Sequence record: OZ335964.1 | DNA: 64,000 nt | Reading direction: 5' to 3' (one strand) | Source: a phage | In this document: piece by piece, positions 1 to 64,000 of the stretch | Position numbering within the stretch: position 1 is the first letter of the stretch | Layout of the letters: each line of letters opens with the position of its first letter | Program-made: the position numbers and the translations under genes | The notes under the pieces: model-generated | Databases searched by the model: none | What the model saw: the letters and a program-made list of their open reading frames with translations, nothing else | Told to the model about the DNA's origin: nothing

Positions 1-739
1 CACACCCGTTATCAATAAACAATGAATCGATCGGACCTTCTAAGAAATACACTGGTTTGCTCGGATCGGCGCGTTCAAGACCATAGACCTTACTCGCTAA
101 CTCATGAGTTTTAATCGTCATATATTTGGTCTTTCCGTAATCCTTTCTCAATGCTCGCCCCTGAATGGATTCTATCTTGTTCTCACGGTTAAAGATAGGA
201 ATCACTAAACGCGGTTCAGGTTGTGGATTCTTGAAAGTATCAGCTTTAATGTGATTTGCTACCTTTTGCCATTCTCTCGTGAAATACAGAAGATCCCATT
301 TATCGTGAGGAATACAGCGATCACTAACATACTTTACTATAGGATGATTAGCCGGAAGAGTATCTAATCTCTCGCAGAAAGGCAATGTTTGCACTTTCTT
401 AATCTCCGGCTTTTCTACCTTTTTCAGTGGCTTGAACGTGGTGTTCTTGTGGTCGCCTTGTTCCTTCCGTCTCTCCATAAGCCATTCCCTGAATAGGTCC
501 GGCTTATACTGTTTGAGAAATTCACCTAACGGCTGATTGTAGTTACAGTTGAAACAACCACAACGCAAACTATCCTTATAGGTATAGATACGGAATCGCG
601 CCATTGTGCTATTCTTTTTGGAATCTCCGCAGATCGGACAACTTGCTACTAACGTAAATGAGTTAGTATGTAACCGCTTGAAATTTCGTTCGCCGTATAA
701 TGCTTTTTCGGCTATTTCATAATCTGCGTAGTAAATCAT
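1..739 (-). CDS. 61: DNA primase gp61, partial (C-terminus cut by window edge; ATG at 737-739)
   Basis: Reverse translation from 739 gives MIYYADYEIAEKALYGERNFK...CPICGDSK...CFNCNY (zinc ribbon) and ...PRLVIPIFN...YFLEGPIDSLF, matching recalled T4 gp61; lies downstream of gene 41 as in T4. Not in ORF track because open at window edge. Confidence 0.85.
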   Translation of the reverse strand, partial: MIYYADYEIAEKALYGERNFKRLHTNSFTLVASCPICGDSKKNSTMARFRIYTYKDSLRCGCFNCNYNQPLGEFLKQYKPDLFREWLMERRKEQGDHKNTTFKPLKKVEKPEIKKVQTLPFCERLDTLPANHPIVKYVSDRCIPHDKWDLLYFTREWQKVANHIKADTFKNPQPEPRLVIPIFNRENKIESIQGRALRKDYGKTKYMTIKTHELASKVYGLERADPSKPVYFLEGPIDSLFIDNGC

Positions 740-746
740 AAGATCC

Positions 747-1310
747 TCACTGTATATTTTTACTTCTTTGCTTTCCTATCCAGATCCGTCTAACTGTTTC
801 CGCATTAACATCATATATTTTTGCGATCTTTGCCGCAGATCCGGTTCCTTTTAGAGTTTTGATTTCTTCAATCTGATCTTTGGTTAATTTAGCCCAATGG
901 TGTGCATCACCATAACACGAACTCAGACCGTGTGTCAATGCATGAATCTGATTTTCTGATTGTGTAACCCATTCAAGATTATATAGGTCATGGTTTCTTT
1001 TGTTTCCATCGATATGATTAACAAACGGCAAATTGTTTACGTTTGGTATAAACGCTTCTGCTTTTGCTCTGTGTATGTATATCGATAGAGATTTAACCCT
1101 AGACCCTGAACTAGTTTTATTACCGTAAGGATCTCTGATTCTTGCTACGGCGTATCCACCGCTTCTTCCGGCTACAGATTCTCTATAAATCTTTCCTGTT
1201 TTCTTGTTTCTAATGCGTCCATATGAGCTAACCTCGTAGCCTGGCATTTCGACGCCCATATAAACAAGGTCTTTCCATTCTTCTGGATGTTCGTCACAAT
1301 ACCGTTTCAT
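747..1310 (-). CDS. free-standing HNH homing endonuclease (HNH_3-type with C-terminal HTH)
   Basis: Motif FVNHIDGNKRNHDLYNLEWVTQSENQIHA plus C-terminal helix-turn-helix AKIAKIYDVNAETVRRIWIGK; sits between primase and the 61.x-region ORFs. Confidence 0.8.
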   Translation of the reverse strand: MKRYCDEHPEEWKDLVYMGVEMPGYEVSSYGRIRNKKTGKIYRESVAGRSGGYAVARIRDPYGNKTSSGSRVKSLSIYIHRAKAEAFIPNVNNLPFVNHIDGNKRNHDLYNLEWVTQSENQIHALTHGLSSCYGDAHHWAKLTKDQIEEIKTLKGTGSAAKIAKIYDVNAETVRRIWIGKQRSKNIQ

Positions 1311-1325
1311 GATGTTATTAACCTC

Positions 1326-1529
1326 TTATAGCTCAAATTTCATGAAAGTTCCTACACTTTCATTTTCATTCTCTCCGTTCTCATCTAAGCCAAATTTGTA
1401 GACACTACCATCTGGCGATGTGTAAGAGAATACACGAAAACGGCCTACCGGATCAAGTTCCATGAACTCATATTCTTTTCCGGCTTCAAACAGTGCATAT
1501 GTGCTCTTAAGACATTTCATCGTAATCAT
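1326..1529 (-). CDS. hypothetical protein (67 aa)
   Basis: Co-oriented ORF in 61-41 interval; no recognisable motif. Confidence 0.35.
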   Translation of the reverse strand: MITMKCLKSTYALFEAGKEYEFMELDPVGRFRVFSYTSPDGSVYKFGLDENGENENESVGTFMKFEL

Positions 1530-1717
1530 TTAAGTGCCACCGACAACAGAATGAGAACTACACCAACATACATTGTGATCTCGGATAACTTTTCTGTTTT
1601 TGTTTTGTGTCCAGATAATCCGAAAACAACAACACCGATAATAGCGGACAGCAAGCCAACGATAAACATGATGATACTAAGCACCGTCTTTCTCCTTCTT
1701 GCGTTTTTCTTTACCAA
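1526..1717 (-). CDS. small membrane protein (63 aa)
   Basis: Two hydrophobic stretches (LSIIMFIVGLLSAIIGVVVFGL; MYVGVVLILLSVAL); stop/start overlap with neighbour. Confidence 0.4.
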   Translation of the reverse strand: MVKKNARRRKTVLSIIMFIVGLLSAIIGVVVFGLSGHKTKTEKLSEITMYVGVVLILLSVALK

Positions 1718-1849
1718 CTACACTAGGTCCACGATTGGTAATAGATCCGCTCGTTTCCCCCGCTGCGATCTTCTCAGGATTGCCGCCAGCATCGCCAGCG
1801 GTCATATCTTCTTTGAGTTTATTTTCTTCAACAAACTGTTTAAAGCCAA

Positions 1850-2224
1850 TCATAGAATAATCTCTTTCAGTAAGTCAACAATCTGGTCTTTCGTCAGTTT
1901 ATCCTGATTCTCTACAATCTTGATGACACAAGCGTTAACATCTTTGCGAGTCACGCGGGAGATCGTTTTAATACGATGAAACGGTTCGTAGAAATATACT
2001 GCTTCATTATAGAGCGCAGCAATTTTTCGACGCATTTGATCTTTATCAGCCAGAAAAACAATTGCAGTTTTCGGATCTACGCCAGCCACATCATAAAGTT
2101 CGGCGACTCCCCAGCGTCCTTCCGGTTCAATCATTCCGGCGTGTTTACCGTCGATAAAAATAAGAATATCTCCGTTGAATGCGGTTTTGAATGCTACATC
2201 TTCCGGCGTAATCATATTTTTCAT
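1850..2224 (-). CDS. hypothetical protein (124 aa)
   Basis: Co-oriented ORF in 61-41 interval (T4 61.1-61.5 region by synteny). Confidence 0.45.
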   Translation of the reverse strand: MKNMITPEDVAFKTAFNGDILIFIDGKHAGMIEPEGRWGVAELYDVAGVDPKTAIVFLADKDQMRRKIAALYNEAVYFYEPFHRIKTISRVTRKDVNACVIKIVENQDKLTKDQIVDLLKEIIL

Positions 2225-2254
2225 AATATAGTCTCCTTAGAGTTTCATTATAGA

Positions 2255-2890
2255 TCAAGCGAATGTAGAAAGCAAATGTTTTGTTTCTTTCAGTTGTCGT
2301 TCAAGATCTTTGCGTTTCTCTTTAAGTTGCATTTTAGCATTGTTTCGCTGTTTTTCAACATCTTTATCGATGTGCTTAGTCCAATTATCAATATCAGAAT
2401 AAGTTGGCATACCCAATTCTAAGCCTAATGCGGTTGGATACAGGGTAACAGTCCATAAACCGCTAATCTTCTTAAATAGGTCGGGATGTAGTGTACTACC
2501 TACATCTTCCGGTGTCAACTCTTTTTCTTCTTTCAGTGGTGGGATCTCGTCATATGGTTCCAGCGCATTTACTTTAATATCAGATACCTCATCAAAGAAT
2601 CCGCGTACATCCGCAGGAAATACACAGGCAATTTCCCAACCGTGATCACGCAGAGAAGTAATATTTTTCACTCCCCCACCATGCGTGATGATTGATGTGA
2701 CATTGCCATCAAGGTCCACCGAATTTACGAGAAATGGCTTATCGTCTGTCAGATCATTATAAAACTGTGCTTCGGCTGTAGTCATCTCCAGAAACAGATC
2801 TCGGATCGGACGACCATCAGGTGCGTTACCTTCCTTGAGAGTATAAAAGCGACTTACGATCCATTTTGGCGGTAAAGCATTAGCGATCAT
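2255..2890 (-). CDS. hypothetical protein (211 aa), 61.x-region
   Basis: Co-oriented ORF immediately downstream of gene 41; coding-like composition; no motif recognised. Confidence 0.45.
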   Translation of the reverse strand: MIANALPPKWIVSRFYTLKEGNAPDGRPIRDLFLEMTTAEAQFYNDLTDDKPFLVNSVDLDGNVTSIITHGGGVKNITSLRDHGWEIACVFPADVRGFFDEVSDIKVNALEPYDEIPPLKEEKELTPEDVGSTLHPDLFKKISGLWTVTLYPTALGLELGMPTYSDIDNWTKHIDKDVEKQRNNAKMQLKEKRKDLERQLKETKHLLSTFA

Positions 2891-2940
2891 GTTATATCTC
2901 CTATCAAATCATTCACCAGCGCCCCGTAGGGCGCATTTTA

Positions 2941-4353
2941 TTAGAAAGTCATGTTATTTGCTAGCTCGTCGAGTTTTTCTCGTTTCTCGGCTTGCTGTGC
3001 GCTTTGTGGTTTAACTTGTGCATTCTCCTGATCTGCGATCTGGTTTGGAACTTCATACCAACGCTGATTTCCTTTTTTCACACCAACGTTAAACCGTGAA
3101 TAGTAGTTCTTATCGCCGTAACGAGACTTGATCTGCTTCATGAGTTGAACGCCCATTTTAGCAAGGTCTTCGGTTTCGATAACACCCAACATAAAATCGG
3201 CTGTAGCCGGAAGACCTGCTGATTCAGCGGTATCACTCATGTTAAGGTCTGACGCATCCCAACCCGCGCGGGTAGTCTGTGCCGCAGTCCAACCAACAAC
3301 ATCCCACTTAACAAAAAAACCTCGCAGTTCTTCCGCAATCGCCTTAACTAGTGTGTAACTATTTTCAGAGTATACACGCAAGCGAGACGATGCGCAAATC
3401 CCCAGATAGTCAACAATCACAACATCAGGTTTAAACTGTTTCTTGAGTCGCAATTCATTCATTAACGCCTCAAAGTGATTGGAGTTCGCGCCACCAGTCG
3501 GATACTGCTTGATCATCAATTTTCCAACCGGACGATCTCCGATCTTCTTATTCTTAACACGCTTCATACGTGCGGAATATTCCGCAAAAGAAACATTACC
3601 ATTATCCAATTCATCTAATGTAATGTCAAGCAAGTTTGCGTCAATACGTTTGGCTACGACATGCTCTGCCATCTCCATTGAGATATACAATACATCATAA
3701 CCACATTCCATATAATCCGCAGCAAGAGAACACAATCCAAGCGATTTACCAACATTTACACCAGCAAGCAACACATTTAGCGTTTTTCTTTCCGCCCCTC
3801 CTTTCGTGATTTTATTCAACATCGGCAGCTTAAACGGGATCTTATTCGCTTTAGTCTGATATAGCAAGAATCGTTTTTCAAAGTCATTAAACCAGTCATG
3901 ACCTACATCAGAATCAAACGTAATGGATAGTGCTTCCTGCATGATCTCAGGAATAGCTCCCTCACCCGGCAATTTCTTATTCTGTTTCTCTTTTGGTAGT
4001 TGTGCGTTCGCTTGAATCTCTAGCGCCCGTGACATTGCATTGTACATAGCGCGGTCGCGGATAAATTTTTCGGTTTCCTTCATTAACCAATCAAGGTCTT
4101 CCGGTGTATTCTCCAGCGAATCGAGAAGAGTTTTAGCCCCTTCATATGTTGTCTGATTGCCTCTCTCCTTGTCTAAAGCAATCTGTAATGCAGTTGGCGT
4201 AGGAATGTTGGAATATTCGTCTACGTGCTTTTTAATCAGCTTATAAATCAGTTTTTCTTCGTCTTCGGTGAAGTAGTCCGCTTTAAGATGAGGCCATACA
4301 TTCGTAAAGAATGCGCCATTGTAAATCAACTGTGAAAAGATAGTTTTAATCAT
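2941..4353 (-). CDS. 41: replicative DNA helicase gp41 (DnaB-like)
   Basis: 470 aa; Walker A LLAGVNVGKSLGLCS; strong collinear similarity to recalled T4 gp41 (e.g. ...QYPTGGA..., ...WTAAQ..., ...IKSRYGDKN...). Confidence 0.92.
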   Translation of the reverse strand: MIKTIFSQLIYNGAFFTNVWPHLKADYFTEDEEKLIYKLIKKHVDEYSNIPTPTALQIALDKERGNQTTYEGAKTLLDSLENTPEDLDWLMKETEKFIRDRAMYNAMSRALEIQANAQLPKEKQNKKLPGEGAIPEIMQEALSITFDSDVGHDWFNDFEKRFLLYQTKANKIPFKLPMLNKITKGGAERKTLNVLLAGVNVGKSLGLCSLAADYMECGYDVLYISMEMAEHVVAKRIDANLLDITLDELDNGNVSFAEYSARMKRVKNKKIGDRPVGKLMIKQYPTGGANSNHFEALMNELRLKKQFKPDVVIVDYLGICASSRLRVYSENSYTLVKAIAEELRGFFVKWDVVGWTAAQTTRAGWDASDLNMSDTAESAGLPATADFMLGVIETEDLAKMGVQLMKQIKSRYGDKNYYSRFNVGVKKGNQRWYEVPNQIADQENAQVKPQSAQQAEKREKLDELANNMTF

Positions 4354-4667
4354 ACATAGCCCCCAACTACACGCATAACAAAGGTCTTGAGTTTATACCA
4401 GAAAGTTTCTTTTTTCAACTTTTCTTCTGCTTCTTTGATTTGCGCTGTTAACGCCTTAATGACGTGAGGATATACCACATCACGATCTGACGGCGTGGAG
4501 TAGTCGACCACAATACCTTTAGTGTCTGGATCGTATTCAACATTATGAATATAGACAATATGATGTTCTCCCTCTTCATCAACAATTATCAATTCCTGAA
4601 TAACTGTCTTCATTGCTTCTTGAATCAAGCCGTGTGCTTCTTCTAAACTGGTTGGTTTCTTATCCAT
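4350..4667 (-). CDS. 40: gp40-like protein (head vertex assembly chaperone by synteny)
   Basis: 105 aa ORF between uvsX and 41 exactly as T4 gene 40; stop overlaps start of 41. Assignment by position only. Confidence 0.45.
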   Translation of the reverse strand: MDKKPTSLEEAHGLIQEAMKTVIQELIIVDEEGEHHIVYIHNVEYDPDTKGIVVDYSTPSDRDVVYPHVIKALTAQIKEAEEKLKKETFWYKLKTFVMRVVGGYV

Positions 4668-4687
4668 AATATAATCCTCTCTAGATA

Positions 4688-4710
4688 TGAAAAAGGGGCA
4701 CGTAGCCCCT
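4688..4710 (-). terminator. rho-independent terminator after uvsX
   Basis: Minus strand reads GGGGC-uacgu-GCCCC followed by UUUUUCAU directly after the uvsX stop. Confidence 0.55.
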
Positions 4711-4722
4711 TTACTACCATTG

Positions 4723-5793
4723 TTATGCTAACATATCTTCGATTTCTTTGTCAACTGCTTCGTCGCTGATCACTTGCCCCAGCTTATAATGATCGTTGAT
4801 TGCTTCGTTAAACTTATCGTTTGTCAGAAGTGGTTTCCAGAACTCAATGCTATTGGTTTCTTTAGCACGGAACTTGCGTTCTTCGGTTTCCATCTCTCCG
4901 GTCTCCGTATTCAGGATTGAACGAGAATACCAGCCGTTTGACGGTTTCACTACCCAACCTAACTCTACAGCCAACTCCAGCAAACCGGAATAAGGATCGA
5001 TGCCACCGCTAAACGTTACGCTAATCGGGAACTTAGATTTTTCTTTAACGGTTCGTGATTTTTCCGCATTCAGGATAAAATCATAGCCAGTAATTTCGGT
5101 TCCTTCTTTCTGCTGACGACGACCAATAATGAAAACTTCATTGGCTGAATACATCGCGCCCGTACCGCCGGACATAACGGTCTTACTAAACATTTCTTGC
5201 GTTTCGTAAGTGTGGTTAATAGCGATGCACGGGATATCATTCATAGTCAGATATGGCGTCACCATACGGAACAAGCCTTTAAGTGCTTTAGCTCGCGTCA
5301 TATCCTGTGCGGATTTCTCATTAATCGCGTCTTCAACTTCTTTTTTACTTGCTAAGTTACCGATTGAGTCAATAAAGATGATCACTTTATCTTCACGGGT
5401 AATTTGCTCAAGCTGGTTCATGATTTCAAATTTAAGTTCTTCGATGTTCTTGATTGGAACATGCACCACGCGATCAGGATCTACACCCATAGATTCAAGA
5501 TAAGCGGATGTAATACCGAACTCAGAATCAAAGAACAAACACGCCGCATCAGGATTCTGTTTCATGTATGCACTAACGCAAGTTAATCCCATGTTTGATT
5601 TAAAGTGCTTAGACGGACCAGCAAAGAAAATCAGACCAGATTGAAAGCCTTTTTTAAGATCACCGGAAAACGCAATATTCAGCATCGGGATCTTAGTGCG
5701 AGTATTTGTTTTTTCGTTAAAGAAGCTGGATTTAGACAGTACCGCAGTAGTTTTCAGGGTAGAGTTCTTTTTCAGTTTTTCCAGTACAGACAT
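4723..5793 (-). CDS. uvsX: recombinase UvsX (RecA-like)
   Basis: N-terminus ...FFNEKTNTRTKIPMLNIAFSGDLKKGFQSGLIFFAGPSKHFKSN... closely parallels recalled T4 UvsX; P-loop GPSKHFKS. Confidence 0.9.
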   Translation of the reverse strand: MSVLEKLKKNSTLKTTAVLSKSSFFNEKTNTRTKIPMLNIAFSGDLKKGFQSGLIFFAGPSKHFKSNMGLTCVSAYMKQNPDAACLFFDSEFGITSAYLESMGVDPDRVVHVPIKNIEELKFEIMNQLEQITREDKVIIFIDSIGNLASKKEVEDAINEKSAQDMTRAKALKGLFRMVTPYLTMNDIPCIAINHTYETQEMFSKTVMSGGTGAMYSANEVFIIGRRQQKEGTEITGYDFILNAEKSRTVKEKSKFPISVTFSGGIDPYSGLLELAVELGWVVKPSNGWYSRSILNTETGEMETEERKFRAKETNSIEFWKPLLTNDKFNEAINDHYKLGQVISDEAVDKEIEDMLA

Positions 5794-5804
5794 TATTAAT
5801 ACCT

Positions 5805-6032
5805 CTATTCAGTTAATCCGTAATACTTTAATTGCTTCATTGTTATTCGATCTTTGTAGTGCTCTTGAATTAACTTTTTCATCGCATCAACATCGATCGT
5901 CACAAATACTTCGTTGCTGTGATTTCCGTGAACTTTCTTGAAATGCTCTATGCCTTCCTCACGTTCACGTTTAATCTTTTCAATGTCTCTCATAGTATAT
6001 TTCTCACGTTGGCGGGTATCGTCACCCAACAC
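5805..6032 (-). CDS. hypothetical protein (75 aa)
   Basis: Only ORF between uvsX and polymerase; T4 carries beta-gt/42/imm here. Confidence 0.35.
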   Translation of the reverse strand: MLGDDTRQREKYTMRDIEKIKREREEGIEHFKKVHGNHSNEVFVTIDVDAMKKLIQEHYKDRITMKQLKYYGLTE

Positions 6033-6054
6033 CCGCCATTATACACACTTTATC

Positions 6055-7239
6055 TTAAATGTCAAACAGGTCAGTCAGAGAAGCAACTTTTTCATATTGC
6101 AGCTTTGCAGCCGTGGTAATGTTCTCCAGTGGTTTGACGAAAGTCTTATTAAACAACAAAGGCCAGTCTAACCACTTTAACACCTCGCTTTCAATTTCTG
6201 GAGGAATACGAGTACCGGACAACCAACCAAAACAGATTTCTCCAAACGGATTTCGATCTTTAAGCGGTACGATCATAACCTTCTCGCCTTCACGAATCGG
6301 ATCTAGTCCGAATTTTCGAGCATTACGATTATAACACAATACACTCTTAACCGCATACGGACAACCCTTAATCGGATACCCGTTTGAATCGCTGTATTTC
6401 TGTAGGTTGTTTGCAGATGATACCGCAGCAACCTCAAGATAGTCAAGTTTTCTAAACTCTTGCTCAAAAATACCGTAGTATTCCTGTAGCGATTCTTCCC
6501 CTTCCTGCAACATACGGCGAATACATTCTTTCAGTGATTTCTGACATGCTTTAGGGGTGGAGCTACGTTGCGTTTCCAAGCCCATGATTTTTAGCTTAGG
6601 TTCAGCAAAGCGCGTTCCTTCCATATCCCAAACATTAAGAGCATAACGCTTTTTGCCAGTCCAGAATCCACCGATACCCGCAGATTTCAACGGAGGACCA
6701 GCAATTGCCTCACGGTCCATAAACATCAAGTGCTCATAGTTATTCATGTACTCGCATAACTCGCGATATCCCTTGTCGATAATAGGTTCCATCCGATGTT
6801 TACCGAAATTATCAAGGAAGTCAACAAGTTTTTCGGTATCGTCGAAACGGTCTTCCCCGCCAACCTTATCAACAACATTGTTAACCAGCACATAAACGGA
6901 GTCAGTATCACAATAACGAACATATGCAAAATCAGTTGTTCCGCAAAGCTCGTTTAAGTATTCGTTAATCTTACGCTCAATCCATCTAATAGCGACCTGT
7001 CCAAATAGCGTAATCGCACTAGCATTACGCAGATCGTATAGGCGGAAACGTGGATTCCCAAGCGCGCCATAAAGGCTATTAATCAATACCTTACGAGAAA
7101 GCTGGTTTGTATTACATAAAACCGATTCGTTTTGACAATAGGTTAATAACTGCTTTAACTCATCTACAGACATTGACTCGAATTGTTCTAGCTGTTCGTC
7201 GGTGAAGTCTGAACGAACATCAATATTTTTAATATCCAA
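6055..7239 (-). CDS. 43: DNA polymerase gp43, C-terminal fragment (polymerase domain; '43B')
   Basis: 394 aa; starts just before KVLINSLYG (motif A), contains YCDTDS (motif C) and WTGKKRYA; collinear with the C-terminal ~390 aa of recalled T4 gp43. Probable TTG start preceded by GGGGGTGA SD. Confidence 0.9.
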   Translation of the reverse strand: MDIKNIDVRSDFTDEQLEQFESMSVDELKQLLTYCQNESVLCNTNQLSRKVLINSLYGALGNPRFRLYDLRNASAITLFGQVAIRWIERKINEYLNELCGTTDFAYVRYCDTDSVYVLVNNVVDKVGGEDRFDDTEKLVDFLDNFGKHRMEPIIDKGYRELCEYMNNYEHLMFMDREAIAGPPLKSAGIGGFWTGKKRYALNVWDMEGTRFAEPKLKIMGLETQRSSTPKACQKSLKECIRRMLQEGEESLQEYYGIFEQEFRKLDYLEVAAVSSANNLQKYSDSNGYPIKGCPYAVKSVLCYNRNARKFGLDPIREGEKVMIVPLKDRNPFGEICFGWLSGTRIPPEIESEVLKWLDWPLLFNKTFVKPLENITTAAKLQYEKVASLTDLFDI

Positions 7240-7259
7240 TATTTCACCCCCATCAACGA

Positions 7260-7817
7260 TTAATGTATAATTGCATATTCGCCATGATATTGTACTATAT
7301 GCCTATTATACGCGTCAATAGCTTCTTCTTCCGAATCAAAGTATCCTATATGATGCGTCTCGTGGTTTACTGTTATTCGAACACGCCATTTATCATAACC
7401 TCTCACCTTTGAGATTCCTTTGTATTTTGAAGTCCTTCCCTCAATAGAAATTGATCCATTGCTATTAATCTGATTTTCGTTATGAGAAGCCGCCCTTAAA
7501 TTTTCAATTCTATTATTGGTTCGAACTCTATCAACATGATCTATTTGAGTTTTTCCATTAATAGGTCTTTCCTTGCTAGGACAATGACCATGAAACATAT
7601 GGTATATCACACGATGAATTTTTCTAGCTTTGCCATCTATCCAAACTTTGCAATATCCTTGCTTGTCAGGAAACCTCCCGATCACCTGACCTTTTTGTGC
7701 TTGACTGCTGGTAGATATCTTTCTAATCAATATTCCATCGTCATATTGAAATAATCTGTGATAGAGTTCATAAAGTCTCTTATCTTCGTCATTGTAATGA
7801 ATAACTTGATACATCAC
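7260..7817 (-). CDS. HNH-AP2 homing endonuclease inserted within gene 43
   Basis: HNH motif QIDHVDRVRTNNRIENLRAASHNENQ followed by AP2-like DNA-binding module YKGISKVRGYDKWRVRITVNHETHHIGYFDSEEEAIDAYN; start overlaps stop of 43 N-fragment. Confidence 0.8.
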   Translation of the reverse strand: MMYQVIHYNDEDKRLYELYHRLFQYDDGILIRKISTSSQAQKGQVIGRFPDKQGYCKVWIDGKARKIHRVIYHMFHGHCPSKERPINGKTQIDHVDRVRTNNRIENLRAASHNENQINSNGSISIEGRTSKYKGISKVRGYDKWRVRITVNHETHHIGYFDSEEEAIDAYNRHIVQYHGEYAIIH

Positions 7818-9331
7818 AACTCACCTCGCTTCTTCAATATTTCTTTTATTCGTTCAGCATTACGGTCACACGCCAACATCATGTTTTTGTACTGCTTACG
7901 CTGATCGAATACTTTCTTGATCTCAATCGGTATAATTCCATGAATATCTTTACGATACATCCAACCGTTAGGAGAACACGAGTATTCATCGCTAGGTCGT
8001 GGTGCTGTCTTATTAACATAATCATCAATTGGCGCGGCTTCAAACGATCCAGCGATTGTTTCCGGCGAAATGTTAACCTGTCGAATAATAGATGGGTACA
8101 GACTTGTTAAGTCAAAGCTCATCATCCAACGGTAAGCATTAGGTACTGGCTCTTTTACGAATGCGCCCGGATAAGTCTGCTTAGGCTGTATCTTATTTTC
8201 CGGTACTACTTTACCCTCAGCTTTCAGAGATCCGAAGATAATAGCATCCCATACTTTCATCGGGTTATAAACATGGTTAAATTTAATCTTTGCATAGAAA
8301 CATAGACTATACACAAGATCGATAAATCCACGCTTTTTATCAATCGCCAGCACACGATCAACGTCGCCGATGTTATAATCGATGTAAAGTTGATGGTTAT
8401 CATCACGCAATTTCTTTAACGGACCATCATAATCAACCTTACCGATTCCTGTCTCATATTCAGCAACATAATCTAATGCATATGTTGGTTGAGTCGTAAA
8501 GCTAAATTTCTTGTATAAGTCAATGTAGTCAAGGCTTTCGATCCCCATGATCGTAAATGCTTCACGCTCGTTGCCAAAATCATCCTGTGAGATTCGGGAT
8601 TTAATCTTACCGCACGGGCTTAGACGGTTAGCGGTTCTACTTCCGAACTTATTACTGATACGTTTAATGATATATGGAATATCGAATGTTTCTGTGTTCC
8701 AGCCAGTGAAACCAACGGGTCGGTTTTCCTCAAAGAATCGGATGTATTCTAACAGCAATTCATCTTCTGTATCATAGACGTTATAAACAACGCGCTCTAC
8801 AATATCAGGTCGAAGAATAGACTTTCTTGCTTCCCAGATTTCACCGTTTTTTCCTTTCAAATCAAACACAAAGAAACGATCATGTACGGAATCATAATGC
8901 GTAATTGCATCGATAGGATATTTCGCTTCTTCTGGTTTAGGAAATTCCGGTGCAGTGACCTCGATATCAACCCATGCTACACGGATTTTATTTCGGTCAT
9001 ATCGAATCTCGCCTTTATATGTATCGGACAGATAGGAGATGATAAAATCATCCATCCCTAGCGCCTCTTGCCCCATTTCCCCCATCTTTTTACGCCATTT
9101 GTTGGCCTCGTTCATAGATGGGAATTTTTTAGCAATGCAAGGCTTGCCATAGATATCTTTATAATTTGTAACCATACCAGGCGCGGCATGATGAAATAAA
9201 GTTGGCGTATATTCAACGTAACGCTCTTGTTCTTGTCCAGCATCATCAATATAACGCTCGTAGATCTTATCACCTACTCGCTCACATGACAGAAAATACA
9301 TAATATAAACTCCTTCACTTACGAAAGACAC
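7814..9331 (-). CDS. 43: DNA polymerase gp43, N-terminal fragment (3'-5' exonuclease/N-terminal domains; '43A')
   Basis: 505 aa; collinear with N-terminal ~500 aa of recalled T4 gp43 (ERYIDD...REVEY.P..F, FTGWN.E.FDIPYI, LDYIDLYKKFSFT.QP.Y.LDY, MSFDLTSLYPSIIRQVNISPETIAG). Confidence 0.9.
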   Translation of the reverse strand: MSFVSEGVYIMYFLSCERVGDKIYERYIDDAGQEQERYVEYTPTLFHHAAPGMVTNYKDIYGKPCIAKKFPSMNEANKWRKKMGEMGQEALGMDDFIISYLSDTYKGEIRYDRNKIRVAWVDIEVTAPEFPKPEEAKYPIDAITHYDSVHDRFFVFDLKGKNGEIWEARKSILRPDIVERVVYNVYDTEDELLLEYIRFFEENRPVGFTGWNTETFDIPYIIKRISNKFGSRTANRLSPCGKIKSRISQDDFGNEREAFTIMGIESLDYIDLYKKFSFTTQPTYALDYVAEYETGIGKVDYDGPLKKLRDDNHQLYIDYNIGDVDRVLAIDKKRGFIDLVYSLCFYAKIKFNHVYNPMKVWDAIIFGSLKAEGKVVPENKIQPKQTYPGAFVKEPVPNAYRWMMSFDLTSLYPSIIRQVNISPETIAGSFEAAPIDDYVNKTAPRPSDEYSCSPNGWMYRKDIHGIIPIEIKKVFDQRKQYKNMMLACDRNAERIKEILKKRGEL

Positions 9332-9383
9332 TCATTATAGGGGAATCGACTTAGTTTGTCAATACCCCTATCCCATCAGTATC

Positions 9384-9746
9384 TTATCGCCCGATCTGAT
9401 ATTTCTCGATCAGCGTCCACTCTTCTTTCTGTTTAAAAGACAGTACACGGAAATTATTAACTTCTGTAGTTTCAAAATCACTATCAATCAGGGTGCATAG
9501 ATTCCACTGCGCAAGAAGTTTTGCAATATTATTACGGCGCAATTCATCTTCCCACGTCATCTTAACACTACGACCATCTAATTTCAACAACTCCTTGAAA
9601 TGAACGATGTAATAGCGCCCCTTCTTCTGGAGAATATGACAAGACTGATACAGTGTCTTGTCTCGATTGTTGGCAATGCCGCAGCGGGTTAAAGTCTCCT
9701 TAATTTTAAGGAAGTTTTCAGGATTAATCAAATTAATTTCAATCAT
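9384..9746 (-). CDS. regA: translational repressor RegA
   Basis: 120 aa; MIEINLINPENFLKIKETLTRCGIANNRDKTLYQSCHILQKKGRYYIVHFKE... nearly collinear with recalled T4 RegA. Confidence 0.9.
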   Translation of the reverse strand: MIEINLINPENFLKIKETLTRCGIANNRDKTLYQSCHILQKKGRYYIVHFKELLKLDGRSVKMTWEDELRRNNIAKLLAQWNLCTLIDSDFETTEVNNFRVLSFKQKEEWTLIEKYQIGR

Positions 9747-9747
9747 T

Positions 9748-10326
9748 TTACCACCTTTCTATAATCTTTTTAAGTCGTTTCCTTTCTGTCTGATTCTTAG
9801 TAACACCCGCCAAAAGTTCATCGGTCGCATACGGTTTAATGTGCTTCAATAACTTGTCCATATATCCCTTTTCATTAGCCAAATCGAGATAAAATCGGGC
9901 GTCATCCATATTTACACAATATGCTTTCGCCACTGCCATTAAAACCAATTTTTGGTCTAATTCTTCTGTTAGTTTAGCCCATTTACCGTATCGTTTCCCC
10001 TTAGAAATACTCTGTAAGAGATAATCAAAATGCATTTGATCTGGGAGGCCATGACCGATTAAATTCATCACATACGCGCTATATAGGCAATCTGCGTGCT
10101 GGGAAAGAGCGGTATTAATCCATCTCTGATTGTATGCAGAATTATTCCCAACATTAACGCGCTGTTTATCTAAGGTGATATGATCCATCAGAGCAAATAA
10201 TGCATTGTCGGTTTTCTCGGTGAATGTGTCCGCTAGTTCAGACACTTTTTCCCAATCACGAGAGCGCCATGCAATTTCATGCTCGTTTAATTGTGTATCA
10301 TCTTCACCGAAAAATTGACCTAACAT
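9748..10326 (-). CDS. 62: clamp loader small subunit gp62
   Basis: 192 aa; ...QLNEHEIAW.S.DW..., ...YVMNLIGHGL..., ...KGKRYGKWAKL... match recalled T4 gp62; between regA and 44. Confidence 0.85.
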   Translation of the reverse strand: MLGQFFGEDDTQLNEHEIAWRSRDWEKVSELADTFTEKTDNALFALMDHITLDKQRVNVGNNSAYNQRWINTALSQHADCLYSAYVMNLIGHGLPDQMHFDYLLQSISKGKRYGKWAKLTEELDQKLVLMAVAKAYCVNMDDARFYLDLANEKGYMDKLLKHIKPYATDELLAGVTKNQTERKRLKKIIERW

Positions 10327-11300
10327 TATACGAACTCCAATTCAACCATTAATTGCATTAACAAAAAGACAATGTGAATCTCTTTATCAGCCGCGTGCGC
10401 AAACATCTGATTATTTTCACCGATAATCTCGGTCAGTCGGATAATCGACGCTGGCTTAACTTGAGTATACAACTCATTATAAAGTTTCTTGACAAATTGA
10501 GCGTATGTGTTGGTATATCGCGGTGCTAGTTTACGCACATTAGCAAACTGTTTAGTTTTAAGTGCTTCCACCACATCGGTTACTTCGGTATTGCTACTTT
10601 CGATAACCATGCTCAATACGCCAGCATCAATTTTACCATGTTTAGCGTAGCGGTCCAAAAGTTTCATTACGCGCCGGAAGTCTGGGAAGTTCTGCTTAAC
10701 CAGTTCCGCCAATACGCGCATTTCTTCTACTGGCACACCTTCTTTATCAAGAATTGCTTTACACCGGACGATCATTTCTTTCATCATGCGAAGCTGATCA
10801 TCTTTGGTCGGAGATCCAAACGTGATTGGGTCAAATCGAGATCGCAACGCTGGGATAATACCTTCTAGATCATTTGCTGTAATGATGAATGTCACATTGT
10901 TTGAGTATGCCTCAGAGAAACTACGCAAGTGTCTTTGAGCATCAGCCAGCCCCGCTCGGTCATACTCATCGATAATAACAACTTTGCCTTTTTCTCGTTT
11001 TTCTTCATCGAGTGATACACTCTGCGCAAAGCGTGTAATCTCATCGCGGATAAAATCAATCTTACAATCTGCGCCGTTAACAAACAGATAATCAACACCC
11101 ACATCTTCGCAAAGCGCCTTAGCAACGGTTGTTTTACCAGTACCCGGCGATGGGCTATGCAGAATCATTGAAGGGATTCGGCCTTGCTTAACAATCTGCG
11201 CGAAGATCTTTTTATCTGCTTCCGGCAGAATACATTCAGAAATTGATTTCGGACGGTATTTCTGTTCCCACTGAAACTCATTTTCATTAACACTCAGCAT
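10326..11300 (-). CDS. 44: clamp loader large subunit gp44 (AAA+)
   Basis: Walker A HSPSPGTGKTTVAKALC; near-collinear with recalled T4 gp44; start taken at internal Met (MLSVNENE...), ORF track extends to 11315. Confidence 0.9.
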   Translation of the reverse strand: MLSVNENEFQWEQKYRPKSISECILPEADKKIFAQIVKQGRIPSMILHSPSPGTGKTTVAKALCEDVGVDYLFVNGADCKIDFIRDEITRFAQSVSLDEEKREKGKVVIIDEYDRAGLADAQRHLRSFSEAYSNNVTFIITANDLEGIIPALRSRFDPITFGSPTKDDQLRMMKEMIVRCKAILDKEGVPVEEMRVLAELVKQNFPDFRRVMKLLDRYAKHGKIDAGVLSMVIESSNTEVTDVVEALKTKQFANVRKLAPRYTNTYAQFVKKLYNELYTQVKPASIIRLTEIIGENNQMFAHAADKEIHIVFLLMQLMVELEFV

Positions 11301-11365
11301 ATAATCACCTCTCACAAATTACATCATTAAAACGGGGAGTATTTACACTCCCCACAAACATTATA

Positions 11366-12055
11366 TTAGTCGGTGTAGCTGGAGTCAAGGTCACACGCGA
11401 TCATATAAGATACGGTTTCACTTGCCAGCCATACAGCCTTACGGCGAGTGAAGCTCAGTTTGTAATCGCCGAAGTCAGTAGCAACCAGTTTCATGTTATC
11501 TTTACGAATAAAGAAATGGAAGTCTGCGGTTCCGGCATATTCGCCCATATCAAGACAAAACATCTCATTAGGATTATTTTTGTCAATCTCTTCCCAACCT
11601 TTGATCATCAGACGACCATCAATCGGTAGAAACTCAAGTCGATCCACTTTAAGCTGATTGCTCATTTTCATAAGCTGTTTCAGATCGTCGTTGCTCAGTT
11701 CGTAATCTACATCGCTTGCAGGTGGAGTAACTCTGCCTTTCGGTGATACGATAGCGGCAGCACTAGCACCAGGATAATTAATTTTCAGACGATCGTTAGA
11801 CACACGAATGTTACCAGTGCGGTTATCAACCGTAATATCTGCTTCATCACCTACCAGATTCAGAATACCCAGGAAAGAGTTAAGATCATAGATCCCGATT
11901 TCGTGTTCCAGTTCTTGATTCAGAGTCGCTTCACCATATACAACGTTTGTCATGTTTTTGGTGATCAGGACGTTTCCTTTTTTCAGGATGATACCTGGGT
12001 TAATAGCGGAAAAGTTTTTCAGGGTAGCAATGGTTTCTTTAGTCAGTTTCATCAA
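11366..12055 (-). CDS. 45: sliding clamp gp45
   Basis: 229 aa; ...LKNFSAINPGIILK..., ...IYDLNSFLGILNLV... match recalled T4 gp45. Confidence 0.9.
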   Translation of the reverse strand: MMKLTKETIATLKNFSAINPGIILKKGNVLITKNMTNVVYGEATLNQELEHEIGIYDLNSFLGILNLVGDEADITVDNRTGNIRVSNDRLKINYPGASAAAIVSPKGRVTPPASDVDYELSNDDLKQLMKMSNQLKVDRLEFLPIDGRLMIKGWEEIDKNNPNEMFCLDMGEYAGTADFHFFIRKDNMKLVATDFGDYKLSFTRRKAVWLASETVSYMIACDLDSSYTD

Positions 12056-12082
12056 ATCACCTTTATCATGTTAATCAATTAA

Positions 12083-12481
12083 TTACGGGTTTACTTCGTG
12101 CTCGTTTTGAATCTTTAGCATTCTTTCGATAAATTTTTTCTCGGCTTCCTTGTCGGAAGAGTGAGTATACTTCAATCCAATGTAAGCTGTCAAGTATTGT
12201 TGCAGAGCATAGACAGTAACAGGATTCTTTGCGGTCTTTTTGCCGTCGAGATATACCAGATCACCACGAACATCAAACGCAAGTTTACGACGAATTACAT
12301 CATCAACAAATTTATCTAGGACAAAATACCACTCAATACATTCTATCCCGTGACGGTAGTTCATTACATCATTATCTTTGATATAGTCAAACGGAATATG
12401 ACATAATTTACGATTTTGTAGGATGAATAGCATTTGTTCTTTTAAGCCCATACGTTTCATTCTATCACTTCCCATCAGCAA
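12083..12481 (-). CDS. hypothetical protein (132 aa), possibly RpbA by position
   Basis: Immediately upstream of gene 45, where T4 has rpbA; no sequence motif verified. Confidence 0.3.
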   Translation of the reverse strand: MLMGSDRMKRMGLKEQMLFILQNRKLCHIPFDYIKDNDVMNYRHGIECIEWYFVLDKFVDDVIRRKLAFDVRGDLVYLDGKKTAKNPVTVYALQQYLTAYIGLKYTHSSDKEAEKKFIERMLKIQNEHEVNP

Positions 12482-12857
12482 TTGCGATCAGACGAGTTAC
12501 TACTACGCTAGCGGCTTCAATCAGCAGTTCATCGGTGTCAATCTGATAACCCTTTTCGAGAATATCTTTACCACGAATAGTTTTAGCGCCTTTAGCAATT
12601 GAATCATCGTAATACTTGCGCATTGCCGCGATCCATTCTTTTTGCACCATATCATCAATATGCGCATACAGTTCAAAGCGTGCTTGCTGCGGGATAACCT
12701 TCATTTTAGCTTTCTCACTTTCCGGCATTTGCAGTACCCACGCTTTACGGATCTTGTTCATTGCTCGGTCAAATTCGAGGCTGGTTTTCTTGTTCTGAAT
12801 GTCTGCTACAGTAATTTTAGCCAGGTTTGCGGAAGTAGTCATAATATTAATCTCCAA
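12465..12857 (-). CDS. hypothetical protein (130 aa)
   Basis: Co-oriented ORF between 46 and 45. Confidence 0.4.
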   Translation of the reverse strand: MEINIMTTSANLAKITVADIQNKKTSLEFDRAMNKIRKAWVLQMPESEKAKMKVIPQQARFELYAHIDDMVQKEWIAAMRKYYDDSIAKGAKTIRGKDILEKGYQIDTDELLIEAASVVVTRLIAIADGK

Positions 12858-12872
12858 AATAAAATCAGTATA

Positions 12873-13103
12873 TCACGTTCTAAAGTTTGTTGCAACCCCA
12901 GCATCAGGGTAATCAAGTTTATCAAAGTTGGGGACCAGCATAAACTCATGATGACGACAAGACAACATTTTTGTTATGTCTTCATCGCTGTATATGCTGT
13001 TTTTCATATCCCCCATACTAACTACATATTCTTCACCGGAATATAGATTGATTAATGTATACAATTCTAACTCCGGCTGCGTTACTCTGTCAAATGTTAA
13101 CAT
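12873..13103 (-). CDS. hypothetical protein (76 aa)
   Basis: Co-oriented ORF, 45.2-like position. Confidence 0.35.
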   Translation of the reverse strand: MLTFDRVTQPELELYTLINLYSGEEYVVSMGDMKNSIYSDEDITKMLSCRHHEFMLVPNFDKLDYPDAGVATNFRT

Positions 13104-14787
13104 TCATTTCAGTGAATCGCCCACGTTTAACCATCTTGAGATGACGGCTAAAATCATCAGGGTTATGGTCACGATGGCTGATAATATACACGTTATCATC
13201 TAACTTGTCAATGATGGAATCAAGTGCTTTTACGCCTTGAACGTCGGTCGCTCCATCATAAATTTCGTCGAGTACCAACAAAGAAATATTAGTACCAGAT
13301 ACCTTACCAGCAACATCACGCCATGTAAAGAGCATCGCAAGATCAATACGTGCTTTTTCGCCTTGACTGAATGATGTATACGAAAACGATTCACGCCCCC
13401 GTGATTTGATTGTTTCGTTAAACTCTTCATCTAGCGTAAAGATATAATCTGCTTCCATGATATCAAGATAATACGCAATCCGATCATTGAAATATGGAAT
13501 ATATTTCTTGACGATAGACGCCTTAACACCGGAATCCTTCAACATTTCTGTTACAAATCCACGATGATATTTTTCAAGAACTAGCTTTGATTTTTCATTA
13601 GTAATCTCTACCAGTTCGTGTTCCAGTTTAGCAAGTTCTTCGGAATTGTCAACCCTTTCTTTTTGTAATTCCTGAATTGCTTTCTGGATCTGTTTAGCAC
13701 GACCTACAGATGCCGTTAAATTCGCTCTCTGTGACTCTATAGCGCGTTTAATTTCCAAGACCTTAGTTTGTGCTGTCTGGAAAGAATTGGCTTTCTCTGC
13801 GTATTCTACGCGTTTCTCGTCAATAAGAGACAGTTTATGTTCCGCTTGTGCTTTTTGTTCGCGTACAGCCTGATCATTACCCTGAATGATCGGTTGTGTG
13901 CACGTCGGGCAGACCCCGCCTTTCTCGTGCATATGGATAACACGATCAAAGTTCTGGATCTGTGCACCAATCTGTGCGATAGCCGTATTAATTTTAGCCA
14001 ATGCCGCGCTAGGATCTTCCGGCATAACAACAGCCAATAGCTCATCGGTCAAGCGCGTTTCTTCGGCTTTGAATGCTTTAGCCGATTCTACCTCTTTATC
14101 ATACATATTCTGCAAACGCTGTAGATTCTCGGCACTCGCCTTGCTAGCGTCTTCTATGTACTTTTTATGAGTGTTGATTTGTTGCTGAACGTGATTAGCT
14201 TTCATTTCCTGCATTTGGATATTCTGGGTAATCTCGCGCACATACGCTTTATTCAGTTTATCCATTTCGCCTAGCGTAGCAATATCAAGCAAATCCTCGA
14301 CCAGTTTACGGCGACCCGCTGCCGGAAGACTCATAAACGGAACATAACCAGCAGTACCTAAAACAACGATCTGTTTAAAGCTGGCTAGGTTCATGCCTAT
14401 GATACCTTCAAAATATTCCTGAAAGTCTTTGGTGCTTGCGCTCTCGTCGATCTTTTGACCGTCGCGATGCACTTCGAATACTTCCGGTTTTTGACCACGT
14501 TTGATATAAAACTCTTTCCCGTCCAGTTCAAACCAGACTTCGACTAACAGTTTCTTTTTGTTGACGCTGTTAATCAATTGGCCTTTCTTGATACTACGAA
14601 ACGGTTTACCGAACAACACAAAGCAAAGAGCCTCGATCATGGTCGATTTACCAGCACCGTTAACACCAGTGATTAGTGTCTTTTTGAATCCGTCTAGCTG
14701 AATCTCAACAGGTTCAGCACCCACGCTCATTATATTTTGATAGCGCAAGGTTTTAAAATTTAACTTTGCCATTAATCCACTCCGCAA
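13090..14787 (-). CDS. 46: recombination endonuclease subunit gp46 (SbcC/Rad50-like ATPase)
   Basis: 565 aa; Walker A GVNGAGKST at N-terminus, long coiled-coil centre, C-terminal ...LLVLDEI... signature/D-loop region. Confidence 0.9.
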   Translation of the reverse strand: MRSGLMAKLNFKTLRYQNIMSVGAEPVEIQLDGFKKTLITGVNGAGKSTMIEALCFVLFGKPFRSIKKGQLINSVNKKKLLVEVWFELDGKEFYIKRGQKPEVFEVHRDGQKIDESASTKDFQEYFEGIIGMNLASFKQIVVLGTAGYVPFMSLPAAGRRKLVEDLLDIATLGEMDKLNKAYVREITQNIQMQEMKANHVQQQINTHKKYIEDASKASAENLQRLQNMYDKEVESAKAFKAEETRLTDELLAVVMPEDPSAALAKINTAIAQIGAQIQNFDRVIHMHEKGGVCPTCTQPIIQGNDQAVREQKAQAEHKLSLIDEKRVEYAEKANSFQTAQTKVLEIKRAIESQRANLTASVGRAKQIQKAIQELQKERVDNSEELAKLEHELVEITNEKSKLVLEKYHRGFVTEMLKDSGVKASIVKKYIPYFNDRIAYYLDIMEADYIFTLDEEFNETIKSRGRESFSYTSFSQGEKARIDLAMLFTWRDVAGKVSGTNISLLVLDEIYDGATDVQGVKALDSIIDKLDDNVYIISHRDHNPDDFSRHLKMVKRGRFTEMNVNI

Positions 14788-15016
14788 TCACACATTCCAT
14801 AATATTAAATGCTAACACATCTTCATCAATGTTGTAAACACTTGCTGCCTTCACTTTAACTAATGTGTCTCTGCGATCTGGCAGCATGATCACATAATCC
14901 AGTGTCGCCGGATCATATGTCATAAAGGGATCAATGTAAATCCCTTTATTCAATGCCAGATATTCGCGAAGACCTTCTATAACCCTGTGTCTAAGGTAGG
15001 TCATCGATAGAATCAT
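14753..15016 (-). CDS. hypothetical protein (87 aa)
   Basis: Co-oriented ORF between 47 and 46. Confidence 0.4.
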   Translation of the reverse strand: MILSMTYLRHRVIEGLREYLALNKGIYIDPFMTYDPATLDYVIMLPDRRDTLVKVKAASVYNIDEDVLAFNIMECVIAEWINGKVKF

Positions 15017-15609
15017 TTTAGTTTATGTTCCTCTAAAAATTCTTCAATTTCACCTTGCAGGTCTTCCGCTTGTTGTTCCAGAATATCGCGAAATTCACCT
15101 ACAGTCAAGCGATAATCACACTTCACCAGTCGATGTGGGAGAATATACCCTTTATACATCGTCTCTGACGCTTCCAGGAATACCCCACTATGCATGACAG
15201 AGATCCAACCTGTTAGCGTCAATGGAGTATTCGGAAAATAATACTTGCTGGATTGTTTCCACTGGACGAAAGCACCATATACAATCGGATTATATTCACC
15301 AACCACACTCTTAATAATGGCTTCTACTTTGTCTTTTACAAATACGCCAATGTCCATAGTTACCATCAAATCCTGTGGATGAATCACTTTAAGGTAACGA
15401 CGATAACCGTCATCATACCACATCTTAACCACTGGCTGACCCCACATTTTAGCAATACGCGCTTTCAGATAGCCATAGATCGGATTCTTGCAATGTGATT
15501 GTTTTAGTGTGTATGTGTGCACCAATTCAATAAAATGTTCCATTACCAGCGAATCAGAATCAGCCGCGACCATAGTCGTATTCATAATATGTTCCTCGTT
15601 CAATTTCAT
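15013..15609 (-). CDS. hypothetical protein (198 aa)
   Basis: Co-oriented ORF between 47 and 46; stop/start overlap with neighbours. Confidence 0.45.
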   Translation of the reverse strand: MKLNEEHIMNTTMVAADSDSLVMEHFIELVHTYTLKQSHCKNPIYGYLKARIAKMWGQPVVKMWYDDGYRRYLKVIHPQDLMVTMDIGVFVKDKVEAIIKSVVGEYNPIVYGAFVQWKQSSKYYFPNTPLTLTGWISVMHSGVFLEASETMYKGYILPHRLVKCDYRLTVGEFRDILEQQAEDLQGEIEEFLEEHKLK

Positions 15610-15904
15610 ATTGTTTCAGGTCTTCTAAAAGCTCATCCATTGCTTGTTTCAGCGTATGACGTAGCGTAAAGTAATAGCTTTCATCAAATTCTATTTCTGC
15701 GCGAGGGATAGAGCGAAACTTACACTTAACGGTAGTATCAGTGAGTCGCTTTTCGACCATCATCCGAACTTCTTCATGCTCTTTGGAATACCATACATCA
15801 ACGGAGATCCCCTTACGTCGAGCAAACATAGGCAAAGCTGCATTAAATTCTACTACTTTTTGTGCAAGTGTTTTCATTTTACATACTCCACGATTCACGG
15901 GCAA
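15560..15904 (-). CDS. hypothetical protein (114 aa)
   Basis: Co-oriented ORF between 47 and 46. Confidence 0.4.
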   Translation of the reverse strand: MPVNRGVCKMKTLAQKVVEFNAALPMFARRKGISVDVWYSKEHEEVRMMVEKRLTDTTVKCKFRSIPRAEIEFDESYYFTLRHTLKQAMDELLEDLKQYEIERGTYYEYDYGRG

Positions 15905-16136
15905 TCACATTCTGGGTAATATCAGCAATCTTACGGGATACGATGTTTGTTAGCCCCTCTTTGGTGATATTTTCACGATCAAATGGGATTTCGTCATGAG
16001 TCCATAACCCAGAGTTAGACCGAAATGATAGCATATACTGACCATCTCGCACAACCTCAAATACATGGATCTTTGTGAACTTCGCTAAACCTTCGTTGAT
16101 TTCTTTCAGTGCATTAGTAATCATAACAACCTCCAA
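15879..16136 (-). CDS. hypothetical protein (85 aa)
   Basis: Co-oriented ORF between 47 and 46. Confidence 0.4.
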   Translation of the reverse strand: MEVVMITNALKEINEGLAKFTKIHVFEVVRDGQYMLSFRSNSGLWTHDEIPFDRENITKEGLTNIVSRKIADITQNVIARESWSM

Positions 16137-16179
16137 TCAATTTTTTAGAGAGTATAACGGGGATTTCTCCCCGCGTCAA

Positions 16180-17205
16180 CTAACTTTTTGCGCTATTTAC
16201 TTCGGCTAAAAGTTCATCAGAAATACGCTTGACCGCCGCAAGTTCTTCTGGTTCTAGGTTTTGTTCTTCCAGATATTCATAGACCATCTGAATAGTGCTT
16301 TTAACTTCAATAACACCTGTTTCCTGTGATGCGCTACTCTCCAGCTTATGGACCACTTTTAGCTTGTGCACAACGGCCTCTAACGCGCTTTCTAACTTAG
16401 TTAACCCATTATCAGCGACCGTTGCGATAAGACGCACACTAAGCCCCTTAAAGCGTTCTACATCGATTTTATCATCTGACGGGTAAGTAATACGCACATG
16501 ATAAGTTTTGTCATTCTGAATAAACTCTTTTTTGTGTGTATCGGTATCGAATACCCAAAAACCACGCGGATCGTTTTCGTCACCCGCCGTTAGTGTGTAT
16601 GGTGTACCAATATATGTTACGTTACCGCCATCGCTGATAGTATGAAAGTGACCGGAAAACACTTCACGGTATTTCTTGAGGAAGTCCGCGCTATAACCTT
16701 CGGATTTTAGCCCTTTATAGAAATAGTAACCGGACAATTCCCAATGGCCTACACAATATTCGCTGAATGAGTTTTGAATAAACTCTAAAATCTCTGATTT
16801 ATTGTCATCACAAAACCACGGGAACAGATCAAATGATACACCATCAAAGGTAACTGTTTCCGGCTTATCAATGACCTTAATGCAATCATACTGGCTTAAC
16901 ACTTCACGCGGTGCGTTAGGCTGGATCTTATTGCGCTTAAACATATCATGATTCCCGACCGTGATATAACAAGTAATACCAGCCTCTTCCAGTAACGGGA
17001 TGACCTTAGTACGGTTAAATTTCATGGTTTCATGAGTAATTGCTTTTCGGCAATCAAACCAATCCCCTGTTTGAATCCATGTCTTAATATTATGCTCTTT
17101 GGAGTATTCAACCGCTTTCTTGATGGTATCAAGAATATACTCATGCACCCACGGATCATCGCCACCGATACCAGTATGCAGATCACCTAAAAGCAAAATT
17201 TTCAT
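16180..17205 (-). CDS. 47: recombination endonuclease subunit gp47 (SbcD/Mre11-like phosphoesterase)
   Basis: 341 aa; N-terminal MKILLLGDLHTG and GNHD metallophosphatase motifs. Confidence 0.9.
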   Translation of the reverse strand: MKILLLGDLHTGIGGDDPWVHEYILDTIKKAVEYSKEHNIKTWIQTGDWFDCRKAITHETMKFNRTKVIPLLEEAGITCYITVGNHDMFKRNKIQPNAPREVLSQYDCIKVIDKPETVTFDGVSFDLFPWFCDDNKSEILEFIQNSFSEYCVGHWELSGYYFYKGLKSEGYSADFLKKYREVFSGHFHTISDGGNVTYIGTPYTLTAGDENDPRGFWVFDTDTHKKEFIQNDKTYHVRITYPSDDKIDVERFKGLSVRLIATVADNGLTKLESALEAVVHKLKVVHKLESSASQETGVIEVKSTIQMVYEYLEEQNLEPEELAAVKRISDELLAEVNSAKS

Positions 17206-17249
17206 AGTCTCTTCCTCTCTTCGTTTTCGATGCTCTCACTATATCACAG

Positions 17250-17285
17250 AAAAATAAAAAGGGAAACCCCTTTCGGAGTCTCCCT
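17250..17285 (-). terminator. putative terminator upstream of gene 47
   Basis: GC-rich imperfect hairpin (GGGAGACUCCGAAAGGGGUUUCCC on minus strand) followed by UUUUUAUUUUU. Confidence 0.45.
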
Positions 17286-17295
17286 TATAAAGCCA

Positions 17296-17583
17296 TTACA
17301 GCATACTTAATACCGTTTGCCGTGTACTGACCCACATAGCAGAAAGCAGTTCTGGCGTGTGTGGCTGTTTGTAGATATCACGTAACTTTCCGATAGCGTA
17401 GATATACGCATCACGGTTATCATCGATGATAGCTTGTTCAGCCCACCGCTTAAGGCGTGCAATCTCTCGCGAGTTCTTACGCAAGATCTTTTCCGCTTTC
17501 TTAGCGGCTTTCGCCTCTAGTTCTGCTTGAACTTTGTCTACTTCATTCACTACAATCTGGTCATGTTGTTCATCGTAAGTCAT
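17296..17583 (-). CDS. hypothetical protein (95 aa)
   Basis: Co-oriented ORF between 55 and 47 (T4 has alpha-gt here). Confidence 0.4.
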   Translation of the reverse strand: MTYDEQHDQIVVNEVDKVQAELEAKAAKKAEKILRKNSREIARLKRWAEQAIIDDNRDAYIYAIGKLRDIYKQPHTPELLSAMWVSTRQTVLSML

Positions 17584-17584
17584 A

Positions 17585-17818
17585 TTATTTTCCTTCTGGG
17601 ATATAGTCGATGATTAAAGAAAATTCATCTTCTGATACATTATAGCTATGTGAGATTGTACCCGTAAAGACCTCAAGATCCGGTGACTTGATATTACACG
17701 GATCGATAATCACCGGAACGCCGCAATCTCTCAAAAATAATTTGGCGAAATACGGCACAAGGTCAGTTTCAAACTCTGCTTCTTCCAGCAAACGGGAAAT
17801 GTTAATTTTCAATCTCAT
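17585..17818 (-). CDS. hypothetical protein (77 aa)
   Basis: Co-oriented ORF between 55 and 47. Confidence 0.4.
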
Positions 17819-18335
17819 AAAATTGGTCCAGGCTAGGCAATTCCTCGGTCAATACATCTTCAACCTTTGGCGCTTTCGGTTTATTGACCGATTCCTCGTA
17901 GTTGTTGATTTTATCGTAAATGTCCTGTATGAATGCCTCATCCGCAATCTGGCACATATCAGCGTCGCGTTCGTCATATACATGATGCACAAAATATTTG
18001 TATTTTGCGGCTGTCGCTGTTCTTTCTTTTTTAATGCGCTGCACAAAAGCATTAAAGCACGCTTGCGTAATGTAAGCATGAGGATTTTTATACTTTGTCT
18101 CGTCAAAATTAATCAAACCCTTGACCGCCGCTTCGATTCCGTCGTCGATCATTTCTTCGCGCCATGTTTGACTATAGCCAGAAAAGTTAAAACGCCGTGA
18201 TAGATTTTTAGAGATTTGCATAATTGCTAGACCGATTTGGTCGCTCATTGGCACTTGCCGACCTTCTGCTGCAATTCGTTGTTTCCAACGGCAAATTTCT
18301 TCGTAAAGCTCTTTATTGTTTACATAATCAGACAC
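17802..18335 (-). CDS. 55: late-transcription sigma factor gp55
   Basis: 177 aa; ...YVNNKEL..., [50 protein letters not shown] near-identical to recalled T4 gp55. Confidence 0.92.
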
Positions 18336-18375
18336 TTCGCACCCTCGCTATTATTTAGGAAATAACCCTTTCGGG

Positions 18376-19845
18376 CTATTCCCCATTACCATTATACTTT
18401 CTTTGCTTAGTTATCCACACTCTAACCATTTCTACTGATTCGCCGTCAGACGGATCAAGAGTTTTTCCTTTTTTCTTCATGCGGTACTTAAATCCGTTAA
18501 ATCTTGCATTCTCTTGCTCGTTAAAGTCGAACATCTTTTTAAATGATTTTCGCCCTTTACGCTCACCACATTCTAGCGGAATCATTCGGTCTGTTATTAC
18601 ATTGGCATTAGGTAGAAACGTTTTTAGATAATCCACCAACGCCCAATCAGGAACATATAGATTAACATTCTCCTTGCTCTCGTTGTCTCTCAGGTTACAA
18701 CGCAAACATAATTGAAATGCTGGTTCCAGATAATCAGACACATGACGCGCTTTCAAAAACTCGTTTGTCGGGAGATCACAACTATTAGCAAGACCTTTTA
18801 AAATATCAATCTCCCATCGTTGAGGGTTAAAGCTGAACATCACAGCAACATTTTTATGATGAATGTAAGAGTTAAGACCATAAGATCCGTAAGGTATCCG
18901 CTCACCAATACCATTTGTGCACGCTTCTCGGTCCCGATTCACGGTATAAATGAAGTCATCACCACATTCATTTTTAACCATATCAACAAGACGTTCAAAG
19001 GTATTGTTTGTTTCTGACTGGTGACGCGACCATCGTTCAGAGTCCGTCATAAGGATGATGTTAACTCTATCTGTATTTTTATACTCTTTGAAATATAGTC
19101 TGGATTCTAGCGCACTCGGAACAAAATCGCAATTTGCATAGTATCGTAGATACTTCCCACTATATGTATCAAAGAGATTTGCACATGCTATCGTAACCTT
19201 TTTAAAGTCTCCCCACGTACCGTGTTTGTTATCGTTCAAGAAAACAATTTTCGACCCATTCTTCCGGTGTCCTTCGTTATGTTTTACCATAACGTTGATT
19301 TTCTTCTCTAATAACGCCTCATAAAGCCCTCTAAGCGAAGAATCGATCATATCAGTACCATCCTTCGCACTTTCTATCTTTTCTTTGATAGCGGACTTCT
19401 CAGAGTCTTTTAGAACTAAGTTCTGTAGGCATTCCGATTCGTCGGCGATTGGTTCGCAATGCTTCGTGATAAGTTCAAGATTAGACTTAAACGGATACTC
19501 ATTAAATTCAACCAGTTGAGGAACTTCATCAATGTAAAGAGCATAATCACCAAACATTTTTGAACGTTCCATATTAGATAACGCTGTATGTGTAATGAAT
19601 ATCACATCAGCACCGTCTTTAACTGATTGCATTATCGACGCTTGCACTGTCTTAAGGCTTCTTAGTCGTGTGCTATCAATCAAGACAGCACGACCGCCCA
19701 TTCTTTTAAACTTATTGTAAGATTGTTCACTTAAAACACGAGATGGCGAAGCAATAACCGCTTTTTCTTTTGTCTCTAGGACGTGGGAAAGTATAGCATC
19801 AGTTTTCCCCGCCGCTGGCAATGCGATTAATGTTTCAATCTTCAT
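18376..19845 (-). CDS. P-loop NTPase, helicase-like (489 aa)
   Basis: N-terminal Walker A LPAAGKTDAIL and Walker B-like YIDEVPQ; no close T4 counterpart recalled. Confidence 0.45.
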   Translation of the reverse strand: MKIETLIALPAAGKTDAILSHVLETKEKAVIASPSRVLSEQSYNKFKRMGGRAVLIDSTRLRSLKTVQASIMQSVKDGADVIFITHTALSNMERSKMFGDYALYIDEVPQLVEFNEYPFKSNLELITKHCEPIADESECLQNLVLKDSEKSAIKEKIESAKDGTDMIDSSLRGLYEALLEKKINVMVKHNEGHRKNGSKIVFLNDNKHGTWGDFKKVTIACANLFDTYSGKYLRYYANCDFVPSALESRLYFKEYKNTDRVNIILMTDSERWSRHQSETNNTFERLVDMVKNECGDDFIYTVNRDREACTNGIGERIPYGSYGLNSYIHHKNVAVMFSFNPQRWEIDILKGLANSCDLPTNEFLKARHVSDYLEPAFQLCLRCNLRDNESKENVNLYVPDWALVDYLKTFLPNANVITDRMIPLECGERKGRKSFKKMFDFNEQENARFNGFKYRMKKKGKTLDPSDGESVEMVRVWITKQRKYNGNGE

Positions 19846-20150
19846 TAGAAACCCTTACGTCGTGCTTTCTGGCATTTCTTGATCATTTTATCAGAAATTT
19901 CGCGCTTAGGTGCAATCTCTTTCACACCGAAAGCACTAATGCCAAATTCAGAGAGAATATATTCAACCAACAATTCACGCACACGCGCTTTACCGATATT
20001 CACGCCGTTATTTTTCAGATATGTCTGGCCTTCGACTTGCATCAGATCTAAATCTGCGTCGGTAATATTGATTTCTTCCATGCGCCCAAATCGAGAATAA
20101 ACCATGTGTGCGATTGCATTGTGTACTAACATAATATATTCCTCACTCAA
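19845..20150 (-). CDS. hypothetical protein (101 aa)
   Basis: Co-oriented ORF. Confidence 0.4.
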   Translation of the reverse strand: MSEEYIMLVHNAIAHMVYSRFGRMEEINITDADLDLMQVEGQTYLKNNGVNIGKARVRELLVEYILSEFGISAFGVKEIAPKREISDKMIKKCQKARRKGF

Positions 20151-20154
20151 GAAT

Positions 20155-20301
20155 TACTTAATGATACTTACTTTACCAGATCCATGACAATGAGCGCAAC
20201 ACCCATCACCACGCAATCCTGTTCCGTTACAGTGTTTACACTTCTTCAACGGTAAAGCCATTATAGCAAATAAAGCAATAATGAATACCGAAACTAAATT
20301 C
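20155..20301 (-). CDS. small membrane-anchored zinc-finger peptide (~48 aa; below ORF-track cutoff)
   Basis: Reverse translation MIIENLVSVFIIALFAIMALPLKKCKHCNGTGLRGDGCCAHCHGSGKVSIIK: one TM helix plus two CxxCxGxG motifs. Confidence 0.3.
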
Positions 20302-20571
20302 TCAATAATCATAAATCGCCCTCAGTTCTTTATAGCCTCCAATGTGCTCGTTGTCAATGAATATCTGGGGGTATACAAACCGGAGGCTCTTTGAGTTCAG
20401 CCTCCCCGCCAGTTCTTCAATCATATCACGGTCGGGAATAATGTCAACCCCGACCTGCTTGAATACTGGTTTAAGTGTATACGGAATACCCAGATCATCC
20501 AGTAGCTTCATTGCACTAATACAACCATAACAATGATAAGCCTCTTTCGGTATACCGTATATCTCGATCAT
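20302..20571 (-). CDS. nrdH: glutaredoxin-like protein NrdH
   Basis: 89 aa thioredoxin fold with CYGC active site and YPQIFIDNEHIGG; adjacent to nrd genes. Confidence 0.7.
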   Translation of the reverse strand: MIEIYGIPKEAYHCYGCISAMKLLDDLGIPYTLKPVFKQVGVDIIPDRDMIEELAGRLNSKSLRFVYPQIFIDNEHIGGYKELRAIYDY

Positions 20572-21068
20572 TTCTCAGCCTTTAATCTTTCTAGTTCTTC
20601 TTCCAGTTCCTTGATCCGTTGGTCACGTTCAAAGTCACGCTGTAACTTAGTGGCGAATACTCGTTTAAACTGATTGTAATCATCGATTTTAAACACTTCT
20701 TCTTCGCCATAGCGACGCACAGAAACTTCGTAGTTATTGAAGAATTGTTGCATCATTGCTTCGGATGATAGCTCTGCTGATACCACTTTAAAATATTGAT
20801 CTTCTGTAGGCGAAAACCAATTACAAGCATAAAGATAAACCTTTTCATTGTCTGGACACTGGTAAGCCTTACCATCGATTTCAATCACAGAAACATATTC
20901 AGGTATACTAGATGAATCAATAGCTAAGACTTTAAACGCACGGTCCCCGATAAACTCGGAGATCACACGATTCGCATCACTGGTTGCAAATGCTTTACGC
21001 GCTTGTTCGTTTTTCCACTGATAGGTCATACCAACAACAAACATATTACCATCCTCGCTCTTTACCAA
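20568..21068 (-). CDS. paralog family A protein (166 aa)
   Basis: N-terminal domain VVGMTYQWKNEQA...IEIDGKAY...NWF related to WEVGKTYxWKD domain of three upstream neighbours; coiled-coil C-terminus. Confidence 0.5.
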   Translation of the reverse strand: MVKSEDGNMFVVGMTYQWKNEQARKAFATSDANRVISEFIGDRAFKVLAIDSSSIPEYVSVIEIDGKAYQCPDNEKVYLYACNWFSPTEDQYFKVVSAELSSEAMMQQFFNNYEVSVRRYGEEEVFKIDDYNQFKRVFATKLQRDFERDQRIKELEEELERLKAEK

Positions 21069-21870
21069 TCAAAAATTCAACTTCACGACGTTTAATGTCT
21101 TCTTGAAGGTCTTTAATCTTCTGGCGATCTTGCATGATTTCATCCATCTTGTCAAGTGCCGCAATGAAATCATCGAAACGTTCAAAGGTTTTACCTTCAT
21201 TTGCTTCGCCAAATTTAACCATTGTCAGTCCGTAACGACTACTAAACAGACGTTTCAACTGTCCAACGATCTTAGAATCAGTGGTTATAACTTCCAATTC
21301 TTCTACTTCACGAAAGAATTTTCTATCAGAATCAATAAACCAGCTAGTTCCTTTATGGTCTCTATCTTCGGTTGCGCTCATTAGAGTATGGTCTTTACCA
21401 TCAATTTCAATTACATCAATTTGCCCACATGGACTAACATTTTTAACAGTAAAAGGTCTATAATTTATTGCTCGTGCAATAACATAATTAAGGTTAGATA
21501 CGTTTTCAGCATAATGGCAGAAGTCGGTCATAGCATTCGCATCTTTCCAAGTATAAGTTTTACCAACTTCCCATTTCTGGGGAACTTCTTCAACTTCACG
21601 AAAGAATTTTCGATCGAATGGACTAAAGAAATATGTTGCAGTCCAAATGTCTTTTCCTGTAGCAGTTTTCGCCGTATGATAAACACCGTCTAGCTCTATT
21701 GCATTAATCCAACCGTTACCCTCGATCTCGATGATGGTAAATGGCTTGTCACCAATAGCTGCACTAATATCGCTGTTAAGTGGAGAAAGAACACCTTCTC
21801 CGTTAGTAATAAACTCAGTTTTAGCGTTTTCATCTTTCCAAGTGTAAGTTTTACCAATTTCCCATTTCAT
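21046..21870 (-). CDS. paralog family A protein with internal domain duplication (274 aa)
   Basis: Two copies of MKWEIGKTYTWKDENA.../...KWEVGKTYTWKDANA... each ending ...DRKFFREVEE. Confidence 0.55.
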   Translation of the reverse strand: MKWEIGKTYTWKDENAKTEFITNGEGVLSPLNSDISAAIGDKPFTIIEIEGNGWINAIELDGVYHTAKTATGKDIWTATYFFSPFDRKFFREVEEVPQKWEVGKTYTWKDANAMTDFCHYAENVSNLNYVIARAINYRPFTVKNVSPCGQIDVIEIDGKDHTLMSATEDRDHKGTSWFIDSDRKFFREVEELEVITTDSKIVGQLKRLFSSRYGLTMVKFGEANEGKTFERFDDFIAALDKMDEIMQDRQKIKDLQEDIKRREVEFLIGKERGW

Positions 21871-21882
21871 AATATATTCCCC

Positions 21883-22362
21883 TTAACCGATTTTATCAAG
21901 TTCGTTTAATGCTTTCTCTGCTTCCTGTATAGCTTGCACCCTTTCCGGCATTTTGTCAAGAAAATCTTTCAACTCTTCAAAACTGGAGATATGACGCAAG
22001 GCGTTAGCACCGATAGCCGCATGTGATTTGCATTCAAAGCGAATTTTATAATTATCCATCGCCAACTTGAGAAGATCAATTAGTTTAGATTCTTCTGGAA
22101 TACTAATTTCTTCAAATCTGCTACGGTCGTGATCCAGAAACCAACAAGATAGACCTACATCGGTTGAACTCATATAAGTTCCATCATGAAGATATACAGA
22201 TCGCACGTATCCTTTTTTCGCATCAACCGACGCAACTTTAAACGGTAATCGCAGATATTTCAAATAATCAACATCATACCATTTAAAAAATTGGTTTGCA
22301 TCTTTTACATCTTTCCACGCATAGGTCTTACCAACTTCCCATTTCATAATATCATCTCTCAT
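21883..22362 (-). CDS. paralog family A protein (159 aa)
   Basis: MKWEVGKTYAWKDVKDA... domain plus conserved C-terminal L..L..M..Y.I...MP.R module. Confidence 0.5.
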   Translation of the reverse strand: MRDDIMKWEVGKTYAWKDVKDANQFFKWYDVDYLKYLRLPFKVASVDAKKGYVRSVYLHDGTYMSSTDVGLSCWFLDHDRSRFEEISIPEESKLIDLLKLAMDNYKIRFECKSHAAIGANALRHISSFEELKDFLDKMPERVQAIQEAEKALNELDKIG

Positions 22363-22885
22363 TTTTGATACGTGATTCTAATTGGATCATACGGTCTCGC
22401 GTTTGCTTGTATTCACGGATATTGCCGATCCGGCTAGGCATACCATCAAGCACGCTCTTAATCCCTTCTAGGGTAGTGATTTTAGCAATGCTATTATGTA
22501 ACCCCATCTTATCGATCAACTGAATGTCGTAGGCTTCCATAAGCAGACCCAGACGTTCTAAAGTTAGGTCTTCTTTTTCTTCCGATTCTGGAATCTTAGG
22601 TTCAATAGTAACTTCGGTAAAGAAACGACGCTCACCAGCCCAAAACCACACACCGGAAAAGCCAATAGGGGATTCTTTTAACGTCATAGAGTCGTAACCA
22701 CTGCCGATAATAGTAATTTCTCTAACATCACCATCATCGTCAATGTCTTCTACCCTAAACGGGCGACCAGCCAACAAGTCCACAATACGTCTGTTAATAG
22801 ACGACGAAAATTTAGTCAGTTCGGCTTTCGACGCTTCGCATTCAATCTTGTAAGTTTTACCAACTTCCCATTCCATAATAATCAC
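22352..22885 (-). CDS. paralog family A protein (177 aa)
   Basis: MEWEVGKTYKIECEA... domain; C-terminal module as in 21883..22362. Confidence 0.5.
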   Translation of the reverse strand: MIIMEWEVGKTYKIECEASKAELTKFSSSINRRIVDLLAGRPFRVEDIDDDGDVREITIIGSGYDSMTLKESPIGFSGVWFWAGERRFFTEVTIEPKIPESEEKEDLTLERLGLLMEAYDIQLIDKMGLHNSIAKITTLEGIKSVLDGMPSRIGNIREYKQTRDRMIQLESRIKNER

Positions 22886-22886
22886 C

Positions 22887-23396
22887 TCAAATAATTTTCA
22901 CTGGAATACTATTAACAATCTTGTATTGTACTTGATTGTCAGACCCCCGCCACGGCTTCTTCGTTGGCATATCTTTAATATAACGCCCATCGATGAACAT
23001 GTCAACTGATTCTACAATTTTTCTTTGCTCATCATTCAATTGGTCAAGGGTATAACCGGACCATAGCCAAATATCTTTATTTGGCATCCATGATTTTACC
23101 TCATCGATGATCCGCTGTACACCCTTTAAATTGCGTTTATACAGTGGATCACCACCTAAGAATGTTAGCCCCTGAATAAAATCAGGTCTAAGCAGATCCA
23201 GAATCAATCCCATTGTATCATCGGTGAATGGTTCCCCGTTCTTAGGATTGAGTAGGCTAGCATTAAAGCAACCATCACATGCGTGTGAACATCCGGTAAC
23301 GTAAAGGGAGACTCTCACTCCCTCACCGTTAACCATATCACAATCTTTAATATCGGCATAGCGTAGTTTGCCGTATGTATCAGAACTCATATTCAA
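22887..23396 (-). CDS. nrdG: anaerobic ribonucleotide reductase activating protein NrdG (radical SAM)
   Basis: 169 aa; CSHACDGC cluster motif near N-terminus, small NrdG-type length. Confidence 0.88.
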   Translation of the reverse strand: MNMSSDTYGKLRYADIKDCDMVNGEGVRVSLYVTGCSHACDGCFNASLLNPKNGEPFTDDTMGLILDLLRPDFIQGLTFLGGDPLYKRNLKGVQRIIDEVKSWMPNKDIWLWSGYTLDQLNDEQRKIVESVDMFIDGRYIKDMPTKKPWRGSDNQVQYKIVNSIPVKII

Positions 23397-23532
23397 TTAC
23401 CCCGAACTCGTTTACAATCTGCGCTTTATAGTAACCACCGCGAGATGCCAATAGATAAGCTGGGCTTAGGTATTCGCATTCACGGATTTCTACTTGTGCG
23501 TTTTCAGTTTCCCAAATCAGTAAAGTCCACAT
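23380..23532 (-). CDS. small hypothetical protein (~50 aa; start refined from ORF-track 23607)
   Basis: Conserved SD AGGAGAATCAAA lies at 23533-23545, so Met at 23530-23532 (MWTLLIWETEN...) is the likely start; the track ORF runs through the promoter cassette. Confidence 0.3.
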   Translation of the reverse strand: MWTLLIWETENAQVEIRECEYLSPAYLLASRGGYYKAQIVNEFGVIEYEF

Positions 23533-23606
23533 ATTTGATTCTCCTGTAAAGTTGTATCTCGTCTTGATGAATATAGTATAGGGGATCTCGCGATCCCCGT
23601 CAAGCA
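23533..23606 (-). promoter_or_regulatory. early promoter-hairpin-leader cassette (PeSL-like)
   Basis: Minus strand: TTGACG - GGGGATCgcgaGATCCCC hairpin in 17-nt spacer - TATACT - leader - AGGAGAATCAAA - ATG. Confidence 0.6.
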
Positions 23607-23607
23607 T

Positions 23608-24156
23608 TTATTTTAAATTTTTTCGAATGTATTCAGACCATTCTCTGCCAGTAAGTTCGGTCCCATTCTGGAAACTGAAATACTCATACGGCATCGAGTC
23701 AAGATAAAACAGGATCATACATCGCGCCATATAATACCAATCACGATTAAAGTAAACTACGTTATCACCAGTACCATCAACCCCTTTATCATAACCATCG
23801 CGGGTACGGGCGACCCATTGAATAGTATCATTTTTCTCACGGATCGTAACAGGTTCCCAATATCCAGCACATCCAGCATGACCACACGAACAAGTAAGGA
23901 AATATTGACCTTTTGCTTTGTTGTCATCCCATTCACGATGGATTGGTTCGATCTCGTGAAACAGTGCTAAGCAATCATGATTATGCAACACTGGCTTACC
24001 ATCAATCAATGCATGGAATGTATACAAACGACCAGTAGACAAATAGCTATCCTCACGCTCAACCAGTTCAATAGCAATCTTTTTAGCTCGTTCTTTGTGT
24101 CGTTGTGCTTTACGCTTACGGTTTAATGATTTCATATTCACCTCACACATTATCAA
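23608..24156 (-). CDS. hypothetical protein (182 aa)
   Basis: Co-oriented ORF between nrdD and nrdG. Confidence 0.45.
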   Translation of the reverse strand: MIMCEVNMKSLNRKRKAQRHKERAKKIAIELVEREDSYLSTGRLYTFHALIDGKPVLHNHDCLALFHEIEPIHREWDDNKAKGQYFLTCSCGHAGCAGYWEPVTIREKNDTIQWVARTRDGYDKGVDGTGDNVVYFNRDWYYMARCMILFYLDSMPYEYFSFQNGTELTGREWSEYIRKNLK

Positions 24157-24695
24157 AGGTCGCGATATAGTACATTATGAAAATGAGAACTTGCATTACC
24201 AATATTGTAGATAATAAATTCTTCATCCGGCGCTTGCGCTACAAATTGAGTATGAGCAACCGCCACAACCTTAAAAATACGATCCGTGATCTTGTGTTTA
24301 ATTTCGGCTCCTACTTCCATAGGAACATATTCATGTGTTTCTGTTTCAGTCGCAAAACAGCCATCTTCTTCATAAGCACGAACAAATCGATCGCAATCAG
24401 TACGCTTAACAAATTCAAGAGTATACAATTCTCGTGAATTGTCGGTATAGACCAATACAGAATTATTATGATAGCGAATCACATACAGGTTATTATCATC
24501 GTCAATTACGCAAAAGCTACGGATTCCTTCGCCTATACTCCAGCAGATATTAACCACCGTTCCTCTAATAAAAAAACTTTCCTTTAAATTAAAACTAGTC
24601 AATGTGCTAGCGTGCATTTTAACAACAACACCATCGCCAATTTCCAGTTTACGAAGTTTAACTTCTTTGCTCAGTACACAAAACATCATCATCAT
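24153..24695 (-). CDS. hypothetical protein (180 aa)
   Basis: Co-oriented ORF directly downstream of a promoter cassette; stop overlaps start of next ORF. Confidence 0.45.
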   Translation of the reverse strand: MMMMFCVLSKEVKLRKLEIGDGVVVKMHASTLTSFNLKESFFIRGTVVNICWSIGEGIRSFCVIDDDNNLYVIRYHNNSVLVYTDNSRELYTLEFVKRTDCDRFVRAYEEDGCFATETETHEYVPMEVGAEIKHKITDRIFKVVAVAHTQFVAQAPDEEFIIYNIGNASSHFHNVLYRDL

Positions 24696-24753
24696 GTTGT
24701 CCTCTCGTTGTTTTCGATGTGAGCATTATACATTAGCTAATCATGTTGTCAAC
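24696..24753 (-). promoter_or_regulatory. sigma70-type early promoter with conserved leader
   Basis: Minus strand TTGACA-16 nt-TATAAT, then GAGAGGACAAC-ATG. Confidence 0.6.
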
Positions 24754-24757
24754 ACCC

Positions 24758-24790
24758 CAAAACGAAAAAGCCGACCCTTTCGGATCGGCT
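24758..24790 (-). terminator. rho-independent terminator after nrdD
   Basis: Minus strand AGCCGAUCC-GAAA-GGGUCGGCU followed by UUUUUCGUUUU. Confidence 0.65.
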
Positions 24791-24795
24791 AAAAA

Positions 24796-26658
24796 TTACA
24801 TGTGCTTAACGCGGTTTACCATCTCGGAGTGTTTCCCGTGGTTAAATGGACGCAGATCAACAGATCCAAGATATCCACTAACGCGCCGGATAACATTCAT
24901 CTTTTCCAGATTGTCATTGCCGCAATCAGGACAAACAAAACCAGACTCGGTCGCTCTCATTTCCTTAGTAGATCCGCATACATGACATACATCAGAAGGA
25001 GTATTAACACCGAAGTAATGCAATTTATCCATTGCATAGTCTACTACAGTTTCAAGACCTTTCAGGTTGTTTTTCATGTCTGGGAACTCAACATAAGAGA
25101 TCATGCCACCGGACGCCAGCCAGTGATAATCTTTCTCAAAGTCGATTTTCTCAAACGGTGTGACTTTCCGGTCTACGTCAAGATGGAATGAGTTGGTGTA
25201 CCAGTCTTTATCGGTAGCACCCTTAACAATACCAAATTGCTCTCGATCCAGTCGATTAAATCGATAGCAAAGGCTCTCGGCTGGCGTACCGTAAAGACTA
25301 AACCCAAGTCCGGTTTCGTCCTTCCATTTTTCAGTATAATGACGCAAGATCTTAAGAATATGTTTACCGTATCGCTGCGCATCTTCCGAATCAAACGGAT
25401 GAACACCAAACAGGACGCTCAATACCTCATGTAAACCAATATATCCAAGAGAGATACTAGCGCGACCATCTTTCAACACTTCCAAAATTTCATCGTTTTG
25501 ATGAATACGGAAAAATGCACCTTCTGTATACAGCACAGGAGCAACATTGGCTTTAGCCCCTTTTAAAGCGTCTACGCGACTCATCAGCGCATCAAAGCAA
25601 ATAGGCATACGATTAGCTAGCTCTTGTTCGAATAGCTCAATTCTGCGCATTACAGACGCTTTACCAGCACGACGCGCGGCAATAAGAGCAATACGCGGAA
25701 GATTCAGAGTCACAACACCTAAGTTATTACGTCCGTCTAATACTTCTTCGCCTTTCTCATTATGCCACACACCCAGGAAGCTACGACAACCCATCGGGCT
25801 AACCGGAACACTAGATCCAGTGATACTACGGTTATTCTTCGCAGAGATATAATCAGGGTAAAGACGCTTACTAGAACATTCCAATGCAAGTTGCTTAATG
25901 TCGTAGTTCGGATCTTCCGGTTTAAGGTTTAATCCTTCTTCTAAGAACATCACCAGCTTAGGAAACACCGGAGTGATACCATCTTTACCTAAACCTTTAG
26001 TTCGAACGTTCAGGATCGCTTTCTGAATCAGTTTTTCTTCCCAGCTAGTACCCATACCAAAGGTTAAAGTCACAAAAGGCGTTTGACCGTTGGTAGAGAA
26101 CAAAGTGTTGATCTCATATTCCAACGCCTGATATCCGTCTAACGTTTCTTTTTCTGTCTTCTCTTGTGCATAGAGAGTATCAGCTTTGATTCCGTAGGTT
26201 TCGGCATCAGCAAGGTGTTTATGATATGTTTTCTCAACATACGGTGCTAACACCTGATCGATGTTTGCAATTGTGGTCCCGCCATATTGATGACTTGCCA
26301 CCTGTGCGATAATTTGAGCGGTTACAGCACAAGCAACGCCGATTGATTTCGGACTTTCGATTTGTGCACTACCCAATTTAAAACCATTCTCTAACATGTC
26401 TTTGAGATTAACAAGACAGCAGTTAGTAAACGGCATAGCGGGTGCATAATCCATATCATGATAATGAATATCACCGTCTACATGCGCTTTATAGATGTGC
26501 TCAGGTAACACGGTTTTAGCAATCTGTTTAGACACAGCACCAGCAATCAGATCTCGACGTGTCGGGAATGTTCGCGCGTCTTTGTTCGCGTTCTCTTTGC
26601 TTACTTCGTTTTCTTTACCCGTTGCGATCTCTGTAATGTCTTTGATTAGTTTTTCCAT
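24796..26658 (-). CDS. nrdD: anaerobic ribonucleoside-triphosphate reductase NrdD
   Basis: 620 aa; C-terminal Zn ribbon CHVCGS...CPDCG and glycyl-radical motif RVSGYLG; appears uninterrupted. Confidence 0.92.
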   Translation of the reverse strand: MEKLIKDITEIATGKENEVSKENANKDARTFPTRRDLIAGAVSKQIAKTVLPEHIYKAHVDGDIHYHDMDYAPAMPFTNCCLVNLKDMLENGFKLGSAQIESPKSIGVACAVTAQIIAQVASHQYGGTTIANIDQVLAPYVEKTYHKHLADAETYGIKADTLYAQEKTEKETLDGYQALEYEINTLFSTNGQTPFVTLTFGMGTSWEEKLIQKAILNVRTKGLGKDGITPVFPKLVMFLEEGLNLKPEDPNYDIKQLALECSSKRLYPDYISAKNNRSITGSSVPVSPMGCRSFLGVWHNEKGEEVLDGRNNLGVVTLNLPRIALIAARRAGKASVMRRIELFEQELANRMPICFDALMSRVDALKGAKANVAPVLYTEGAFFRIHQNDEILEVLKDGRASISLGYIGLHEVLSVLFGVHPFDSEDAQRYGKHILKILRHYTEKWKDETGLGFSLYGTPAESLCYRFNRLDREQFGIVKGATDKDWYTNSFHLDVDRKVTPFEKIDFEKDYHWLASGGMISYVEFPDMKNNLKGLETVVDYAMDKLHYFGVNTPSDVCHVCGSTKEMRATESGFVCPDCGNDNLEKMNVIRRVSGYLGSVDLRPFNHGKHSEMVNRVKHM

Positions 26659-26702
26659 TGTATCACCTATGAAAAAGCGGGATTTCTCCCGCTCGTTGAT
26701 AG

Positions 26703-27197
26703 TTATTTTACCAGTTCTGCTAATTCTTTTTCCGCCGCTTCCAGTTCAGCTTTCAGTTGTTTGATCTCTTGTCGCTTCTTATTAGCGGCTTCCTGCTTAC
26801 TATTTCGGATAACCTGATCTAGATACAACTCCCAATCCTGAATATTTTTGATAATGTAGCCGTCAACGTTCAGAGCTTTAATATTAAGAACTTCTTCCAG
26901 CTTACTTAAAGAACGTTGTGTTTCTGGGAAGAAATAGTCATATTCACCTCGGTCAAACCAGTAGCTTATGCCAGCTTTATCTAAACGACGATGCAATTCA
27001 TAAAAATCTCTACCATCTTCGACGATGAGTTTGTCTACATCGCCATTACAGTTAACAGAGACTTTGAATCTAATATTATCAACCCCACCAAAAACATCAA
27101 TAAGGATAGTTCCGATCGTGTTATCCGCGCTTCCAGTATCCATAAAAGATTCTAGTTTTTCTTGATTAGTAACGTACCAAACATCTTGTTTCCACAT
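26703..27197 (-). CDS. paralog family B-related protein (164 aa)
   Basis: Beta-rich N-domain plus C-terminal coiled coil (KKRQEIKQLKAELEAAEKELAEL); leader GAGAGGATTATATTATG shared with neighbours. Confidence 0.45.
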   Translation of the reverse strand: MWKQDVWYVTNQEKLESFMDTGSADNTIGTILIDVFGGVDNIRFKVSVNCNGDVDKLIVEDGRDFYELHRRLDKAGISYWFDRGEYDYFFPETQRSLSKLEEVLNIKALNVDGYIIKNIQDWELYLDQVIRNSKQEAANKKRQEIKQLKAELEAAEKELAELVK

Positions 27198-27258
27198 AAT
27201 ATAATCCTCTCGTTGTTAAGTGGGAGTATTATAGCATACTCCCTTCGCATGTCAAGCA
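27198..27258 (-). promoter_or_regulatory. early promoter-hairpin-leader cassette (PeSL-like)
   Basis: TTGACA - 16 nt - TATAAT, with TATAAT inside loop of GGGAGUA/UACUCCC hairpin; stop codon of upstream gene lies inside the -35. Confidence 0.6.
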
Positions 27259-28430
27259 CTAACTTTTTTCTTTACTGCTTTCACCTTCTGGCGAATTGCT
27301 CGAATCTCTTCGATCTCTTTTTCAGTCTCTTTAACAATTTCTTTGCGATTCTGAATATCTGTATCGAGATTATCATCAAGTTTAGGCAGCATGTCAATCA
27401 AGAACTTTTTAAAGTCTTTCAGGTTTCTGATAACAGCACCTTCACCCATTACCGCCACCCCTACACCATCCGGCAGATCGCCAAACAGTTTAACCAGTTC
27501 AGACAGATGATCATGATCTTCTAGTGCTTCTTCCGGTTCAGATGGCAGTTCAACAAAGTTATAACGTTCATCATTGCTGATGATGTGATACCAGCAAAGC
27601 CCGAATGATTTCGGTGTATATTCTACACCATCAATTTCAACCGAGTCAACACTTCCATAATCATCTACTTTAGTTACCTTAAATCCTTGTCCCAGCTTTT
27701 GAACAATTTCAACAACATGACTTGATACAGTTTCAGCGGTAAACCAATATGGCAAATTATGCTGATTTGGCTTGTAGCGTTCACCTACTTTAAATCTCTG
27801 ACCAGCCGCTTGCATAGCATGAAATTGTTGTTTCGTGATTTCCGCGAAGTATTCAAATTCGCTACCATCAAACAAGCAATTCCATTGATCACAAAAACGA
27901 TCCGCCTTGACGGTTTCACCTTTCGCGGTGATCACGGTAGCTGATCCGTGCAATTCTTCTTCAACTAAAAAGCCATATTCGACAAAATCGACAAGTTTCA
28001 TGGCTTCTTTGTGCTCTGGATCATTCTCTCCCCAGAATCGCTTAAATTCTTGCAAACCTTCCGGGGTAAACGAATAACATTTACCTTTTTCAAAGTAAGT
28101 CGGCATTGCATCCTCTTTCTTGTTCATAGCTTCGTATGCCTCTTTTGAGATACGTTTAAAGTATTTGCGCTCATTGTGCATAATCATAGTAGCCCAATAA
28201 TAAACGATATCCTCAGCGGAATAAACTACATCTCCAGCTTCAATAGTAATAACATGACCGTGGTCATCTTTTTCTAATACTTTAAAGCCCTTTTCTACGA
28301 TTTCAGCAACCCGAATATGACCACGGCGCGAAGCATCGGTCAGAATAATTGAATAGCGAGAAAAGTCTAGAAACTCATCTTTACCGCCTTCACGGAATGC
28401 ATAGTAATGACCTTCAAAGAATTTAGCCAT
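27252..28430 (-). CDS. paralog family B protein with three tandem domains (392 aa)
   Basis: Three repeats of ~100-aa module (e.g. ...GFKVLEKDDHGHVITIEAGDVVY...HNERKYFKRISKEAYEAM); C-terminal coiled coil. Confidence 0.5.
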   Translation of the reverse strand: MAKFFEGHYYAFREGGKDEFLDFSRYSIILTDASRRGHIRVAEIVEKGFKVLEKDDHGHVITIEAGDVVYSAEDIVYYWATMIMHNERKYFKRISKEAYEAMNKKEDAMPTYFEKGKCYSFTPEGLQEFKRFWGENDPEHKEAMKLVDFVEYGFLVEEELHGSATVITAKGETVKADRFCDQWNCLFDGSEFEYFAEITKQQFHAMQAAGQRFKVGERYKPNQHNLPYWFTAETVSSHVVEIVQKLGQGFKVTKVDDYGSVDSVEIDGVEYTPKSFGLCWYHIISNDERYNFVELPSEPEEALEDHDHLSELVKLFGDLPDGVGVAVMGEGAVIRNLKDFKKFLIDMLPKLDDNLDTDIQNRKEIVKETEKEIEEIRAIRQKVKAVKKKVSA

Positions 28431-28492
28431 AATATAATCCTCTCGTTGTTTAGACGGGAGTATCTTACTACTCCCGTTTCATCATGTCAAGC
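28431..28492 (-). promoter_or_regulatory. early promoter-hairpin-leader cassette (PeSL-like)
   Basis: TTGACA - hairpin GGGAGUAguaagaUACUCCC - conserved leader GAGAGGATTATATT-ATG. Confidence 0.55.
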
Positions 28493-29052
28493 GTTAAATG
28501 ACTTTTGGATCTCTTTCAGTTCAGCTACTTTATCGGCGCTGAATTTAGCGTAGGTATCATGTCGAATAATTTCACTTTCAAGAAAGGTTTCCAGCCGAGA
28601 TCTATTTTCAATAAGGAACTCTTTCAGGTCTTCCGCGTTCTTGATAAAGATTTTATTGTCGGTAATGTCATCTTCAATCGCAAAGGAGATAGAGCGAACT
28701 TTACCAAACAAGTTAATCAGATCTTCCAGAGATTCTTCTTTCTTAACTGGTTTCATTTCTTCAAACTGCTTTTTAGTGATGCGTTTAAAGTATTTGCGCT
28801 CGTTTGCAGCAATCAGAACAGATGCACCTTCATACTCATGAGTTTCTACCAGATACACACGACCCATCGCATCAACAGTGAGAACTTTAAAGCCGTTACA
28901 AAGCACGTCATACAAGAACTTATTATGTTGCGGACATCGTTTGATAAATTCCTCTGCGGACTCAGCATTACGGAAAGTGTAATAACGACCTCGTTCAAAA
29001 ACAGCATCAGTTGAAGACTTAGCCGGATACAATTTATACGTTTTCTGTACCA
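28487..29052 (-). CDS. paralog family B protein (~188 aa; start at MVQKTY)
   Basis: ...NGFKVLTVDAMGRVYLVE...ANERKYFKRITKKQFEEM matches modules in 27252..28430; SD GAGGATTATATT precedes ATG near 29052. Confidence 0.5.
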
Positions 29053-29067
29053 TAATATAATCCTCTA

Positions 29068-29340
29068 TCATTTCACTAATTGAACAGCACGAAACAGAAT
29101 GCGGTCACACGGAAGAAGCATAAATTCCCAACGCGGATCAAAGTCTTTAGCGGTATATGTTTTCCCATCAACCGAGATTTCACTTACATAACCAATAGGT
29201 GACACTTTAAGAATAGTAAATCCATTCTTGATGACTTCGTAGGTATCTTTCAATCCTTCGTAGTCATCCTCTAGGAAGTCTTTACGTGCTTGCTCAGATT
29301 TAAAAACATAGGCCACACCGGATTTAAACATCTTACGCAT
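29068..29340 (-). CDS. paralog family B single-domain protein (90 aa)
   Basis: ...NGFTILKVSPIGYVSEISVDGKTYTA... is a short version of the family B module. Confidence 0.45.
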   Translation of the reverse strand: MRKMFKSGVAYVFKSEQARKDFLEDDYEGLKDTYEVIKNGFTILKVSPIGYVSEISVDGKTYTAKDFDPRWEFMLLPCDRILFRAVQLVK

Positions 29341-29402
29341 TGTTGATTCTCCTTCTTGATTAGATGGGAGTATTTTACTACTCCCATTTCATGCTGTCAA
29401 CT
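29341..29402 (-). promoter_or_regulatory. early promoter-hairpin-leader cassette (PeSL-like)
   Basis: TTGACA - 17 nt containing GGGAGUA/UACUCCC hairpin - TAAAAT - AAGGAGAATCAACA-ATG. Confidence 0.6.
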
Positions 29403-29403
29403 A

Positions 29404-29877
29404 CTATCTTAATCTTTGTATAAATTGTTTCTTATACTTCTTCGTGATCTCTTCTCTTGTATCCGCGTCACAATAATCGAAACCTTCTGCGTCCATAATA
29501 GCAACCATCTCCGCGCGTGTCAAGCGTGAAAATCGTTTTACTTTATCAACAGCATATTGAGGATGTAAATGATTGTTGGTGTAGTCTCCTTTGATGTAAT
29601 TAACATAGTTTGTAGCCCAAACAACGAAATCAGCACCTAAAGCACCAACACCAAACCGTTTAAAGTCTCCGGTCAACGATCCTTCTAGGCGGTTGCAACA
29701 CGAATGAAGCAATCCCCTTACGCGGCCTTGCCCTTTCCCATCTAGATCGTGGTCGTGGTCAAGATGGTTTTTGCTCATATCCTCAAAAAGTGGCAATTGA
29801 CAAAGGGGGCAAATGCCCCCCTGTTTTTCGAATAGTTCTTGTTTGTACTCTTTAGCACTCTTAGCAGTCAGTAACAT
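29404..29877 (-). CDS. 49: endonuclease VII (Holliday junction resolvase) gp49
   Basis: MLLTAKS...GGICPLCQ...NHLDHDHDLDG...VRGLLHSCCN parallels recalled T4 endo VII (MLLTGK...GKCLICQ...NHLDHDHELNG...VRGLLCNLCN); start taken at internal Met. Confidence 0.85.
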   Translation of the reverse strand: MLLTAKSAKEYKQELFEKQGGICPLCQLPLFEDMSKNHLDHDHDLDGKGQGRVRGLLHSCCNRLEGSLTGDFKRFGVGALGADFVVWATNYVNYIKGDYTNNHLHPQYAVDKVKRFSRLTRAEMVAIMDAEGFDYCDADTREEITKKYKKQFIQRLR

Positions 29878-29901
29878 AAATTCACCCTCCAAAGAAGGTA
29901 T

Positions 29902-30195
29902 TTAACCATTAATCTTGTTTTTGACTACAAAGGATCGGAACTCATCAAAGCCACCAATATAATCACCATTATAGAAAATCTGCGGCATGGTGGCAATAAC
30001 TTCTACCCCTGCGCGATCCTGAATATCGGCAATGATAGAATCAATCTTTACAGGGCGACCGTTTTCGTCAACACCATCATTAACCGGAATGTAGATGTAA
30101 GGGATCTTACGCGATTCACAAAGGCGCTTTGCATTCTGGCAATACTTACAGTTGTAACCTTCAAAACCAAAAATTTCTACCATATTATACCTCAA
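29902..30195 (-). CDS. nrdC: glutaredoxin/thioredoxin NrdC
   Basis: 97 aa; CKYC active site, ...NAKRL..., ...MPQIFYNGDYIGGFDEF... as in T4 thioredoxin. Confidence 0.75.
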   Translation of the reverse strand: MRYNMVEIFGFEGYNCKYCQNAKRLCESRKIPYIYIPVNDGVDENGRPVKIDSIIADIQDRAGVEVIATMPQIFYNGDYIGGFDEFRSFVVKNKING

Positions 30196-31004
30196 TCTAC
30201 GTTAGTTACATAAACTTCTTGTGTATCAGAAGACTTGCCTCCTGAACGATCTAGGCAATAGGTCTTATTCAACAGGACGCAGTTTAGATCATTCCTCTTG
30301 ATAAAGTCAAGAAGATGATCATTTACCTTTCCCTTATGATGCGTGACATTACTGATACCAAACTGAAAACCACGCACCATAATAGATTCCACCCACTGAT
30401 AGAATTTAATCTCTTCCTCGTCACTCCAGAACTTATTATATTCCGCAGAAGTGATAAGGTACGGCGGGTCCAAATAAACGAAATCGCCTGGCAAGATCTC
30501 GATCTCGTCATATCGTCCAGAAGTAAAATTGATTCGACCGTCTTTGTTTTCTTCTTTAAAATTCAGGACACGCTCTACCGCGTTTTCGTTAAAAGTCCGG
30601 CGACCAAAATTAGCATTAAATTCGCCCTTCCGGTTATGTCGGTTAATGTTGCTAAAACTATGCTGAATCAACACAAACAGCGATAGCGGATCTGGATTCT
30701 CGTTATACTTCTTACGGAATGTCATGTAAGCGTCTTTATCTTCGCGAGACAAACCATTCTCGGCAATAATCCGCTTGATCGTAGAAACCGGATCAGGACA
30801 CTCGTCAATGGCCTTGTAAGCGTCAATTAAACGATGGTCGTAGTCATTAGCCAGCACATCACCTTCGACGTACAGAGACACGCTCAAGCCACCACAAAAG
30901 GCATCGACAAAGCGGTTATAGTGCTTAGGGAAATACTTACTAACACCAGGCAATAACTTTTCCTTATTGCCCGTATAGGGAATTAAACCTAATGCTTTCT
31001 TCAT
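30192..31004 (-). CDS. dam: DNA adenine methyltransferase Dam
   Basis: 270 aa; FVDAFCGGLSVSL (AdoMet site) and DFVYLDPPYLITSAEYNKFWSDEEE (DPPY) near-identical in pattern to recalled T4 Dam. Confidence 0.9.
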   Translation of the reverse strand: MKKALGLIPYTGNKEKLLPGVSKYFPKHYNRFVDAFCGGLSVSLYVEGDVLANDYDHRLIDAYKAIDECPDPVSTIKRIIAENGLSREDKDAYMTFRKKYNENPDPLSLFVLIQHSFSNINRHNRKGEFNANFGRRTFNENAVERVLNFKEENKDGRINFTSGRYDEIEILPGDFVYLDPPYLITSAEYNKFWSDEEEIKFYQWVESIMVRGFQFGISNVTHHKGKVNDHLLDFIKRNDLNCVLLNKTYCLDRSGGKSSDTQEVYVTNVD

Positions 31005-31435
31005 TATCCCTTCCTCAAATACGTTCGCTCAATCTCTACCAGTTCGAAAAATTCTTGCCAACCGCAAGGAAAATTGCAGTTTCCAAAATGATCCTCTTTG
31101 TAAAGTTCTTTACCGGATGGCAGCTTAATATCTGTTACGCTGTAGTATCCGCAACAATCGCAATCACCCTCTGTATATTCTGTTTTAGTCGGAATATCCA
31201 TCATTGCCAGATACAAAGGTACATCGTCTTGCTCAAAGTTCATGTAACCTTCATGGTCAAACGAAACAAAATTGTCATCACCGCCGAAAGGGATATAATG
31301 GTCATAATCGGTTACAGGTTGACCGTGTAATTCCCATTCTACAATTTTAACATTACCGCTAAAATTGATACCCATAATTTCAACAAGAAAATGAGTATCG
31401 TCAATGTAAATCTTACTAGGAGTTGGATAAACCAT
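31004..31435 (-). CDS. hypothetical protein (143 aa)
   Basis: Co-oriented ORF; Cys cluster DCDCCGYY...CNFPCGW. Confidence 0.4.
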   Translation of the reverse strand: MVYPTPSKIYIDDTHFLVEIMGINFSGNVKIVEWELHGQPVTDYDHYIPFGGDDNFVSFDHEGYMNFEQDDVPLYLAMMDIPTKTEYTEGDCDCCGYYSVTDIKLPSGKELYKEDHFGNCNFPCGWQEFFELVEIERTYLRKG

Positions 31436-31445
31436 TATATAATCC

Positions 31446-31742
31446 TCATATCTCAGAGAATAGAATCTCTGTTAATCGCACTGACTGCTCTCTGAATGTT
31501 AGCGTATACTCGAAAGGAAAGTCAACACCTAATTTCAGAAGAGAATAGCCTACCGCCTCTTTATGCTTATCTGTTAGGGCAATCCTAACCAATTCCCGTT
31601 GAATCTCTTTAGGCGGTGAATGGATAGTAACACGGGTATCATGTAATGTCCAGTCACCATTTCGAATTAAGATTAACGGTTTATCATCATTGAAGATCAC
31701 CGACCCCTTTCCGGTCGGTGAGTGTTTTATACTAATCATCAA
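31446..31742 (-). CDS. hypothetical protein (98 aa)
   Basis: Co-oriented ORF. Confidence 0.4.
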   Translation of the reverse strand: MMISIKHSPTGKGSVIFNDDKPLILIRNGDWTLHDTRVTIHSPPKEIQRELVRIALTDKHKEAVGYSLLKLGVDFPFEYTLTFREQSVRLTEILFSEI

Positions 31743-31953
31743 ATTCTAAGAAATATTCTGGAACGATATAACCGTTAAAGTCATTGCACTTATAAAAATG
31801 TGGTGCATTTAATGCTGGATGAGCATTAGTAAAGAGTTTACCCTCTAGAAACAGAATGTAATTAATAGGTCTAATACCGACAGAATCAGGATCTAATCCC
31901 TTTTCTCTCAGTTCAGCCAGCGTTAAAACTCGTCCAGATCGTAACTTAGCCAT
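31732..31953 (-). CDS. hypothetical protein (73 aa)
   Basis: Co-oriented ORF. Confidence 0.35.
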   Translation of the reverse strand: MAKLRSGRVLTLAELREKGLDPDSVGIRPINYILFLEGKLFTNAHPALNAPHFYKCNDFNGYIVPEYFLEFDD

Positions 31954-32239
31954 GATTTACCCCAAATTCATCAAGATTGTGTCGCAGCATTTCAGAGTAT
32001 TTTTCTACTTCCTTGATCTTAGTGTGGATATCCACGATCTCATCTTCACTATCAGATAGTTTAATGGCAATCGCGAGCGTGCTTTTACCAGCTTTCATAG
32101 TCTCTTTCCGTTCAACCAATAGATCCGCGTGTTTCAATAGCAATTCTTCACGTCGAACATAAGCGACGGTCAAAGCCTCATCAGCAATTTCTAAAGCATT
32201 TTCAGCGACACCAACAACCATTTTACGAGTAGACAGCAT
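31946..32239 (-). CDS. hypothetical protein (97 aa)
   Basis: Co-oriented ORF. Confidence 0.4.
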   Translation of the reverse strand: MLSTRKMVVGVAENALEIADEALTVAYVRREELLLKHADLLVERKETMKAGKSTLAIAIKLSDSEDEIVDIHTKIKEVEKYSEMLRHNLDEFGVNHG

Positions 32240-32253
32240 AAATTCACCTCACA

Positions 32254-32562
32254 TTATTTCACGTTAACGCCGTCATCAATCCAGCCGACGCTATTTGGTT
32301 TAACAGTTTTACCATAGGATGCATACTTAATCAAGCATGGTTTAACATCGTTATCAAATCTTCCTAAACGTACTCCAAAATCAGGAATATCCATGTATGC
32401 GGCTTTATATCCCCATGTGCCATATTCAGAATCAATCTCAACCGGACGGCCTTTAAAAGCATACACTACACCGTGACGGTCAACGATAACATAGCAATAG
32501 CCAGCCGGAAGATACACAGTTTCGCCGTAAACTTTAACTGGAGTAGCAGAAGAGATAAACAT
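32254..32562 (-). CDS. hypothetical protein (102 aa)
   Basis: Co-oriented ORF with GAGGATTATATT-ATG leader. Confidence 0.4.
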   Translation of the reverse strand: MFISSATPVKVYGETVYLPAGYCYVIVDRHGVVYAFKGRPVEIDSEYGTWGYKAAYMDIPDFGVRLGRFDNDVKPCLIKYASYGKTVKPNSVGWIDDGVNVK

Positions 32563-32631
32563 AATATAATCCTCACATCGTTCATTTGATGCGGTTATTA
32601 TAGGATAACCGCATTTTCATGTCAACAGTTT

Positions 32632-33006
32632 TTAAAAATCTTCTTCCGGTTTATATCGACCGTCATCGACTGGTTTTGGACTGAATCCTGTATGTGTGCG
32701 CGGTTTAACTTCCGGTTTGCCAGCAATCATCAAACCAAAACATTTCAATCCTTTATAGCACATAACAATATTAACCACTGTCCACGTTATAGGCCATACG
32801 ATTGCAGCAATACAAAATGCTCCTGTATCGACCTCTTTGGTGTCCTTGTCGAATCTGGCGTACAAGCAGAATACTAGATACGAGATCATTGCACCTGTAG
32901 GCCAGATATAAAGCACATTAACAATATCTTGTGTTGTCACGTTATCCTCCTTACATGTCTTGCAGTGCATAAAAGCATTTTTCTTCGTAGTCATAGAAAA
33001 TGTCAA
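32632..33006 (-). CDS. membrane protein (<=124 aa; start probably internal)
   Basis: Two hydrophobic helices (AMISYLVFCLYA; AFCIAAIVWPITWTVVNIVM). Confidence 0.4.
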   Translation of the reverse strand: MTFSMTTKKNAFMHCKTCKEDNVTTQDIVNVLYIWPTGAMISYLVFCLYARFDKDTKEVDTGAFCIAAIVWPITWTVVNIVMCYKGLKCFGLMIAGKPEVKPRTHTGFSPKPVDDGRYKPEEDF

Positions 33007-33229
33007 AGTATGCTTTTTCTACATACTCGCCATTGATCCAAGCGGCAGTAACAATCAGAGTGGTCCAGTTAGATCCGCTCTCAACGGTAAAGGTTTTAAT
33101 ACCCAGCTTCGCTGCTAAGTCGAACGCAAACCGGACGCAACCACGGCAGGAAGTGATATTGGAAGTTTTGATTTTAAAGCCACCGCGAGTTTTAGAAATT
33201 TCTACTTTAGCGAAAGACAGGTTGCTCAT
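32951..33229 (-). CDS. hypothetical protein (92 aa)
   Basis: ORF directly downstream of a promoter cassette with AGGAGAATCAAA-ATG. Confidence 0.45.
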   Translation of the reverse strand: MSNLSFAKVEISKTRGGFKIKTSNITSCRGCVRFAFDLAAKLGIKTFTVESGSNWTTLIVTAAWINGEYVEKAYFDIFYDYEEKCFYALQDM

Positions 33230-33302
33230 TTTGATTCTCCTTAAGAAAGTGTGTTTCGTTTTGATGTGTGTAGTATAGGGGATCGGTGATCCCCTGTCAA
33301 CA
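33230..33302 (-). promoter_or_regulatory. early promoter-hairpin-leader cassette (PeSL-like)
   Basis: TTGACA - GGGGAUCaccGAUCCCC (17-nt spacer hairpin) - TATACT - leader CAUCAAAACGAAACACAC - AGGAGAATCAAA-ATG. Confidence 0.65.
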
Positions 33303-33309
33303 ACTTTTT

Positions 33310-33639
33310 TTATGAGTTTAGTGAATTAACTACTACATCAAAATGATGTACAGAGTACACCTTATTAAACACATACTCATCGTGTTTAGGAATAGCCCCT
33401 AATCGCTCTATTTCGCTCGCTAACACGATAAACCGTTTATCCGGTGCATTTACCTTATATGCTTCAACAACGCACGGGAAACGCGTTTCAGAGAGTTCTG
33501 GATAGTTTTCTGAATCCATCAGGACAATGAATACCCTGTTACATTGATTGTAGAATCCTGTTTTTGATTTCATCAAGTTTTCTTCTCTGTACAATTCGTG
33601 CAATCTTCCTTTCATGATTTCGTTGGTTCTTGTCTTCAC
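33310..33639 (-). CDS. hypothetical protein (start uncertain)
   Basis: ORF overlaps 33539..33880 by ~100 nt in another frame; true start probably an internal Met. Confidence 0.35.
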   Translation of the reverse strand: MKTRTNEIMKGRLHELYREENLMKSKTGFYNQCNRVFIVLMDSENYPELSETRFPCVVEAYKVNAPDKRFIVLASEIERLGAIPKHDEYVFNKVYSVHHFDVVVNSLNS

Positions 33640-33880
33640 AGTTTACCCACTCAACAAGATCTTTACCTAACTCGAAAGCCCATTCTCGGTCTTGCTTTAC
33701 GTTTTGTAGGTATGGACTTTCTGACACTCTACGAAGTGATGTTGTCGTAACAAGAATGATCCCAAGAATGGTCGGATGTTCCTTTCCATATACAATAGGA
33801 CGCGAGTCACTATCAATACCTTGTAAGAAGGTGTATCCTGAATCACTTAGAATCATATACTTTTTCATTTCACACATCAC
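33539..33880 (-). CDS. hypothetical protein (113 aa)
   Basis: Co-oriented ORF. Confidence 0.4.
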   Translation of the reverse strand: MMCEMKKYMILSDSGYTFLQGIDSDSRPIVYGKEHPTILGIILVTTTSLRRVSESPYLQNVKQDREWAFELGKDLVEWVNCEDKNQRNHERKIARIVQRRKLDEIKNRILQSM

Positions 33881-34134
33881 AGTTTCCTCAACCAGTTATT
33901 AAAGCGAGCAAACCATGATGCTTTTCGTGCTTCTTTTACTTTATGTGCACGAAAACCACTGAAACACCATTCATAATCATCACCGAAACATGATTCAACA
34001 GGAACACCCGCATTTCGTAGTTCTCTGGTCTTTATCATAAATCCTTGACATAAGGGGCGACCTTCAACAATGATAGGAAGTTTAACTTTTTCCATGAAAG
34101 TATACCCAGCACGGTCAATAATTTCAATTTTCAT
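33877..34134 (-). CDS. hypothetical protein (85 aa)
   Basis: Co-oriented ORF, stop/start overlaps. Confidence 0.4.
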   Translation of the reverse strand: MKIEIIDRAGYTFMEKVKLPIIVEGRPLCQGFMIKTRELRNAGVPVESCFGDDYEWCFSGFRAHKVKEARKASWFARFNNWLRKL

Positions 34135-34379
34135 TTTACATTGTCTCCATAGATCTTTCCATCAATATCAATTTCACCAGCACGAACATCTAGGATAAGA
34201 TGCGGTAGGTGTATGCAGTTTTCCCACCCTACGCGCTTCATTTCTTCTACGGTAACGTAAGCCCATCCGTTCGCTGTAATAAAGTCTACTTCAACCTTGA
34301 GAGGAAAGCAAGACTTTTTTATGTCTTCAAATCCGACAATGTGTTTTGTCGTTGAATATGGAATATATCCGGTGATCAT
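34131..34379 (-). CDS. hypothetical protein (82 aa)
   Basis: Co-oriented ORF. Confidence 0.4.
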   Translation of the reverse strand: MITGYIPYSTTKHIVGFEDIKKSCFPLKVEVDFITANGWAYVTVEEMKRVGWENCIHLPHLILDVRAGEIDIDGKIYGDNVK

Positions 34380-34837
34380 TTTGTGATCTCCTTATACTCA
34401 ACACACCATAAGCGGGTAGCCCATGATAAACGCTCATAACGCTGGCAGAAATCGGACCATAGATATTGTGTACCGTCTTGCATAGTTGAAATATGCGTTT
34501 TCTCTCCTACTTTCACGAATGAAGTATTCGATTTTGTGATCTCGACCGGAGTATATCCGAAAGCTGGTTCCAAGTCAACATCTGAACTAAATGCTAATTT
34601 AACAGAATTTGTTTTTCTGACCGCTGTCCGGTTTCCTTCTGGGTACAGCACAGCAGGTTTAGCGCCTAAGCGGATAAACTCAGTGTTTTTAATAAACAGA
34701 ATATCATGATAACCGTCATATTCCGACACTTCCATAGTAACAGGAAAATCGACATGTTCTAAACCCGGTAGATCTCGCATATCATGAAATGTAGCCATCA
34801 ACTTTTTCATTCTATATTCCTCACTCTTCTGTTTCAT
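34376..34837 (-). CDS. hypothetical protein (153 aa)
   Basis: Co-oriented ORF. Confidence 0.4.
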   Translation of the reverse strand: MKQKSEEYRMKKLMATFHDMRDLPGLEHVDFPVTMEVSEYDGYHDILFIKNTEFIRLGAKPAVLYPEGNRTAVRKTNSVKLAFSSDVDLEPAFGYTPVEITKSNTSFVKVGEKTHISTMQDGTQYLWSDFCQRYERLSWATRLWCVEYKEITK

Positions 34838-35057
34838 TTCTTTTATATGGTACTATAACAGGATTAATACAGCAAGCACCAATTACGTTATGAGCACCAC
34901 AATTTAAACATTTATAGTCATGGAACTTATTAAGGAATCGACCAAACTCATAACCGACTAGCGCCGCATGTACTTGAGTCTCGATCTCATCCATATCAGC
35001 CAATGTTTTAGCCTTCATAGTATAATCCTCAAACGGTAGTTTTGCGAAGATGGTCAT
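34821..35057 (-). CDS. hypothetical Cys-rich protein (78 aa)
   Basis: CLNCGAHNVIGACC cluster. Confidence 0.35.
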   Translation of the reverse strand: MTIFAKLPFEDYTMKAKTLADMDEIETQVHAALVGYEFGRFLNKFHDYKCLNCGAHNVIGACCINPVIVPYKRNETEE

Positions 35058-35319
35058 TACATGCTTTTAATGCATCAGTCGCGGTGTCATAGCGAGTATT
35101 ATCATAGCACCAGTAACCATCGGTCAACTGATAAATCAATCCATCCCTTTTAGCTTCGATGAAAGATAACTCTTTGAAAGTTTCTACTTTCTTTGCTGAT
35201 ACTCCACGGTCACGGCGCTTATAGAGTTTAGCTAAAATGCGTTCAGCTTGTTCCTCTTTATCACCAGACAGATCCCAAATAATGTTGCGGATATGTTTGA
35301 TTAATTGTTCAGTGGTCAT
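35029..35319 (-). CDS. hypothetical protein (96 aa)
   Basis: Directly downstream of promoter cassette at 35320-35378. Confidence 0.4.
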   Translation of the reverse strand: MTTEQLIKHIRNIIWDLSGDKEEQAERILAKLYKRRDRGVSAKKVETFKELSFIEAKRDGLIYQLTDGYWCYDNTRYDTATDALKACNDHLRKTTV

Positions 35320-35378
35320 CTTTGATTCTCCTTAGTTGGTATGTGTGCATTATAGCACTATGACTTTCATTGTCAACA
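35320..35378 (-). promoter_or_regulatory. sigma70-type early promoter with conserved leader
   Basis: TTGACA - 16 nt - TATAAT (flanked by GUGC/GCAC mini-hairpin) - AAGGAGAATCAAAG-ATG. Confidence 0.6.
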
Positions 35379-35380
35379 AC

Positions 35381-35412
35381 TAAAAACAAAAAAGGCTACC
35401 CCTAAGGATAGC
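35381..35412 (-). terminator. rho-independent terminator
   Basis: Minus strand GGGCUAUCC-UUAGG-GGUAGCC followed by UUUUUUGUUUUU, right after stop of 35421..36221. Confidence 0.6.
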
Positions 35413-35420
35413 CCATAAAA

Positions 35421-36221
35421 TTACACGCGAGCACCGTAGATCGTGCCTACTTTATCCCAGCGAGGGGCATTGCCAGTAACAGCCTTACCAGCTGCACCAG
35501 CACCACTGGCATTATAGTTTGATGTACGAACGGCAGCACCACCAGCCGCACCAACGTTACCACCAGCACCACTCATGTTATTACCATCAACGGTTACTTT
35601 ACCACCTGCGGCGGTTAACGATGCATTACCACCATTACCACGACCACCACGACCACCTGTACCGAAAGGACGACCACCACCGCCGCCTGCAACGCCAGCT
35701 AATGTGAAGTTATAGTCTATGGACCATCCGCCGCCGCCACCGCCACCGCCAGCAATTGCACCATTATTCGTAATACGTAAGCGTGTACCGATGCCATTAT
35801 TGATCGCTGTACCCCCGGCGGTCGCACGAACTAAAGCATCTCCAGATCCACCACTAGACCCAGATCCGTTACCGCCACGACCATATACAGTGACGCCGGA
35901 ATTAATGATAAGAGTTACATATTCATTAGTTAATGAGCTAGGGAAATCCAGACACGGAACACCAGCAGAATTAGAAACAAGATCCCCGGTAATAGTAACT
36001 ACTACCGGAGTAGACCCCTGTGATTTTAGATAGTTAATCAGAGTATCTTTATTGTAGTTGTGGTTTGCACCAATGCTATAATGAATCTCTTTAGAGCGTC
36101 CGACCATCGCCGACATATACGCCGGACGACCTAAGCGAACAGCTTGCATTGCGGCGCTCATCCACCGTTGACCAGTCTCAGCAACAGCCGATGATCCTAC
36201 CCAACCTGCTTTAATTGCCAT
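35421..36221 (-). CDS. glycine-rich protein resembling T2-type gp38 tail-fibre adhesin
   Basis: 266 aa; N-terminus WVGSSAVAETGQRWMSAAMQAVRLG...IGANHNYN...VVVTITGDLVS...VYGRGGNG then poly-Gly runs (AIAGGGGGGGGW, GGGGGRPFGTGGRGG), C-terminal WDKVGTIYGARV; matches my recollection of gp38 adhesin architecture. No alignment run. Confidence 0.5.
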   Translation of the reverse strand: MAIKAGWVGSSAVAETGQRWMSAAMQAVRLGRPAYMSAMVGRSKEIHYSIGANHNYNKDTLINYLKSQGSTPVVVTITGDLVSNSAGVPCLDFPSSLTNEYVTLIINSGVTVYGRGGNGSGSSGGSGDALVRATAGGTAINNGIGTRLRITNNGAIAGGGGGGGGWSIDYNFTLAGVAGGGGGRPFGTGGRGGRGNGGNASLTAAGGKVTVDGNNMSGAGGNVGAAGGAAVRTSNYNASGAGAAGKAVTGNAPRWDKVGTIYGARV

Positions 36222-36275
36222 AAGGTTTCCTCACAAGAAAAGCCCCATTTAAGGGGCATTGATTGATAATATTAC

Positions 36276-36497
36276 TTAGATGATCTCTGCTTCACCATTC
36301 AGGAAGAAAGACCATGTTTTGTTAGGATAGCGAAGCGCCCATGATTCAGCAGTTTTAACACCAGCTTCGAACAATTGACGGCTGGTCACTTTAGCCATAC
36401 CATCTTCGATGGCAACGTTTTCAATAATCATCGGGTACTTAGCTCCACGCATGAAACCGAAGCCAGCGGAAGATTTGATAATTTTAACAGTTGCCAT
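36276..36497 (-). CDS. hypothetical protein (73 aa)
   Basis: Downstream of promoter cassette at 36498-36575. Confidence 0.4.
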   Translation of the reverse strand: MATVKIIKSSAGFGFMRGAKYPMIIENVAIEDGMAKVTSRQLFEAGVKTAESWALRYPNKTWSFFLNGEAEII

Positions 36498-36575
36498 TTT
36501 TGATTCTCCTAGAAAGTGTATCTCGTTTCGATGGGTGTATTATGCAATAACACCGGATCGCTGTCAACACTTTCT
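36498..36575 (-). promoter_or_regulatory. early promoter-hairpin-leader cassette (PeSL-like)
   Basis: TTGACA - 17 nt - CATAAT within GGUGUuAU/AUaACACC hairpin - leader CAUCGAAACGAGAUACAC - AGGAGAATCAAA-ATG. Confidence 0.6.
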
Positions 36576-36585
36576 AAGAAAAATT

Positions 36586-36870
36586 TTAAATTAATCGAAT
36601 ATAGCCCAGAATTTCAGCACTTTTAGCCAGTCCTAAAACTTCCCATTCAAGGTCGCCGTAGTCATAATTTGCAACCATCAGTTCACCATTTTTCATGCAG
36701 CAATCATGAGAGAAAATTTGCCCCGCATAAACTACGATAGTGATAAACTTTCCTGATTCTGGCGGTGTGGAAGACAAAGCGACCATATGACCATTCAGCT
36801 TAGTCACCAGTGATGGAACAATAAAATTCGGGCTTACCTGAATACCGTTAAATTCGTTTGTGTCTTTCAT
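36586..36870 (-). CDS. hypothetical protein (94 aa)
   Basis: Co-oriented ORF. Confidence 0.4.
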   Translation of the reverse strand: MKDTNEFNGIQVSPNFIVPSLVTKLNGHMVALSSTPPESGKFITIVVYAGQIFSHDCCMKNGELMVANYDYGDLEWEVLGLAKSAEILGYIRLI

Positions 36871-37217
36871 GCCAGACCTCGCAAAACACTAATAGCATAA
36901 TCATGCTGGTTATTCATAATATCAATTGCATTGTGATAACGAGCTAAACCATCAAGAATAAATTCTTGTTTATCCTGTTTTAGCTTAGTATCACGCGCAG
37001 CCATAAGAGCATCAAGAACAGGTCCAAAGTGATTATCTAATTCATCTTCGGTTGCAATGTTTCCTATTGCCTCGTCGATCCGTGATTCTAATTCTTGCTT
37101 TTCGTTGATCACTTGCTGGGTATATTCCAACACATCAAGAATATCGCGGGTAACGTCGCCATGATAAGGTATTCCCGCATGAAGGTGATCAATTAGTCGT
37201 TGAATGTCAATGTTCAT
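36867..37217 (-). CDS. hypothetical protein (116 aa)
   Basis: Co-oriented ORF. Confidence 0.4.
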   Translation of the reverse strand: MNIDIQRLIDHLHAGIPYHGDVTRDILDVLEYTQQVINEKQELESRIDEAIGNIATEDELDNHFGPVLDALMAARDTKLKQDKQEFILDGLARYHNAIDIMNNQHDYAISVLRGLA

Positions 37218-37552
37218 TCGTAACCCTCCTCTGAAAGCACATCCCAGATCGTTGCGTCAAGGTGCATTAAATTCCACATAATAGAGTCATAACTACCGAA
37301 GCCAGAAGTAAAAATTACATCACACTGGCGATAGGTCTTATGAAAATCGGTGGCTGTCTCTGCATCAATCGGCATATCGTCACCGGAAAGCACCAGACAT
37401 TTAAGAATCATAACTCTGTTAGCCGTTGGCGCTTGCTTAGTCTTTTCAGCATATTTTTCGATGATCCGTTTTGCCTTTTCTTCTTTGATACGTCCAGAAT
37501 AGACACGGTTTCGGTATTGATTCATAATAACTTCAATTACATCATTTTGCAT
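37214..37552 (-). CDS. hypothetical protein (112 aa)
   Basis: Co-oriented ORF. Confidence 0.4.
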   Translation of the reverse strand: MQNDVIEVIMNQYRNRVYSGRIKEEKAKRIIEKYAEKTKQAPTANRVMILKCLVLSGDDMPIDAETATDFHKTYRQCDVIFTSGFGSYDSIMWNLMHLDATIWDVLSEEGYE

Positions 37553-37751
37553 TCTTCACGGTCTCCATAATTGTTTTGTAAGCCAGTTTAAGATGATCAC
37601 CGAAAAACTTTGCAGTGTTACCCTTCGGATCGCGAAGCATGGTTTCTACGATCTCATCGGCAGTAACAATTTCACCTTTCTTTGCTGCGTGTTCTACCAT
37701 ATACTTCAAAGTTTCTTCGGAAGCAAGTGCTGCGGCTACTGGATTAATCAT
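37542..37751 (-). CDS. hypothetical protein (69 aa)
   Basis: Downstream of promoter at 37752-37812. Confidence 0.4.
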   Translation of the reverse strand: MINPVAAALASEETLKYMVEHAAKKGEIVTADEIVETMLRDPKGNTAKFFGDHLKLAYKTIMETVKNAK

Positions 37752-37812
37752 TTTGGTTCTCCTTTGTTGTCGATGTGTGCATTATGCTATACCCTATTCT
37801 TGTTGTCAACAC
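37752..37812 (-). promoter_or_regulatory. sigma70-type early promoter with conserved leader
   Basis: TTGACA - 17 nt - CATAAT (GCAUaAUGC mini-hairpin) - leader - AGGAGAACCAAA-ATG. Confidence 0.6.
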
Positions 37813-37814
37813 CT

Positions 37815-37846
37815 AAAAACGAAAAAAGCCACCCTTTCGGATGGCT
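37815..37846 (-). terminator. rho-independent terminator (possibly bidirectional)
   Basis: AGCCAUCC-GAAA-GGGUGGCU then UUUUUUCGUUUUU on minus strand; plus strand also has hairpin + TTTTG. Confidence 0.65.
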
Positions 37847-37855
37847 TTTGATTAA

Positions 37856-39994
37856 TTAAGGATTTCGGCCAGGGTAATGCTTAAATCGACCGTAACCAGT
37901 TTCAATGCTCATATCTCGTTGACGCACAATCGCCCAATAACCGTTGCAGGAATCTTGAAGATATAGATCCTTACCTTTTAGGAACTCATTAAAAATAGTG
38001 ATCTGCCAATCATAATAGACCGCATCAGCAAGACTACCCATCCAACCGTGCGGATCTTCCATCAGTTCGACAAGTTCATCAATTACCCAATATGGACAAG
38101 GGCTAAATTTACCCTTACTAAAATCGCTGAACATAGTAACGATCTTGACTTCCGGTCGAGGCTGATCGGGAATATCTGGACGTTTGTTAACTACGACTTG
38201 CACATATTTTGTGTAGCCTACAATTTCACCTTCATCTAAGTTAGTGTTATTGTTTTTGTCGGCAAATGCAACAAATTTGTAAACACCAGAATCATTTAAT
38301 GTTGCATTAGCTTTACGATATACCGGAACACTGGAATCTGCAATAGGTAATTTAATACCACTTTTACTAAATTCATAGGTCGGCACATAGTTAGATGGCG
38401 GTTTAATCATGGTTGCTTCCAGCACCAACGGATCACCCTCAGTAATTTGCACCGGATGCGGACCGTCAAATTCCATATTAGGAATTACTTCAACTTTATA
38501 GGTTGCACGTCCTGCAATATCATATCCGGTATGCGCACTATGAGGATCTCGGCTAGGACTATCGCGATATTCATGCGACCAGATACCATTATGTTCTTTA
38601 TCCGCCGCATCAGTGATCTTATATTCTTTCGTTTCAATCGGCAATTCTGTTACAAGAACATCGTTTTTCAAAATTGCTAACGAACGAGTTTGAGTCGGAT
38701 CATTACTTGCTGGAGGTTCTGGATCAACAATTTTAATAACAATAGGTTCCCCAACCTCAATACCGCTATAATCATGCTCGACGTCATAGATATCTAACAT
38801 ACGGCGATCATAAAATAACGGGCGAGAAGTTGGAGTTCTCTGCGGATCATCATCACGCGCAGGAGCTACCAACAATTGCAGGGCTACACTATTATCATAT
38901 TGCAATTTCTCAAGACTAATACGGTCATAACCAGGATCACCATATTTCTTGCTTTGTAATTGCGTACCACCTAACATCCACGTAAAGTAGACATTATTTG
39001 TTAATAAACCATAATGTCGGTTCCATGAATTATCAACAGGGGAAACTGGCATATCAATACTAACAGAAGACCCAGAAGGATAACGAAATTCAATAGCAGA
39101 AAAATCTCGGCTAAAAAATTCGTTTTCCTTGACGTTAACGCGGAATCGATGGCGCTGACCTTCCAGATACGATTCACTACTACCAGGACCATTTTCAACC
39201 TTATAGGAACGAATACAAGCGACATAATCACCTGCATCTGCTTCGGTAGCATGTTTCGTCACATATAAAGTTTTATTCTTTGATTCATAAACCAAAGTAC
39301 CATCGCCACGTTCCAGACGATAACGAACTATGGTATGTTCAGCGTCATTTGGGGCATCGTCTTCTACAGTATAATAGGCAGGTGCATATTTTTGTACATT
39401 GAATACAGCTAAATTTTCTCGAATTGTTGCTGTAAACGGATATACAAATTTAACATCACCTGTTTCGTCGCTTAATTCCATTCGATAAAGACCGGAAAAT
39501 TCAGGCCATGCGAATTTTGCAATTTTAAATTCACGATGGTCCAATCCCAAATCACCATCTACGGAATCAACTAGACCATTATTATAATACAAGTCAACAG
39601 AGATATTAGCAGGAATATTACTACGAAAAACAATTTTCGCTTTAAGTTCATCACCAATATTAAATGATGTCGGAGGATATACATGTTCAACATATGGATT
39701 ATCAAATAACTTAAATGTAAAGTTTTCCGTGCCAATATCGATAGAATCACCACTAAATGATGTGTCGCCTAGCGCATAACCTCGAACGTTTACAGACCAT
39801 CCGGTAACATCGTCTTCTTTAACGGAATCCAATGTAAATGTCGGAGAGGCACTTGTTGCTATAATCTGGTCATTTTTCTTCCAGACATAACCTTTTTTCG
39901 GTTTTGTTGAATCAGGGCTTTCATCAACAATACAGCAGCTAAAATCGTGCGGCATCCAAATCATATTATTGACCGTGGTGTTTACTACTGCCAT
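37856..39994 (-). CDS. large beta-rich protein with Ig-like motifs (712 aa)
   Basis: At least two Ig-domain-type D-x-G-x-Y motifs (EADAGDYVACIRSY; LNDSGVYKFVAF); rich in N/D/Y/T; no catalytic motif recognised. Confidence 0.5.
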   Translation of the reverse strand: MAVVNTTVNNMIWMPHDFSCCIVDESPDSTKPKKGYVWKKNDQIIATSASPTFTLDSVKEDDVTGWSVNVRGYALGDTSFSGDSIDIGTENFTFKLFDNPYVEHVYPPTSFNIGDELKAKIVFRSNIPANISVDLYYNNGLVDSVDGDLGLDHREFKIAKFAWPEFSGLYRMELSDETGDVKFVYPFTATIRENLAVFNVQKYAPAYYTVEDDAPNDAEHTIVRYRLERGDGTLVYESKNKTLYVTKHATEADAGDYVACIRSYKVENGPGSSESYLEGQRHRFRVNVKENEFFSRDFSAIEFRYPSGSSVSIDMPVSPVDNSWNRHYGLLTNNVYFTWMLGGTQLQSKKYGDPGYDRISLEKLQYDNSVALQLLVAPARDDDPQRTPTSRPLFYDRRMLDIYDVEHDYSGIEVGEPIVIKIVDPEPPASNDPTQTRSLAILKNDVLVTELPIETKEYKITDAADKEHNGIWSHEYRDSPSRDPHSAHTGYDIAGRATYKVEVIPNMEFDGPHPVQITEGDPLVLEATMIKPPSNYVPTYEFSKSGIKLPIADSSVPVYRKANATLNDSGVYKFVAFADKNNNTNLDEGEIVGYTKYVQVVVNKRPDIPDQPRPEVKIVTMFSDFSKGKFSPCPYWVIDELVELMEDPHGWMGSLADAVYYDWQITIFNEFLKGKDLYLQDSCNGYWAIVRQRDMSIETGYGRFKHYPGRNP

Positions 39995-40015
39995 GAATCC
40001 TCCTTATAACTGACA

Positions 40016-40414
40016 TTAAGCCAGTCGAGTGAGTTTATAAATTGTTTTAAAGCATAAAACTTTAATATCGTCTAAAACGCTCTGCAAAGAGCTATCAACA
40101 TCATTATAAATCTCACTAGCCATTTGCGTTAATTCCTGCAAATAGGCAATTTCGTTAATCTCCTTACGGACGACCAACGTTGGTTGATACCGACCAGTGA
40201 TCCCAATATTGGTTTCTGTGAAATTATCAACCAATTCTTGCATTTCAAGATAGAACTCTTCTAGAGCCTTATGTTTTGAATAAGACCCAGGTCCAGTTAC
40301 CCCAAAATGCGCAGAATGCATATAAGTAACGCTCATTAGGCATTCACCAATAAAGCGGTCTACTTTATTAGCTTTTCCTCCCTCGGAAGTCTGCCTAAAT
40401 TCACTGAATTTCAT
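40016..40414 (-). CDS. hypothetical protein, possible ferritin/Dps-like fold (start at internal Met)
   Basis: Segment YMHSAHFGVTGPGSYSKHKALEEFYLEMQELVDNF loosely resembles the Dps helix-A/B signature; weak. Confidence 0.3.
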   Translation of the reverse strand: MKFSEFRQTSEGGKANKVDRFIGECLMSVTYMHSAHFGVTGPGSYSKHKALEEFYLEMQELVDNFTETNIGITGRYQPTLVVRKEINEIAYLQELTQMASEIYNDVDSSLQSVLDDIKVLCFKTIYKLTRLA

Positions 40415-40700
40415 TATATCGATTCTCCATTTTATTAAGCACAATAAATTGATTTGCGGCATACTCTCCCATCATGAAACAATGTTTAGCATCCATACAT
40501 TTACTACGTGCGTATGTTTTCATTATGTGGTCATGAAATTTTTGACTTGTCTCCACCGATGGTTGTATTTTGTTTATATACACGATCATAGCACCGTCGA
40601 AGTAATCAGTAAAGTCACCAACAGGACACTGATCGGCACTTACGCTACCAACTGCCATAACGCATATACCCGCAACGAGTGTTTTACGAATAAATGACAT
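40401..40700 (-). CDS. rI: lysis-inhibition antiholin RI-like periplasmic protein
   Basis: 99 aa with N-terminal signal-anchor (LVAGICVMAVGSVSA); C-terminal ...QKFHDHIMKTYARSKCMDAKHCFMMGEYAANQF... parallels recalled T4 RI (...EQFYSFMRTTYKNDPCSSDFECIERGAEMAQSY...); adjacent to tk as in T4. Confidence 0.65.
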   Translation of the reverse strand: MSFIRKTLVAGICVMAVGSVSADQCPVGDFTDYFDGAMIVYINKIQPSVETSQKFHDHIMKTYARSKCMDAKHCFMMGEYAANQFIVLNKMENRYNEIQ

Positions 40701-40732
40701 AAGTCATTCCCCCAGATTAAAAATTTCAAGTA

Positions 40733-40740
40733 TATTTATA
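40733..40740 (-). promoter_or_regulatory. late promoter TATAAATA upstream of rI
   Basis: Exact T4 late consensus on minus strand ~33 nt upstream of the rI ATG, inside the loop of a 9-bp inverted repeat (40711-40747). Confidence 0.5.
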
Positions 40741-40761
40741 ATCTGGGGATATATTTACGCC

Positions 40762-41358
40762 TTAGTGGGTAGATCCATCAATAAAATGTTTACGACAAAC
40801 AGAAATATATTTATCTTCCGCACCAATTTCGATTTGAGCACCATCGCGAATAACATTACCATCTTTATCTACGCGAAGGACCATAGTTGCTTTCTTTCCA
40901 CAATGACAAATACCCTTCATTTCGACCAGTTTATCAGCAAATGCCATCAATGCCGCAGATCCTTCAAATAGATTGCCCTGAAAGTCGGTGCGAAGGCCAT
41001 AGCACAGTACAGGGATATTTGCATCATCAACAAGCGCACACAAGCCTAAAACATGCTCTTTAGTCATAAATTGGGCTTCATCTACAAATACAGCATCAGG
41101 ACGCCATCGATCCGATCTACGCTTACCTAGTGATTCACGATAAACTAAGTCGAAAAGATCATCCGATTTAGTGAACGTAATAGCCGGAGCACTTAGACCA
41201 ATTCGGGAAACAACTTCACTATCTGAATCACGATTATCAATCGCTGGTTTAAGAATTAATACTCGCATATCACGTTCGGTATAGTTATAAGCACTTTGTA
41301 ACAGGGAAGTTGATTTGCCAGCGTTCATAGATGCATAGTAGAAATATAGTTGCGCCAT
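40762..41358 (-). CDS. tk: thymidine kinase
   Basis: 198 aa; MAQLYFYYASMNAGKSTSLLQSAYNY... and ...PVLCYGLRTDFQG...ISVCRKHF near-identical in pattern to E. coli/T4 Tdk. Confidence 0.95.
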   Translation of the reverse strand: MAQLYFYYASMNAGKSTSLLQSAYNYTERDMRVLILKPAIDNRDSDSEVVSRIGLSAPAITFTKSDDLFDLVYRESLGKRRSDRWRPDAVFVDEAQFMTKEHVLGLCALVDDANIPVLCYGLRTDFQGNLFEGSAALMAFADKLVEMKGICHCGKKATMVLRVDKDGNVIRDGAQIEIGAEDKYISVCRKHFIDGSTH

Positions 41359-41651
41359 TAATTAATCTCCAAAAATCCAGCAAGACCTAAACCAACATAA
41401 ACCCAGATGCAAAGGAAAAAGAAGCAAACACCCATAGCAAAGATAAATCCGCGTAGTGTCTTTGGATAACCTACCCAATATTCCCGACCATCTTCTAACC
41501 GGATCAGTTTATTGCCTTGAGAGTCCATGTCAATCACAACATGCTTATTTCGAGATTGCAATAGATATTGTTTTACAATCTCTACACCCGCCATAATAAC
41601 AATAACGAAATTAAAAGTCCACATAACAAGGTTAATGATAGTCTCAAGCAT
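41358..41651 (-). CDS. small membrane protein (97 aa)
   Basis: Hydrophobic helices at both ends. Confidence 0.4.
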   Translation of the reverse strand: MLETIINLVMWTFNFVIVIMAGVEIVKQYLLQSRNKHVVIDMDSQGNKLIRLEDGREYWVGYPKTLRGFIFAMGVCFFFLCIWVYVGLGLAGFLEIN

Positions 41652-41886
41652 TTTCTATCACCTCCACCCAATCAGGCGTTTCCTGAAATACTCCTTCGCC
41701 TTCGTGGTGGATGCATCCTTTATTGCTACAATACATCCACCAATCCCACATTCCCCACGGTAAACGCTGCATATCGTCGTTACAGCAAGTGAAGATGATA
41801 GGCCAACCACATCTAACACATCGGCAGTTTTCTTTCATGTGAGCGGTATTAGGCTTCTTCATAGATGACTCCAATATAATCGACAT
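41644..41886 (-). CDS. Cys/Trp-rich hypothetical protein (80 aa)
   Basis: CRCVRCGW...FTCCND...YCSNKGCIHHEG. Confidence 0.35.
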   Translation of the reverse strand: MSIILESSMKKPNTAHMKENCRCVRCGWPIIFTCCNDDMQRLPWGMWDWWMYCSNKGCIHHEGEGVFQETPDWVEVIENA

Positions 41887-42089
41887 TTACATTTAGGGCA
41901 ATGCGGTTCTTTAATATAATACCCGTCTGTCTTTGGAACACTAACAGGAGCGGTTTTTATATTGTATTCAGTGAAACAACGAAAACAAGTTACGTTTTCT
42001 ACAGACTGACGTTTCACCCAATCACCGGAATAGAGATCATTTTTATTTGTCATATTCAACCACCACAATGTTAATGTCTGGAGTAGCAA
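41859..42089 (-). CDS. zinc-ribbon hypothetical protein (76 aa)
   Basis: CFRCF...CPKCKC motifs. Confidence 0.35.
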   Translation of the reverse strand: MLLQTLTLWWLNMTNKNDLYSGDWVKRQSVENVTCFRCFTEYNIKTAPVSVPKTDGYYIKEPHCPKCKCRLYWSHL

Positions 42090-42498
42090 TATTAATGATC
42101 TCTTCTACACATTCCCACTCAAGGCCACCGATACCGCAACCGATTTTAGGAATATAGAAAGGCTGTATAGCACCTTCAAAAACATCATTGATAGTCTCAA
42201 ATCCTTTCAGGATAGCACCATATTCAGCATTTGGACCCGGTCGGAATTGGGTATAGAGATTCACCCCGCACCAGTTATAACCATTAACTTGATGCGTCCA
42301 GACACTAAACCCACCCAGCTTTTCTACCTTACCGCGAGAAGTTTGCTTGTCAATTTCTAACGCTTGCGGGAACTCTTTCGCGATATCCGCAGCAATACCA
42401 GCGCCCATAGTATGAAAACAATTACAACCATGAATTAAATGACCGTTTCCTTGTTTAAACAGGGCGATGAGATCGCCCTTTACAGTATCAATAATCAT
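42043..42498 (-). CDS. macro domain protein (TARG1/OARD1-like)
   Basis: 151 aa; GDLIALFKQGNGHLIHGCNCFHTMGAGIAADIAKEFP and C-terminal FYIPKIGCGIGGLEWECVEEIINI match the pattern of TARG1-type macrodomains as recalled. Confidence 0.55.
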   Translation of the reverse strand: MIIDTVKGDLIALFKQGNGHLIHGCNCFHTMGAGIAADIAKEFPQALEIDKQTSRGKVEKLGGFSVWTHQVNGYNWCGVNLYTQFRPGPNAEYGAILKGFETINDVFEGAIQPFYIPKIGCGIGGLEWECVEEIINIATPDINIVVVEYDK

Positions 42499-42513
42499 AA
42501 TATAAACCTCTCA

Positions 42514-42873
42514 TTAGTCACGGGAAGACAACCCAGCCATAAAACGGCTTAAAAGCGTGTCACGATAAGCAAAGCATAATTGCTTATCAGGGGCAGTATC
42601 ACACAGGTTGCGTTTTGTTTTAGCAAAGCTGGCAATACTCAGATCCCACGCTCGATTTTTTCGTTTTTCATCTCGACCTTGTTTGTATGCCTCGTCAAGT
42701 TCAAGTGCGATAAAATCGCTACACATGTTATCATCATCACAGAAGGTTTTAATGATCTTTTTGTTGATCTCAAATCCTTTGTATTCGACCTTTGGATAAG
42801 GGCGCTCATTACTAGCAAGCGCACCAGCCGAGAACATCATAGCAATCATAGCAATTATTGTCAACTTTTTCAT
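42514..42873 (-). CDS. secreted/periplasmic protein (119 aa)
   Basis: N-terminal signal peptide MKKLTIIAMIAMMFSAGALA. Confidence 0.45.
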   Translation of the reverse strand: MKKLTIIAMIAMMFSAGALASNERPYPKVEYKGFEINKKIIKTFCDDDNMCSDFIALELDEAYKQGRDEKRKNRAWDLSIASFAKTKRNLCDTAPDKQLCFAYRDTLLSRFMAGLSSRD

Positions 42874-42880
42874 ATATTCC

Positions 42881-43471
42881 TCAATAGCGTTTAGTTTTAA
42901 GAATGCCTTTACTCTTTAGATGGTTAGCCTTTTTTAGTACGTCATCAGCATAACCCAATCCGGCTTTATAGTTCCATCCAGCATTGTAAGAAGCTAGCGC
43001 GAGTCGGATATTACCGTTTCGAACATCCAGCCAGTATGCTAACTCATCCATCGCGTAGAATGCAGAAACCTCGCGATTCATGATAAATTTGATAGTCTGG
43101 CGATCACTCATTTTAACACCGCGCTTTGCATTTTTCGCTTTCACCGTTTTAAGGTAATTTTGAAATAATCCATAAGCATGATGATTTTTCTTTGGTGCTA
43201 AGTTTGCACCCGCGCTTGATTCTTGCCATGCTATACCCGCCAGGATGTGGCCTAAACCCTTTCCGTCATAGCGAATATTCGGATGGTCATTTTTCAACTT
43301 ACCGCTTTTCTCGAATTGTTCGCCATATTGATAGGCGAAATGTAAATTATCTAGTTGGTGTGCTGTAAAGTTGTCTATCGGCGCTTTTTTGATCGGTGCG
43401 CTAGTCGATGCGTGTGTAGCACCAACGGCTAGTGACAGACTCAATACTATCGCTTTTAGAACTTTTAACAT
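42881..43471 (-). CDS. secreted lytic transglycosylase (SLT-domain) protein
   Basis: Signal peptide LKAIVLSLSLAVGATHA; SLT motifs ILAGIAWQESS (catalytic Glu-Ser), YGLFQ, ASYNAGW. Confidence 0.55.
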   Translation of the reverse strand: MLKVLKAIVLSLSLAVGATHASTSAPIKKAPIDNFTAHQLDNLHFAYQYGEQFEKSGKLKNDHPNIRYDGKGLGHILAGIAWQESSAGANLAPKKNHHAYGLFQNYLKTVKAKNAKRGVKMSDRQTIKFIMNREVSAFYAMDELAYWLDVRNGNIRLALASYNAGWNYKAGLGYADDVLKKANHLKSKGILKTKRY

Positions 43472-43556
43472 TAATTTCTCCTGTTTGGCTTAACTTTCTG
43501 ATTCCATAATATAGCCCTATCACCAGAAAGTCAAGCATTATTTTAACCAATCTCCA

Positions 43557-43979
43557 TTATTGGTCCACTTTCAAAACAACAGCCGACATTTTACCCGCCA
43601 GTCGTTTTGGATTCTCTATAATCATTCGACAGCATAGACCGTGATATGGCTTGCCGTCTTCAATTAGGTCTACTGTCATCCCGATCCACATGTTACCGTC
43701 AGTAATTTCTAATCGATTAGGTCGGTCTTCCATTTTCAGGAAGTCGAAGATCTCCGGCAAACGAGTTTCTACCTTATTGAATAGTTCCATTGTCTTATGT
43801 TCATCGATATGACGATCGGTTAGACGGTCGATCATATGCGGACTAAAGCGAATGAAAATATACTCACCGTAACCATCATTCAAGCACTTTTCTTTGATCT
43901 GCGCATTGGTTTTGCGCATTTCGGTTTCGAAGAATCTACGCAGCTTACTACGGCGAACGTGTACATTAATTGTTTCCAT
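43557..43979 (-). CDS. regB: endoribonuclease RegB
   Basis: From internal Met: METINVHVRRSKLRRFFETE...RLEITDGNMWIGMTV...CCRMIIENPKRLAGKMSAVVLKV parallels recalled T4 RegB (...RLEITDGNLWLGFTV...CRMAIINSRRLPGKASKAVIKT). Confidence 0.75.
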   Translation of the reverse strand: METINVHVRRSKLRRFFETEMRKTNAQIKEKCLNDGYGEYIFIRFSPHMIDRLTDRHIDEHKTMELFNKVETRLPEIFDFLKMEDRPNRLEITDGNMWIGMTVDLIEDGKPYHGLCCRMIIENPKRLAGKMSAVVLKVDQ

Positions 43980-43980
43980 T

Positions 43981-44319
43981 TTATTCTCCTTTCTTAAACA
44001 AATTGCGAAGCCAGTATACAAACGGGATTTCTTTAAACTTGAACTTGTCAATAGTTAATTCTTTAGTAGCAAGATGAATACCATAAGCATCATGTGTCAC
44101 GATATGCCATTTTCTATAGCCCAAATGTGAACAACCGTCTGAATCTAGGTTAATAAGAGTTTCTCGCTCACTAGGATTATTTTTCCACAATTTTGTAACC
44201 GGGTCGCACATAATTCGACCTAGCGTACCATGAATAATCTCACAACGGTAAAGTTTTCCAGCAGTGAGATAGGCGCACCCGTCATAGTCGGTATAAACAA
44301 ACACTTCTTTAACACTCAT
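43981..44319 (-). CDS. paralog family C protein (start at MSVKEV)
   Basis: ...YTDYDGCAYLTAGKLYRC...DSDGCSHLGYRKWHIV; preceded by promoter cassette and SD. Confidence 0.45.
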   Translation of the reverse strand: MSVKEVFVYTDYDGCAYLTAGKLYRCEIIHGTLGRIMCDPVTKLWKNNPSERETLINLDSDGCSHLGYRKWHIVTHDAYGIHLATKELTIDKFKFKEIPFVYWLRNLFKKGE

Positions 44320-44380
44320 TTTAATACTCCTTTGTTGTTTCGATGGGGGTATATTACTACCCCCGATCATGTGTGTCAAC
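44320..44380 (-). promoter_or_regulatory. early promoter-hairpin-leader cassette (PeSL-like)
   Basis: TTGACA - 9 nt - GGGGGUAguaauauaCCCCC hairpin - leader CAUCGAAACAACA - AAGGAGTATTAAA-ATG. Confidence 0.6.
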
Positions 44381-44640
44381 TACTTTTTCAAGAATTTTTT
44401 AATTGCGTTCCAAAGACCTTTATTCTCAGGTTGTTTTGGTTCTTCGATCAGCGTCCATGTTCGACCGTCTAAGTGTGCACAATTTTTAAGGCAAATAAAA
44501 ATCTGGTGTCCCTTATCATCACGGATATAACCACTATTCGCAAATCTTTCATGTGGTGTATATTCATACAGTGTATTTGGTGTAATATACTTGCGGTTAC
44601 TATAAGGTGTCATCACATACATCATGGTACTAACTCCCAA
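44380..44640 (-). CDS. paralog family C protein (86 aa)
   Basis: ...NTLYEYTPHERFANSGYIRDDKGHQIFICLKNCAHLDGRTWTLI. Confidence 0.45.
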   Translation of the reverse strand: MGVSTMMYVMTPYSNRKYITPNTLYEYTPHERFANSGYIRDDKGHQIFICLKNCAHLDGRTWTLIEEPKQPENKGLWNAIKKFLKK

Positions 44641-44816
44641 CGATCACCGCGAAGATGAGAACATCCACCATCAAGAAGGATCGTAATACGAAACCCCGCA
44701 TCATCTTCAATATACCCGATAGTCGGTGGATGTTCGTCGTCTCGTGCCGGGGTAAAATCATACATCTTTCCGGGCGTAATATCTTGTCCTTTATTGCTAT
44801 TGGTATAAACTTGCAT
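44622..44816 (-). CDS. paralog family C protein (64 aa)
   Basis: ...GKMYDFTPARDDEHPPTIGYIEDDAGFRITILLDGGCSHLRGDRWELV. Confidence 0.45.
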   Translation of the reverse strand: MQVYTNSNKGQDITPGKMYDFTPARDDEHPPTIGYIEDDAGFRITILLDGGCSHLRGDRWELVP

Positions 44817-44837
44817 TTTCTTAATCTCCTATATTAA

Positions 44838-45536
44838 CTAACCACGGGTATAGTGTTCCAGAACAACGGTCAGATGAATATATTCTAATAAATCTTTCCA
44901 AAAGTCAACATCTGGTTCTTCCGGCATACCGTTTTTCTTTGCCTCTTCACGCGCGAGTTTAACACGCTCGTAGAGATCTTTCAATTCTTCCCGCACATTA
45001 TCAAAGGTTCTTTCTCCTAACTTACACGCTAAAATAGAAGAACGTCGCGCGAGTGGGAATTGTAGATCACCTGTCTGATAGATTTCAAGTAGCTGATAAC
45101 CAACACGCAGAGCATGAGAAAGATCTTTCCAGTTACTGAAATACTTTTCAGATTTTGCTACCTGCTTTTTGAGATAACCAGACAAACCCCACATCCCAAC
45201 ATGATAGAATTTATCGCGATGTGTTCGGATGTATTCCCATTCTCTGGAGGATTCAATCAACATGTTACTAGGCGCGTGCACCATGTCAATAGCGCCAATA
45301 TCACCTTTACATGCCAGATTGATAAACCGTTTTAGACTGAACATATTAACGTCAATATCGTCTTTGGTGTTCTTGATACCTTGACCGCTAGTGCTTTGGT
45401 CATAGTGTTCTTTCATCGTTCCTAAGATAATTTCTTTCGCAGTCGGAACAAAGATACCACGATAATCTTTATCGGAATTTTCAGTATCAAGACCGTATAA
45501 GTGAGATCCGAAGACCATTTTAACCATTGTATGCAT
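44838..45536 (-). CDS. nucleotidyltransferase-fold protein (Pol-beta superfamily, minimal NTase motif)
   Basis: N-terminal FGSHLYGLDTENSDKDYRGIFV fits GS-x3-G-x5-SD-x-D; 232 aa. Confidence 0.5.
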   Translation of the reverse strand: MHTMVKMVFGSHLYGLDTENSDKDYRGIFVPTAKEIILGTMKEHYDQSTSGQGIKNTKDDIDVNMFSLKRFINLACKGDIGAIDMVHAPSNMLIESSREWEYIRTHRDKFYHVGMWGLSGYLKKQVAKSEKYFSNWKDLSHALRVGYQLLEIYQTGDLQFPLARRSSILACKLGERTFDNVREELKDLYERVKLAREEAKKNGMPEEPDVDFWKDLLEYIHLTVVLEHYTRG

Positions 45537-45578
45537 AATTAAACCCTCAGTTGATTAAGAGATTGCATCATATCATCA

Positions 45579-45612
45579 TAAAACGAAAAAGCCAACCCTT
45601 TTCGGATTGGCT
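45579..45612 (-). terminator. rho-independent terminator
   Basis: AGCCAAUCC-GAAAA-GGGUUGGCU followed by UUUUUCGUUUU on minus strand. Confidence 0.65.
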
Positions 45613-45622
45613 TGATGAAAAA

Positions 45623-46039
45623 TTAGAGAGATTCGGTAAAGGTGCGCGAAATAACATCACGTTGTTGGTCTGGAGTCAGACTATTGAATCTTACGGCATA
45701 TCCGCTAACGCGAATGGTTAGTTGCGGATACTTATCAGGATTAGCAACCGCATCAAGAAGAAGATCGCGACTCATCACATTGATATTCGCGTGCTGACCT
45801 CCTTCGACAACCGGAGCACCAGTATCTACAATAACAGGACGGAAGCTAGTTGTGTGCAGTGCCAGCGAATCGACGTCTTCTGCGGTGATCACATGGTCTT
45901 CTGCGAAAGTTTTACTAACAATTACTTTAGCGCCGATCAGTGCTTTCGGTTCGGATACCAGAATCATAGGCGCGAAATGTCCACCAATAATAGTACCTTT
46001 ATGCTCACCTTTCATGATTTGAATTGCTTTAAATTCCAT
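45623..46039 (-). CDS. autonomous glycyl radical cofactor (GrcA/YfiD-like)
   Basis: C-terminal [11 protein letters not shown]...[35 protein letters not shown] nearly identical to E. coli GrcA C-terminus (glycyl radical motif RVSGY); a T4 homologue (Y06I) is described in the literature. Confidence 0.88.
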
Positions 46040-46174
46040 AATTCACCTCTTATAGATCAGGACGTTCGTCATTAATTTTACCAACCAAAACACCATAGAG
46101 TTTATCAGGTTGGACTTTACGATTCTTATTGATTGTAGCACGAAATCGACGAGCTACGCTATCTTTATTTTTCA

Positions 46175-46660
46175 TCAGTTGATACCTAAGCCAATGAAAA
46201 TAGGTTGGTCTTCTACATTACCCATTCCAACACTACGTCGATTTAATTCTAAAAACTGCAATACGCTGTCAGTAAATCCGCGCATGGTAGTATCTAGGAT
46301 AAAAATTGTTTTGTCAAGACTACGACCTCGCCAAGTGATCGGATTCAGGAAAGTTCGGATCGACGTGCAATCTACATTTGAAATGTTGACATTTTCACCG
46401 CGACCGCGATCTCGGATCGTTTTGGCATGTTCCCGCGTCGTTGAAACGATAAAGACACTATAGCCCTTTCGCGTATAATGGTCATATAACTTGATTGTAG
46501 CGTCTGTATGCCCTGTCTGACGGCCTAAATTGATTGAGACAATGGAATCTAGGTCATCAGCAAAATTGCGTCGCTTACGACGTTCTATGATGTCATTTAC
46601 GGCAGATACACACGCAGCATAAATCAAATCTTTACTTTCTAATTTTACATCAATATTCAT
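46175..46660 (-). CDS. hypothetical protein (161 aa)
   Basis: Co-oriented ORF. Confidence 0.4.
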   Translation of the reverse strand: MNIDVKLESKDLIYAACVSAVNDIIERRKRRNFADDLDSIVSINLGRQTGHTDATIKLYDHYTRKGYSVFIVSTTREHAKTIRDRGRGENVNISNVDCTSIRTFLNPITWRGRSLDKTIFILDTTMRGFTDSVLQFLELNRRSVGMGNVEDQPIFIGLGIN

Positions 46661-46722
46661 GGTAAAGTCTCCAGTGAACGGGGAGAGATCCTTAGATTGT
46701 CTCCCCGTTGATGGTTAATATT

Positions 46723-47112
46723 TTATTTTGGATCTGGGTATTTGCTGTGTGGCAATTGTAGATGAGGACCATCTTTAAACGATACCCAATCCCCACCCCA
46801 TTCAACAGGAACACCCAATTCTCGACCAGCTTGTTTAAATGCATCAGCGATCATGCGGTAATATTTCATGTTCCATGTATCCTTATCTTTCGGATACGCT
46901 ACAACGTCAACCGCGAAACCGTGAAGATGACGAGATTTCATAGTCTTAGATTTACCTTCCGCAACATATTTCTTTTGCGTTTCTAGACTACGCACACCTT
47001 CCGTAATACCAAAATCGACCGGAGTCAGTTCTAATGCACGATGAACGACTTTTACCAGGTCTGGATGTACACCAACAAGCCGATCTTTGCTTCTTTGAGA
47101 TAATTTAAACAT
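46723..47112 (-). CDS. peptidase M15-family cell-wall hydrolase (candidate endolysin)
   Basis: 129 aa; SRHLHGFAVDV (His...Asp zinc ligands) and DGPHLQL (third His) as in L-Ala-D-Glu/D-Ala-D-Ala peptidases; occupies the position of lysozyme e in T4 gene order. Confidence 0.6.
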   Translation of the reverse strand: MFKLSQRSKDRLVGVHPDLVKVVHRALELTPVDFGITEGVRSLETQKKYVAEGKSKTMKSRHLHGFAVDVVAYPKDKDTWNMKYYRMIADAFKQAGRELGVPVEWGGDWVSFKDGPHLQLPHSKYPDPK

Positions 47113-47140
47113 TATTCACCCCCTTTGTGAGTGATAATAT

Positions 47141-47332
47141 TTAGATTCCAGTGATCCTGCATAGAGTTCTTGTATTAGCACCAATCAGGATCGCATTAAC
47201 GACAACCATTCCCCAATCAACCCACTGATTATTATAAATGCTAAACCCGTTTGCAAGACCAAATACAAGCATTCCGGTACACATACTCAGAGCAATAATC
47301 AACATCACGGTAAAACCAAATGCAAATCTCAT
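47141..47332 (-). CDS. small membrane protein (63 aa)
   Basis: Two TM helices. Confidence 0.4.
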   Translation of the reverse strand: MRFAFGFTVMLIIALSMCTGMLVFGLANGFSIYNNQWVDWGMVVVNAILIGANTRTLCRITGI

Positions 47333-47333
47333 A

Positions 47334-47600
47334 TTATTTTCCTTTTCTCTGTTTACGTTTATAAAAGTAATACATTACCTCATCGCGTCCGGTGATCCAA
47401 CATGCTAGGGCGGTAAACAGGTTTACAATTCCCAACACACCTACGGATGCGGCGCTGTCAACAGACATAGGAACAGTAAAGGCCATAGCTAACATAGCAA
47501 CGCCACAAATGACATTAAGCACCATTATAATAAGACCGAAGAAAACCATTGTCAATCCTCCCAAATAAGAAAACCAACAATCACGCCAGTGATAAGACAT
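47334..47600 (-). CDS. small membrane protein (88 aa)
   Basis: Multiple TM helices; basic C-terminus KRKQRKGK. Confidence 0.4.
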   Translation of the reverse strand: MSYHWRDCWFSYLGGLTMVFFGLIIMVLNVICGVAMLAMAFTVPMSVDSAASVGVLGIVNLFTALACWITGRDEVMYYFYKRKQRKGK

Positions 47601-47743
47601 GATGCGCCGCTAATCAGACAACCCGCGCCAAGTGATTCCCACCAGATCAGAGAAGCGACAATAACGCAAATTCCCCAGACTACCGCAATCACAACATAGG
47701 CAATGGTCGCCAAAAACATATATTTGTTCATAATAAATCCCAT
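47552..47743 (-). CDS. small membrane protein (63 aa)
   Basis: Two TM helices. Confidence 0.4.
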   Translation of the reverse strand: MGFIMNKYMFLATIAYVVIAVVWGICVIVASLIWWESLGAGCLISGASCLITGVIVGFLIWED

Positions 47744-47916
47744 TCACCAAACAAATAAGAAAAAAGCCATATCAACAGAAACGAGGCAATTGATCCGGCA
47801 AGCAAAATGATATTAGAGAATCCACCGTTTATCCAGTTGACAAAACAGAATACGCCAGTATAGAAGCATAAACCCATTACAAAGCATACTATAAGCAACC
47901 ATAGATAAAACGCCAT
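47728..47916 (-). CDS. small membrane protein (62 aa)
   Basis: Two TM helices. Confidence 0.4.
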   Translation of the reverse strand: MAFYLWLLIVCFVMGLCFYTGVFCFVNWINGGFSNIILLAGSIASFLLIWLFSYLFGEWDLL

Positions 47917-48138
47917 AGAAAGCCCTCCAGCGAGATAAATTAGTGCGGGTAGGGGAATGTACTACCCGCTTTGTTAATCAACGCAGGGCTTGTTCTAGCG
48001 CGATCCCAAACCATCCACAAACAACGCCCATACAGACAGCTACAAGAAGATTCATTCTCTCTTTAGGGATCATTGCAATCATAACAACAACCATACAGAA
48101 AGCCATTACCATTGAAGTTAACATTTGTTCAACCATTA

Positions 48139-48477
48139 TCACACCTTTAAAGTCATAGACGCATAAACATTAACACCAGGCCAGTTAGGATCGCAATTAT
48201 ACTCAACATCCCACAAATAAAGCGGTTTAGATGTATCAGCCAAGTTTTTAAAATCTTCTACCCACATTTCAATGCTATATGATGGATAAACTAGGCTGTC
48301 ATATCCTCCGTAACGTTGGCCTACTGGTCGGTCAGTAAAAACTACCTCAAGATCCGGTAATTCTTTTTCAAGGATAACCGCCAGCGCATAAATCAGACGG
48401 TCTTCCTTGTTACGCTGCCGAAGGACCGTTGTCAGTTGGCTTTTCTGGTTCACTAGCAAGCACCTCCACATTTTCAC
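48139..48477 (-). CDS. hypothetical protein (112 aa)
   Basis: Co-oriented ORF. Confidence 0.4.
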   Translation of the reverse strand: MKMWRCLLVNQKSQLTTVLRQRNKEDRLIYALAVILEKELPDLEVVFTDRPVGQRYGGYDSLVYPSYSIEMWVEDFKNLADTSKPLYLWDVEYNCDPNWPGVNVYASMTLKV

Positions 48478-48730
48478 AGAATGAAATTTTCACAGACACA
48501 ATTTTACCATAAGTGAAGAATGAATATACATTATCGAGATATTCAACGTCACCTACAATCACATCAAACTGCGGATCAGCAACCGCCGCAACATATTCTA
48601 CCAGTTCATCAAGAGAATGCAACTTAATTTCATCAATTCGGCTGTATTTGGTTGCATCTTTGATTTTAAAACCACGTTCTTTCAGCTTATCAATTAGAAT
48701 TTCACGCGGAGTTTCAAACAGTTTGCTCAT
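48410..48730 (-). CDS. hypothetical protein (106 aa)
   Basis: Co-oriented ORF with GAGGATTATACT-ATG leader. Confidence 0.4.
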   Translation of the reverse strand: MSKLFETPREILIDKLKERGFKIKDATKYSRIDEIKLHSLDELVEYVAAVADPQFDVIVGDVEYLDNVYSFFTYGKIVSVKISFCENVEVLASEPEKPTDNGPSAA

Positions 48731-48752
48731 AGTATAATCCTCACATAGTTAA

Positions 48753-48947
48753 TCAATGGTCAATAATCTTGCACATTATAACAGAAAGAACAAAGACCGC
48801 AACCCACATATAGATCCCAGCAATCAATGCAATTTCAATATCACAATATCCAAGATATACAACAGGAATAAAAACAAACATACAGACCAGCGCAAAGAAA
48901 CTAGCAAAGGCGCTAGAAAATCCGATAGCAGTATTAGTAATATTCAT
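48753..48947 (-). CDS. small membrane protein (64 aa)
   Basis: Two TM helices. Confidence 0.4.
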   Translation of the reverse strand: MNITNTAIGFSSAFASFFALVCMFVFIPVVYLGYCDIEIALIAGIYMWVAVFVLSVIMCKIIDH

Positions 48948-48948
48948 A

Positions 48949-49131
48949 TTAACAATCCTCGCGGCTTAAGTCAACAGCAATTGCATACAGCATAATGAAT
49001 ATGCTAGCCGATCCGAGAATCAATACACCCTCACATTTTGAAACTCGCTCATCAAAATGTAACATTATCCAACCGAGGATGTTAAAGGCGCAGACCGCGC
49101 CTATGTTCGCTAACCAATTAATCTTTTTCAT
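48949..49131 (-). CDS. small membrane protein (60 aa)
   Basis: Two TM helices. Confidence 0.4.
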   Translation of the reverse strand: MKKINWLANIGAVCAFNILGWIMLHFDERVSKCEGVLILGSASIFIMLYAIAVDLSREDC

Positions 49132-49139
49132 AATATACC

Positions 49140-49466
49140 TTAGAAAGAAACAGTTTTCAAGAAATCCAGATTTTTAGTACCGAAAACAGAAAAGTAGTGT
49201 TTTCCTTTTTCGGTTTTAGAGAAAGCGATTGTCTTCTCTACATGGTGACGGAAGCCAGACAGACGATCACCCAGGTCAAGGCGGCAAGCGTAAGTAGTGC
49301 CGTTTTCGAAAGTAACCTCGATTTGAGTTTTGTCATATTCGCTTTCATAGGCTTTTGCTGCCGCGTCCTGTGCTTTACGCTCGAAGTCTTCGAAGTGGAA
49401 TACTTCGTTTGCGTTAGCGAATACAGAAGATTCAGAGAAGATAACTTTAACAGATACTGGTTTCAT
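49140..49466 (-). CDS. hypothetical protein (108 aa)
   Basis: Downstream of promoter cassette 49467-49545. Confidence 0.45.
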   Translation of the reverse strand: MKPVSVKVIFSESSVFANANEVFHFEDFERKAQDAAAKAYESEYDKTQIEVTFENGTTYACRLDLGDRLSGFRHHVEKTIAFSKTEKGKHYFSVFGTKNLDFLKTVSF

Positions 49467-49545
49467 TTTGATACTCCTTAGTAGTTCGTGTTTCGTTTCG
49501 ATGGGTGTATTATGCTATACACCCTCTCGCGTGTCAACAACTTTT
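49467..49545 (-). promoter_or_regulatory. early promoter-hairpin-leader cassette (PeSL-like)
   Basis: TTGACA - 17 nt - CATAAT inside GGGUGUA/UACACCC hairpin - leader CAUCGAAACGAAACACGAAC - AAGGAGTATCAAA-ATG. Confidence 0.65.
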
Positions 49546-49734
49546 TTAGTCTTTTTTCATAATTTCTAGAGCAGTTTCTACAGCACCTTTCCAACCTTCC
49601 CACATAATGGACATAGTAAGGAAGTTAAAGCACCCGCAGGAATCAACCTTTTTAGAGATAAACCATTCTACAAACGCTTCGCTCATACCATGCTCTTTAG
49701 CGGATTCGCGTAATTGTTCAATTTGGTCTTCCAT
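49546..49734 (-). CDS. hypothetical protein (62 aa)
   Basis: Co-oriented ORF. Confidence 0.35.
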   Translation of the reverse strand: MEDQIEQLRESAKEHGMSEAFVEWFISKKVDSCGCFNFLTMSIMWEGWKGAVETALEIMKKD

Positions 49735-49756
49735 AGTATCACCTCAACACTTAACG

Positions 49757-49951
49757 TTATTCAAACTCAAACGGTCTATTCAACCTATTGTAAAAGTACA
49801 TATAACAAGCAAAATTATGCTTTGGCTGTACCGTATCAGATAGACACGCTTTTACAGCCTCGCGGTCCGATGGGTCTACACCCTCAGCTTTAAGTAATGC
49901 TAAAATCTGGTTATAGCGTACTCTTAGTTGTACTAATGGTTTATCCCCCAT
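49757..49951 (-). CDS. hypothetical protein (64 aa)
   Basis: Co-oriented ORF. Confidence 0.35.
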   Translation of the reverse strand: MGDKPLVQLRVRYNQILALLKAEGVDPSDREAVKACLSDTVQPKHNFACYMYFYNRLNRPFEFE

Positions 49952-49960
49952 ATTACCCCC

Positions 49961-50188
49961 TTATAGTTGATCAGCAATGTATGCGGTGCATTTGCGGAGT
50001 TTAGCCATAGCACCACCTTTCATGTCGCTTGCGCCTACAATGTTCATGATCTCTAAGCGATCAGCCGGATTCAGTCTAGTAGCCCAGATCTGGTTAGCCA
50101 GTTCCATTTTACCCATCTGCGGTTCCATCTCAAACATTTCACGCTCAAAGTCGATAATTTCTTTTGCTGCGTCTTTAAAGTTAATCAT
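49961..50188 (-). CDS. hypothetical protein (75 aa)
   Basis: Downstream of promoter cassette 50189-50248. Confidence 0.4.
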   Translation of the reverse strand: MINFKDAAKEIIDFEREMFEMEPQMGKMELANQIWATRLNPADRLEIMNIVGASDMKGGAMAKLRKCTAYIADQL

Positions 50189-50248
50189 TTTGGTCCTCCC
50201 GTTTCGTTGATGGTTGTATTGTAGGGGAGTTATCCTCCCCTGTCAACA
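50189..50248 (-). promoter_or_regulatory. early promoter-hairpin-leader cassette (PeSL-like)
   Basis: TTGACA - GGGGAGgauaaCUCCCC (17-nt spacer hairpin) - TACAAT - leader - GGGAGGACCAAA-ATG. Confidence 0.6.
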
Positions 50249-50254
50249 CTTTTA

Positions 50255-50440
50255 TCAGAAATATGCAATATAGTTTGCCAGTCCTACAGAGTCATCATTC
50301 GGCATTGCTTTTACCGCCAGTTCAAACCCTGCTTCAACTTTCTGTTTAGCGGATTCTTCGTTATAACCCCAGATGACCAGAATAGCTACTACGTTTTCTT
50401 TGCTTACTGCTTTCAGTGCTTTAGTGATGCGACGTGCCAT
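50255..50440 (-). CDS. hypothetical protein (61 aa)
   Basis: Downstream of promoter cassette 50441-50517. Confidence 0.4.
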   Translation of the reverse strand: MARRITKALKAVSKENVVAILVIWGYNEESAKQKVEAGFELAVKAMPNDDSVGLANYIAYF

Positions 50441-50517
50441 AATTTGATTCTCCGTTTAAGAAAGTGTGTTTCGTTTCGATGGGTGTATTATGCTATAGGC
50501 GTGATCTGGTGTCAACA
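50441..50517 (-). promoter_or_regulatory. early promoter-hairpin-leader cassette (PeSL-like)
   Basis: TTGACA - ~17 nt - CATAAT/ATAATA - leader CAUCGAAACGAAACACAC - GGAGAATCAAA-ATG. Confidence 0.6.
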
Positions 50518-50540
50518 ACTTTTTTAAAAAATTTTAGGCA

Positions 50541-50569
50541 ATAAAAAAGCCACTCCGAAGAGTGGCTTA
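50541..50569 (-). terminator. rho-independent terminator
   Basis: AGCCACUC-UUCG-GAGUGGCU followed by UUUUUUAUU on minus strand. Confidence 0.6.
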
Positions 50570-50575
50570 TAGGGA

Positions 50576-50716
50576 AGGTAGCGAATCTTCCTTGTCTCCA
50601 ACCTGCTAGCGGCCTAGCAAGTGAATGCTTTAGCGTACCGGATCACCCCATACGCTGCAATAAATGCGGCTAGGTGACGTCCAAATCATTCTAACCGCGC
50701 TGTCTTTAGTTCACTA
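50576..50716 (-). ncRNA. candidate small structured RNA (ORF-free 140-nt interval)
   Basis: No ORF on either strand; several compact hairpins (GGAAG...CUUCC; GCUAG-gccg-CUAGC; GCGUA...UACGC; GCGGUUAG...CUAGCCGC); a terminator lies just downstream on the minus strand; T4 carries tRNAs/small stable RNAs at the syntenic e-57B interval. No tRNA T-loop signature found. Confidence 0.3.
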
Positions 50717-50935
50717 TTATTTATATCGCTTTCTCTCGCGACGTTTTTGATCTTCTTCCTTGATAGAGTTAAATGCATCAAAAAGACACATGACACTGAT
50801 AATGAACATAACCGTATTTTCTACGATATCCCACGGCTTCGCATCAGTACAGATCCCCCAAACGGTAAGAAATGCAAATAGTGCAGAAGAGATCACAAGC
50901 ATGATACTTGCTAAGATATAAAAAGTCATTTTCAT
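50717..50935 (-). CDS. small membrane protein (72 aa)
   Basis: Two TM helices, basic C-terminus. Confidence 0.4.
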   Translation of the reverse strand: MKMTFYILASIMLVISSALFAFLTVWGICTDAKPWDIVENTVMFIISVMCLFDAFNSIKEEDQKRRERKRYK

Positions 50936-51126
50936 GGTTTTACCTCAATTCTTCGATATTCATCACACATCCACGCAGTAAGCAAGAATCCCAGCACATA
51001 AGCAACAAAATACGTTAATGCTTCTTCTGGTTCTGTGCTGTGTATCATCATTAAACCAGCTAGAACGGTCTTAACAATTACATTTAAAATAATTAGCCAC
51101 GCAAATAATTTCATCGTTTGCCCCAT
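50932..51126 (-). CDS. small membrane protein (64 aa)
   Basis: Two TM helices. Confidence 0.4.
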   Translation of the reverse strand: MGQTMKLFAWLIILNVIVKTVLAGLMMIHSTEPEEALTYFVAYVLGFLLTAWMCDEYRRIEVKP

Positions 51127-51350
51127 TTCGGTCGAGTCTTTTCAAACTTATACATTCCGTAACAATCTCGAATCATCCACGTAACAAGAGCACCAGTCAA
51201 CACAGACAATACACAGAAGAAGTAAAACGGTCCGGTTGCATTATCAACATGAGCAAGCCAGGTAAAGAAAACACATGCTAAGAATGTGAAGAACATCATA
51301 AAACACAAGAAAGCAAAATATTTTATGCTACTCATAGCGCCACCATACAA
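51111..51350 (-). CDS. small membrane protein (79 aa)
   Basis: Two TM helices. Confidence 0.4.
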   Translation of the reverse strand: MYGGAMSSIKYFAFLCFMMFFTFLACVFFTWLAHVDNATGPFYFFCVLSVLTGALVTWMIRDCYGMYKFEKTRPKWGKR

Positions 51351-51438
51351 CAGATCATAAGAAACCCCAACGCAATAAGAATTGCATCAAATTTAGTGAA
51401 CTCAGGTCCACCTATCAACATCATTCGTTCCTGTTCAT

Positions 51439-51681
51439 TCATAGATCACAGAGCCATCTTAAAGCACCACATAAAGCGAGCAGAATACTAGGTATAAAAG
51501 AGACCAAAACAAGTTCGCAAAAATCATCTAAGGTAACACCGGAATAGCTACCTACTGTAACAACACCGATCATCAGACACAGAAAGAAAACAAATGCAAT
51601 CAGAAACAAAGTATTGCTAAACAGTTTAGTGATCATTAGACACCCCACGACGATCAATTTCAAAAACTTTTTTATCATCAA
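51439..51681 (-). CDS. small membrane protein (80 aa)
   Basis: Three hydrophobic stretches. Confidence 0.4.
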   Translation of the reverse strand: MMIKKFLKLIVVGCLMITKLFSNTLFLIAFVFFLCLMIGVVTVGSYSGVTLDDFCELVLVSFIPSILLALCGALRWLCDL

Positions 51682-51829
51682 CGAAGCATGTCACAACTGC
51701 CTCGTTGACTTCCGCAAATTGTTGTGTTACCCACTTAAGGTCAGATCGAAACAATGTTTTGTTAATAACAAATGTTTTACCGCTCTTATCCTTACCCATA
51801 AATTTTGCTTTAACCATATCCAATTCCAT
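51626..51829 (-). CDS. hypothetical protein (67 aa)
   Basis: Co-oriented ORF. Confidence 0.35.
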   Translation of the reverse strand: MELDMVKAKFMGKDKSGKTFVINKTLFRSDLKWVTQQFAEVNEAVVTCFVDDKKVFEIDRRGVSNDH

Positions 51830-51838
51830 ATTATCACC

Positions 51839-51997
51839 TTATTTGCTAATCGCTAAACCCAATCCGAAGAGAGCACCCGATGCTACAGTATACCCGAAAG
51901 TTTCAAATGCAGTAAAGATATCTAAGCCACCAGCTAACAGAGTTGCAGTAAACAGAGTACCAGCTACGAACATAAAAGTTTTACCGATAAATTTCAT
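51839..51997 (-). CDS. small membrane protein (52 aa; below ORF-track cutoff)
   Basis: Reverse translation MKFIGKTFMFVAGTLFTATLLAGGLDIFTAFETFGYTVASGALFGLGLAISK; immediately preceded by conserved SD and promoter cassette. Confidence 0.4.
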   Translation of the reverse strand: MKFIGKTFMFVAGTLFTATLLAGGLDIFTAFETFGYTVASGALFGLGLAISK

Positions 51998-52058
51998 TTT
52001 GATTCTCCTTTCGTTTGTTTGTGGGGGTATCTTACTACCCCCGTTTCATGTTGTCAAC
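51998..52058 (-). promoter_or_regulatory. early promoter-hairpin-leader cassette (PeSL-like)
   Basis: TTGACA - 9 nt - GGGGGUAguaagaUACCCCC hairpin - leader - AAGGAGAATCAAA-ATG. Confidence 0.6.
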
Positions 52059-52063
52059 TGTTT

Positions 52064-52438
52064 TTAAGAAAATTTTACTTCGTCTACAATGTCTTTCATG
52101 ACATTGATTTCCATTCCGGTCAGAACACGTTGGAACATGTGCTGCACATACGCTTTCAGATATTCATTTGATGGCTTGCTATCAAAAGTCTTTTTAGTAT
52201 AGTAGTCATCACCGAAAGCTACTGTAATTACATTTTCGTCGTCGTTCCAAGCGATATAAGCAAATTTGCCGTTATCCCAGAAGCGAGCACTAATTGCTAC
52301 TTTTGTTGAATCGAATCCTACTTCGCTGTGAGATTCAAGAACTACTTGCGTGCCAGTTTCTTTATGAATGTAGTAGCGGGATACTAAGTCAAAGTTACGA
52401 GTGTAGTGACATTCGAATTTATCTTTAAACATCATCAT
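52064..52438 (-). CDS. hypothetical protein (~124 aa; start at MMMFKDK)
   Basis: SD GGAGAATCAAAA lies at 52441-52452, so the triple-ATG at 52430-52438 is the start, not the upstream Met of the track ORF. Confidence 0.45.
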   Translation of the reverse strand: MMMFKDKFECHYTRNFDLVSRYYIHKETGTQVVLESHSEVGFDSTKVAISARFWDNGKFAYIAWNDDENVITVAFGDDYYTKKTFDSKPSNEYLKAYVQHMFQRVLTGMEINVMKDIVDEVKFS

Positions 52439-52440
52439 TT

Positions 52441-52508
52441 TTGATTCTCCTAGTGTGTTTCGTTTCGATATGTGCATTATGATATAGTCGTTTATGGTTG
52501 TCAACACC
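52441..52508 (-). promoter_or_regulatory. sigma70-type early promoter with conserved leader
   Basis: TTGACA - 17 nt - CATAAT - leader CAUAUCGAAACGAAACACAC - AGGAGAATCAAAA. Confidence 0.6.
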
Positions 52509-52539
52509 TAAAAACAAAAAACCCCGAAAAATTTTCGGG
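52509..52539 (-). terminator. rho-independent terminator (palindromic; possibly bidirectional)
   Basis: CCCCGAAAA-A-UUUUCGGGG followed by UUUUUUGUUUUU on minus strand, directly after stop of 52548..53018. Confidence 0.65.
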
Positions 52540-52547
52540 GTATAAAA

Positions 52548-53018
52548 TTACAGTTTGGTCGTCCACTCCAGGTCTAGATCTTCGACATACTCATGAGATC
52601 GGACAATCTCTAAATCGAACTCTAGGTCAGTGCCAAATTTACGCGCACCAACATCATAAGAAAGCGTGATATGCGGTACATATTCAGGATAATCCCACGT
52701 CGCGCCTAAAGCAGTTCCGATATCGTGTCTGAATTGCATGTAGTCGCTTTCAAATGCCAGCACAAGTGCATTAGTACCGGATTGAGTTTCAAACACTTTC
52801 AGATGACACAGAGAGCCTAAGAACTTTTCCCCTTCTTCTGGGATAAACGGAACATAGACACGAGAATATAAGATAGTGCTATGAAGTTTATCACGAGGAA
52901 CGGCATTAGGCAGATCGTAGAACTCCTGCAATTTTTCAATGCGGTCTAGTGTATCCTCAGTGAATTTAACCGCCGCATATGTACCTTTAACGGATTCTCG
53001 AAACGGGGTCATAATCAA
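52548..53018 (-). CDS. 57B: 2H phosphoesterase (gp57B/Acb1-like cyclic-nucleotide phosphodiesterase)
   Basis: 156 aa with two H-x-T/S-x motifs (LHSTILYS; PHITLSY); immediately downstream of 57A as T4 57B. Confidence 0.6.
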   Translation of the reverse strand: MIMTPFRESVKGTYAAVKFTEDTLDRIEKLQEFYDLPNAVPRDKLHSTILYSRVYVPFIPEEGEKFLGSLCHLKVFETQSGTNALVLAFESDYMQFRHDIGTALGATWDYPEYVPHITLSYDVGARKFGTDLEFDLEIVRSHEYVEDLDLEWTTKL

Positions 53019-53272
53019 GCCTCCGTGATCAGTTCTACTTCCTCTTCTGCGTCTTCGCCTTTAGGGAGAAGTGATTTCACTTCTTCGACAATAGCATCAA
53101 GGGAAACAGTGCCGTTTTCGTCTGGCTGAATACCCAGAATGCGTACCAGTTCCATCAATACACGCTCACGATCTTTCAGTTGGCCTTCTAAGAATGCGGC
53201 CTTTTCTTGAGTGTCAAACAGACGGACTTTCAGGACATTAATCATTTGTTCATGCTGATTGGACATATTCAC
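53015..53272 (-). CDS. 57A: gp57A-like tail-fibre assembly chaperone
   Basis: 85 aa coiled-coil ORF upstream of 57B and downstream of gene 1, as in T4; weak pattern match (...LFDTQEKAAFLEGQL...). Confidence 0.55.
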   Translation of the reverse strand: MNMSNQHEQMINVLKVRLFDTQEKAAFLEGQLKDRERVLMELVRILGIQPDENGTVSLDAIVEEVKSLLPKGEDAEEEVELITEA

Positions 53273-53299
53273 ATCTCCTACTTGTTGATAACTTTTTTA

Positions 53300-53956
53300 T
53301 TAAATGTTCGCGAGAATCGCGCTTTCAAATTCTTCTAATGTACCATTATTTATGATAATTGTTTCACCGTCAATAGGCACAATTCCTTTTTCGGTGGAGT
53401 GAGTAGATACAATACCAGTATCACGCTGAATATGCAACACCTTAGCACCCATAGAACGCATGAGAGCAATTTCAATAGGCTGGCGCACATCAACCACTAC
53501 AAAATACCCTTCTTCATTTTTGCGCTTCATAAACTCATTCACGAAGAGATTACACCAATAAAGCGGATTGATCAAGTTAACCATTATATCAGTACCGAGA
53601 GTGGTTAACATGAGACGAATAGACCAGACGTTATTATGTTTTTCGCCGATCTCATTAACGACCTTGTAAATCTCAGCCAGACGATCACAAGTAAAGGAAC
53701 TACCGCCATACTTCGAATCTAGCATAAGCAGACACTGAATAAACCACTTATGCGCGGTGTAGGTATCAATACCTAGATCGGCTTCTCTGTCACGCCCTAA
53801 CCCGTCAAAGTCAAGATAAGTCAGACCTAAGTCTGGTTGACATTCGCACAATATTTCTTTGATCGGTGCTGCCAGTTGATAACTATGTCCATCAATGATT
53901 AACGCGGCAGTGTCTTTTCCTACTCGCTTTTTACCACAAAGTGCAATCAATTTCAT
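53300..53956 (-). CDS. 1: deoxynucleoside monophosphate kinase gp1
   Basis: MKLIALCGKKRVGKDT P-loop start as T4 gp1 (MKLIFLSGVKRSGKDT); ...LMLTTLGTDIMVN... ~ T4 ...LMQALGTDLIVNN... Confidence 0.8.
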   Translation of the reverse strand: MKLIALCGKKRVGKDTAALIIDGHSYQLAAPIKEILCECQPDLGLTYLDFDGLGRDREADLGIDTYTAHKWFIQCLLMLDSKYGGSSFTCDRLAEIYKVVNEIGEKHNNVWSIRLMLTTLGTDIMVNLINPLYWCNLFVNEFMKRKNEEGYFVVVDVRQPIEIALMRSMGAKVLHIQRDTGIVSTHSTEKGIVPIDGETIIINNGTLEEFESAILANI

Positions 53957-53971
53957 TATATAAGCCTCTTA

Positions 53972-54562
53972 TTACTTTCTAAAAGCAGGGTGCATAGCTT
54001 TAATACCTTCCACCCGCTGACGATCCGCCGCCTGAATTGCAGGGCGAGGAACGATCAGTTGACCATCACGTTCAATGCTCATTGTTTTAAAGGGAAGAAT
54101 TGCAGTACACACCAGAGATTCATGCATATCATCGGTGTATGTTAACTCAAGTTCCCCCAATTGTGAACACCAACAACCATAAAAGTTAAAAGTGCACACA
54201 ATGTTACGGCGTTCGTTGTCCATCATGTGAACTTGAACGGCTTCCGGCATTGAATCCTTCCACGCAGTGGAGTTACCGTTATTGTAGTCTACTATAGAAA
54301 GCATCCATGTGTAAAGGTTTAGATAGCTTTCTAGATGTTCATCGACAATAAACCGAACGACCAACGGGTCAAACTCCACATGACTAGACGGATAATCAGC
54401 GACCGCCAAACCATATTGACCAGCAACTTGCTTAGTCGGTGGAATGGTTATAGCCGGAAGTGTAACACCTTGACAGTTTAAAGTAAAGCCTTTTGTTAGC
54501 TGTCCATCTGGAATATTGATCTGCCAGTTGCTAGGGTTAGCATAGTTAAAGAGATTAGACAT
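53972..54562 (-). CDS. 3: gp3-like tail completion/sheath stabiliser protein
   Basis: 196 aa ORF between genes 1 and 2, as T4 gene 3; by position and size. Confidence 0.5.
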   Translation of the reverse strand: MSNLFNYANPSNWQINIPDGQLTKGFTLNCQGVTLPAITIPPTKQVAGQYGLAVADYPSSHVEFDPLVVRFIVDEHLESYLNLYTWMLSIVDYNNGNSTAWKDSMPEAVQVHMMDNERRNIVCTFNFYGCWCSQLGELELTYTDDMHESLVCTAILPFKTMSIERDGQLIVPRPAIQAADRQRVEGIKAMHPAFRK

Positions 54563-54584
54563 TACTGATTCCTCAAATGAAAAT

Positions 54585-54592
54585 ATTTATTA
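54585..54592 (-). promoter_or_regulatory. late-promoter-like AATAAATA upstream of gene 3
   Basis: 7/8 match to TATAAATA on minus strand ~23 nt upstream of the gene 3 ATG in an AT-rich intergenic region. Confidence 0.35.
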
Positions 54593-54717
54593 ACAATTGT
54601 CGCTTCGCGACGTGCCGTAGGCACTGACTACTTTTTAACCGAAACAAATTTTTATTATTCTAAAGATCTTTCTTCGTTTTGGTTATGTTTTAACCAATAA
54701 CTATATTTTTATACAGT

Positions 54718-54725
54718 AATAAATA
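54718..54725 (+). promoter_or_regulatory. late-promoter-like AATAAATA upstream of plus-strand ORF
   Basis: 7/8 match to TATAAATA ~27 nt upstream of the ATG at 54752. Confidence 0.3.
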
Positions 54726-54751
54726 AAACGGGTACTATACGAGGACTTCTT

Positions 54752-55006
54752 ATGACAGAAGACATTTTGTTAAAACTCTATGATCGTTTGGATAACGAAT
54801 TAGCAACATTGCGGGGTGAAGTTCTCTATTTGTCTAAATGCAATACAGATCTGCTTAAGCAGATTGCAGAAAGGGATGATCAAATAAAATCCCTTTCAGG
54901 TGCATTACGTGATCGCGACAAGGCATTAGAGATTTTACAGCGTGTTACCAATAAGGAAGAATTAAAAGACTTCTTACATGGTTATGCTCATGCTATCGAT
55001 CTATAA
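54752..55006 (+). CDS. hypothetical coiled-coil protein (84 aa)
   Basis: Only plus-strand ORF in the early block with its own start, SD-like GAGGA and a following hairpin; convergent with the endonuclease-like gene. Confidence 0.4.
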   Translation: MTEDILLKLYDRLDNELATLRGEVLYLSKCNTDLLKQIAERDDQIKSLSGALRDRDKALEILQRVTNKEELKDFLHGYAHAIDL

Positions 55007-55009
55007 TAA

Positions 55010-55032
55010 AAAAGCCCGTCAATGACGGGCTT
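55010..55032 (-). terminator. terminator between convergent genes
   Basis: GCCCGUC-auu-GACGGGC followed by UUUUUUAUUAU on minus strand; weaker T-run on plus strand. Confidence 0.6.
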
Positions 55033-55036
55033 AATG

Positions 55037-56179
55037 TTAACTATTGATCATATCAATGACGTTTTGTAGCTCTGATATGGATAGCGTTTCTGTATATCCA
55101 TCGGGCATATCTTCTTTACTAACATAGAAACCTTTATACTTTTTCTTTATTGCACATTCCATAGAAAGAGCATCATCACCGTTATCGTATTTTTTATAAA
55201 ATGTCAACTCATGACGAAATATAGATTTTGAAGATTGGTTTTGTATTCTTTTTATTAATCTGTTGTTGGTTATACCAAATTTTATAGCAACCGCAACATC
55301 TTCTTTGTATAAAGTTTGTACATAAATGTATGCAGGTTTATTCCTCTTAAATCCATGATTGCTACACATAGGGCAACCGCTATTTTTTGATACGTAGTCT
55401 CCTAAGTTTGGCGTAAATTCATGTCCGCTACTACAACGCATTACCAATTTTGTTTTTAGCATTCCTCTATACTCACCGCCAACAAAATCAACAAATGTAT
55501 CACCTTTATCAATCGCCTTATCTGTTATTTCCTTTACTACTTGCTCAGTTGACTTCTTGTTTTTACCTGAACATAGTTTACATCTAGATCCATTAACTAA
55601 AAACGAGTGACCAGATGCAGTATATTCATGTCCATTAGGACATTTAACTAAGATATTTCTTTCATAAAAATCTTTATAATCAGACACATAGCCAATAACT
55701 TCGTGGTCTTTTTGGGCATTCCTCATCTCTGTTAGCAACTCTTCGCTATTCCAGCGTTTACCCTTAACGCAGAGACAACCATGACCTTGATAAAGATATA
55801 TAAATTTCTTAGTAAAGTTTTTGTTACAGTCAGGGCAGTGCATTAGTAATTCTGTCATTTGACCTGTATACCCTTTAGGAATATCGATCAATGTGTATTT
55901 TCCGCATATTGTCTTTAATGCATCATCTATTCTTTCTTTGGTCCAGCGTAAGCGACCAGTGCATTCATGACATTTTACACCCAGTCTAAGAGTATCTAAA
56001 CTAAATATAGTTGACGTATGTCCTTTATCACATTTTAACTTAAATCTAGTATCCTTTGCGTTGGTGTATTCTCCAACTAGACCATACCATTCATAACCAC
56101 ATGGGATATGTTCTTTTACCTTCTCTAGATATACACCGAACGGTCTAGGAACTGAATTAGGTTTTCTTTCTTTAGTCAT
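55037..56179 (-). CDS. zinc-ribbon-repeat protein with C-terminal T5orf172 (GIY-YIG-like) domain; putative free-standing endonuclease
   Basis: Four ~55-aa repeats each with G-H...C-x2-C (e.g. KCDKGHTS...KCHEC; KCPNGHEY...CKLC; RCSSGHEF...CPMC) then ...PAYIYVQTLYKEDVAVAIKFGITNNRLIKRIQ...; inserted between genes 3 and 2. Confidence 0.45.
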   Translation of the reverse strand: MTKERKPNSVPRPFGVYLEKVKEHIPCGYEWYGLVGEYTNAKDTRFKLKCDKGHTSTIFSLDTLRLGVKCHECTGRLRWTKERIDDALKTICGKYTLIDIPKGYTGQMTELLMHCPDCNKNFTKKFIYLYQGHGCLCVKGKRWNSEELLTEMRNAQKDHEVIGYVSDYKDFYERNILVKCPNGHEYTASGHSFLVNGSRCKLCSGKNKKSTEQVVKEITDKAIDKGDTFVDFVGGEYRGMLKTKLVMRCSSGHEFTPNLGDYVSKNSGCPMCSNHGFKRNKPAYIYVQTLYKEDVAVAIKFGITNNRLIKRIQNQSSKSIFRHELTFYKKYDNGDDALSMECAIKKKYKGFYVSKEDMPDGYTETLSISELQNVIDMINS

Positions 56180-56234
56180 ATTTTATATCCTGTAAATTAA
56201 AGCGCCGTCACCAGCGGCGCTATTTTTATAATCA

Positions 56235-57056
56235 TTAAAACAATTTCCACACCTTACGAGCATCATATTTCTTGTCTTTGCTCATAAACTGGTAGGTCGG
56301 AAGATACACGACCGTGCTCCAATCTTTTGGTGCGATCTCAATCAGTTTTGTTTGGATGTGTCCAGGCAAATATGCTTTGATCATGTGGTCTGCGCCTCTC
56401 ATACCTTTAACATCACTCCATTTAATTTTTAAACGAGTTTTATTACTAAGAGTAGGTGTACTCGCGTATTGTCGCAACAACGCTTCTAAGAACTGCTGGC
56501 GAGCTTTAGGTGGCGCATAGTGCAAGTTCAAACCTAGCATAATCTCGTTTCCCGCTTTAGATGTACCAAATCCTAGACAGATAATCAAGGGGTATCGGTC
56601 AAAGAATGGCAAAGAATCCCGATATTTTGGGTTATACGCATAAGTATAGATCCGTCCCACTTGTGGTTTTACTACCTGATGACCTTTTACACCCGCCTTG
56701 ATAGTCTTCATAAACCATTCTTGCGACTTCTCTTTAGGGCGACTCTTTGATACAGCACGCATAGACGCACGAAAATCATTAATCATCATCATTGCGCGTT
56801 GCTGCTTATTGAGACCCTTTGCGCCTTTCCCTTTTAGTTTTTCAACTTCTATTGCTGTTTTAATTTCGCTGGCATAACGAGACATACTTTTAGTGAAAGT
56901 TGCATAGGCTATTCCCTTAGAATCTGCAAATGCTTTAGCTGTCATGCCTTTGGCTTTTGCTTTCGCAAATTCTACACCCAATTCGACCCACTGTTTAGAC
57001 TTTCGTTTTTGGGGAGACGGCTTTTCGTCTTCTGTGATTATTTCAAATACGCTCAT
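56235..57056 (-). CDS. 2: gp2-like DNA end-protector protein
   Basis: 273 aa (T4 gp2 ~274 aa) immediately upstream of gene 4; assignment by synteny and size. Confidence 0.55.
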   Translation of the reverse strand: MSVFEIITEDEKPSPQKRKSKQWVELGVEFAKAKAKGMTAKAFADSKGIAYATFTKSMSRYASEIKTAIEVEKLKGKGAKGLNKQQRAMMMINDFRASMRAVSKSRPKEKSQEWFMKTIKAGVKGHQVVKPQVGRIYTYAYNPKYRDSLPFFDRYPLIICLGFGTSKAGNEIMLGLNLHYAPPKARQQFLEALLRQYASTPTLSNKTRLKIKWSDVKGMRGADHMIKAYLPGHIQTKLIEIAPKDWSTVVYLPTYQFMSKDKKYDARKVWKLF

Positions 57057-57067
57057 AATATTATCCT

Positions 57068-57541
57068 CTATTTGTTAAGCCCTTTAAAGCCAAATACTTT
57101 CTTTAATGCATGTTCGGTGATGATCTTAAACTCCATGTTATGCTTTTGGCATAATTTCACGGCAGCTAACCATTTTTCAGTATTTTTTGTGTACGTCCAT
57201 ACTTCATGCATATATCGTTGCTTTGTCTTTGCGGTCATTCTTTTTGGCTTTTCCGGTGGCCTTGTCTCTTTAGCTGGTTTAACTTCCCATAAATGCTCCT
57301 TGCCATCATCAAACTTAACGTAAAAATCCATAAAGTATCTGTGTCTTTTTCCGTCTGTTGATGACTCATAAGGAATTACTACGGTCTCAGATCCCCATTT
57401 TGCAACTCTAGGATTGCGGTCTAGCCACTGCATGATCCATCTTTCCCAGCTTGAACGGTATGTGATCTTACGTATATCCCCTTTATACTTTTCCTTATTC
57501 TCAGGAACATACTTACCCTTATAAGTGTTAGATCCTCCCAT
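57068..57541 (-). CDS. 4: gp4-like head completion protein
   Basis: 157 aa; divergent from gene 53 across a late-promoter region as in T4. Confidence 0.6.
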   Translation of the reverse strand: MGGSNTYKGKYVPENKEKYKGDIRKITYRSSWERWIMQWLDRNPRVAKWGSETVVIPYESSTDGKRHRYFMDFYVKFDDGKEHLWEVKPAKETRPPEKPKRMTAKTKQRYMHEVWTYTKNTEKWLAAVKLCQKHNMEFKIITEHALKKVFGFKGLNK

Positions 57542-57556
57542 TTTAGCACCCTTTAT

Positions 57557-57564
57557 TATAAATA
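57557..57564 (+). promoter_or_regulatory. late promoter TATAAATA for gene 53
   Basis: Exact consensus 32 nt upstream of the gene 53 ATG; a mirror-image GATAAATA on the minus strand (57573-57580) is 32 nt upstream of gene 4. Confidence 0.55.
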
Positions 57565-57596
57565 CATAATACTATTTATCAATTGAGGGTGCTAAA

Positions 57597-58151
57597 ATGC
57601 TCTTTTCTTTCTTCCCTGCCATTGAATACAACGGCAAGATGATTACTGACATTGTGCGCAATTACCGCGCATATTTCAACGCAATAATTTCTGATTATAA
57701 CATACAAACATATTACATTCAAGGTAGTCCACGACCGGAACAAGTTGCATATGAAGTATACGGAAACCAACAACTTTATTGGATCTTGCTGATGCTTAAT
57801 GACGTATACGATCCGTTCCATGACTGGATCACCGATCAAGAGACAGCATATGAATCAGCCGAACAACGATATGCAAACGTAGGAGGAAATCAAGTATTAT
57901 ACCACGTTGATATTGACGGAAACAAGTATTGGAATCTTACCGAATATCCGAAAGGATCAAGCAATTGGTATGATAAAGGGGATATTCATCACCGTTATTT
58001 GCAGTTTCATGGTGCATTATCGGCGGTAGACACACTGGAAGATGCGATCCTCCGCAATGAGGAACGACGCAAGATCAAGATCATAGATCCTACACAAATT
58101 AAACAATTTATTAACGCATTCATTCGAGAAATGGAAAAGGCTGATGTGTAA
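57597..58151 (+). CDS. 53: baseplate wedge protein gp53
   Basis: 184 aa; first late gene after divergent promoter, immediately upstream of gene 5. Confidence 0.65.
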   Translation: MLFSFFPAIEYNGKMITDIVRNYRAYFNAIISDYNIQTYYIQGSPRPEQVAYEVYGNQQLYWILLMLNDVYDPFHDWITDQETAYESAEQRYANVGGNQVLYHVDIDGNKYWNLTEYPKGSSNWYDKGDIHHRYLQFHGALSAVDTLEDAILRNEERRKIKIIDPTQIKQFINAFIREMEKADV

Positions 58152-58162
58152 GGTGATTAATT

Positions 58163-59962
58163 ATGCTAATGTTTAATAACTCCGTTAAATGGTTTACCGG
58201 AATTGTAGAAAACAGGGAAGACCCATTAATGCTGGGGCGCGTTCAGGTTAGGATTCATGGTATACATCCTTCGCTATCCGCACACGGTGACATTCAAGGT
58301 CTTCCAACCGAAGATCTATTATGGATTACGCCAGTACAAGATATTACAAGTGCGGCGATCTCCGGTATAGGTCAAAGCCCTACTGGTATTGTTGAAGGTT
58401 CAATGGTATTTGGTTTGGCTTTAGATGAACGTTATTTAAACTGCGTTATTCTTGGTACTATTGCCGGACAATATACAGAGAAACCACTCACGACAGAAGG
58501 TTTTTGTGACCCTTCTGGTGCATATCCTCGTTATATTGGTAATGATGTTAATATTCTTGCTCGTGGCGGTATTAACCCAGAAACCGGACAAACAACAAAA
58601 CCTGATAGTGTCTATATTCGAGATGAAAACACTGGAGTTGCCGTAAATCCAGACGACGAGCCATTAGACCAAATTCCGGTTGATGATAATCCTGATTTTA
58701 CAATAGAAAAAATGCTGCGGGGCGATGAGGGATATCGCGAGAAATGGTATCTTGATTCAGAAGGATATCCGACAATAGGCATCGGGCATTTGATCATTTA
58801 TAAGAAAACCAGTGATCTTGGTATTATCAATAATGAACTTTCTAAGCTGGTAGGGCGTGAAGTTACAAACGGAAGACTTACAGCCGAAGAAGTTAGTAAA
58901 GTATTTGCTGACGATATAGAAAAGACTCGTCGTGATATGCGCAAACATCCACGAATTGCACCTGTCTATAATAAATGTAATGCCTCACGTCGTATGGCAT
59001 TAGAAAATATGGCGTTTCAAATGGGTGTTGGTGGATTGGGTAAATTTAAGAATAGTCTTGCTGCGATGTTAGCGGAAGAATGGAAACAAGCCTATGATGG
59101 ATTACGTCAATCTGTATGGGCTAATCAAACTCCAGGACGCTCCAGCCGTGTTTCTAAAATTATTTTAACTGGTAACTTAGAATCATATGGCGTAATTGCT
59201 CCAAAGAAAGAGGAATCAATTTCGGATGATCCGCGAGCACGTTTAAGAAATGCCCGTATTGCTGCCTATAAGACACAGAGAGCAGAAGAAGACCCAGAAG
59301 CACCGTTTACCCCACAAGACACACGAATCATGTTTAAAGAGCCTAAGAGTTCGTATTCTGCAAGGTATCCTTATAACCATGTGTACGAGTCAGAGAGCGG
59401 TCATATTATCGAGATTGATGATACTCCTTCTCATGAGCGATATCATCGTAAACATCCTTCTGGTACATTTGAAGAAACCAGACCGGACGGAACGAGGGTA
59501 GAAAAGATTGAAGGTGATGATTATCTAATCGTTAAACAAGGCCGTAAAGTAAACGTTAAGGGTAATTTGCAAGTTGTTGTTGAAGGTGACGCGCAAGTTT
59601 ATTATATGGGTAATGTGATGCAAACCGTTGATGGTAACGTCACTGAATTTATTCGTGGCAATGTTAATCAGACCGTTGAAGGTACTGCTAACATGCATGT
59701 TGTCGGTGATGTTATCGCACAGCTTGACGCTAATTTGACGGCTAATGTCAAGGGTAATGCTGAATTAATGATCGAGGGTAACACTACAGAGACAATTAAA
59801 GGTAACTATGATTTAACCGTTGAGGGTAATTTTAATATGACCGTCAATGGCACTAAATCAGATCAGGTTAATGGTGACTGGTCCCGTAATTGTGGTGCAA
59901 GCGTTAAAGATATTGCATCTGGTACAGTTAAAATTGATGGTAGCCGTATTGATCTTGGGTGA
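58163..59962 (+). CDS. 5: baseplate hub/cell-puncturing protein gp5 with lysozyme domain
   Basis: N-terminal OB region, lysozyme domain YLDSEGYPTIGIGHLI and ENMAFQMGVGG (T4: WDTEGYPTIGIGHLI; ENMAFQMGVGG), C-terminal beta-helix repeats VxGNxxxx, ending DGSRIDLG (T4: DGSRIDIG). Confidence 0.95.
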   Translation: MLMFNNSVKWFTGIVENREDPLMLGRVQVRIHGIHPSLSAHGDIQGLPTEDLLWITPVQDITSAAISGIGQSPTGIVEGSMVFGLALDERYLNCVILGTIAGQYTEKPLTTEGFCDPSGAYPRYIGNDVNILARGGINPETGQTTKPDSVYIRDENTGVAVNPDDEPLDQIPVDDNPDFTIEKMLRGDEGYREKWYLDSEGYPTIGIGHLIIYKKTSDLGIINNELSKLVGREVTNGRLTAEEVSKVFADDIEKTRRDMRKHPRIAPVYNKCNASRRMALENMAFQMGVGGLGKFKNSLAAMLAEEWKQAYDGLRQSVWANQTPGRSSRVSKIILTGNLESYGVIAPKKEESISDDPRARLRNARIAAYKTQRAEEDPEAPFTPQDTRIMFKEPKSSYSARYPYNHVYESESGHIIEIDDTPSHERYHRKHPSGTFEETRPDGTRVEKIEGDDYLIVKQGRKVNVKGNLQVVVEGDAQVYYMGNVMQTVDGNVTEFIRGNVNQTVEGTANMHVVGDVIAQLDANLTANVKGNAELMIEGNTTETIKGNYDLTVEGNFNMTVNGTKSDQVNGDWSRNCGASVKDIASGTVKIDGSRIDLG

Positions 59963-59970
59963 GGTAACTA

Positions 59971-60537
59971 ATGGTTGAAATTCTTCCGATGAGTTCAAAA
60001 TTGGAGGATATCAGCGAGCGAGAAATCTTTGAGGTGGTGTTCTCTTATAAAGCAACGCCACCGGATGCAAATACCACATACACGATTAAAGAGTTTAAGA
60101 TCAGCGAGTATCGCCCTAATAAGGGCGTTACCGTTGAAGAAACTAAAATATCTGGTGAGTATCGGGATAGTTTTTCGCTTGGCGCGGATTCTCTTAAATA
60201 TATAACGAAAGATCGAATTAAAAAATCTGCCGGAAGTTTTGATGATTTACCAGATCCAACTACCGCAGATCTATATTATTTTAACGCTCCTACACGTCTA
60301 CAGGAGGTGTATACTTATAAAGTAACCCTAACCTATATCCAATCTGTTTCAGAGTCTTCTGGTGGTTCCGGTGAAGGAAATAGTGGTGGTTCCAATAGCC
60401 GAGAGGGTGCTGGTGAAACTAATCCGCCTCCGGTAGTAACCGAGCACACAATAGAGAAAGTTTATACTCAAACCGTTTTTGGAAATTGGGATGTGTGGGC
60501 GCAGCAACTAAGAGATTATGTACATAGGGGTGTTTAA
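59971..60537 (+). CDS. gp5.1-like baseplate-associated protein
   Basis: 188 aa ORF between 5 and 5.4; Gly/Ser-rich C-terminal stretch; assignment by position. Confidence 0.4.
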
Positions 60538-60830
60538 TGGCTGGATTATCCTACGATAAAGCTAAAACTACAGGGCACGGAAACTACCCACCTACGGTAA
60601 TTAATGCAACTCAATCTAAGGTATTTGTTGAGGGTATCCCTGTATTAGTCGAAGGAGACCCAATTACACCACATACAAAAACAACGAAGCCTTATGATAC
60701 ACACGGGGGAACTACGGTCGCCAGTACCCCGAAAGTATTTGTTACCGGAAAGAAAGCAATTCAAATGGCAGATCGTATTAGCTGTGGCGATACCGTCGCT
60801 GTGGCATCACCGAAGGTATTCATAAAATGA
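60537..60830 (+). CDS. 5.4: PAAR-repeat spike tip protein gp5.4
   Basis: 97 aa, repeated ...[10 protein letters not shown].../...PKVFVTGK.../...PKVFIK; same size and position as T4 gp5.4. Confidence 0.65.
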
Positions 60831-62731
60831 CAAAGCAAAAGATTACACAAATTCCTGATATTTTTAATGCTGCTACATTCGATGAAATTAAAAGCGCATT
60901 AACAGACTGGATGAGAAACCAGGAAGAATTTAAAGATTTTGATTTTAATGGTGCTGGTATTAACGTATTGATGGACTTGCTCGCATATAATACCCTTTAT
61001 ATTCAGCAATTCGCCAACGCCGCGCTATATGAATCTTTTATCAGAACAGCAATTAAGCGTAGTTCCGTTGTTCAAGCCGCGCAAGATTTAGGATATTTGC
61101 CAGCGAGTAAAACTAGTGCATCAACTACTATTATGTTGCACGTATCACATCCGCGAAATCCGGCAAGTATTCGAATCCCACGAGGAACTAAATTTATTGC
61201 AAGTGTGGATCGCCAGACGTCTTATCCGTTTGTGACTACAGAAGACGTTGTGAGCGTTTTAGGTTCAAATGGTTTATATACGCCTATGCTTAAAGTCGCA
61301 CAAGGTCGTATTGTTCGTACAGAAATGTTATTTGATCCGAAGAAACAAATTCTGATCCGTGATCCTGATATTGACCGCGCTCAGGTTAAATTGTGGGTGG
61401 ATGGTGCTGAATGGAAAGACTGGACACGAGAAAGCATTGTTAATGCAACTGGTGCAAGCAATATTTTCTATATGCGTGAAACCGTAGACGGTCATACAGA
61501 AATTTTCTTTGGTGAAGGTGAATCAACTTTATCTGCTGCTGGCGGTGCACTGGAAGCAAATTATATTGGTGGACTTAAACCGTCAACTGGTGCTAATATT
61601 GTTATCGAATATATCAGCACTAAAGGCGCGGAAGCTAACGGATCTGTCAATTTCACATACGCGGATACCCTTGCATCCATCTCTATTGTTAAAATTATTG
61701 AGAATCCGACAAATGACCGTGATTATGTAGGTGCTGATGGTGGCGGTGATCCTGAATCAATCGAACGTATTCGTGAACTTGCTCCGGTAATGCGTGAATC
61801 TCAGCGTCGTTGTGTAACTGCTTCCGACTACGAGGCTTTTGTGTCTAGCCGTTTTGGTAGTATTGTTCAGGCGGTACAATGTTTCACCGACCGAGAAAAA
61901 CCGGGTTATGCTTTTGTTGCTGTTAAGCCTAAATCTGGCTTGCGCTTGACAACTGTTCAAAAAGAAGATATGCGGGATTATCTGGCAAAATATAATCTTG
62001 CTCCTATCACGCCGAGCATCATTGACCCTAACTATCTGTATATTAAACAGAATATTAAAGTTTCCTATTCAATCAATGACTTGTCAGAATCAGAGCAGTG
62101 GTTGCGCGGTGCGGTTATTGATCAGATTGATGCATATTATACCGACGAAGTGGAAATTTTTAACCAGACCTTTAGTAAGTCTAAAATGCTTGCGCGTATT
62201 GACAAAGCTGATGTATCTGTGATAGGTTCTAGTGCAGAAATCGAGATGGTGCGAGAGATCGACAACTTCTATAAAGCACCGATGGCTGGAATCAAGTTTT
62301 TAAACCAGTATAAGAGCGGAATCAAGTCTAGTTCATTCAACTTCGAAAAGGACGACAAGCAATATCCGATCCATTATGTAAGTACAGAAATGAACAAAGA
62401 ATCCGGTTTAGCTAAATTGCTGGTTGGACCTTTCCCTGTTGGTTCTACAATCGCTTTACCGCACTATTCCGGCACTGATTTTGATAAAGAGGTTATCGAC
62501 GGTGCGGACCTATACTTTGAGGTTGGAGAGGTTCAGCATTATGAAGACCTTATTTCATGGGATCTGGGTAAACTGAATATCAATAGCGATCGCTTTACTG
62601 GTTCATATATTGAGTTGACAGCTAAACCGATTGCTGATAACATCTTTACTAAAGACGGTTCTTTGATCGTGTTTGAAAACGATCTCCGTCCTCAGTACAC
62701 AACTATTAGTCTGGAGGCAATTGCTCAATGA
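60827..62731 (+). CDS. 6: baseplate wedge protein gp6
   Basis: 634 aa; long collinear matches to recalled T4 gp6 ([68 protein letters not shown]). Confidence 0.92.
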
Positions 62732-64000
62732 TTAAAGCGCCTAGTGTAACTAGCTTGACAATAGAAAAATTGTCTGCTAATCAGGCGTATATCACATGGG
62801 ATGACGTAGGCGAAAACTTCTTTTATTTTGTGGAGTTAGCCGAAACCAGAACACGAGACGGGGAGATCATCCCCGTCGATGAGTTAAGCTGGGTAAACCT
62901 GGGATATACTGCCGACCAAAACTGGTTTGAGGATAAAAACCTTTTTCCAGAATATTATTACAAGTTTCGTGTAGCAGTAGCCGCAGAAGGATTTGAACAA
63001 AGTAAATGGGTTGAGACAGAAGAGTTTCAGACATTTAAAACAAACGCATATAATTTTTCTATGATGCGAGAGTTCAACCTTGCAAACGAGTTTATAAAGG
63101 AAAAATTTACATACGATAATAGAGAGTATGTCAAGTTTAATACCGACCTTATTCAAGCATCATTGATGAAGGAAGATTTTGTCTTTAGTCCTGAATATGC
63201 AAACATGACAAATATCTCAAACTACATTGTAGTTGATGAGAACTTTCATGAAATACAGGACCACATAGAAAAAGTTTGTACTGATATAAACCGCACAATG
63301 TTAGCGGAAATGAACGGTGTTTTGTACCTTTTCGAACGGTTCCAGCCGATCGTGAAAGTGTCAAATGATAAAGGTCAATCATGGAAAGCATACAAGGCTT
63401 TTAATGATCGTGTAGGCAATCCGGTTTCCCGTACATGCGTTTATCAGTCTAAAACCACTACTTACGTTTTAGGATATGACCGAATCTTTTACGGACGACA
63501 AGCTAGCGATACTCGATGGAGCGCGGACGATGTTCGATTTAGTGATGATACGATCACTTTTGCAAAGGTTGGTGACGAGAACGATTTAGGCTTTGATGTT
63601 GAGGTATTTGGCGTATTTTCCAGATTAACAGGTGATACCACAAAATACGCCGAAGCTATGGCGTGTAGCGATGACTATTTGTGGGTTGGTGCTAAAGATG
63701 TTATTCGCCGGATTCGTCTTAAGAATACTCCGGTTGATACCGTTCAGGGTTCGCCTACGTTTGGCGAAAAAATATTCGATCCTGATGTTATCCGAGTAAC
63801 AGGAAATGATAAAGCTGTCATTCAGAAAATGGATGTAATCGACGGTAAATTGCTTGTATTTGTTACTGGTGAAGTTAAACAGCGTTATCAAGATCCAACT
63901 AAACCGGAAAACGTTGTTCCGTCAGATGATGCGGGTGTATACTTAATCGGGAGTGATGGTCTGTCTTTTCAGAGAGTATTTGGCAACACTCCGCAGGAAA
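62728..64000 (+). CDS. 7: baseplate wedge protein gp7, partial (3' end beyond window)
   Basis: ATG overlaps gp6 stop (ATGA); translation [45 protein letters not shown]... matches recalled T4 gp7 N-terminus; open to window end. Confidence 0.9.
   Translation, partial: MIKAPSVTSLTIEKLSANQAYITWDDVGENFFYFVELAETRTRDGEIIPVDELSWVNLGYTADQNWFEDKNLFPEYYYKFRVAVAAEGFEQSKWVETEEFQTFKTNAYNFSMMREFNLANEFIKEKFTYDNREYVKFNTDLIQASLMKEDFVFSPEYANMTNISNYIVVDENFHEIQDHIEKVCTDINRTMLAEMNGVLYLFERFQPIVKVSNDKGQSWKAYKAFNDRVGNPVSRTCVYQSKTTTYVLGYDRIFYGRQASDTRWSADDVRFSDDTITFAKVGDENDLGFDVEVFGVFSRLTGDTTKYAEAMACSDDYLWVGAKDVIRRIRLKNTPVDTVQGSPTFGEKIFDPDVIRVTGNDKAVIQKMDVIDGKLLVFVTGEVKQRYQDPTKPENVVPSDDAGVYLIGSDGLSFQRVFGNTPQE

What the first reader, a model, noticed from the sequence alone, without database searches (positions are those of the whole stretch)
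42043..42498. TARG1-like macro domain protein in the tk-regB interval
The sequence pattern (HGCNCFHTMGAGIA...; ...PKIGCGIGGLEWECV...) is that of TARG1/OARD1-type macrodomains, which remove ADP-ribose from proteins or nucleic acids. T4-like phages encode ADP-ribosyltransferases, and hosts use ADP-ribosylation-based defences such as DarT. A phage macrodomain could therefore tune phage-driven ADP-ribosylation or reverse a host defence modification.
Basis: partly seen in the sequence, partly recalled or inferred. Interest (0 to 1): 0.55.

Follow-up and report, generated by a model that had tools for sequence, protein, structure and literature searches.

The report
Phage Tk.4/AdfM macrodomain, anti-DarT2 enzyme
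This is the already-annotated tk.4 gene of an RB49/JSE-like (Krischvirus) coliphage, a small ADP-ribose-removing "macrodomain" enzyme whose T4 counterpart was recently shown to protect the phage from the bacterial DarTG2 defence, so the finding is real but ordinary.

Summary
The ORF exists exactly as described: 42043..42498, minus strand, 151 aa, with both quoted motifs. It is a macrodomain. It passes the Pfam Macro cut-off, and the AlphaFold2 model (pLDDT 97.3) matches TARG1, DarG, Poa1p, BT1257 and SCO6735.

The window is a Krischvirus (JSE/RB49-like) genome. The same gene is annotated in JSE RefSeq as "tk.4, phosphatase, A1pp motif". It is the positional ortholog of T4 tk.4: 44% identity, same tk…tk.4-vs-vs.1-regB order.

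A November 2025 preprint showed that T4 tk.4 is the single gene T4 needs to resist DarTG2, and named it AdfM. It is untested for this phage.

One correction is needed. The TARG1 catalytic dyad is absent: Lys84 is Gln84 here and Asp125 is Gly124. The Gln is kept in 103 of 104 homologs and aligns with Gln85 of SCO6735, a lysine-less enzyme that cleaves thymidine-linked ADP-ribose from DNA and is dead as Q85A. The protein also lacks DarG's DarT-binding domain.

Verdict: already known, low-to-moderate interest. The Gln-type chemistry of the Tk.4 clade has not been studied biochemically.

The parts
42043..42498 (-). tk.4 / adfM-like gene: 151-aa single-domain macrodomain protein (stop codon included)
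   Evidence: ORF. Pfam Macro. PHROG 335. 44% identity, E=1e-44, to T4 Tk.4. AF2 pLDDT 97.3. Foldseek hits to TARG1 and DarG.
42507..42512 (-). Shine-Dalgarno GAGAGG, 8 nt upstream of the ATG. It directly follows the vs stop codon (42514-42516), which suggests co-transcription and translational coupling with vs.
   Evidence: Read directly from the sequence.
42391..42408 (-). Codons for M31-G-A-G-I-A36, the first diphosphate/ribose-binding loop of the macro fold
   Evidence: M31, G34 and A36 are invariant, and G32, A33 and I35 are at least 90% conserved, in 104 homologs. They align with MGAGIA of TARG1 and MGKGIA of DarG.
42421..42432 (-). Codons for H23-G24-C25-N26. N26 is the conserved macrodomain Asn, and H23 and N26 correspond to SCO6735 His24 and Asn27.
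   Evidence: N26 is 104/104 and H23 101/104 conserved. hhalign register to SCO6735 'AHVCN'. Mutagenesis of these residues in SCO6735 and of the conserved Asn in PhiKZ AdfM.
42247..42249 (-). Codon CAA for Gln84, at the position of the catalytic Lys of TARG1 (K84) and DarG (K80) and of the essential Gln85 of SCO6735
   Evidence: Codon read. Q in 103/104 homologs. The register is agreed by hmmsearch, MAFFT and hhalign. Q85A abolishes SCO6735 activity.
42124..42150 (-). Codons for P117-K-I-G-C-G-I-G-G125, the second phosphate-binding loop. G122 corresponds to SCO6735 Gly128. G124 occupies the position of TARG1 Asp125.
   Evidence: P117, G120 and G122 are invariant, and position 124 is only Ala or Gly in the family. 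Alignments.

Best explanation
The gene encodes a stand-alone macrodomain ADP-ribosyl glycohydrolase. It is the Krischvirus ortholog of T4 Tk.4 (AdfM, anti-DarT factor Macrodomain). It is made from the tk-regB transcription unit, which is early in T4; here that timing is inferred. It most likely binds ADP-ribose attached to thymidine in single-stranded phage DNA, the lesion written by the host toxin DarT2 at TNTC motifs. It then hydrolyses the N-glycosidic link, so replication and transcription of the phage genome can continue. In effect it is an orphan antitoxin enzyme: the macro half of DarG without the toxin-binding half. Catalysis is probably lysine-independent. Gln84, held in place by Asn26, positions the distal ribose and a water molecule, as proposed for SCO6735. 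This differs from the TARG1 Lys/Asp chemistry. What is shown here: the macro fold, the conserved ADP-ribose pocket, the Gln-for-Lys substitution, and orthology and synteny with T4 tk.4. What is shown elsewhere: T4 lacking tk.4 becomes DarTG2-sensitive; SCO6735 (Gln type) and PhiKZ AdfM (Lys type) remove DarT2-made ADP-ribose from DNA. What is inferred: that this Krischvirus protein has the same substrate and role.
For: Macro fold and class. DarG-model hits restricted to the macro part: PADLOC DarG E=5.7e-14 and NCBIfam DarG E=1.2e-12. Orthology: 44% identity over the full length to T4 Tk.4; the same gene order in JSE and T4; neighbouring genes diverge to a similar degree, with tk 54%, regB 41% and vs 27%. 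Function of the ortholog: tk.4 was the single significant hit in a T4 transposon library on a DarTG2 host, and a clean knockout is sensitised. T4 lacking AdfA and AdfN stays DarTG2-resistant, which implied a further factor. Active site: N26 is invariant, and H23, T83 and Q84 are each conserved in at least 101 of 104 homologs (Q84 in 103), and G122 is invariant. These map onto SCO6735 His24, Asn27, Gln85 and Gly128, whose mutation reduces or abolishes dT-ADPr hydrolysis. A phage macrodomain removing DarT2-made ADP-ribose in vitro has been shown for PhiKZ AdfM.
Against: Nothing has been tested on this protein or on any Krischvirus; no paper links the genus to DarTG. The T4 evidence is a preprint and is genetic only, and no biochemistry exists for a Gln-type phage enzyme. 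Identity to T4 AdfM is only 44%, and only 26% to the biochemically proven PhiKZ AdfM, which keeps the DarG-type Lys. SCO6735's DNA activity partly depends on Lys89 in a mobile loop that is five residues shorter here. Macrodomains of this class are promiscuous (protein Glu/Asp-ADPr, O-acetyl-ADP-ribose, Appr-1''-p), so DNA may not be the only or the main substrate. A bacterial homolog with 44% identity is stand-alone with no DarT neighbour, so the family is not intrinsically tied to DarT.
Confidence: 0.75

Rival explanations
1. It tunes or reverses the phage's own protein or RNA ADP-ribosylation. T4-like phages carry Alt, ModA and ModB, and the macrodomain would erase their marks on RNA polymerase, ribosomal proteins or RNAylated targets.
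For: A modB gene is annotated in the closely related phage JSE a short distance from the region matching this window, so writer and putative eraser coexist in the genome. SCO6735-type enzymes can also act on protein substrates.
Against: Alt and Mod enzymes modify arginine (established knowledge). TARG1-class macrodomains are known for Glu/Asp esters and thymidine-linked ADP-ribose, while Arg-ADPr is removed by ARH/DraG-type enzymes. In the T4 library, tk.4 showed a fitness effect specifically with DarTG2. Homologs occur in 2783 phage records across many genera. I did not check whether those phages carry alt or mod genes.
Confidence: 0.06
2. It is a small-molecule enzyme, as its database label 'phosphatase' implies: ADP-ribose-1''-phosphate phosphatase (Poa1p-like) or O-acetyl-ADP-ribose deacetylase. 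It would clean up NAD-derived metabolites during infection.
For: Annotations read 'phosphatase; contains A1pp phosphatase motif', 'Poa1p-like' and 'O-acetyl-ADP-ribose deacetylase'. Poa1p is among the top structural and sequence matches (TM 0.70).
Against: These labels are transferred from the domain name, not from experiments. No pathway producing Appr-1''-p is known in T4-like infection; T4 RNA repair leaves no 2'-phosphate (established knowledge). The T4 ortholog's only detected phenotype is DarTG2 sensitivity. Such side activities are common to many macrodomains and would not explain selection in more than 2700 phage genomes.
Confidence: 0.07
3. It counters a different or broader set of ADP-ribosylating defences, for example RNA-targeting ADP-ribosyltransferases or DarT-like toxins with other specificities. 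Alternatively it acts mainly by binding and inhibiting the toxin rather than by hydrolysis.
For: Catalytically dead SCO6735, DarG and TARG1 still inhibit DarT by interaction. The Krischvirus protein is only 44% identical to T4 AdfM and is closer (68-69%) to rV5-like phage macrodomains, so its specificity could have shifted.
Against: The active-site residues are almost invariant across 104 homologs, which argues for selection on catalysis. There is no DarT-binding C-terminal domain. No data point to another target.
Confidence: 0.1

Closest known systems
T4 Tk.4 = AdfM (anti-DarT factor Macrodomain), bioRxiv 10.1101/2025.11.20.689424
   Same: Full-length homolog (44% identity, E=1e-44). Same position between tk.3 and vs. 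Same size (151 vs 155 aa). Same HGCNCFHTMG, NLYTQF..PGPN and P(K/R)IG.GIG motifs, including Gln at the catalytic position.
   Different: 56% of residues differ. The Krischvirus version is closer to rV5-like phage macrodomains (68-69%) than to T4. The anti-DarTG2 role has been shown only for T4, and only genetically.
Streptomyces coelicolor SCO6735 (PDB 5e3b) and Bacteroides BT1257 (2fg1/2afc): lysine-less ALC1/TARG1-class macrodomains
   Same: Gln at the TARG1-K84 position and no Asp at the TARG1-D125 position. His, Asn and Gly equivalents are conserved. These are the best profile hits in the PDB. They are stand-alone proteins without a toxin-binding domain. SCO6735 cleaves dT-ADPr on DNA and protects against DarT.
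   Different: Only 22-25% identity. The mobile loop after the Gln is five residues shorter here and lacks SCO6735's Lys89 and Lys94. SCO6735 Val25 is Gly24 here. These are cellular, DNA-damage-regulated proteins, not phage proteins.
DarG (DarG2) antitoxin macrodomain (PDB 5m3i, 5m31/5m3e, 7omu)
   Same: Same fold (TM 0.78-0.80). Best single-sequence PDB hit (E=6.9e-8). Hits to the PADLOC and NCBIfam DarG models over the macro part. Presumably the same substrate.
   Different: No C-terminal DarT-binding domain and no adjacent darT. The NCBIfam score of 47.8 bits is far below the 250-bit cut-off. The catalytic Lys80 is replaced by Gln.
PhiKZ gp104 AdfM (Cell Rep 2026, PMC13309987)
   Same: A phage-encoded single macrodomain of similar size, and an orphan-antitoxin type of counter-defence against DarT2. 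Removal of DarT2-made ADP-ribose from DNA was shown in vitro.
   Different: Only 26% identical. It is clearly DarG-derived (PADLOC E=4.4e-39 against 5.7e-14) and keeps the Lys ('FPTKDNW'). It is imported into the phage nucleus, which T4-like phages lack.
Human TARG1/OARD1 (PDB 4j5r)
   Same: Closest solved structure (TM 0.78/0.84, 28-29% identity). Same KGD, MGAGIA and PRIGCG motifs. TARG1 is cited as also acting on DarT-made DNA adducts (reference list).
   Different: The catalytic dyad Lys84/Asp125 is absent, replaced by Gln84 and Gly124.

Membership tests
Macro domain superfamily (Pfam PF01661) | Profile match above the curated gathering score | tested here: met
   27.9 bits against a cut-off of 22, E=2.4e-6, covering residues 22-135 and the whole 118-position model.
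Macro domain superfamily (Pfam PF01661) | Three-layer alpha/beta/alpha macro fold | tested here: met
   AF2 model with pLDDT 97.3 and pTM 0.92. 190 PDB matches with E<=0.001; all but a set of designed serine hydrolases among the 50 best rows listed are macrodomains.
Macro domain superfamily (Pfam PF01661) | ADP-ribose pocket motifs: N-terminal Asp (KGD), conserved Asn, Gly-rich loops 1 and 2 | tested here: met
   D9 is Asp in 81 and Asn in 18 of 104 homologs. N26, G34, A36, G120 and G122 are invariant. They align with the same motifs of TARG1, DarG and SCO6735.
TARG1/OARD1 (terminal ADP-ribose protein glycohydrolase) | Closest structural and sequence class (ALC1/TARG1-like) | tested here: met
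   Top Foldseek hits are 4j5r, 4j5s and 4j5q, TM 0.78-0.84. Profile hit E=1e-14.
TARG1/OARD1 (terminal ADP-ribose protein glycohydrolase) | Catalytic Lys84 | tested here: not met
   It aligns with Gln84. The family has Q in 103/104 members.
TARG1/OARD1 (terminal ADP-ribose protein glycohydrolase) | Catalytic Asp125 | tested here: not met
   It aligns with Gly124. The family has only Ala (54) or Gly (50) at this position.
DarG antitoxin (NCBIfam NF048014 / PADLOC PDLC02990) | Full-length match above the equivalog cut-off, including the C-terminal DarT-binding domain | tested here: not met
   47.8 bits against a cut-off of 250. Only profile positions 2-141 of 338 are matched, and the protein ends at residue 151.
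DarG antitoxin (NCBIfam NF048014 / PADLOC PDLC02990) | Encoded next to a darT toxin gene | tested here: not met
   The neighbours are the tk.3-position zinc-binding ORF and vs.
DarG antitoxin (NCBIfam NF048014 / PADLOC PDLC02990) | Catalytic Lys (Taq DarG K80) | tested here: not met
   hhalign puts Gln84 opposite the first Lys of Mtb DarG 'PTKKHW'.
SCO6735/BT1257-type lysine-less macrodomain hydrolases | Gln at the catalytic position, plus His24, Asn27 and Gly128 equivalents | tested here: met
   Q84, H23, N26 and G122. The register is agreed by hmmsearch and hhalign. The residue numbering was checked against the 20-residue tag offset of 5e3b.
SCO6735/BT1257-type lysine-less macrodomain hydrolases | Extended mobile loop carrying Lys89 and Lys94 | tested here: not met
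   There is a five-residue deletion relative to SCO6735 immediately after QF(R)PG. The loop length resembles DarG and TARG1.
SCO6735/BT1257-type lysine-less macrodomain hydrolases | Hydrolysis of thymidine-linked ADP-ribose on ssDNA | not testable with these tools
   Needs an enzyme assay.
T4 Tk.4 / AdfM | Full-length sequence homology to T4 Tk.4 | tested here: met
   44% identity, 65% positives, E=1e-44, residues 1-150 against 1-152.
T4 Tk.4 / AdfM | Conserved genomic position (tk, tk.1-3, tk.4, vs, vs.1, regB) | tested here: met
   The neighbours are orthologous to those of T4.
T4 Tk.4 / AdfM | Required for phage growth on DarTG2-expressing hosts | not testable with these tools
   Shown only for T4. 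No report for Krischvirus.
Poa1p / ADP-ribose-1''-phosphate phosphatase (source of the 'phosphatase' label) | Structural and sequence similarity to Poa1p | tested here: inconclusive
   TM 0.70 with rmsd 4.7 A, and profile E=2.6e-12. This is weaker than the matches to TARG1 and DarG. Activity was not tested, and the label is inherited from the domain name.

The most novel reading that the evidence does not exclude
The Tk.4 clade, which makes up most of the homologs found in 2783 phage records, would be a mechanistically distinct, lysine-independent class of phage anti-DarT enzymes. It combines the SCO6735-type catalytic Gln with the short DarG/TARG1-type mobile loop, and it would have evolved separately from the DarG-derived, Lys-type AdfM of jumbo phages. 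If so, phages recruited two different macrodomain chemistries for the same counter-defence. The Gln type might have a wider substrate range, such as protein Glu/Asp-ADPr or RNA adducts.
Probability: 0.4. Interest if true: 0.4.

Novelty: already known. Interest (0 to 1): 0.25.

Why it matters
The result assigns a probable counter-defence role (anti-DarTG2) to a gene present in essentially all RB49/JSE-like coliphages. Several such phages are being considered for therapy, so the gene helps predict host range on DarTG2-carrying E. coli. The one point that goes slightly beyond the literature is the active site. This clade, including T4 AdfM itself, lacks the catalytic lysine of DarG and TARG1 and carries the SCO6735-type glutamine. 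This gives concrete mutants to test and warns against using 'Lys/Asp present?' as a filter when screening phage macrodomains for activity.

Tried and rejected
1. TARG1 membership was rejected because both dyad residues are absent.

2. DarG membership was rejected. The score is far below the equivalog cut-off, there is no C-terminal domain, no darT neighbour and no Lys.

3. The single-sequence phmmer alignment to BT1257 and the 7-sequence MAFFT alignment put the BT1257/SCO6735 'NMIGQH' strand out of register. I did not rely on them for those two proteins. I used the profile alignment and hhalign, which agree with each other and with the published five-residue loop difference.

4. I looked for a darT gene next to a bacterial member of the family (Pelagimonas phthalicica, 44% identity). 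There is none, and the gene is stand-alone among housekeeping genes.

5. I looked at the rV5-like phage context (HdK5). Only hypothetical genes flank it, which is uninformative.

6. A literature search for Krischvirus plus DarTG found 0 papers. A search for 'AdfM' was swamped by unrelated hits but surfaced the PhiKZ paper.

7. The promoter and terminator scan gives only consensus matches. A strong sigma-70-like site lies inside vs, and nothing firm could be concluded about timing.

8. I did not use the search of protein representatives, the metagenome or genome scans, or a second structure prediction. The answer did not depend on them.

Full report
**1. Observation.** The ORF listing returns an ATG-started ORF at 42043..42498 on the minus strand, 151 aa. 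It contains the two quoted strings at residues 23-36 (HGCNCFHTMGAGIA) and 117-131 (PKIGCGIGGLEWECV). On the minus strand a GAGAGG Shine-Dalgarno (42512..42507) lies 8 nt before the ATG and directly follows the stop codon of the upstream gene.

The gene sits in a long minus-strand array:
- thymidine kinase, 40762..41358;
- three small ORFs, two of which are Pfam 'phage zinc-binding' domains;
- the macrodomain ORF;
- vs, 42514..42873;
- vs.1, 42881..43471, which has an SLT transglycosylase domain;
- regB.

'tk-regB interval' is therefore correct.

**2. What the window is.** The 456 bases match 59 phage records, 58 of them at 95% identity or more. These are overwhelmingly Escherichia and Shigella phages (Krischvirus; JSE is the annotated reference examined). 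In JSE RefSeq the same gene is already annotated 'tk.4, phosphatase; contains A1pp phosphatase motif'. Other records call it 'macro domain protein', 'Poa1p-like' or 'O-acetyl-ADP-ribose deacetylase'. At the protein level, homologs occur in 2783 of 50,697 phage records from many genera.

**3. Is it a macrodomain, and of which kind?**
- Pfam Macro scores above its gathering threshold (27.9 against 22 bits, E=2.4e-6, whole model covered). PHROG 335 gives E=2.8e-61.
- Single-sequence search of the PDB finds M. tuberculosis DarG macrodomain (5m3i, 6.9e-8), BT1257, SCO6735 (5e3b) and TARG1/OARD1 (7e-6).
- A profile of 104 homologs raises these to 1.7e-16 (BT1257), 4.9e-15 (SCO6735), 1e-14 (TARG1) and 3.7e-13 (DarG).
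- An AlphaFold2 model built on that alignment is very confident (pLDDT 97.3, pTM 0.92). Its best solved neighbours are TARG1 (TM 0.78/0.84), Poa1p, the DarG macrodomains (TM 0.78-0.80), BT1257 and SCO6735. Viral MacroD-type domains rank lower.

**4. Catalytic residues.** It is not there. Three independent alignments were used: hmmsearch profile, MAFFT with T4, PhiKZ, DarG and TARG1, and hhalign.
- All three place Gln84 (codon CAA, 42249..42247) opposite TARG1 Lys84 and the DarG lysine.
- Searches place Gly124 opposite TARG1 Asp125.
- Across 104 homologs, position 84 is Gln in 103, and position 124 is only Ala or Gly.

This is not evidence of inactivity.
- The profile and hhalign alignments put the strand N80-L-Y-T-Q84 on SCO6735 N-M-I-G-Q. 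That Gln is Gln85, checked against the 20-residue tag offset of chain 5e3b.
- SCO6735 lacks both TARG1 residues, yet it hydrolyses thymidine-linked ADP-ribose on DNA and protects against DarT. Q85A abolishes its activity. Asn27, His24 and Gly128 also matter (PMC9411070).
- The equivalents here are N26 (invariant), H23 (101/104) and G122 (invariant).
- One difference remains: the loop after the Gln is five residues shorter than in SCO6735. That is the loop the paper describes as longer in SCO6735 and as carrying DNA-binding lysines.

**5. Relation to T4 and the literature.**
- The protein is 44% identical over its full length to T4 Tk.4 (E=1e-44), and T4 Tk.4 occupies the same slot between tk.3 and vs.
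- The flanking genes are diverged to a similar degree: tk 54%, regB 41%, vs 27%. This is the positional ortholog, not a recent insertion.
- T4 Tk.4 has the same HGCNCFHTMG, NLYTQF and IG.GIG motifs.
- A preprint of November 2025 (10.1101/2025.11.20.689424) reports that tk.4 was the single significant hit in a T4 transposon library grown on a DarTG2 host. A clean knockout becomes DarTG2-sensitive. The authors note that the predicted structure resembles the Mtb DarG macrodomain, and they named the protein AdfM.
- This fits an earlier report that T4 lacking AdfA and AdfN remained DarTG2-resistant, implying another factor (PMC11825919).
- Independently, a macrodomain of the jumbo phage PhiKZ (gp104) was also named AdfM. 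It was shown in vitro to remove DarT2-made ADP-ribose from DNA and to rescue cells from DarT2 (PMC13309987).

**6. Two kinds of phage AdfM.** PhiKZ gp104 is only 26% identical to the window protein. It matches the DarG models far better (PADLOC 4.4e-39, against 5.7e-14 for the window protein and 1.3e-9 for T4). It also keeps the DarG-type lysine ('FPTKDNW'). The T4/Krischvirus clade is a different, Gln-type lineage.

None of the phage proteins reaches the NCBIfam DarG equivalog cut-off. The window protein scores 47.8 bits against 250, and only the macro half of the model is matched. There is no DarT-binding domain and no darT neighbour. A bacterial member of the clade (Pelagimonas, 44% identity) is a stand-alone chromosomal gene without darT, like SCO6735.

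**7. Most likely mechanism.** The protein would be an early-expressed orphan 'antitoxin-like' hydrolase. It would remove ADP-ribose from thymidines of phage ssDNA modified by DarT2, using a lysine-independent, Gln/Asn-assisted water attack.
- Shown here: fold, pocket, catalytic-site composition, orthology.
- Shown elsewhere: the T4 phenotype, and the SCO6735 and PhiKZ biochemistry.
- Inferred: the substrate and role for this particular protein.

I put this at 0.75. The rivals are each at or below about 0.1:
- erasing the phage's own Alt/Mod marks, which are arginine-linked and so the wrong chemistry for this class; modB is present in JSE;
- metabolite clean-up, as the 'phosphatase' label suggests; that label is inherited from the domain name;
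- a different or broader ADP-ribosylation defence, or toxin binding rather than hydrolysis.

**8. Novelty and score.** The gene, its macrodomain nature and its likely function are all in public records or in the recent literature. No Krischvirus has been tested. Nobody appears to have examined the Gln-type chemistry of the Tk.4 clade biochemically. That is a modest refinement rather than a discovery. Rating: already known, interest 0.25.

**9. Seen in passing.**
- Three tandem paralogous small ORFs between regB and nrdC.11 have no family assignment.
- The family-B DNA polymerase gene is split by an HNH endonuclease ORF.
- In JSE, nrdD is interrupted by a homing endonuclease gene.
- Strong sigma-70-like promoter matches lie upstream of vs.1 and inside vs.
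- The Krischvirus macrodomain is closer to those of rV5-like phages (68-69%) than to other T4-like genera.

Noticed in passing
window 43984-44816 (minus strand): ORFs 43984..44319, 44383..44640, 44625..44816: Three tandem small ORFs (112, 86 and 64 aa) between regB and nrdC.11 are paralogs of one another (33-42% identity). They share a motif Y.TP...GYI.DD.G..I.I.L..GC(S/A)HL.G..W.L and have no Pfam match. They sit where T4 has vs.3-vs.5.
   Followed up: partly
window 6058-9331 (minus strand): The family-B DNA polymerase gene (gene 43) is in two ORFs: 7817-9331 (exonuclease plus N-terminal polymerase part) and 6058-7239 (C-terminal polymerase part). An HNH_3 endonuclease ORF (7263-7817) separates them. 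JSE likewise annotates two 'DNA polymerase' CDSs. I did not examine whether this is an intron, an intein-like arrangement or a true split gene.
   Followed up: partly
JSE record 35715-38337 (locus L004 26016-28638); the corresponding window position was not determined: In the JSE annotation the anaerobic ribonucleotide reductase gene nrdD is annotated as two CDSs with a homing endonuclease gene between them. This was not checked in the window itself.
   Followed up: no
window 41647-41886 and 41862-42053 (minus strand): The two small ORFs just downstream of the macrodomain gene (tk.2 and tk.3 positions) match Pfam 'Phage zinc binding domain' families PF23895 (9e-34) and PF23903 (1e-23). The second overlaps the 3' end of tk.4 by 11 nt.
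   Followed up: partly
window 42836-42864 and 43506-43534 (minus strand): There are strong sigma-70-type promoter matches. TTGACA-17-TATGAT with an extended-10 TG (11/12) lies inside the first codons of vs. TTGACT-17-TATTAT lies in the regB/vs.1 gap. Either could drive early transcription of vs and tk.4. These are consensus matches only.
   Followed up: no
window 42043-42498 compared with phage records (HdK5 MK373780 locus L007; protein P0006 from Bas59): The Krischvirus macrodomain is 68-69% identical to that of rV5-like Vequintavirus phages, but only 44-52% identical to those of other T4-like genera (Tequatrovirus, Dhakavirus, Mosigvirus). This hints at gene exchange between unrelated coliphage lineages.
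   Followed up: partly
window 42884-43471 (minus strand): vs.1 carries an SLT lytic transglycosylase domain (PF01464, 7.7e-6) behind a hydrophobic, signal-peptide-like N-terminus. The adjacent vs product also starts with a signal-like segment.
   Followed up: no

Follow-up and report, generated by a model that had tools for sequence, protein, structure and literature searches.

Genomic context of the vs.1-vs locus

The window (the whole stretch of DNA analysed, 64,000 nucleotides) comes from a Krischvirus, an RB49-like T4-type phage, and shares 95-96% nucleotide identity with RB49-type phages. The two open reading frames of interest, described in the first-pass annotation as encoding secreted proteins, are indeed present on the minus strand at 42881..43471 and 42514..42873, within a local gene order (regB-vs.1-vs-tk.4-tk-rI) that is syntenic with RB49 and T4. 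Judged from sequence and position, 42881..43471 is vs.1 and 42514..42873 is vs, the Krischvirus orthologues of the T4 genes, which answers the earlier question of homology with the T4 vs.1 region. The features of the locus are as follows.

43506..43534, minus strand: putative sigma-70-like promoter (TTGACT, 17-nt spacer, TATTAT) within the 85 nt that separate regB from vs.1; 10/12 match in a consensus scan
43478..43482, minus strand: Shine-Dalgarno AGGAG, read from the sequence, 6 nt ahead of the vs.1 ATG
42881..43471, minus strand: vs.1 coding sequence; 196-aa precursor of a predicted exported, lytic-transglycosylase-like protein of SLT type (GH23, family 1), from the ORF and profile matches
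43409..43471, minus strand: predicted signal peptide of Vs.1, residues 1-21 (MLKVLKAIVLSLSLAVGATHA, then STS after the putative cleavage site); rule-based, with 22/23 relatives
43220..43222, minus strand: codon for Glu84, the predicted catalytic residue (motif I, WQE-S); invariant in 61/61 homologues, aligned by hhalign to Slt70 and MltE
42878..42882, minus strand: Shine-Dalgarno GAGGA of vs, read from the sequence, overlapping the vs.1 stop TGA (42881..42883)
42514..42873, minus strand: vs coding sequence, 119 aa; predicted signal peptide, then a domain of four helices holding four invariant Cys; carries the annotation "valyl-tRNA synthetase modifier"
42814..42873, minus strand: predicted signal peptide of Vs, residues 1-20 (MKKLTIIAMIAMMFSAGALA, then SNE after the putative cleavage site); rule-based, with 54/55 relatives

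In the PHROG scan, Vs.1 matches phrog_600 (E 3.5e-60 over residues 6-193) and, with the position of its gene beside vs and regB, falls into the T4 Vs.1 family (PHROG 600). Vs matches phrog_1256 (E 2.5e-33) and is placed in the T4 Vs family (PHROG 1256 / PF26829) by this profile, its four Cys and the location of its gene right after vs.1; PF26829 is also precomputed for close relatives of Vs. A scan of NCBIfam returned no useful family for either protein. The RB49 counterpart of 42881..43471 is annotated as vs.1, and the window's Vs.1 is 100% identical to one deposited protein.

An SLT-like vs.1 in T4-type phages has reportedly been on record since the T4 genome review and the work of Nolan et al. 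(2006). The first-pass annotation regarded a secreted murein transglycosylase made from the early strand as unusual, a view that did not survive comparison: homologues of vs.1 occur in 2084 phage records and the SLT similarity was in print by 2006 (PMC1524935). Recognition of vs.1 as an SLT-like gene is thus a mostly correct re-discovery of what was already known. The argument from the strand is also weak, because the putative endolysin of the window (Peptidase_M15_4, 46723..47112) lies on the same strand as vs.1, 3.3 kb away.

The ribosome-binding site of vs overlaps the vs.1 stop codon, which implies translational coupling. When adjacency was counted starting from Vs.1 loci, the distance from vs.1 stop to vs start ranged from -8 to +7 nt in all loci having vs (38/38). 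The T4 record X04567 likewise marks a potential -35/-10 just upstream of ORF 61.4, the vs.1 orthologue. From these sequence features, vs.1 and vs probably form a tightly coupled two-gene unit transcribed early from the upstream sigma-70-type promoter. A pair that is invariably coupled, and of which both members look exported, may bear on a 50-year-old annotation.

Vs.1 as a probable SLT-family enzyme

The SLT signature noted earlier in 42881..43471 was recovered in full: WQESS spans residues 82-86, GLFQ 101-104 and SYNAGW 161-166. The Pfam SLT profile (PF01464) aligns to residues 76-167 and scores 25.9 bits (E 7.7e-6), above its curated cut-off of 21.3; PF01464 is precomputed for 10 of the 23 Vs.1 homologues returned. 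All four motifs of family-1 lytic transglycosylases were found. In the classification of Blackburn and Clarke, motifs II, III and IV read G-L-M-Q, A-Y-N-x-G and Y-x-x-x-V/I/L.

Conservation was assessed on 61 unique and diverse homologues, with identities down to ~25%. In motif I (W82-Q-E84-S85-S86), Glu84 is present in 61/61 and Ser85 in 60/61 sequences; in motif II (G101-L-F-Q104), Gly is found in 60 and Gln in 48 of the 61; motif III (S161-Y162-N163-A-G165) has Tyr162 in 61/61, Asn163 in 60/61 and Gly165 in 61/61, and in motif IV (Y174...V178) both Tyr174 and a Val, Leu or Ile at the last position are kept throughout (61/61). That core residues are invariant or nearly so at such low identity argues for retained catalysis, and the reading of Vs.1 as an inert domain was dropped on the invariance of the catalytic residues.

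The catalytic Glu is E478 in Slt70 and E64 in MltE. The earlier proposal of a catalytic Glu alignable to Slt/MltE was borne out by hhalign, which places Glu84 on the Glu of Slt70 AIARQESAWNP and of MltE AIIAIESGGNP, with very low single-template probabilities; motif I thus aligns with the E-S of Slt70 (RQESAWNP), MltE (AIESGGNP) and also EtgA (WNESKN). EtgA was the sole match of a profile search of the PDB (E 0.39), and a single-sequence search of the PDB gave nothing relevant for Vs.1.

The AF2 model of Vs.1, folded from an alignment without the T4 sequence, has a lysozyme-like all-helical catalytic fold (pLDDT 84.1, pTM 0.78). The top nine Foldseek matches in the PDB are all Slt or MltD (probability 0.96-1.00), with E-values of only 0.02-0.08, query TM-scores of 0.35-0.52 and sequence identities of ~20%; in the overall ranking Slt, MltD and Slt70 come best, and lysozymes and chitinases lower. 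The similarity of Vs.1 to characterised transglycosylases is weak in these searches; we consider it very probable that the protein is an exported SLT-fold enzyme, orthologous to T4 Vs.1. GH23 also includes hydrolytic goose-type lysozymes, so family membership does not by itself fix lytic-transglycosylase chemistry.

Predicted export signals of Vs.1 and Vs

Signal peptides were called with our own rule-of-thumb script (Kyte-Doolittle hydropathy and the -3/-1 rule), combined with conservation across relatives. Both proteins begin with a basic n-region and a hydrophobic core of 10 residues (Kyte-Doolittle 2.6), lack acidic residues and a lipobox in this part, and have small residues at -3/-1 (THA before S in Vs.1, ALA before S in Vs), features that correspond under the script to Sec substrates of type I signal peptidase. 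The pattern is kept in 22/23 Vs.1 and 54/55 Vs relatives, in agreement with the first-pass annotation. In the AF2 model of Vs.1, pLDDT is below 50 at residues 1-3 and 17-29, so the N-terminal part appears detached from the fold. No relevant literature was found linking vs.1 to the periplasm, to regB or to a signal peptide.

Two other forms of export were considered for Vs.1. A lipoprotein comparable to MltE was rejected on the missing lipobox, and a SAR endolysin on the short h-region followed by a consensus cleavage site; vs.1 also lies in the early regB-tk region, with no adjacent holin or spanins here.

Vs and its annotation

The label "valyl-tRNA synthetase modifier" is consistent over hundreds of Vs records. 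The first-pass annotation had missed that 42514..42873 is the gene so annotated, for which a signal peptide is unexpected: the label implies binding to a tRNA synthetase of the cytoplasm, whereas the protein has the looks of one exported to the periplasm. The export signature of Vs, as read from its sequence, thus looks to be in conflict with the label, and its conservation in 54/55 members speaks against a cytoplasmic Vs.

The family is restricted to Straboviridae, and an exhaustive HMM search for fusions returned 27 clusters, all of single-domain proteins of 77-134 aa, and none with Vs fused to another domain. The AF2 model of Vs (pLDDT 76.6) comprises four helices, with the invariant Cys (C45, C51, C91 and C100) placed at helix-loop junctions. 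No structural relative was found in the PDB, including the known lysozyme and transglycosylase inhibitors and Spackle, and a single-sequence search of the PDB with Vs gave no match at all. The T4 protein would have a mass of 11.0 kDa when mature, against 13.1 kDa as precursor, and its N-terminally His-tagged full-length form is insoluble in the cytoplasm (PMC8076793). In the 1986 T4 sequence record X04567, the ORF is listed only as an unnamed "ORF 60.9"; no accessible evidence was found that connects this ORF with vs mutations.

Expression and fitness in T4

In T4, vs.1 and vs are classed as early at the RNA and middle at the protein level (PMC9697503 supplement), and both are non-essential on LB plates. 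CRISPRi-ART scores vs.1 as "Semi-Fit" (PMC11879866 supplement). In HIDEN-SEQ (10.1101/2025.11.20.689424 supplement), the mean read count of insertions in liquid LB is 22.6 for vs.1 and 26.6 for vs, against 178-652 in neighbouring genes, and in M9 the log2FC is -2.19 for vs (adjusted p 0) and -0.87 for vs.1 (p 0.0055, adjusted p 0.155). The M9 effect of vs.1 fails multiple-testing correction, and its effects in the screens could be partly polar on vs. Together, the two published screens, which are independent and genome-wide, indicate a mild fitness cost for vs.1 and a need for vs in minimal medium.

Homologues without vs and a possible link to lysis

Homologues of Vs.1 without Vs are found in Ackermannviridae, Ounavirinae, Aeromonas T4-like phages and others. 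Genes for the i-spanin and o-spanin come immediately after the vs.1 homologue in Cronobacter phage S13 (locus L053) and in locus L054; in Sf17 the homologue sits between rIIB and the gene for polynucleotide kinase, with the spanins ~1.2 kb downstream. Since lysis fails in T4 e mutants, Vs.1 cannot suffice as a lysin.

Proposed role and alternatives

We consider it likely that Vs.1 is an exported murein transglycosylase conditioning the wall for productive infection or lysis, with Vs as partner. The 196-aa precursor would be exported by Sec and its signal peptide cut after THA, releasing a basic, single-domain GH23/SLT family 1 enzyme of ~19.7 kDa, in which Glu84 is the predicted general acid cleaving the MurNAc-GlcNAc bond of peptidoglycan; from motifs and fold, the product would presumably be 1,6-anhydroMurNAc. 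The physiological role is assigned more tentatively: most plausibly, Vs.1 would cut or remodel the sacculus to a limited extent from mid-infection, favouring efficient infection and final envelope breakdown, as an accessory to the main endolysin and no substitute for it. Vs is co-translated, probably also exported and probably disulfide-bonded; its most likely action is in the periplasm, together with Vs.1 or upon it. The interest of the system lies in the question why a wall-cutting enzyme should be secreted by T4-type phages so far ahead of lysis.

For the enzyme itself, the alternative that Vs.1 binds peptidoglycan without catalysis, or is an ordinary lysozyme that hydrolyses it, and so is no lytic transglycosylase, could draw on the weak similarity to characterised transglycosylases and on the hydrolases within GH23, but it appears quite improbable in view of the (nearly) invariant Glu84, Ser85, Tyr162, Asn163, Gly165 and Tyr174 in 61 sequences, of the complete set of family-1 motifs and of best structural matches that are of Slt/MltD type, above lysozymes and chitinases. 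The first-pass annotation had suggested wall remodelling or a part in exclusion, with reference to Imm, Sp and RI; in a reading of superinfection exclusion or lysis-inhibition signalling, Vs.1, with or without Vs, would change the wall so as to block secondary injection, or give rise to a periplasmic signal sensed by RI. A periplasmic location and early synthesis like those of Imm, Sp and RI would suit such a function, as would rI ~2 kb downstream on the same strand. Pfam and PHROG scans, however, detected no homology to Imm, Spackle or RI in either protein, the RI/Antiholin profile matching another ORF (40401..40700); T4 does less well in single-phage screens when vs.1 is knocked down, which is unexpected for a pure exclusion gene, and in vs-less phages the association is with spanin genes rather than exclusion genes. 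As we also know of no mechanism that would let cleavage of glycan strands prevent injection, we regard this role as very improbable.

For Vs, the annotation itself offers an alternative: a cytoplasmic tau factor binding host valyl-tRNA synthetase (ValRS), with an N-terminus that sends none or only part of the protein pool to export and an incidental adjacency to vs.1. Classical vs mutants reportedly alter ValRS behaviour in vivo, with tau sized at ~10 kDa; such genetics points to cytoplasmic action on ValRS, which is at odds with a Vs confined to the periplasm, provided that ORF 60.9 really is vs. The agreement of the annotation over hundreds of records and the specific need for T4 vs in minimal medium, which suits translation or amino-acid supply (10.1101/2025.11.20.689424), also favour it. 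We nevertheless judge it somewhat unlikely, since an n-h-c signal peptide with A-x-A is present in 54/55 members in a region that is otherwise unconserved, four invariant Cys sit at helix-loop junctions, the tagged full-length protein is insoluble in the cytoplasm, the 1986 record leaves the ORF unnamed, with no accessible evidence found to link it with vs mutations, and a 10-kDa tau better fits a processed, exported T4 Vs (11.0 against 13.1 kDa). Alternatively, Vs could be a periplasmic inhibitor or immunity-like regulator, which by stoichiometric co-translation restrains early Vs.1 until lysis in the manner of Spackle. The strict adjacency in 38/38 loci (-8 to +7 nt), the signal peptides on both proteins, the small helical Vs with its four invariant Cys, the confinement of its single-domain family (27 clusters) to Straboviridae and the greater cost of losing vs than vs.1 in M9 (-2.19 against -0.87), as if the antidote were needed more, are in line with this idea; but insertions in vs.1 and vs are about equally depleted in LB, phages with a Vs.1 homologue and no Vs show that the enzyme is tolerated alone, and Vs is structurally unlike the known inhibitors, Spackle included, which leaves restraint of Vs.1 an unlikely function. 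The broader proposal, in which Vs is a Sec-exported, disulfide-bonded, periplasmic four-helix protein and the obligate partner of the murein transglycosylase Vs.1 (as its regulator, inhibitor or chaperone), while the ValRS label stems from an old mis-assignment of ORF 60.9 or reflects a second, unrelated activity, is in this strong form rather doubtful. If true, vs.1-vs would be a two-gene cell-wall module mattering for T4 fitness, especially in minimal medium.

Comparison with known systems

T4 Spackle (gp61.3) is a small Sec-exported, Cys-containing helical early protein and a periplasmic inhibitor of the gp5 lysozyme. It is a conceptual analogue only for Vs, for which inhibition is purely hypothetical, and no similarity of sequence or fold was detected between the two.

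T4 Vs.1 (ORF 61.4, NP_049725; PHROG 600) is the orthologue of the window's Vs.1, with 47% full-length identity; its gene likewise stands between regB and vs, and the protein has a matching signal peptide and the four SLT motifs. The window's protein has 196 aa against 181 aa in T4, its mature N-terminus being ~14 residues longer. The gap between regB and vs.1 is 7 nt in T4, whereas in the window it is 85 nt and bears the putative promoter, and T4 vs overlaps vs.1 by 8 nt, whereas the window's vs starts 7 nt after it. T4 Vs (ORF 60.9, NP_049724) is very divergent in sequence (27% identity) but shares the four aligned Cys, the signal peptide, a C-terminal G-L motif and its place between vs.1 and tk.4.

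With the family-1 lytic transglycosylases (the catalytic domain of E. coli Slt70, MltE, the T3SS enzyme EtgA and P. aeruginosa Slt and MltD), Vs.1 shares a lysozyme-like helical fold, a catalytic Glu-Ser, a periplasmic location, predicted in its case, and the motifs G-L-(M/F)-Q, (A/S)-Y-N-x-G and Y-x-x-x-V. By contrast with these enzymes, it is a minimal soluble single domain without lipid anchor, superhelical U/L domains or LysM repeats, is encoded by a phage and is made early to mid infection.

Signal-peptide and SAR endolysins differ in that vs.1 is early and non-essential, that the N-terminus of Vs.1 is a short cleavable signal peptide and no Gly/Ala-rich SAR anchor, and that a separate lytic enzyme is present, the putative Peptidase_M15_4 endolysin in the window and lysozyme e in T4. 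They have in common with Vs.1 a muralytic domain and Sec export without a holin, predicted for Vs.1, and in S13 (L053) and L054 it is the vs.1 homologue that stands immediately ahead of the spanin genes.

Locus and identity of vs.1 and vs

The two ORFs considered here are embedded in the following features.

43557..44051, minus strand: RegB
43534..43506, minus strand: sigma-70-like promoter by consensus match (TTGACT, 17-nt spacer, TATTAT), in the 85-nt gap between regB and vs.1
6 nt 5' of the vs.1 ATG, minus strand: strong Shine-Dalgarno sequence, AGGAG
42881..43471, minus strand: vs.1, ORF of 196 aa
42514..42873, minus strand: vs, ORF of 119 aa, back-to-back with vs.1
42043..42498, minus strand: tk.4, macro-domain protein
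40762..41358: thymidine kinase
40401..40700: RI antiholin

At the DNA level, the 5.3 kb around them shares 95-96% identity with RB49-type T4-like phages (genus Krischvirus). RB49 gives these two ORFs the names vs.1 and vs, and its gene order, regB-vs.1-vs-tk.4-...-tk-rI, is also that of T4. Homology to the T4 vs.1-region proteins, raised in the first-pass annotation, could be confirmed: both are orthologues, Vs.1 with 47% identity and Vs with 27% and all four Cys aligned. By PHROG profile, the 196-aa protein belongs to phrog_600 ('unknown function'; E 3.5e-60) and its 119-aa neighbour to phrog_1256 ('valyl tRNA synthetase modifier'; E 2.5e-33); Vs.1 is 100% identical to a protein of Escherichia phage UPWr_E1.

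Among the neighbours, the regB ORF (minus strand) gives 164 aa from a mechanically called TTG start, RB49 RegB being 140 aa from an internal ATG (METINVH...); the Pfam match in the longer ORF starts at residue 29, and the 140-aa form is probably the real one. The tk.4 orthologue matches Pfam Macro (2.4e-6) and an NCBIfam DarG-like model (1.2e-12). We tentatively take tk.4 to encode AdfM, in which case an anti-defence gene lies directly 3' of vs. AdfM is the T4 macrodomain protein that acts against DarT2 by stripping ADP-ribose from DNA (HIDEN-SEQ preprint, 10.1101/2025.11.20.689424). The tk to tk.4 interval, occupied in T4 by tk.1-tk.3, is filled by three minus-strand ORFs: 41358..41651 (97 aa, phrog_16027, hydrophobic membrane-like segments), which adjoins the Cys-rich ORFs 41644..41886 (80 aa, Phage_zn_bind domain, 9.1e-34) and 41859..42089, themselves overlapping.

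Vs.1 is a divergent SLT/GH23 protein

The motifs on which an SLT assignment of Vs.1 had been based are present (WQESS 82-86, GLFQ 101-104, SYNAGW 161-166), and Pfam SLT matches at 25.9 bits (E 7.7e-6; curated cut-off 21.3). Among 61 unique homologues from IMG/VR loci and reference phages, with identity down to about 25%, the predicted catalytic Glu84 is invariant, as are Tyr162, Gly165, Tyr174 and Trp147 (61/61 each), and Ser85 and Asn163 are each kept in 60. Family-1 lytic transglycosylases are defined by four motifs, E-S, G-L-(M/F)-Q, (A/S)-Y-N-x-G and Y-x-x-x-V, and this pattern of motifs and conserved residues therefore places all four in Vs.1. Using hhalign, with weak statistics from single-sequence templates, Glu84 falls on the Glu of AIARQESAWNP/AIIAIESGGNP in E. 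coli Slt70/MltE, as the first reading required of a catalytic residue, and the family GLFQ on their GLMQ. A confident AlphaFold2 model built from 23 homologues (pLDDT 84.1, pTM 0.78) has as best PDB Foldseek matches P. aeruginosa Slt and MltD, then E. coli Slt70, Campylobacter Cj0843 and LtgA. For the top matches the probability is high (0.96-1.00), but the E-values reach only 0.02-0.08 and the query TM-scores 0.35-0.52; PDB sequence searches gave nothing better than EtgA (E 0.39). Because of these Pfam, motif, invariance, hhalign and structural results, Vs.1 is a divergent yet genuine member of the SLT/GH23 fold, its intact, invariant active site being established directly or by conservation; its non-hydrolytic chemistry is putative.

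This SLT observation is correct and was already known: a 2006 paper, citing the 2003 T4 genome review, noted that vs.1 of T4 and of five T4-like phages matches SLT marginally, and suggested a role in lysis (PMC1524935), and some genome records label vs.1 'SLT domain-containing protein' or 'putative lytic murein transglycosylase'.

Export signals of Vs.1 and Vs

N-termini were scored with a simple script for hydrophobic core, charge, the -3/-1 rule and a lipobox, giving the following predicted cleavages.

Vs.1: MLKVLKAIVLSLSLAVGATHA, cleavage, then STS
Vs: MKKLTIIAMIAMMFSAGALA, cleavage, then SNE

By these rules the signal peptides proposed earlier for both proteins hold: the n-region is basic, the core is hydrophobic (mean Kyte-Doolittle 2.6), acidic residues are absent ahead of the cleavage region, and neither protein has a lipobox. 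The architecture is kept in 22 of 23 Vs.1 relatives and 54 of 55 Vs relatives, the exceptions looking like truncated start calls, and persists although the N-terminal sequence is otherwise unconserved; it is shared by T4 Vs.1 and T4 Vs and recurs in distant Vs.1 homologues of Ackermannviridae, Ounavirinae and one Vibrio phage. Sec-type signal peptides on both proteins are thereby seen directly or by conservation. In AF2 models of both, the N-termini are detached and of low confidence. The predicted mature forms are 175 aa, 19.7 kDa and pI 9.8 for Vs.1 and 99 aa and 11.6 kDa for Vs.

Coupling and promoters

Vs is encoded at 38 of the 69 IMG/VR loci that have a Vs.1 homologue, and at every one of the 38 vs is the next gene 3' of vs.1, reads in the same direction and lies -8 to +7 nt from the vs.1 stop; the same adjacency is found in T4, RB49, S16, ZZ1, Mineola and Acj133. 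Because of this tight adjacency, and because the ribosome-binding site of vs (GAGGA) shares bases with the vs.1 stop codon, vs.1-vs is, as judged from sequence, a translationally coupled unit. The T4 record likewise marks a potential promoter immediately 5' of vs.1. The best sigma-70 consensus match in the whole 5.7-kb scanned region (42836..42864, minus strand; TTGACA, 17-nt spacer, TATGAT, extended TG; 11/12) falls inside the stretch of vs that encodes the signal peptide; it may be due to chance, or it may serve tk.4 and the genes beyond it.

Fitness data and proposed role

Directly or by conservation, vs.1-vs is seen to be a coupled, early-transcribed gene pair; time-resolved omics of T4 (PMC9697503 supplement) finds early transcripts and puts protein accumulation in the middle class. 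By transposon saturation, neither gene is essential on LB plates, and in liquid LB mean insertion reads are 22.6 for vs.1 and 26.6 for vs, as against 178.6 for regB, 289.6 for tk.4 and 652 for vs.3; in M9-glucose vs falls further (log2FC -2.19, adjusted p 0), being the headline hit of the authors, and vs.1 has log2FC -0.87 (p 0.0055, adjusted p 0.155) (10.1101/2025.11.20.689424). CRISPRi-ART, an independent screen, classes vs as 'Not Fit' and places vs.1 among five T4 genes of unknown function that are 'Semi-Fit' (PMC11879866 supplement). Sheet S8 of HIDEN-SEQ Extended Data Table 6 has T4 regB insertions enriched in M9 over LB (log2FC +1.17; p 0.049, adjusted p 0.80) whereas the adjacent vs.1 and vs are depleted. 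This pattern speaks against a simple polar effect of regB insertions on vs.1-vs by read-through, and is consistent with vs.1 having a promoter of its own. Which of vs.1 and vs is responsible may be obscured by polarity or by coupled translation; even so, the unit clearly contributes to productive infection. This is unexpected of a pure exclusion gene and counts against the role in superinfection exclusion suggested at first.

We propose that both proteins would be exported and their signal peptides cleaved, that Glu84 would catalyse glycan-strand cleavage, with 1,6-anhydroMurNAc the probable product, and that Vs.1 would loosen or remodel the sacculus to a limited extent from mid-infection, aiding infection and final envelope breakdown as an accessory to the true endolysin. 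A 129-aa Peptidase_M15_4 protein (46723..47112, minus strand; E 2.2e-11) carries the RB49 label 'putative endolysin'. The endolysin of this phage thus appears to be of peptidase type and not a T4 e-type lysozyme, and therefore Vs.1 may be its only glycan-strand-cleaving enzyme, any virion-associated lysozyme aside.

Vs would most plausibly work in the periplasm with or on Vs.1, activating, restraining or merely accompanying it. Its conserved signal peptide and invariant Cys quartet are, at sequence level, the signature of an exported, disulfide-bonded protein, which is hard to reconcile with the inherited label of a binder of cytoplasmic valyl-tRNA synthetase; the 1986 T4 record names the gene only 'ORF 60.9'. 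The tau factor of Mueller and Marchin (1977) was reportedly about 10 kDa, closer to mature T4 Vs (11.0 kDa, calculated) than to its precursor (13.1 kDa). Full-length T4 Vs with an N-terminal His-tag was insoluble in cytoplasmic expression (PMC8076793), consistent with, and no proof of, a secretory protein. We nevertheless give appreciable weight to Vs being a cytoplasmic modifier of this synthetase after all. In the literature searched we found no statement of the conserved Vs export signature, of the invariable vs/vs.1 coupling or of their shared fitness profile in published screens; together, these constitute a lead and not a result.

Comparison with other phages

The Vs family is very small: among 1.84 billion proteins it forms 27 clusters (50% identity), and every one consists of single-domain proteins of 77-134 aa. 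The Vs.1 family occurs in 2084 phage records; Vs is a Straboviridae-specific addition to a much wider Vs.1 family. Ackermannviridae encode a Vs.1 homologue alone, without Vs. In Aeromonas T4-like phages, vs is absent and other small secreted proteins or lipoproteins lie 3' of vs.1, so that this slot seems to gather exported proteins. The ORF filling the vs.1/tk.4 interval there has 140-146 aa (L047:3871-4311, phrog_9490, and equivalents in L049, L050 and L055), with a lipobox in three of the four (L047, L049, L055; e.g. MKKSIATLIAIGMYGC...) and a plain signal peptide in L050. In S16, ZZ1, Mineola and Acj133, vs is followed, with overlapping stop and start, by a third signal-peptide ORF (130-143 aa, phrog_4957, mature N-terminus AWEK/AWEQ) that is absent from T4 and from the window, which gives these phages a secreted cluster of three genes.

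S16, L005:1818-2219: third secreted ORF, phrog_4957
ZZ1, L006:1827-2258: third secreted ORF, phrog_4957
Mineola, L007:1740-2132: third secreted ORF, phrog_4957
Acj133, L008:1722-2141: third secreted ORF, phrog_4957

In the Ounavirinae phage Sf17, where vs is likewise missing, the vs.1 homologue is flanked by rIIB and the polynucleotide kinase gene, with the spanins about 1.2 kb downstream of it. In Cronobacter phage S13 (L053:2842-4183) and in L054 (2929-4227), which also have vs.1 without vs, it is directly followed by i-spanin (phrog_739) and o-spanin (phrog_812) genes, the polynucleotide kinase gene being 3' of the spanin pair at least in S13. The vs.1-family gene thus holds in these two loci the position expected of an endolysin. 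Of all the clues that gene context offers to the role of Vs.1, this repeated link to genes for envelope disruption is the best.

Follow-up and report, generated by a model that had tools for sequence, protein, structure and literature searches.

Gp54 of phage Bas11 is a non-essential protein of 66 aa that directly activates the defence protein CapRel-SJ46 (PMC11578894). It corresponds to the Pfam family PF25180, 'Phage antiviral trigger protein Gp54', and forms a six-stranded barrel. In T4, three small non-essential early genes with no assigned function, vs.3, vs.4 and vs.5, fill the slot that separates regB from vs.6. The same slot in the phage genome studied here (sequence record OZ335964.1; the window hereafter designates the whole stretch of 64,000 nucleotides that was analysed) harbors three small genes, referred to as A, B and C, which are the counterparts of RB49p097, RB49p096 and RB49p095, respectively. 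These genes have been hypothetical since the RB49 genome, in whose annotation all three are labelled 'hypothetical protein', and the PHROGs to which they belong have no assigned function; we found no paper on them, nor any annotated homologue with a function. We describe below the broader domain family to which their products belong together with its signature, the fold predicted for the domain, and the pattern of selection and recombination in these genes.

The genome in the window is that of a T4-type phage of the RB49-like genus Krischvirus, with RB49, Phi1, JSE and GEC-3S among its relatives. The A, B and C span is a constant feature of this group: a 2.1-kb query is covered over at least 80% of its length, with 90–99% identity, in 59 of the 59 Krischvirus records, and a tblastn search with a consensus sequence places the domain at three positions in most of the records listed. 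All the genes of the region lie on the minus strand and are transcribed in the order vs.6/GrcA-like gene (45623-46039), hairpin, nrdC.11, A, B, promoter, C, regB, vs.1 (42881-43471) and vs (42514-42873). The first-pass annotation had located the three genes downstream of regB, which holds in plus-strand coordinates only; with respect to transcription, they lie upstream of it. It had also assigned this position in T4 to denV. The T4 regB–vs.6 slot actually contains vs.3, vs.4 and vs.5, denV being found past vs.8, so that a denV interpretation is rejected for A, B and C, although the statement that no DenV-like sequence is present stands: a phmmer search with T4 DenV against all the ORFs of the window gave a best E-value of 0.12, with an unrelated ORF. 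Despite their common location, T4 Vs.3, Vs.4 and Vs.5 display no sequence similarity to A, B and C and lack the signature described below. A phmmer search of the window with the three T4 proteins returned nothing significant, Vs.3 alone giving a hit (E 0.8) to an unrelated ORF (10530-10865).

A terminator-like hairpin (45589-45613, minus strand) separates the vs.6/GrcA-like gene from nrdC.11, and a promoter-like site (45567-45595) is found near the nrdC.11 start. nrdC.11 (44838..45536, minus strand), which encodes a nucleotidyltransferase of the RlaP family (Pfam RlaP 3e-14, phrog_388), heads the unit that runs from this promoter to B, its stop codon being 21 nt away from gene A. C and regB are driven by a sigma-70/early-type promoter, TTGACA-17-TAATAT (44351..44379, minus strand), located directly 3' of the B stop codon; the GEC-3S annotation marks a promoter at the same site. 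A stable hairpin with a GGGGGTA/TACCCCC stem (44341..44369, minus strand; -16.8 kcal/mol, z -2.95) overlaps the -10 element of this promoter; an Rfam scan of the A–B–C region gave no match. The stop codon of C is 1 nt away from the ATG of regB (43557..43979, minus strand; Pfam REGB_T4 E 2e-48), and the GGAG Shine-Dalgarno sequence of this endoribonuclease gene sits within the last codons of C. Note that an annotation of C itself as an endoribonuclease has been corrected; C is not an endoribonuclease.

Gene A (44622..44816, minus strand) encodes a protein of 64 aa with a pI of 4.6, which is a bare copy of the domain (phrog_6261, E 5e-29). Gene C (43981..44319, minus strand) encodes a protein of 112 aa, in which the β2–β3 loop of the domain is enlarged by an insertion and a C-terminal extension of about 37 aa follows (phrog_6261, E 3e-36). 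The boundaries given for A and C in the first-pass annotation were correct. The ones given for B, 44380-44640, correspond to the longest ORF, which begins with a TTG codon; the start is likely the ATG at 44625, which overlaps the A stop codon as ATGA and which is used in the GEC-3S and Makalu_001 annotations. Gene B (44380..44625, minus strand) would thus encode a protein of 81 aa, comprising the domain and a basic C-terminal tail (phrog_15978, E 3e-60). Each of the three genes has its own GGAG Shine-Dalgarno sequence and its own start codon. Since A is translationally coupled to B through the ATGA overlap, and C to regB, their products are likely to be made together at an early stage of infection. 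The tails of B and C both contain a basic amphipathic helix, LWNAIKKFLKK in B (44383..44415, minus strand) and FVYWLRNLFKK in C (43990..44022, minus strand), which coincide with the maximum of the hydrophobic moment in the respective proteins (0.76 and 0.65). These values are comparable to that obtained by the same calculation for the membrane-targeting helix of FtsA (0.78). The tails also make the two proteins basic as a whole (pI 9.3 for B and 8.3 for C).

Judged by their sequences, A, B and C are three tandem paralogs, as the first-pass annotation had proposed; they have diverged, and each has a complete domain of about 60 aa. BLASTP aligns A with B at 40% identity (E 2e-12) and A with C at 31% identity (E 4e-5), while B and C are matched at E 0.009 only; PHROG matches and end-to-end profile alignments support the same relationship. 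The common motif is real and in register in the three proteins: it reads CSHLRGDRW in A (44637..44663), CAHLDGRTW in B (44455..44481) and CSHLGYRKW in C (44107..44133), all on the minus strand. No fourth copy was found among the 999 ORFs of the window with an HMM built from A, B and C, the next best hit having an E-value of 0.028.

We compared these genes with their neighbors in seven or eight Krischvirus genomes by using pooled Nei–Gojobori estimates. The dN/dS ratio is 0.24 for A, 0.23 for B and 0.14 for C, versus 0.04 for regB and 0.03 for nrdC.11. A, B and C are therefore under purifying selection and evolve several times faster than the two adjacent genes. B exists in two allelic forms, one found in the window and RB49, the other in JK32 and Brandy, with the divergent core also present in SSG23; between alleles, the core (about 44460-44640) is 60–82% identical at the nucleotide level, whereas the flanks are 93–100% identical. 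Where the window B has CAHLDGRTW, the gene of JK32, Brandy and SSG23 reads CAYLDDRPW. That such very short genes, annotated only as hypothetical and in the case of B endowed with competing start codons, could be non-functional remnants, either chance ORFs or pieces left by the decay of a single gene, is a view to which we give practically no credence and which the data already refute: each protein aligns with the complete domain profile, ribosome binding sites and start codons are present for all three genes, with coupled overlaps, the dN/dS values (0.14–0.24) are accompanied by many synonymous changes, the region is kept in every Krischvirus record, and homologues are found in unrelated phages.

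The extent of the family was assessed by an exhaustive HMMER profile search of 1.84 billion cluster representatives (cut-off E<=1e-3), which yielded 352 proteins, mostly stand-alone proteins of 58–75 aa. Three candidates, P0025, P0026 and P0074, were discarded as FN3-repeat proteins that match the LTPGKxY stretch only. Other approaches were less productive: word-indexed protein searches provided few extra members and no names, and two degenerate DNA patterns applied to IMG/VR retrieved 0 and 13 loci, respectively, with only 2 real members among the 13. Members from cultured phages occur in Krischvirus, Vibrio myophages, Drexlerviridae (including Bas09 gp82 and Bas11 gp78), Pseudomonas KIL phages, and Proteus and Maribacter phages. 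The phrog_6261 profile is aligned from end to end with A and with C, and the phrog_15978 profile with B, whose tail is part of the match. Since A also matches phrog_15978 (2.5e-7) and B also matches phrog_6261 (6.5e-6), both PHROGs represent the same domain family, which they split in two; they cover part of the 352 representatives, and their function is not annotated. When A, B and C were scanned together with 124 relatives against Pfam, NCBIfam and PADLOC, neither a family nor an enzyme emerged, the only matches (FosA, MGP3_C, cyclophilin, DUF6501 and Tudor_5) being at noise level.

The family has a sharp signature, [IL]T-x-G-K-x-Y ... I-x-D-D-x-G ... C-[AS]-H-L-x-G-x-x-W. Column conservation computed over 159 family domains is 100% for the Tyr of GKxY and for the Trp, 96% for the Thr, 94% for the Lys, 92% for the Asp of DDxG, 92% for the His (replaced mostly by Tyr, Phe or Trp), 89% for the Cys (replaced mostly by Ser) and 89% for the Gly. 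In A, the conserved Thr, Lys, Tyr, Asp, Cys, His and Trp are T14, K17, Y19, D39, C52, H54 and W60. Much of this signature could be purely structural, with DDxG forming a hairpin turn and the Tyr, Trp, Ile and Leu residues contributing to the core. Most members are acidic (median pI 4.85, median net charge -4), a pI above 7.5 being found in 13% of them. Another feature of the family is its multiplicity. Several separate copies, often adjacent, are present per genome in L013/L014 (three copies), in W011D (gp19 and gp18), in Bas09 and in Bas11 (gp78 and gp79), and P0022, P0027 and P0032 are single polypeptides with two or three fused domains. Some members carry C-terminal extensions; no function can be assigned to the fusion partners apart from a single one resembling Tad2, an anti-defence protein acting on Thoeris, and this match is sub-threshold (E 8e-4, 20 bits versus a Pfam cut-off of 25). 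No recurrent partner gene was found in six unrelated phages or contigs, the neighbors there being small hypothetical genes.

The first-pass annotation had also proposed a structure prediction, and AlphaFold2 gave an SH3-like model for A (pLDDT 89, pTM 0.72) comprising, in order, β1, a long ITPGK loop, β2, β3, the DDxG hairpin, β4, a 3-10 helix formed by S-H-L, and β5, which comes after the invariant Trp. C was modeled less confidently (pLDDT 74), its tail being of low confidence. The domain is thus predicted to be a five-stranded SH3-like β-barrel in which C-x-H-L lies in a short 3-10 helix before the last strand. At the level of the fold, the model has the five strands and the β4–β5 3-10 helix of SH3 domains, on which it can be superposed. 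The resemblance does not extend further: SH3 and SH3-like structures align to the domain with 2–20% identity and Z below 5, the canonical ligand-binding residues of SH3 domains (ALYDY, WW, PxxY) are absent, and the Pfam SH3 models match neither A, B and C at E<=1 nor the 124 family members at E<=0.01. Profile searches of PDB sequences gave chance-level matches only (Cren7, E 1.4; RNA polymerase subunit N, E 0.05), and Foldseek matches in BFVD were restricted to uncharacterised phage proteins.

Among solved structures, Gp54 of Bas11 (PDB 9AXB) was the best or third-best match. It also displays a local resemblance to the family (LTPG ... GIEITIDLEEMVCYHSGLTWKV). Homology between Gp54 and the family was however rejected at the profile level: the family HMM scores Gp54 at about 3 bits, hhalign aligns the two over 24 columns with a probability of 3%, PF25180 is matched by none of A, B and C, and Gp54 was not retrieved by the PDB profile searches. 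The relation to Gp54, whose barrel has six strands instead of the five predicted here, is at the level of the fold only. Bas11 has true family members of its own, namely gp78 (E 3e-12) and, more weakly, gp79.

The first-pass annotation had suggested that the Cys–His pair binds a metal. A Zn or Cu site with the Cys and the His of A, B and C as ligands, perhaps contributed by both subunits of a dimer, is in line with the high conservation of the two residues (89% and 92%), which lie two positions apart, with the presence of four Cys and several His in C, and with that of a second Cys at the G-C-x-Y position in about a third (34%) of family members; the dimer interface was considered because one monomer does not supply four ligands. 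We regard such a site as quite improbable, for several reasons: (i) the two residues are lost independently and never together, the 159 domains comprising 130 with Cys and His, 15 with Ser and His, 2 with Asn or Asp and His, and 12 with Cys and Tyr, Phe, Trp, Arg or Ser (the partner being Tyr, Phe or Trp in 10 of them); (ii) 78 of the 159 domains have fewer than four Cys and His residues, 45 have a single Cys, like A, and 3 have none; (iii) the second Cys shows no positive association with the motif, whose Cys is found in 81% of the domains that have the second Cys versus 93% of those that lack it; and (iv) the natural B allele described above has a Tyr in place of the His (CAYL). In addition, A, B and C do not match the Pfam Phage_zn_bind or zinc-ribbon models. 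A telling comparison is provided by two genes located 2 kb away, which do match Phage_zn_bind (PF23895; 41644-41862, E 6e-34) and Phage_zn_bind_2 (PF23903; 41859-42053, E 1e-23): these small early proteins of the T4 type belong to the same gene cluster as A, B and C but have four Cys arranged in CxxC pairs. By contrast, the A–B–C domain lacks a conserved set of metal ligands, including the four Cys/His per domain expected of a zinc ribbon. The independent loss of Cys and His, the small number of ligands and the CAYL allele thus do not support a conserved intramolecular metal site, and we reject the zinc interpretation of A, B and C in this form; a site shared by two subunits may exist.

The same substitution pattern could be taken as the mark of a minimal, probably oligomeric enzyme, with a Cys/Ser nucleophile and a His base: Ser is nearly the sole substitute for the Cys and then occurs next to an unchanged His (15 cases), as would befit a nucleophile–base pair, and the Thr, the Lys and the Asp are also conserved above 90%. 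We nonetheless consider catalysis to be very improbable. The Cys and the His are separated by two positions within a single 3-10 helix, and a 60-residue SH3-like barrel offers no precedent of a pocket for such a reaction. The His is changed to Tyr, Phe or Trp in 10 domains, including that encoded by the natural B allele, and no similarity to any catalytic family emerged from the Pfam, NCBIfam and PDB profile searches.

What is observed is consistent with a role in binding. The genes are small, early and preceded by early-type promoters, their products fall in no catalytic family and the predicted SH3-like fold is one used in interactions; together with the acidic character of the family, its faster evolution, the allelic replacement in B and the multiplicity of copies, this favors non-enzymatic, multivalent binding modules acting at the phage–host interface, an overall reading to which we would give an even chance. 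A, B and C are functional early genes born by tandem duplication of one phage domain of about 60 residues, most likely without a catalytic or zinc-binding role. The module might contribute to host take-over or counter-defence, or act as a trigger of defence. The conserved polar and aromatic residues (Thr, Lys, Tyr, Asp, His and Trp) would contact the partner macromolecule, of host or phage origin, and the presence of three copies may confer multivalency or different targets. A is a bare acidic domain, while the basic helices of B and C could serve these proteins as anchors, in the membrane or on a partner. Relatives in which several domains are fused suggest, on a Rosetta-stone argument, that A, B and C may act together in Krischvirus.

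Binding could also involve nucleic acids. Barrels of the Cren7, Sso7d or KOW-like type might act on early mRNA or DNA, with C possibly serving as a cofactor or regulator of RegB. The SH3-like fold is indeed common to Cren7, Spt5-KOW and integrase C-terminal domains, the tails of B and C give these two proteins a basic pI, a nucleotidyltransferase of the RNA-repair type (nrdC.11) is encoded directly upstream, and C and regB, one nucleotide apart behind a single early promoter, are laid out like an antitoxin–toxin pair. Yet the domain is acidic or neutral in most members, as indicated by the median pI given above, and Cren7 was matched at chance level only, so that A, B and C cannot be assigned to the Cren7/Sso7d type. 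As for the link with RegB, the family is common in Drexlerviridae and Vibrio phages, where no RegB homologue was found in the stretches examined, and T4 regB is preceded by unrelated genes. A nucleic acid-binding function, or a role of C as a partner of RegB, is, in our opinion, unlikely.

A bolder version of the binding-module reading, which we hold to be about as unlikely as nucleic acid binding, is that the family constitutes a new and widespread class of multi-copy SH3-like effectors. These would be inhibitors or decoys of host immunity or of a house-keeping protein, engaged in an arms race between defence and counter-defence, and might themselves be sensed, like Bas11 Gp54. In Krischvirus, A, B and C would then form a co-translated hetero-oligomer, in which the amphipathic tails would tether B and C, either at the membrane or to a partner, and C might be a dedicated partner of RegB.

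The present value of the analysis lies mainly in the correction of the annotation: the three genes are real paralogs, probably do not encode zinc proteins and do not occupy a denV position. The family is of DUF grade and provides a further example of small SH3-like accessory proteins of phages, which would hardly surprise specialists; it merits a Pfam entry. If the binding role holds, this module of about 60 residues, which has no Pfam family, a very sharp signature and a tendency to come in multiples, would be another widespread block of the phage accessory-gene repertoire. B, which evolves fast and recombines between highly conserved neighbors, would in that case offer a handy entry to the host target or to the defence system that senses it, and the E. 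coli phages RB49, Phi1 and the BASEL phages Bas09 and Bas11 are easily handled for finding the target of B. Recombination within the domain has left a trace in a metagenomic relative, L006: this phage has two copies of the domain instead of three, and one of its genes is a hybrid of A and B, joined in frame with the crossover precisely at the GYIxDD codons common to both parents.

The three tandem paralogs (A, B and C) and the adjoining regB gene, which lie on the minus strand, all display the tetranucleotide GGAG in their Shine-Dalgarno regions (44826-44829 for A, 44631-44634 for B, 44329-44332 for C and 43986-43989 for regB). RegB cleaves at sites with the same GGAG core, according to the specificity given in the annotation note of the RB49 record, so that it may target these early messages, as it is said to do with the T4 regB mRNA; another possibility is that these tetranucleotides simply represent the usual Shine-Dalgarno core. 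In the early promoter located between B and C, the -10 element coincides in part with a stable minus-strand hairpin, GGGGGTA...TACCCCC (44341-44369; -16.8 kcal/mol, z -2.95), which might affect promoter occlusion or the stability of the mRNA 5' end.

Several Krischvirus records (MK962753, i.e. JK32, MW748999, MT478991 and MK327932) give gene C (43981-44319) the label 'endoribonuclease' or 'putative endoribonuclease'. Gene C shows no similarity to RegB, and the label looks like annotation spill-over from the adjoining regB. Mislabelling also affects nrdC.11 (44838-45536, minus strand), a nucleotidyltransferase of the RlaP 'RNA repair pathway' family (Pfam 3e-14) that several records wrongly call a glutaredoxin or thioredoxin. 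In the window, nrdC.11 lies between vs.6 and the paralogs, whereas both the gene name and a note in the RB49 annotation ('similar to T4 tk.-11') indicate another region in T4. The vs.6 product (45623-46039, minus strand) is a homologue of Vs.6/GrcA-like autonomous glycyl-radical cofactors (Pfam Gly_radical 4e-15; E 2e-35 to T4 Vs.6) and, with 138 residues, is longer than its 120-residue T4 counterpart.

The upstream flank of the block is not constant among relatives. JK32 (L011 1-364) carries an HNH endonuclease gene where the others have vs.6, and the metagenomic relative with an in-frame A/B hybrid gene (L006 1-44) departs from the window sequence immediately upstream of that gene. These differences suggest that the region is bordered by mobile-element activity or recombination.

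Outside this group, phage Bas11 (MZ501085, L030) encodes a true member of the family, gp78 (47025-47219, E 3e-12), and next to it a second copy with a weaker match, gp79 (47216-47653, E 3e-5); such an adjacent pair is also present in Bas09 and W011D. The same Bas11 also encodes Gp54, the trigger of CapRel (PMC11578894).

Two small minus-strand genes with CxxC pairs, 41644-41862 (Pfam Phage_zn_bind, 6e-34) and 41859-42053 (Pfam Phage_zn_bind_2, 1e-23), occupy the same position as the T4 tk.1-tk.3 genes; it is their products that are the genuine small zinc binders of the gene cluster. The Vs.1 homologue (42881-43471, minus strand; E 7e-51 to T4 Vs.1) displays a signal-like segment at its N-terminal end and a weak match to the SLT lytic-transglycosylase domain (Pfam 8e-6). 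Finally, a plus-strand ORF of about 600 codons (58157-59959) contains a domain resembling T4 lysozyme (E 2.5e-35 to T4 e) and presumably encodes a gp5-type baseplate lysozyme, not an endolysin.
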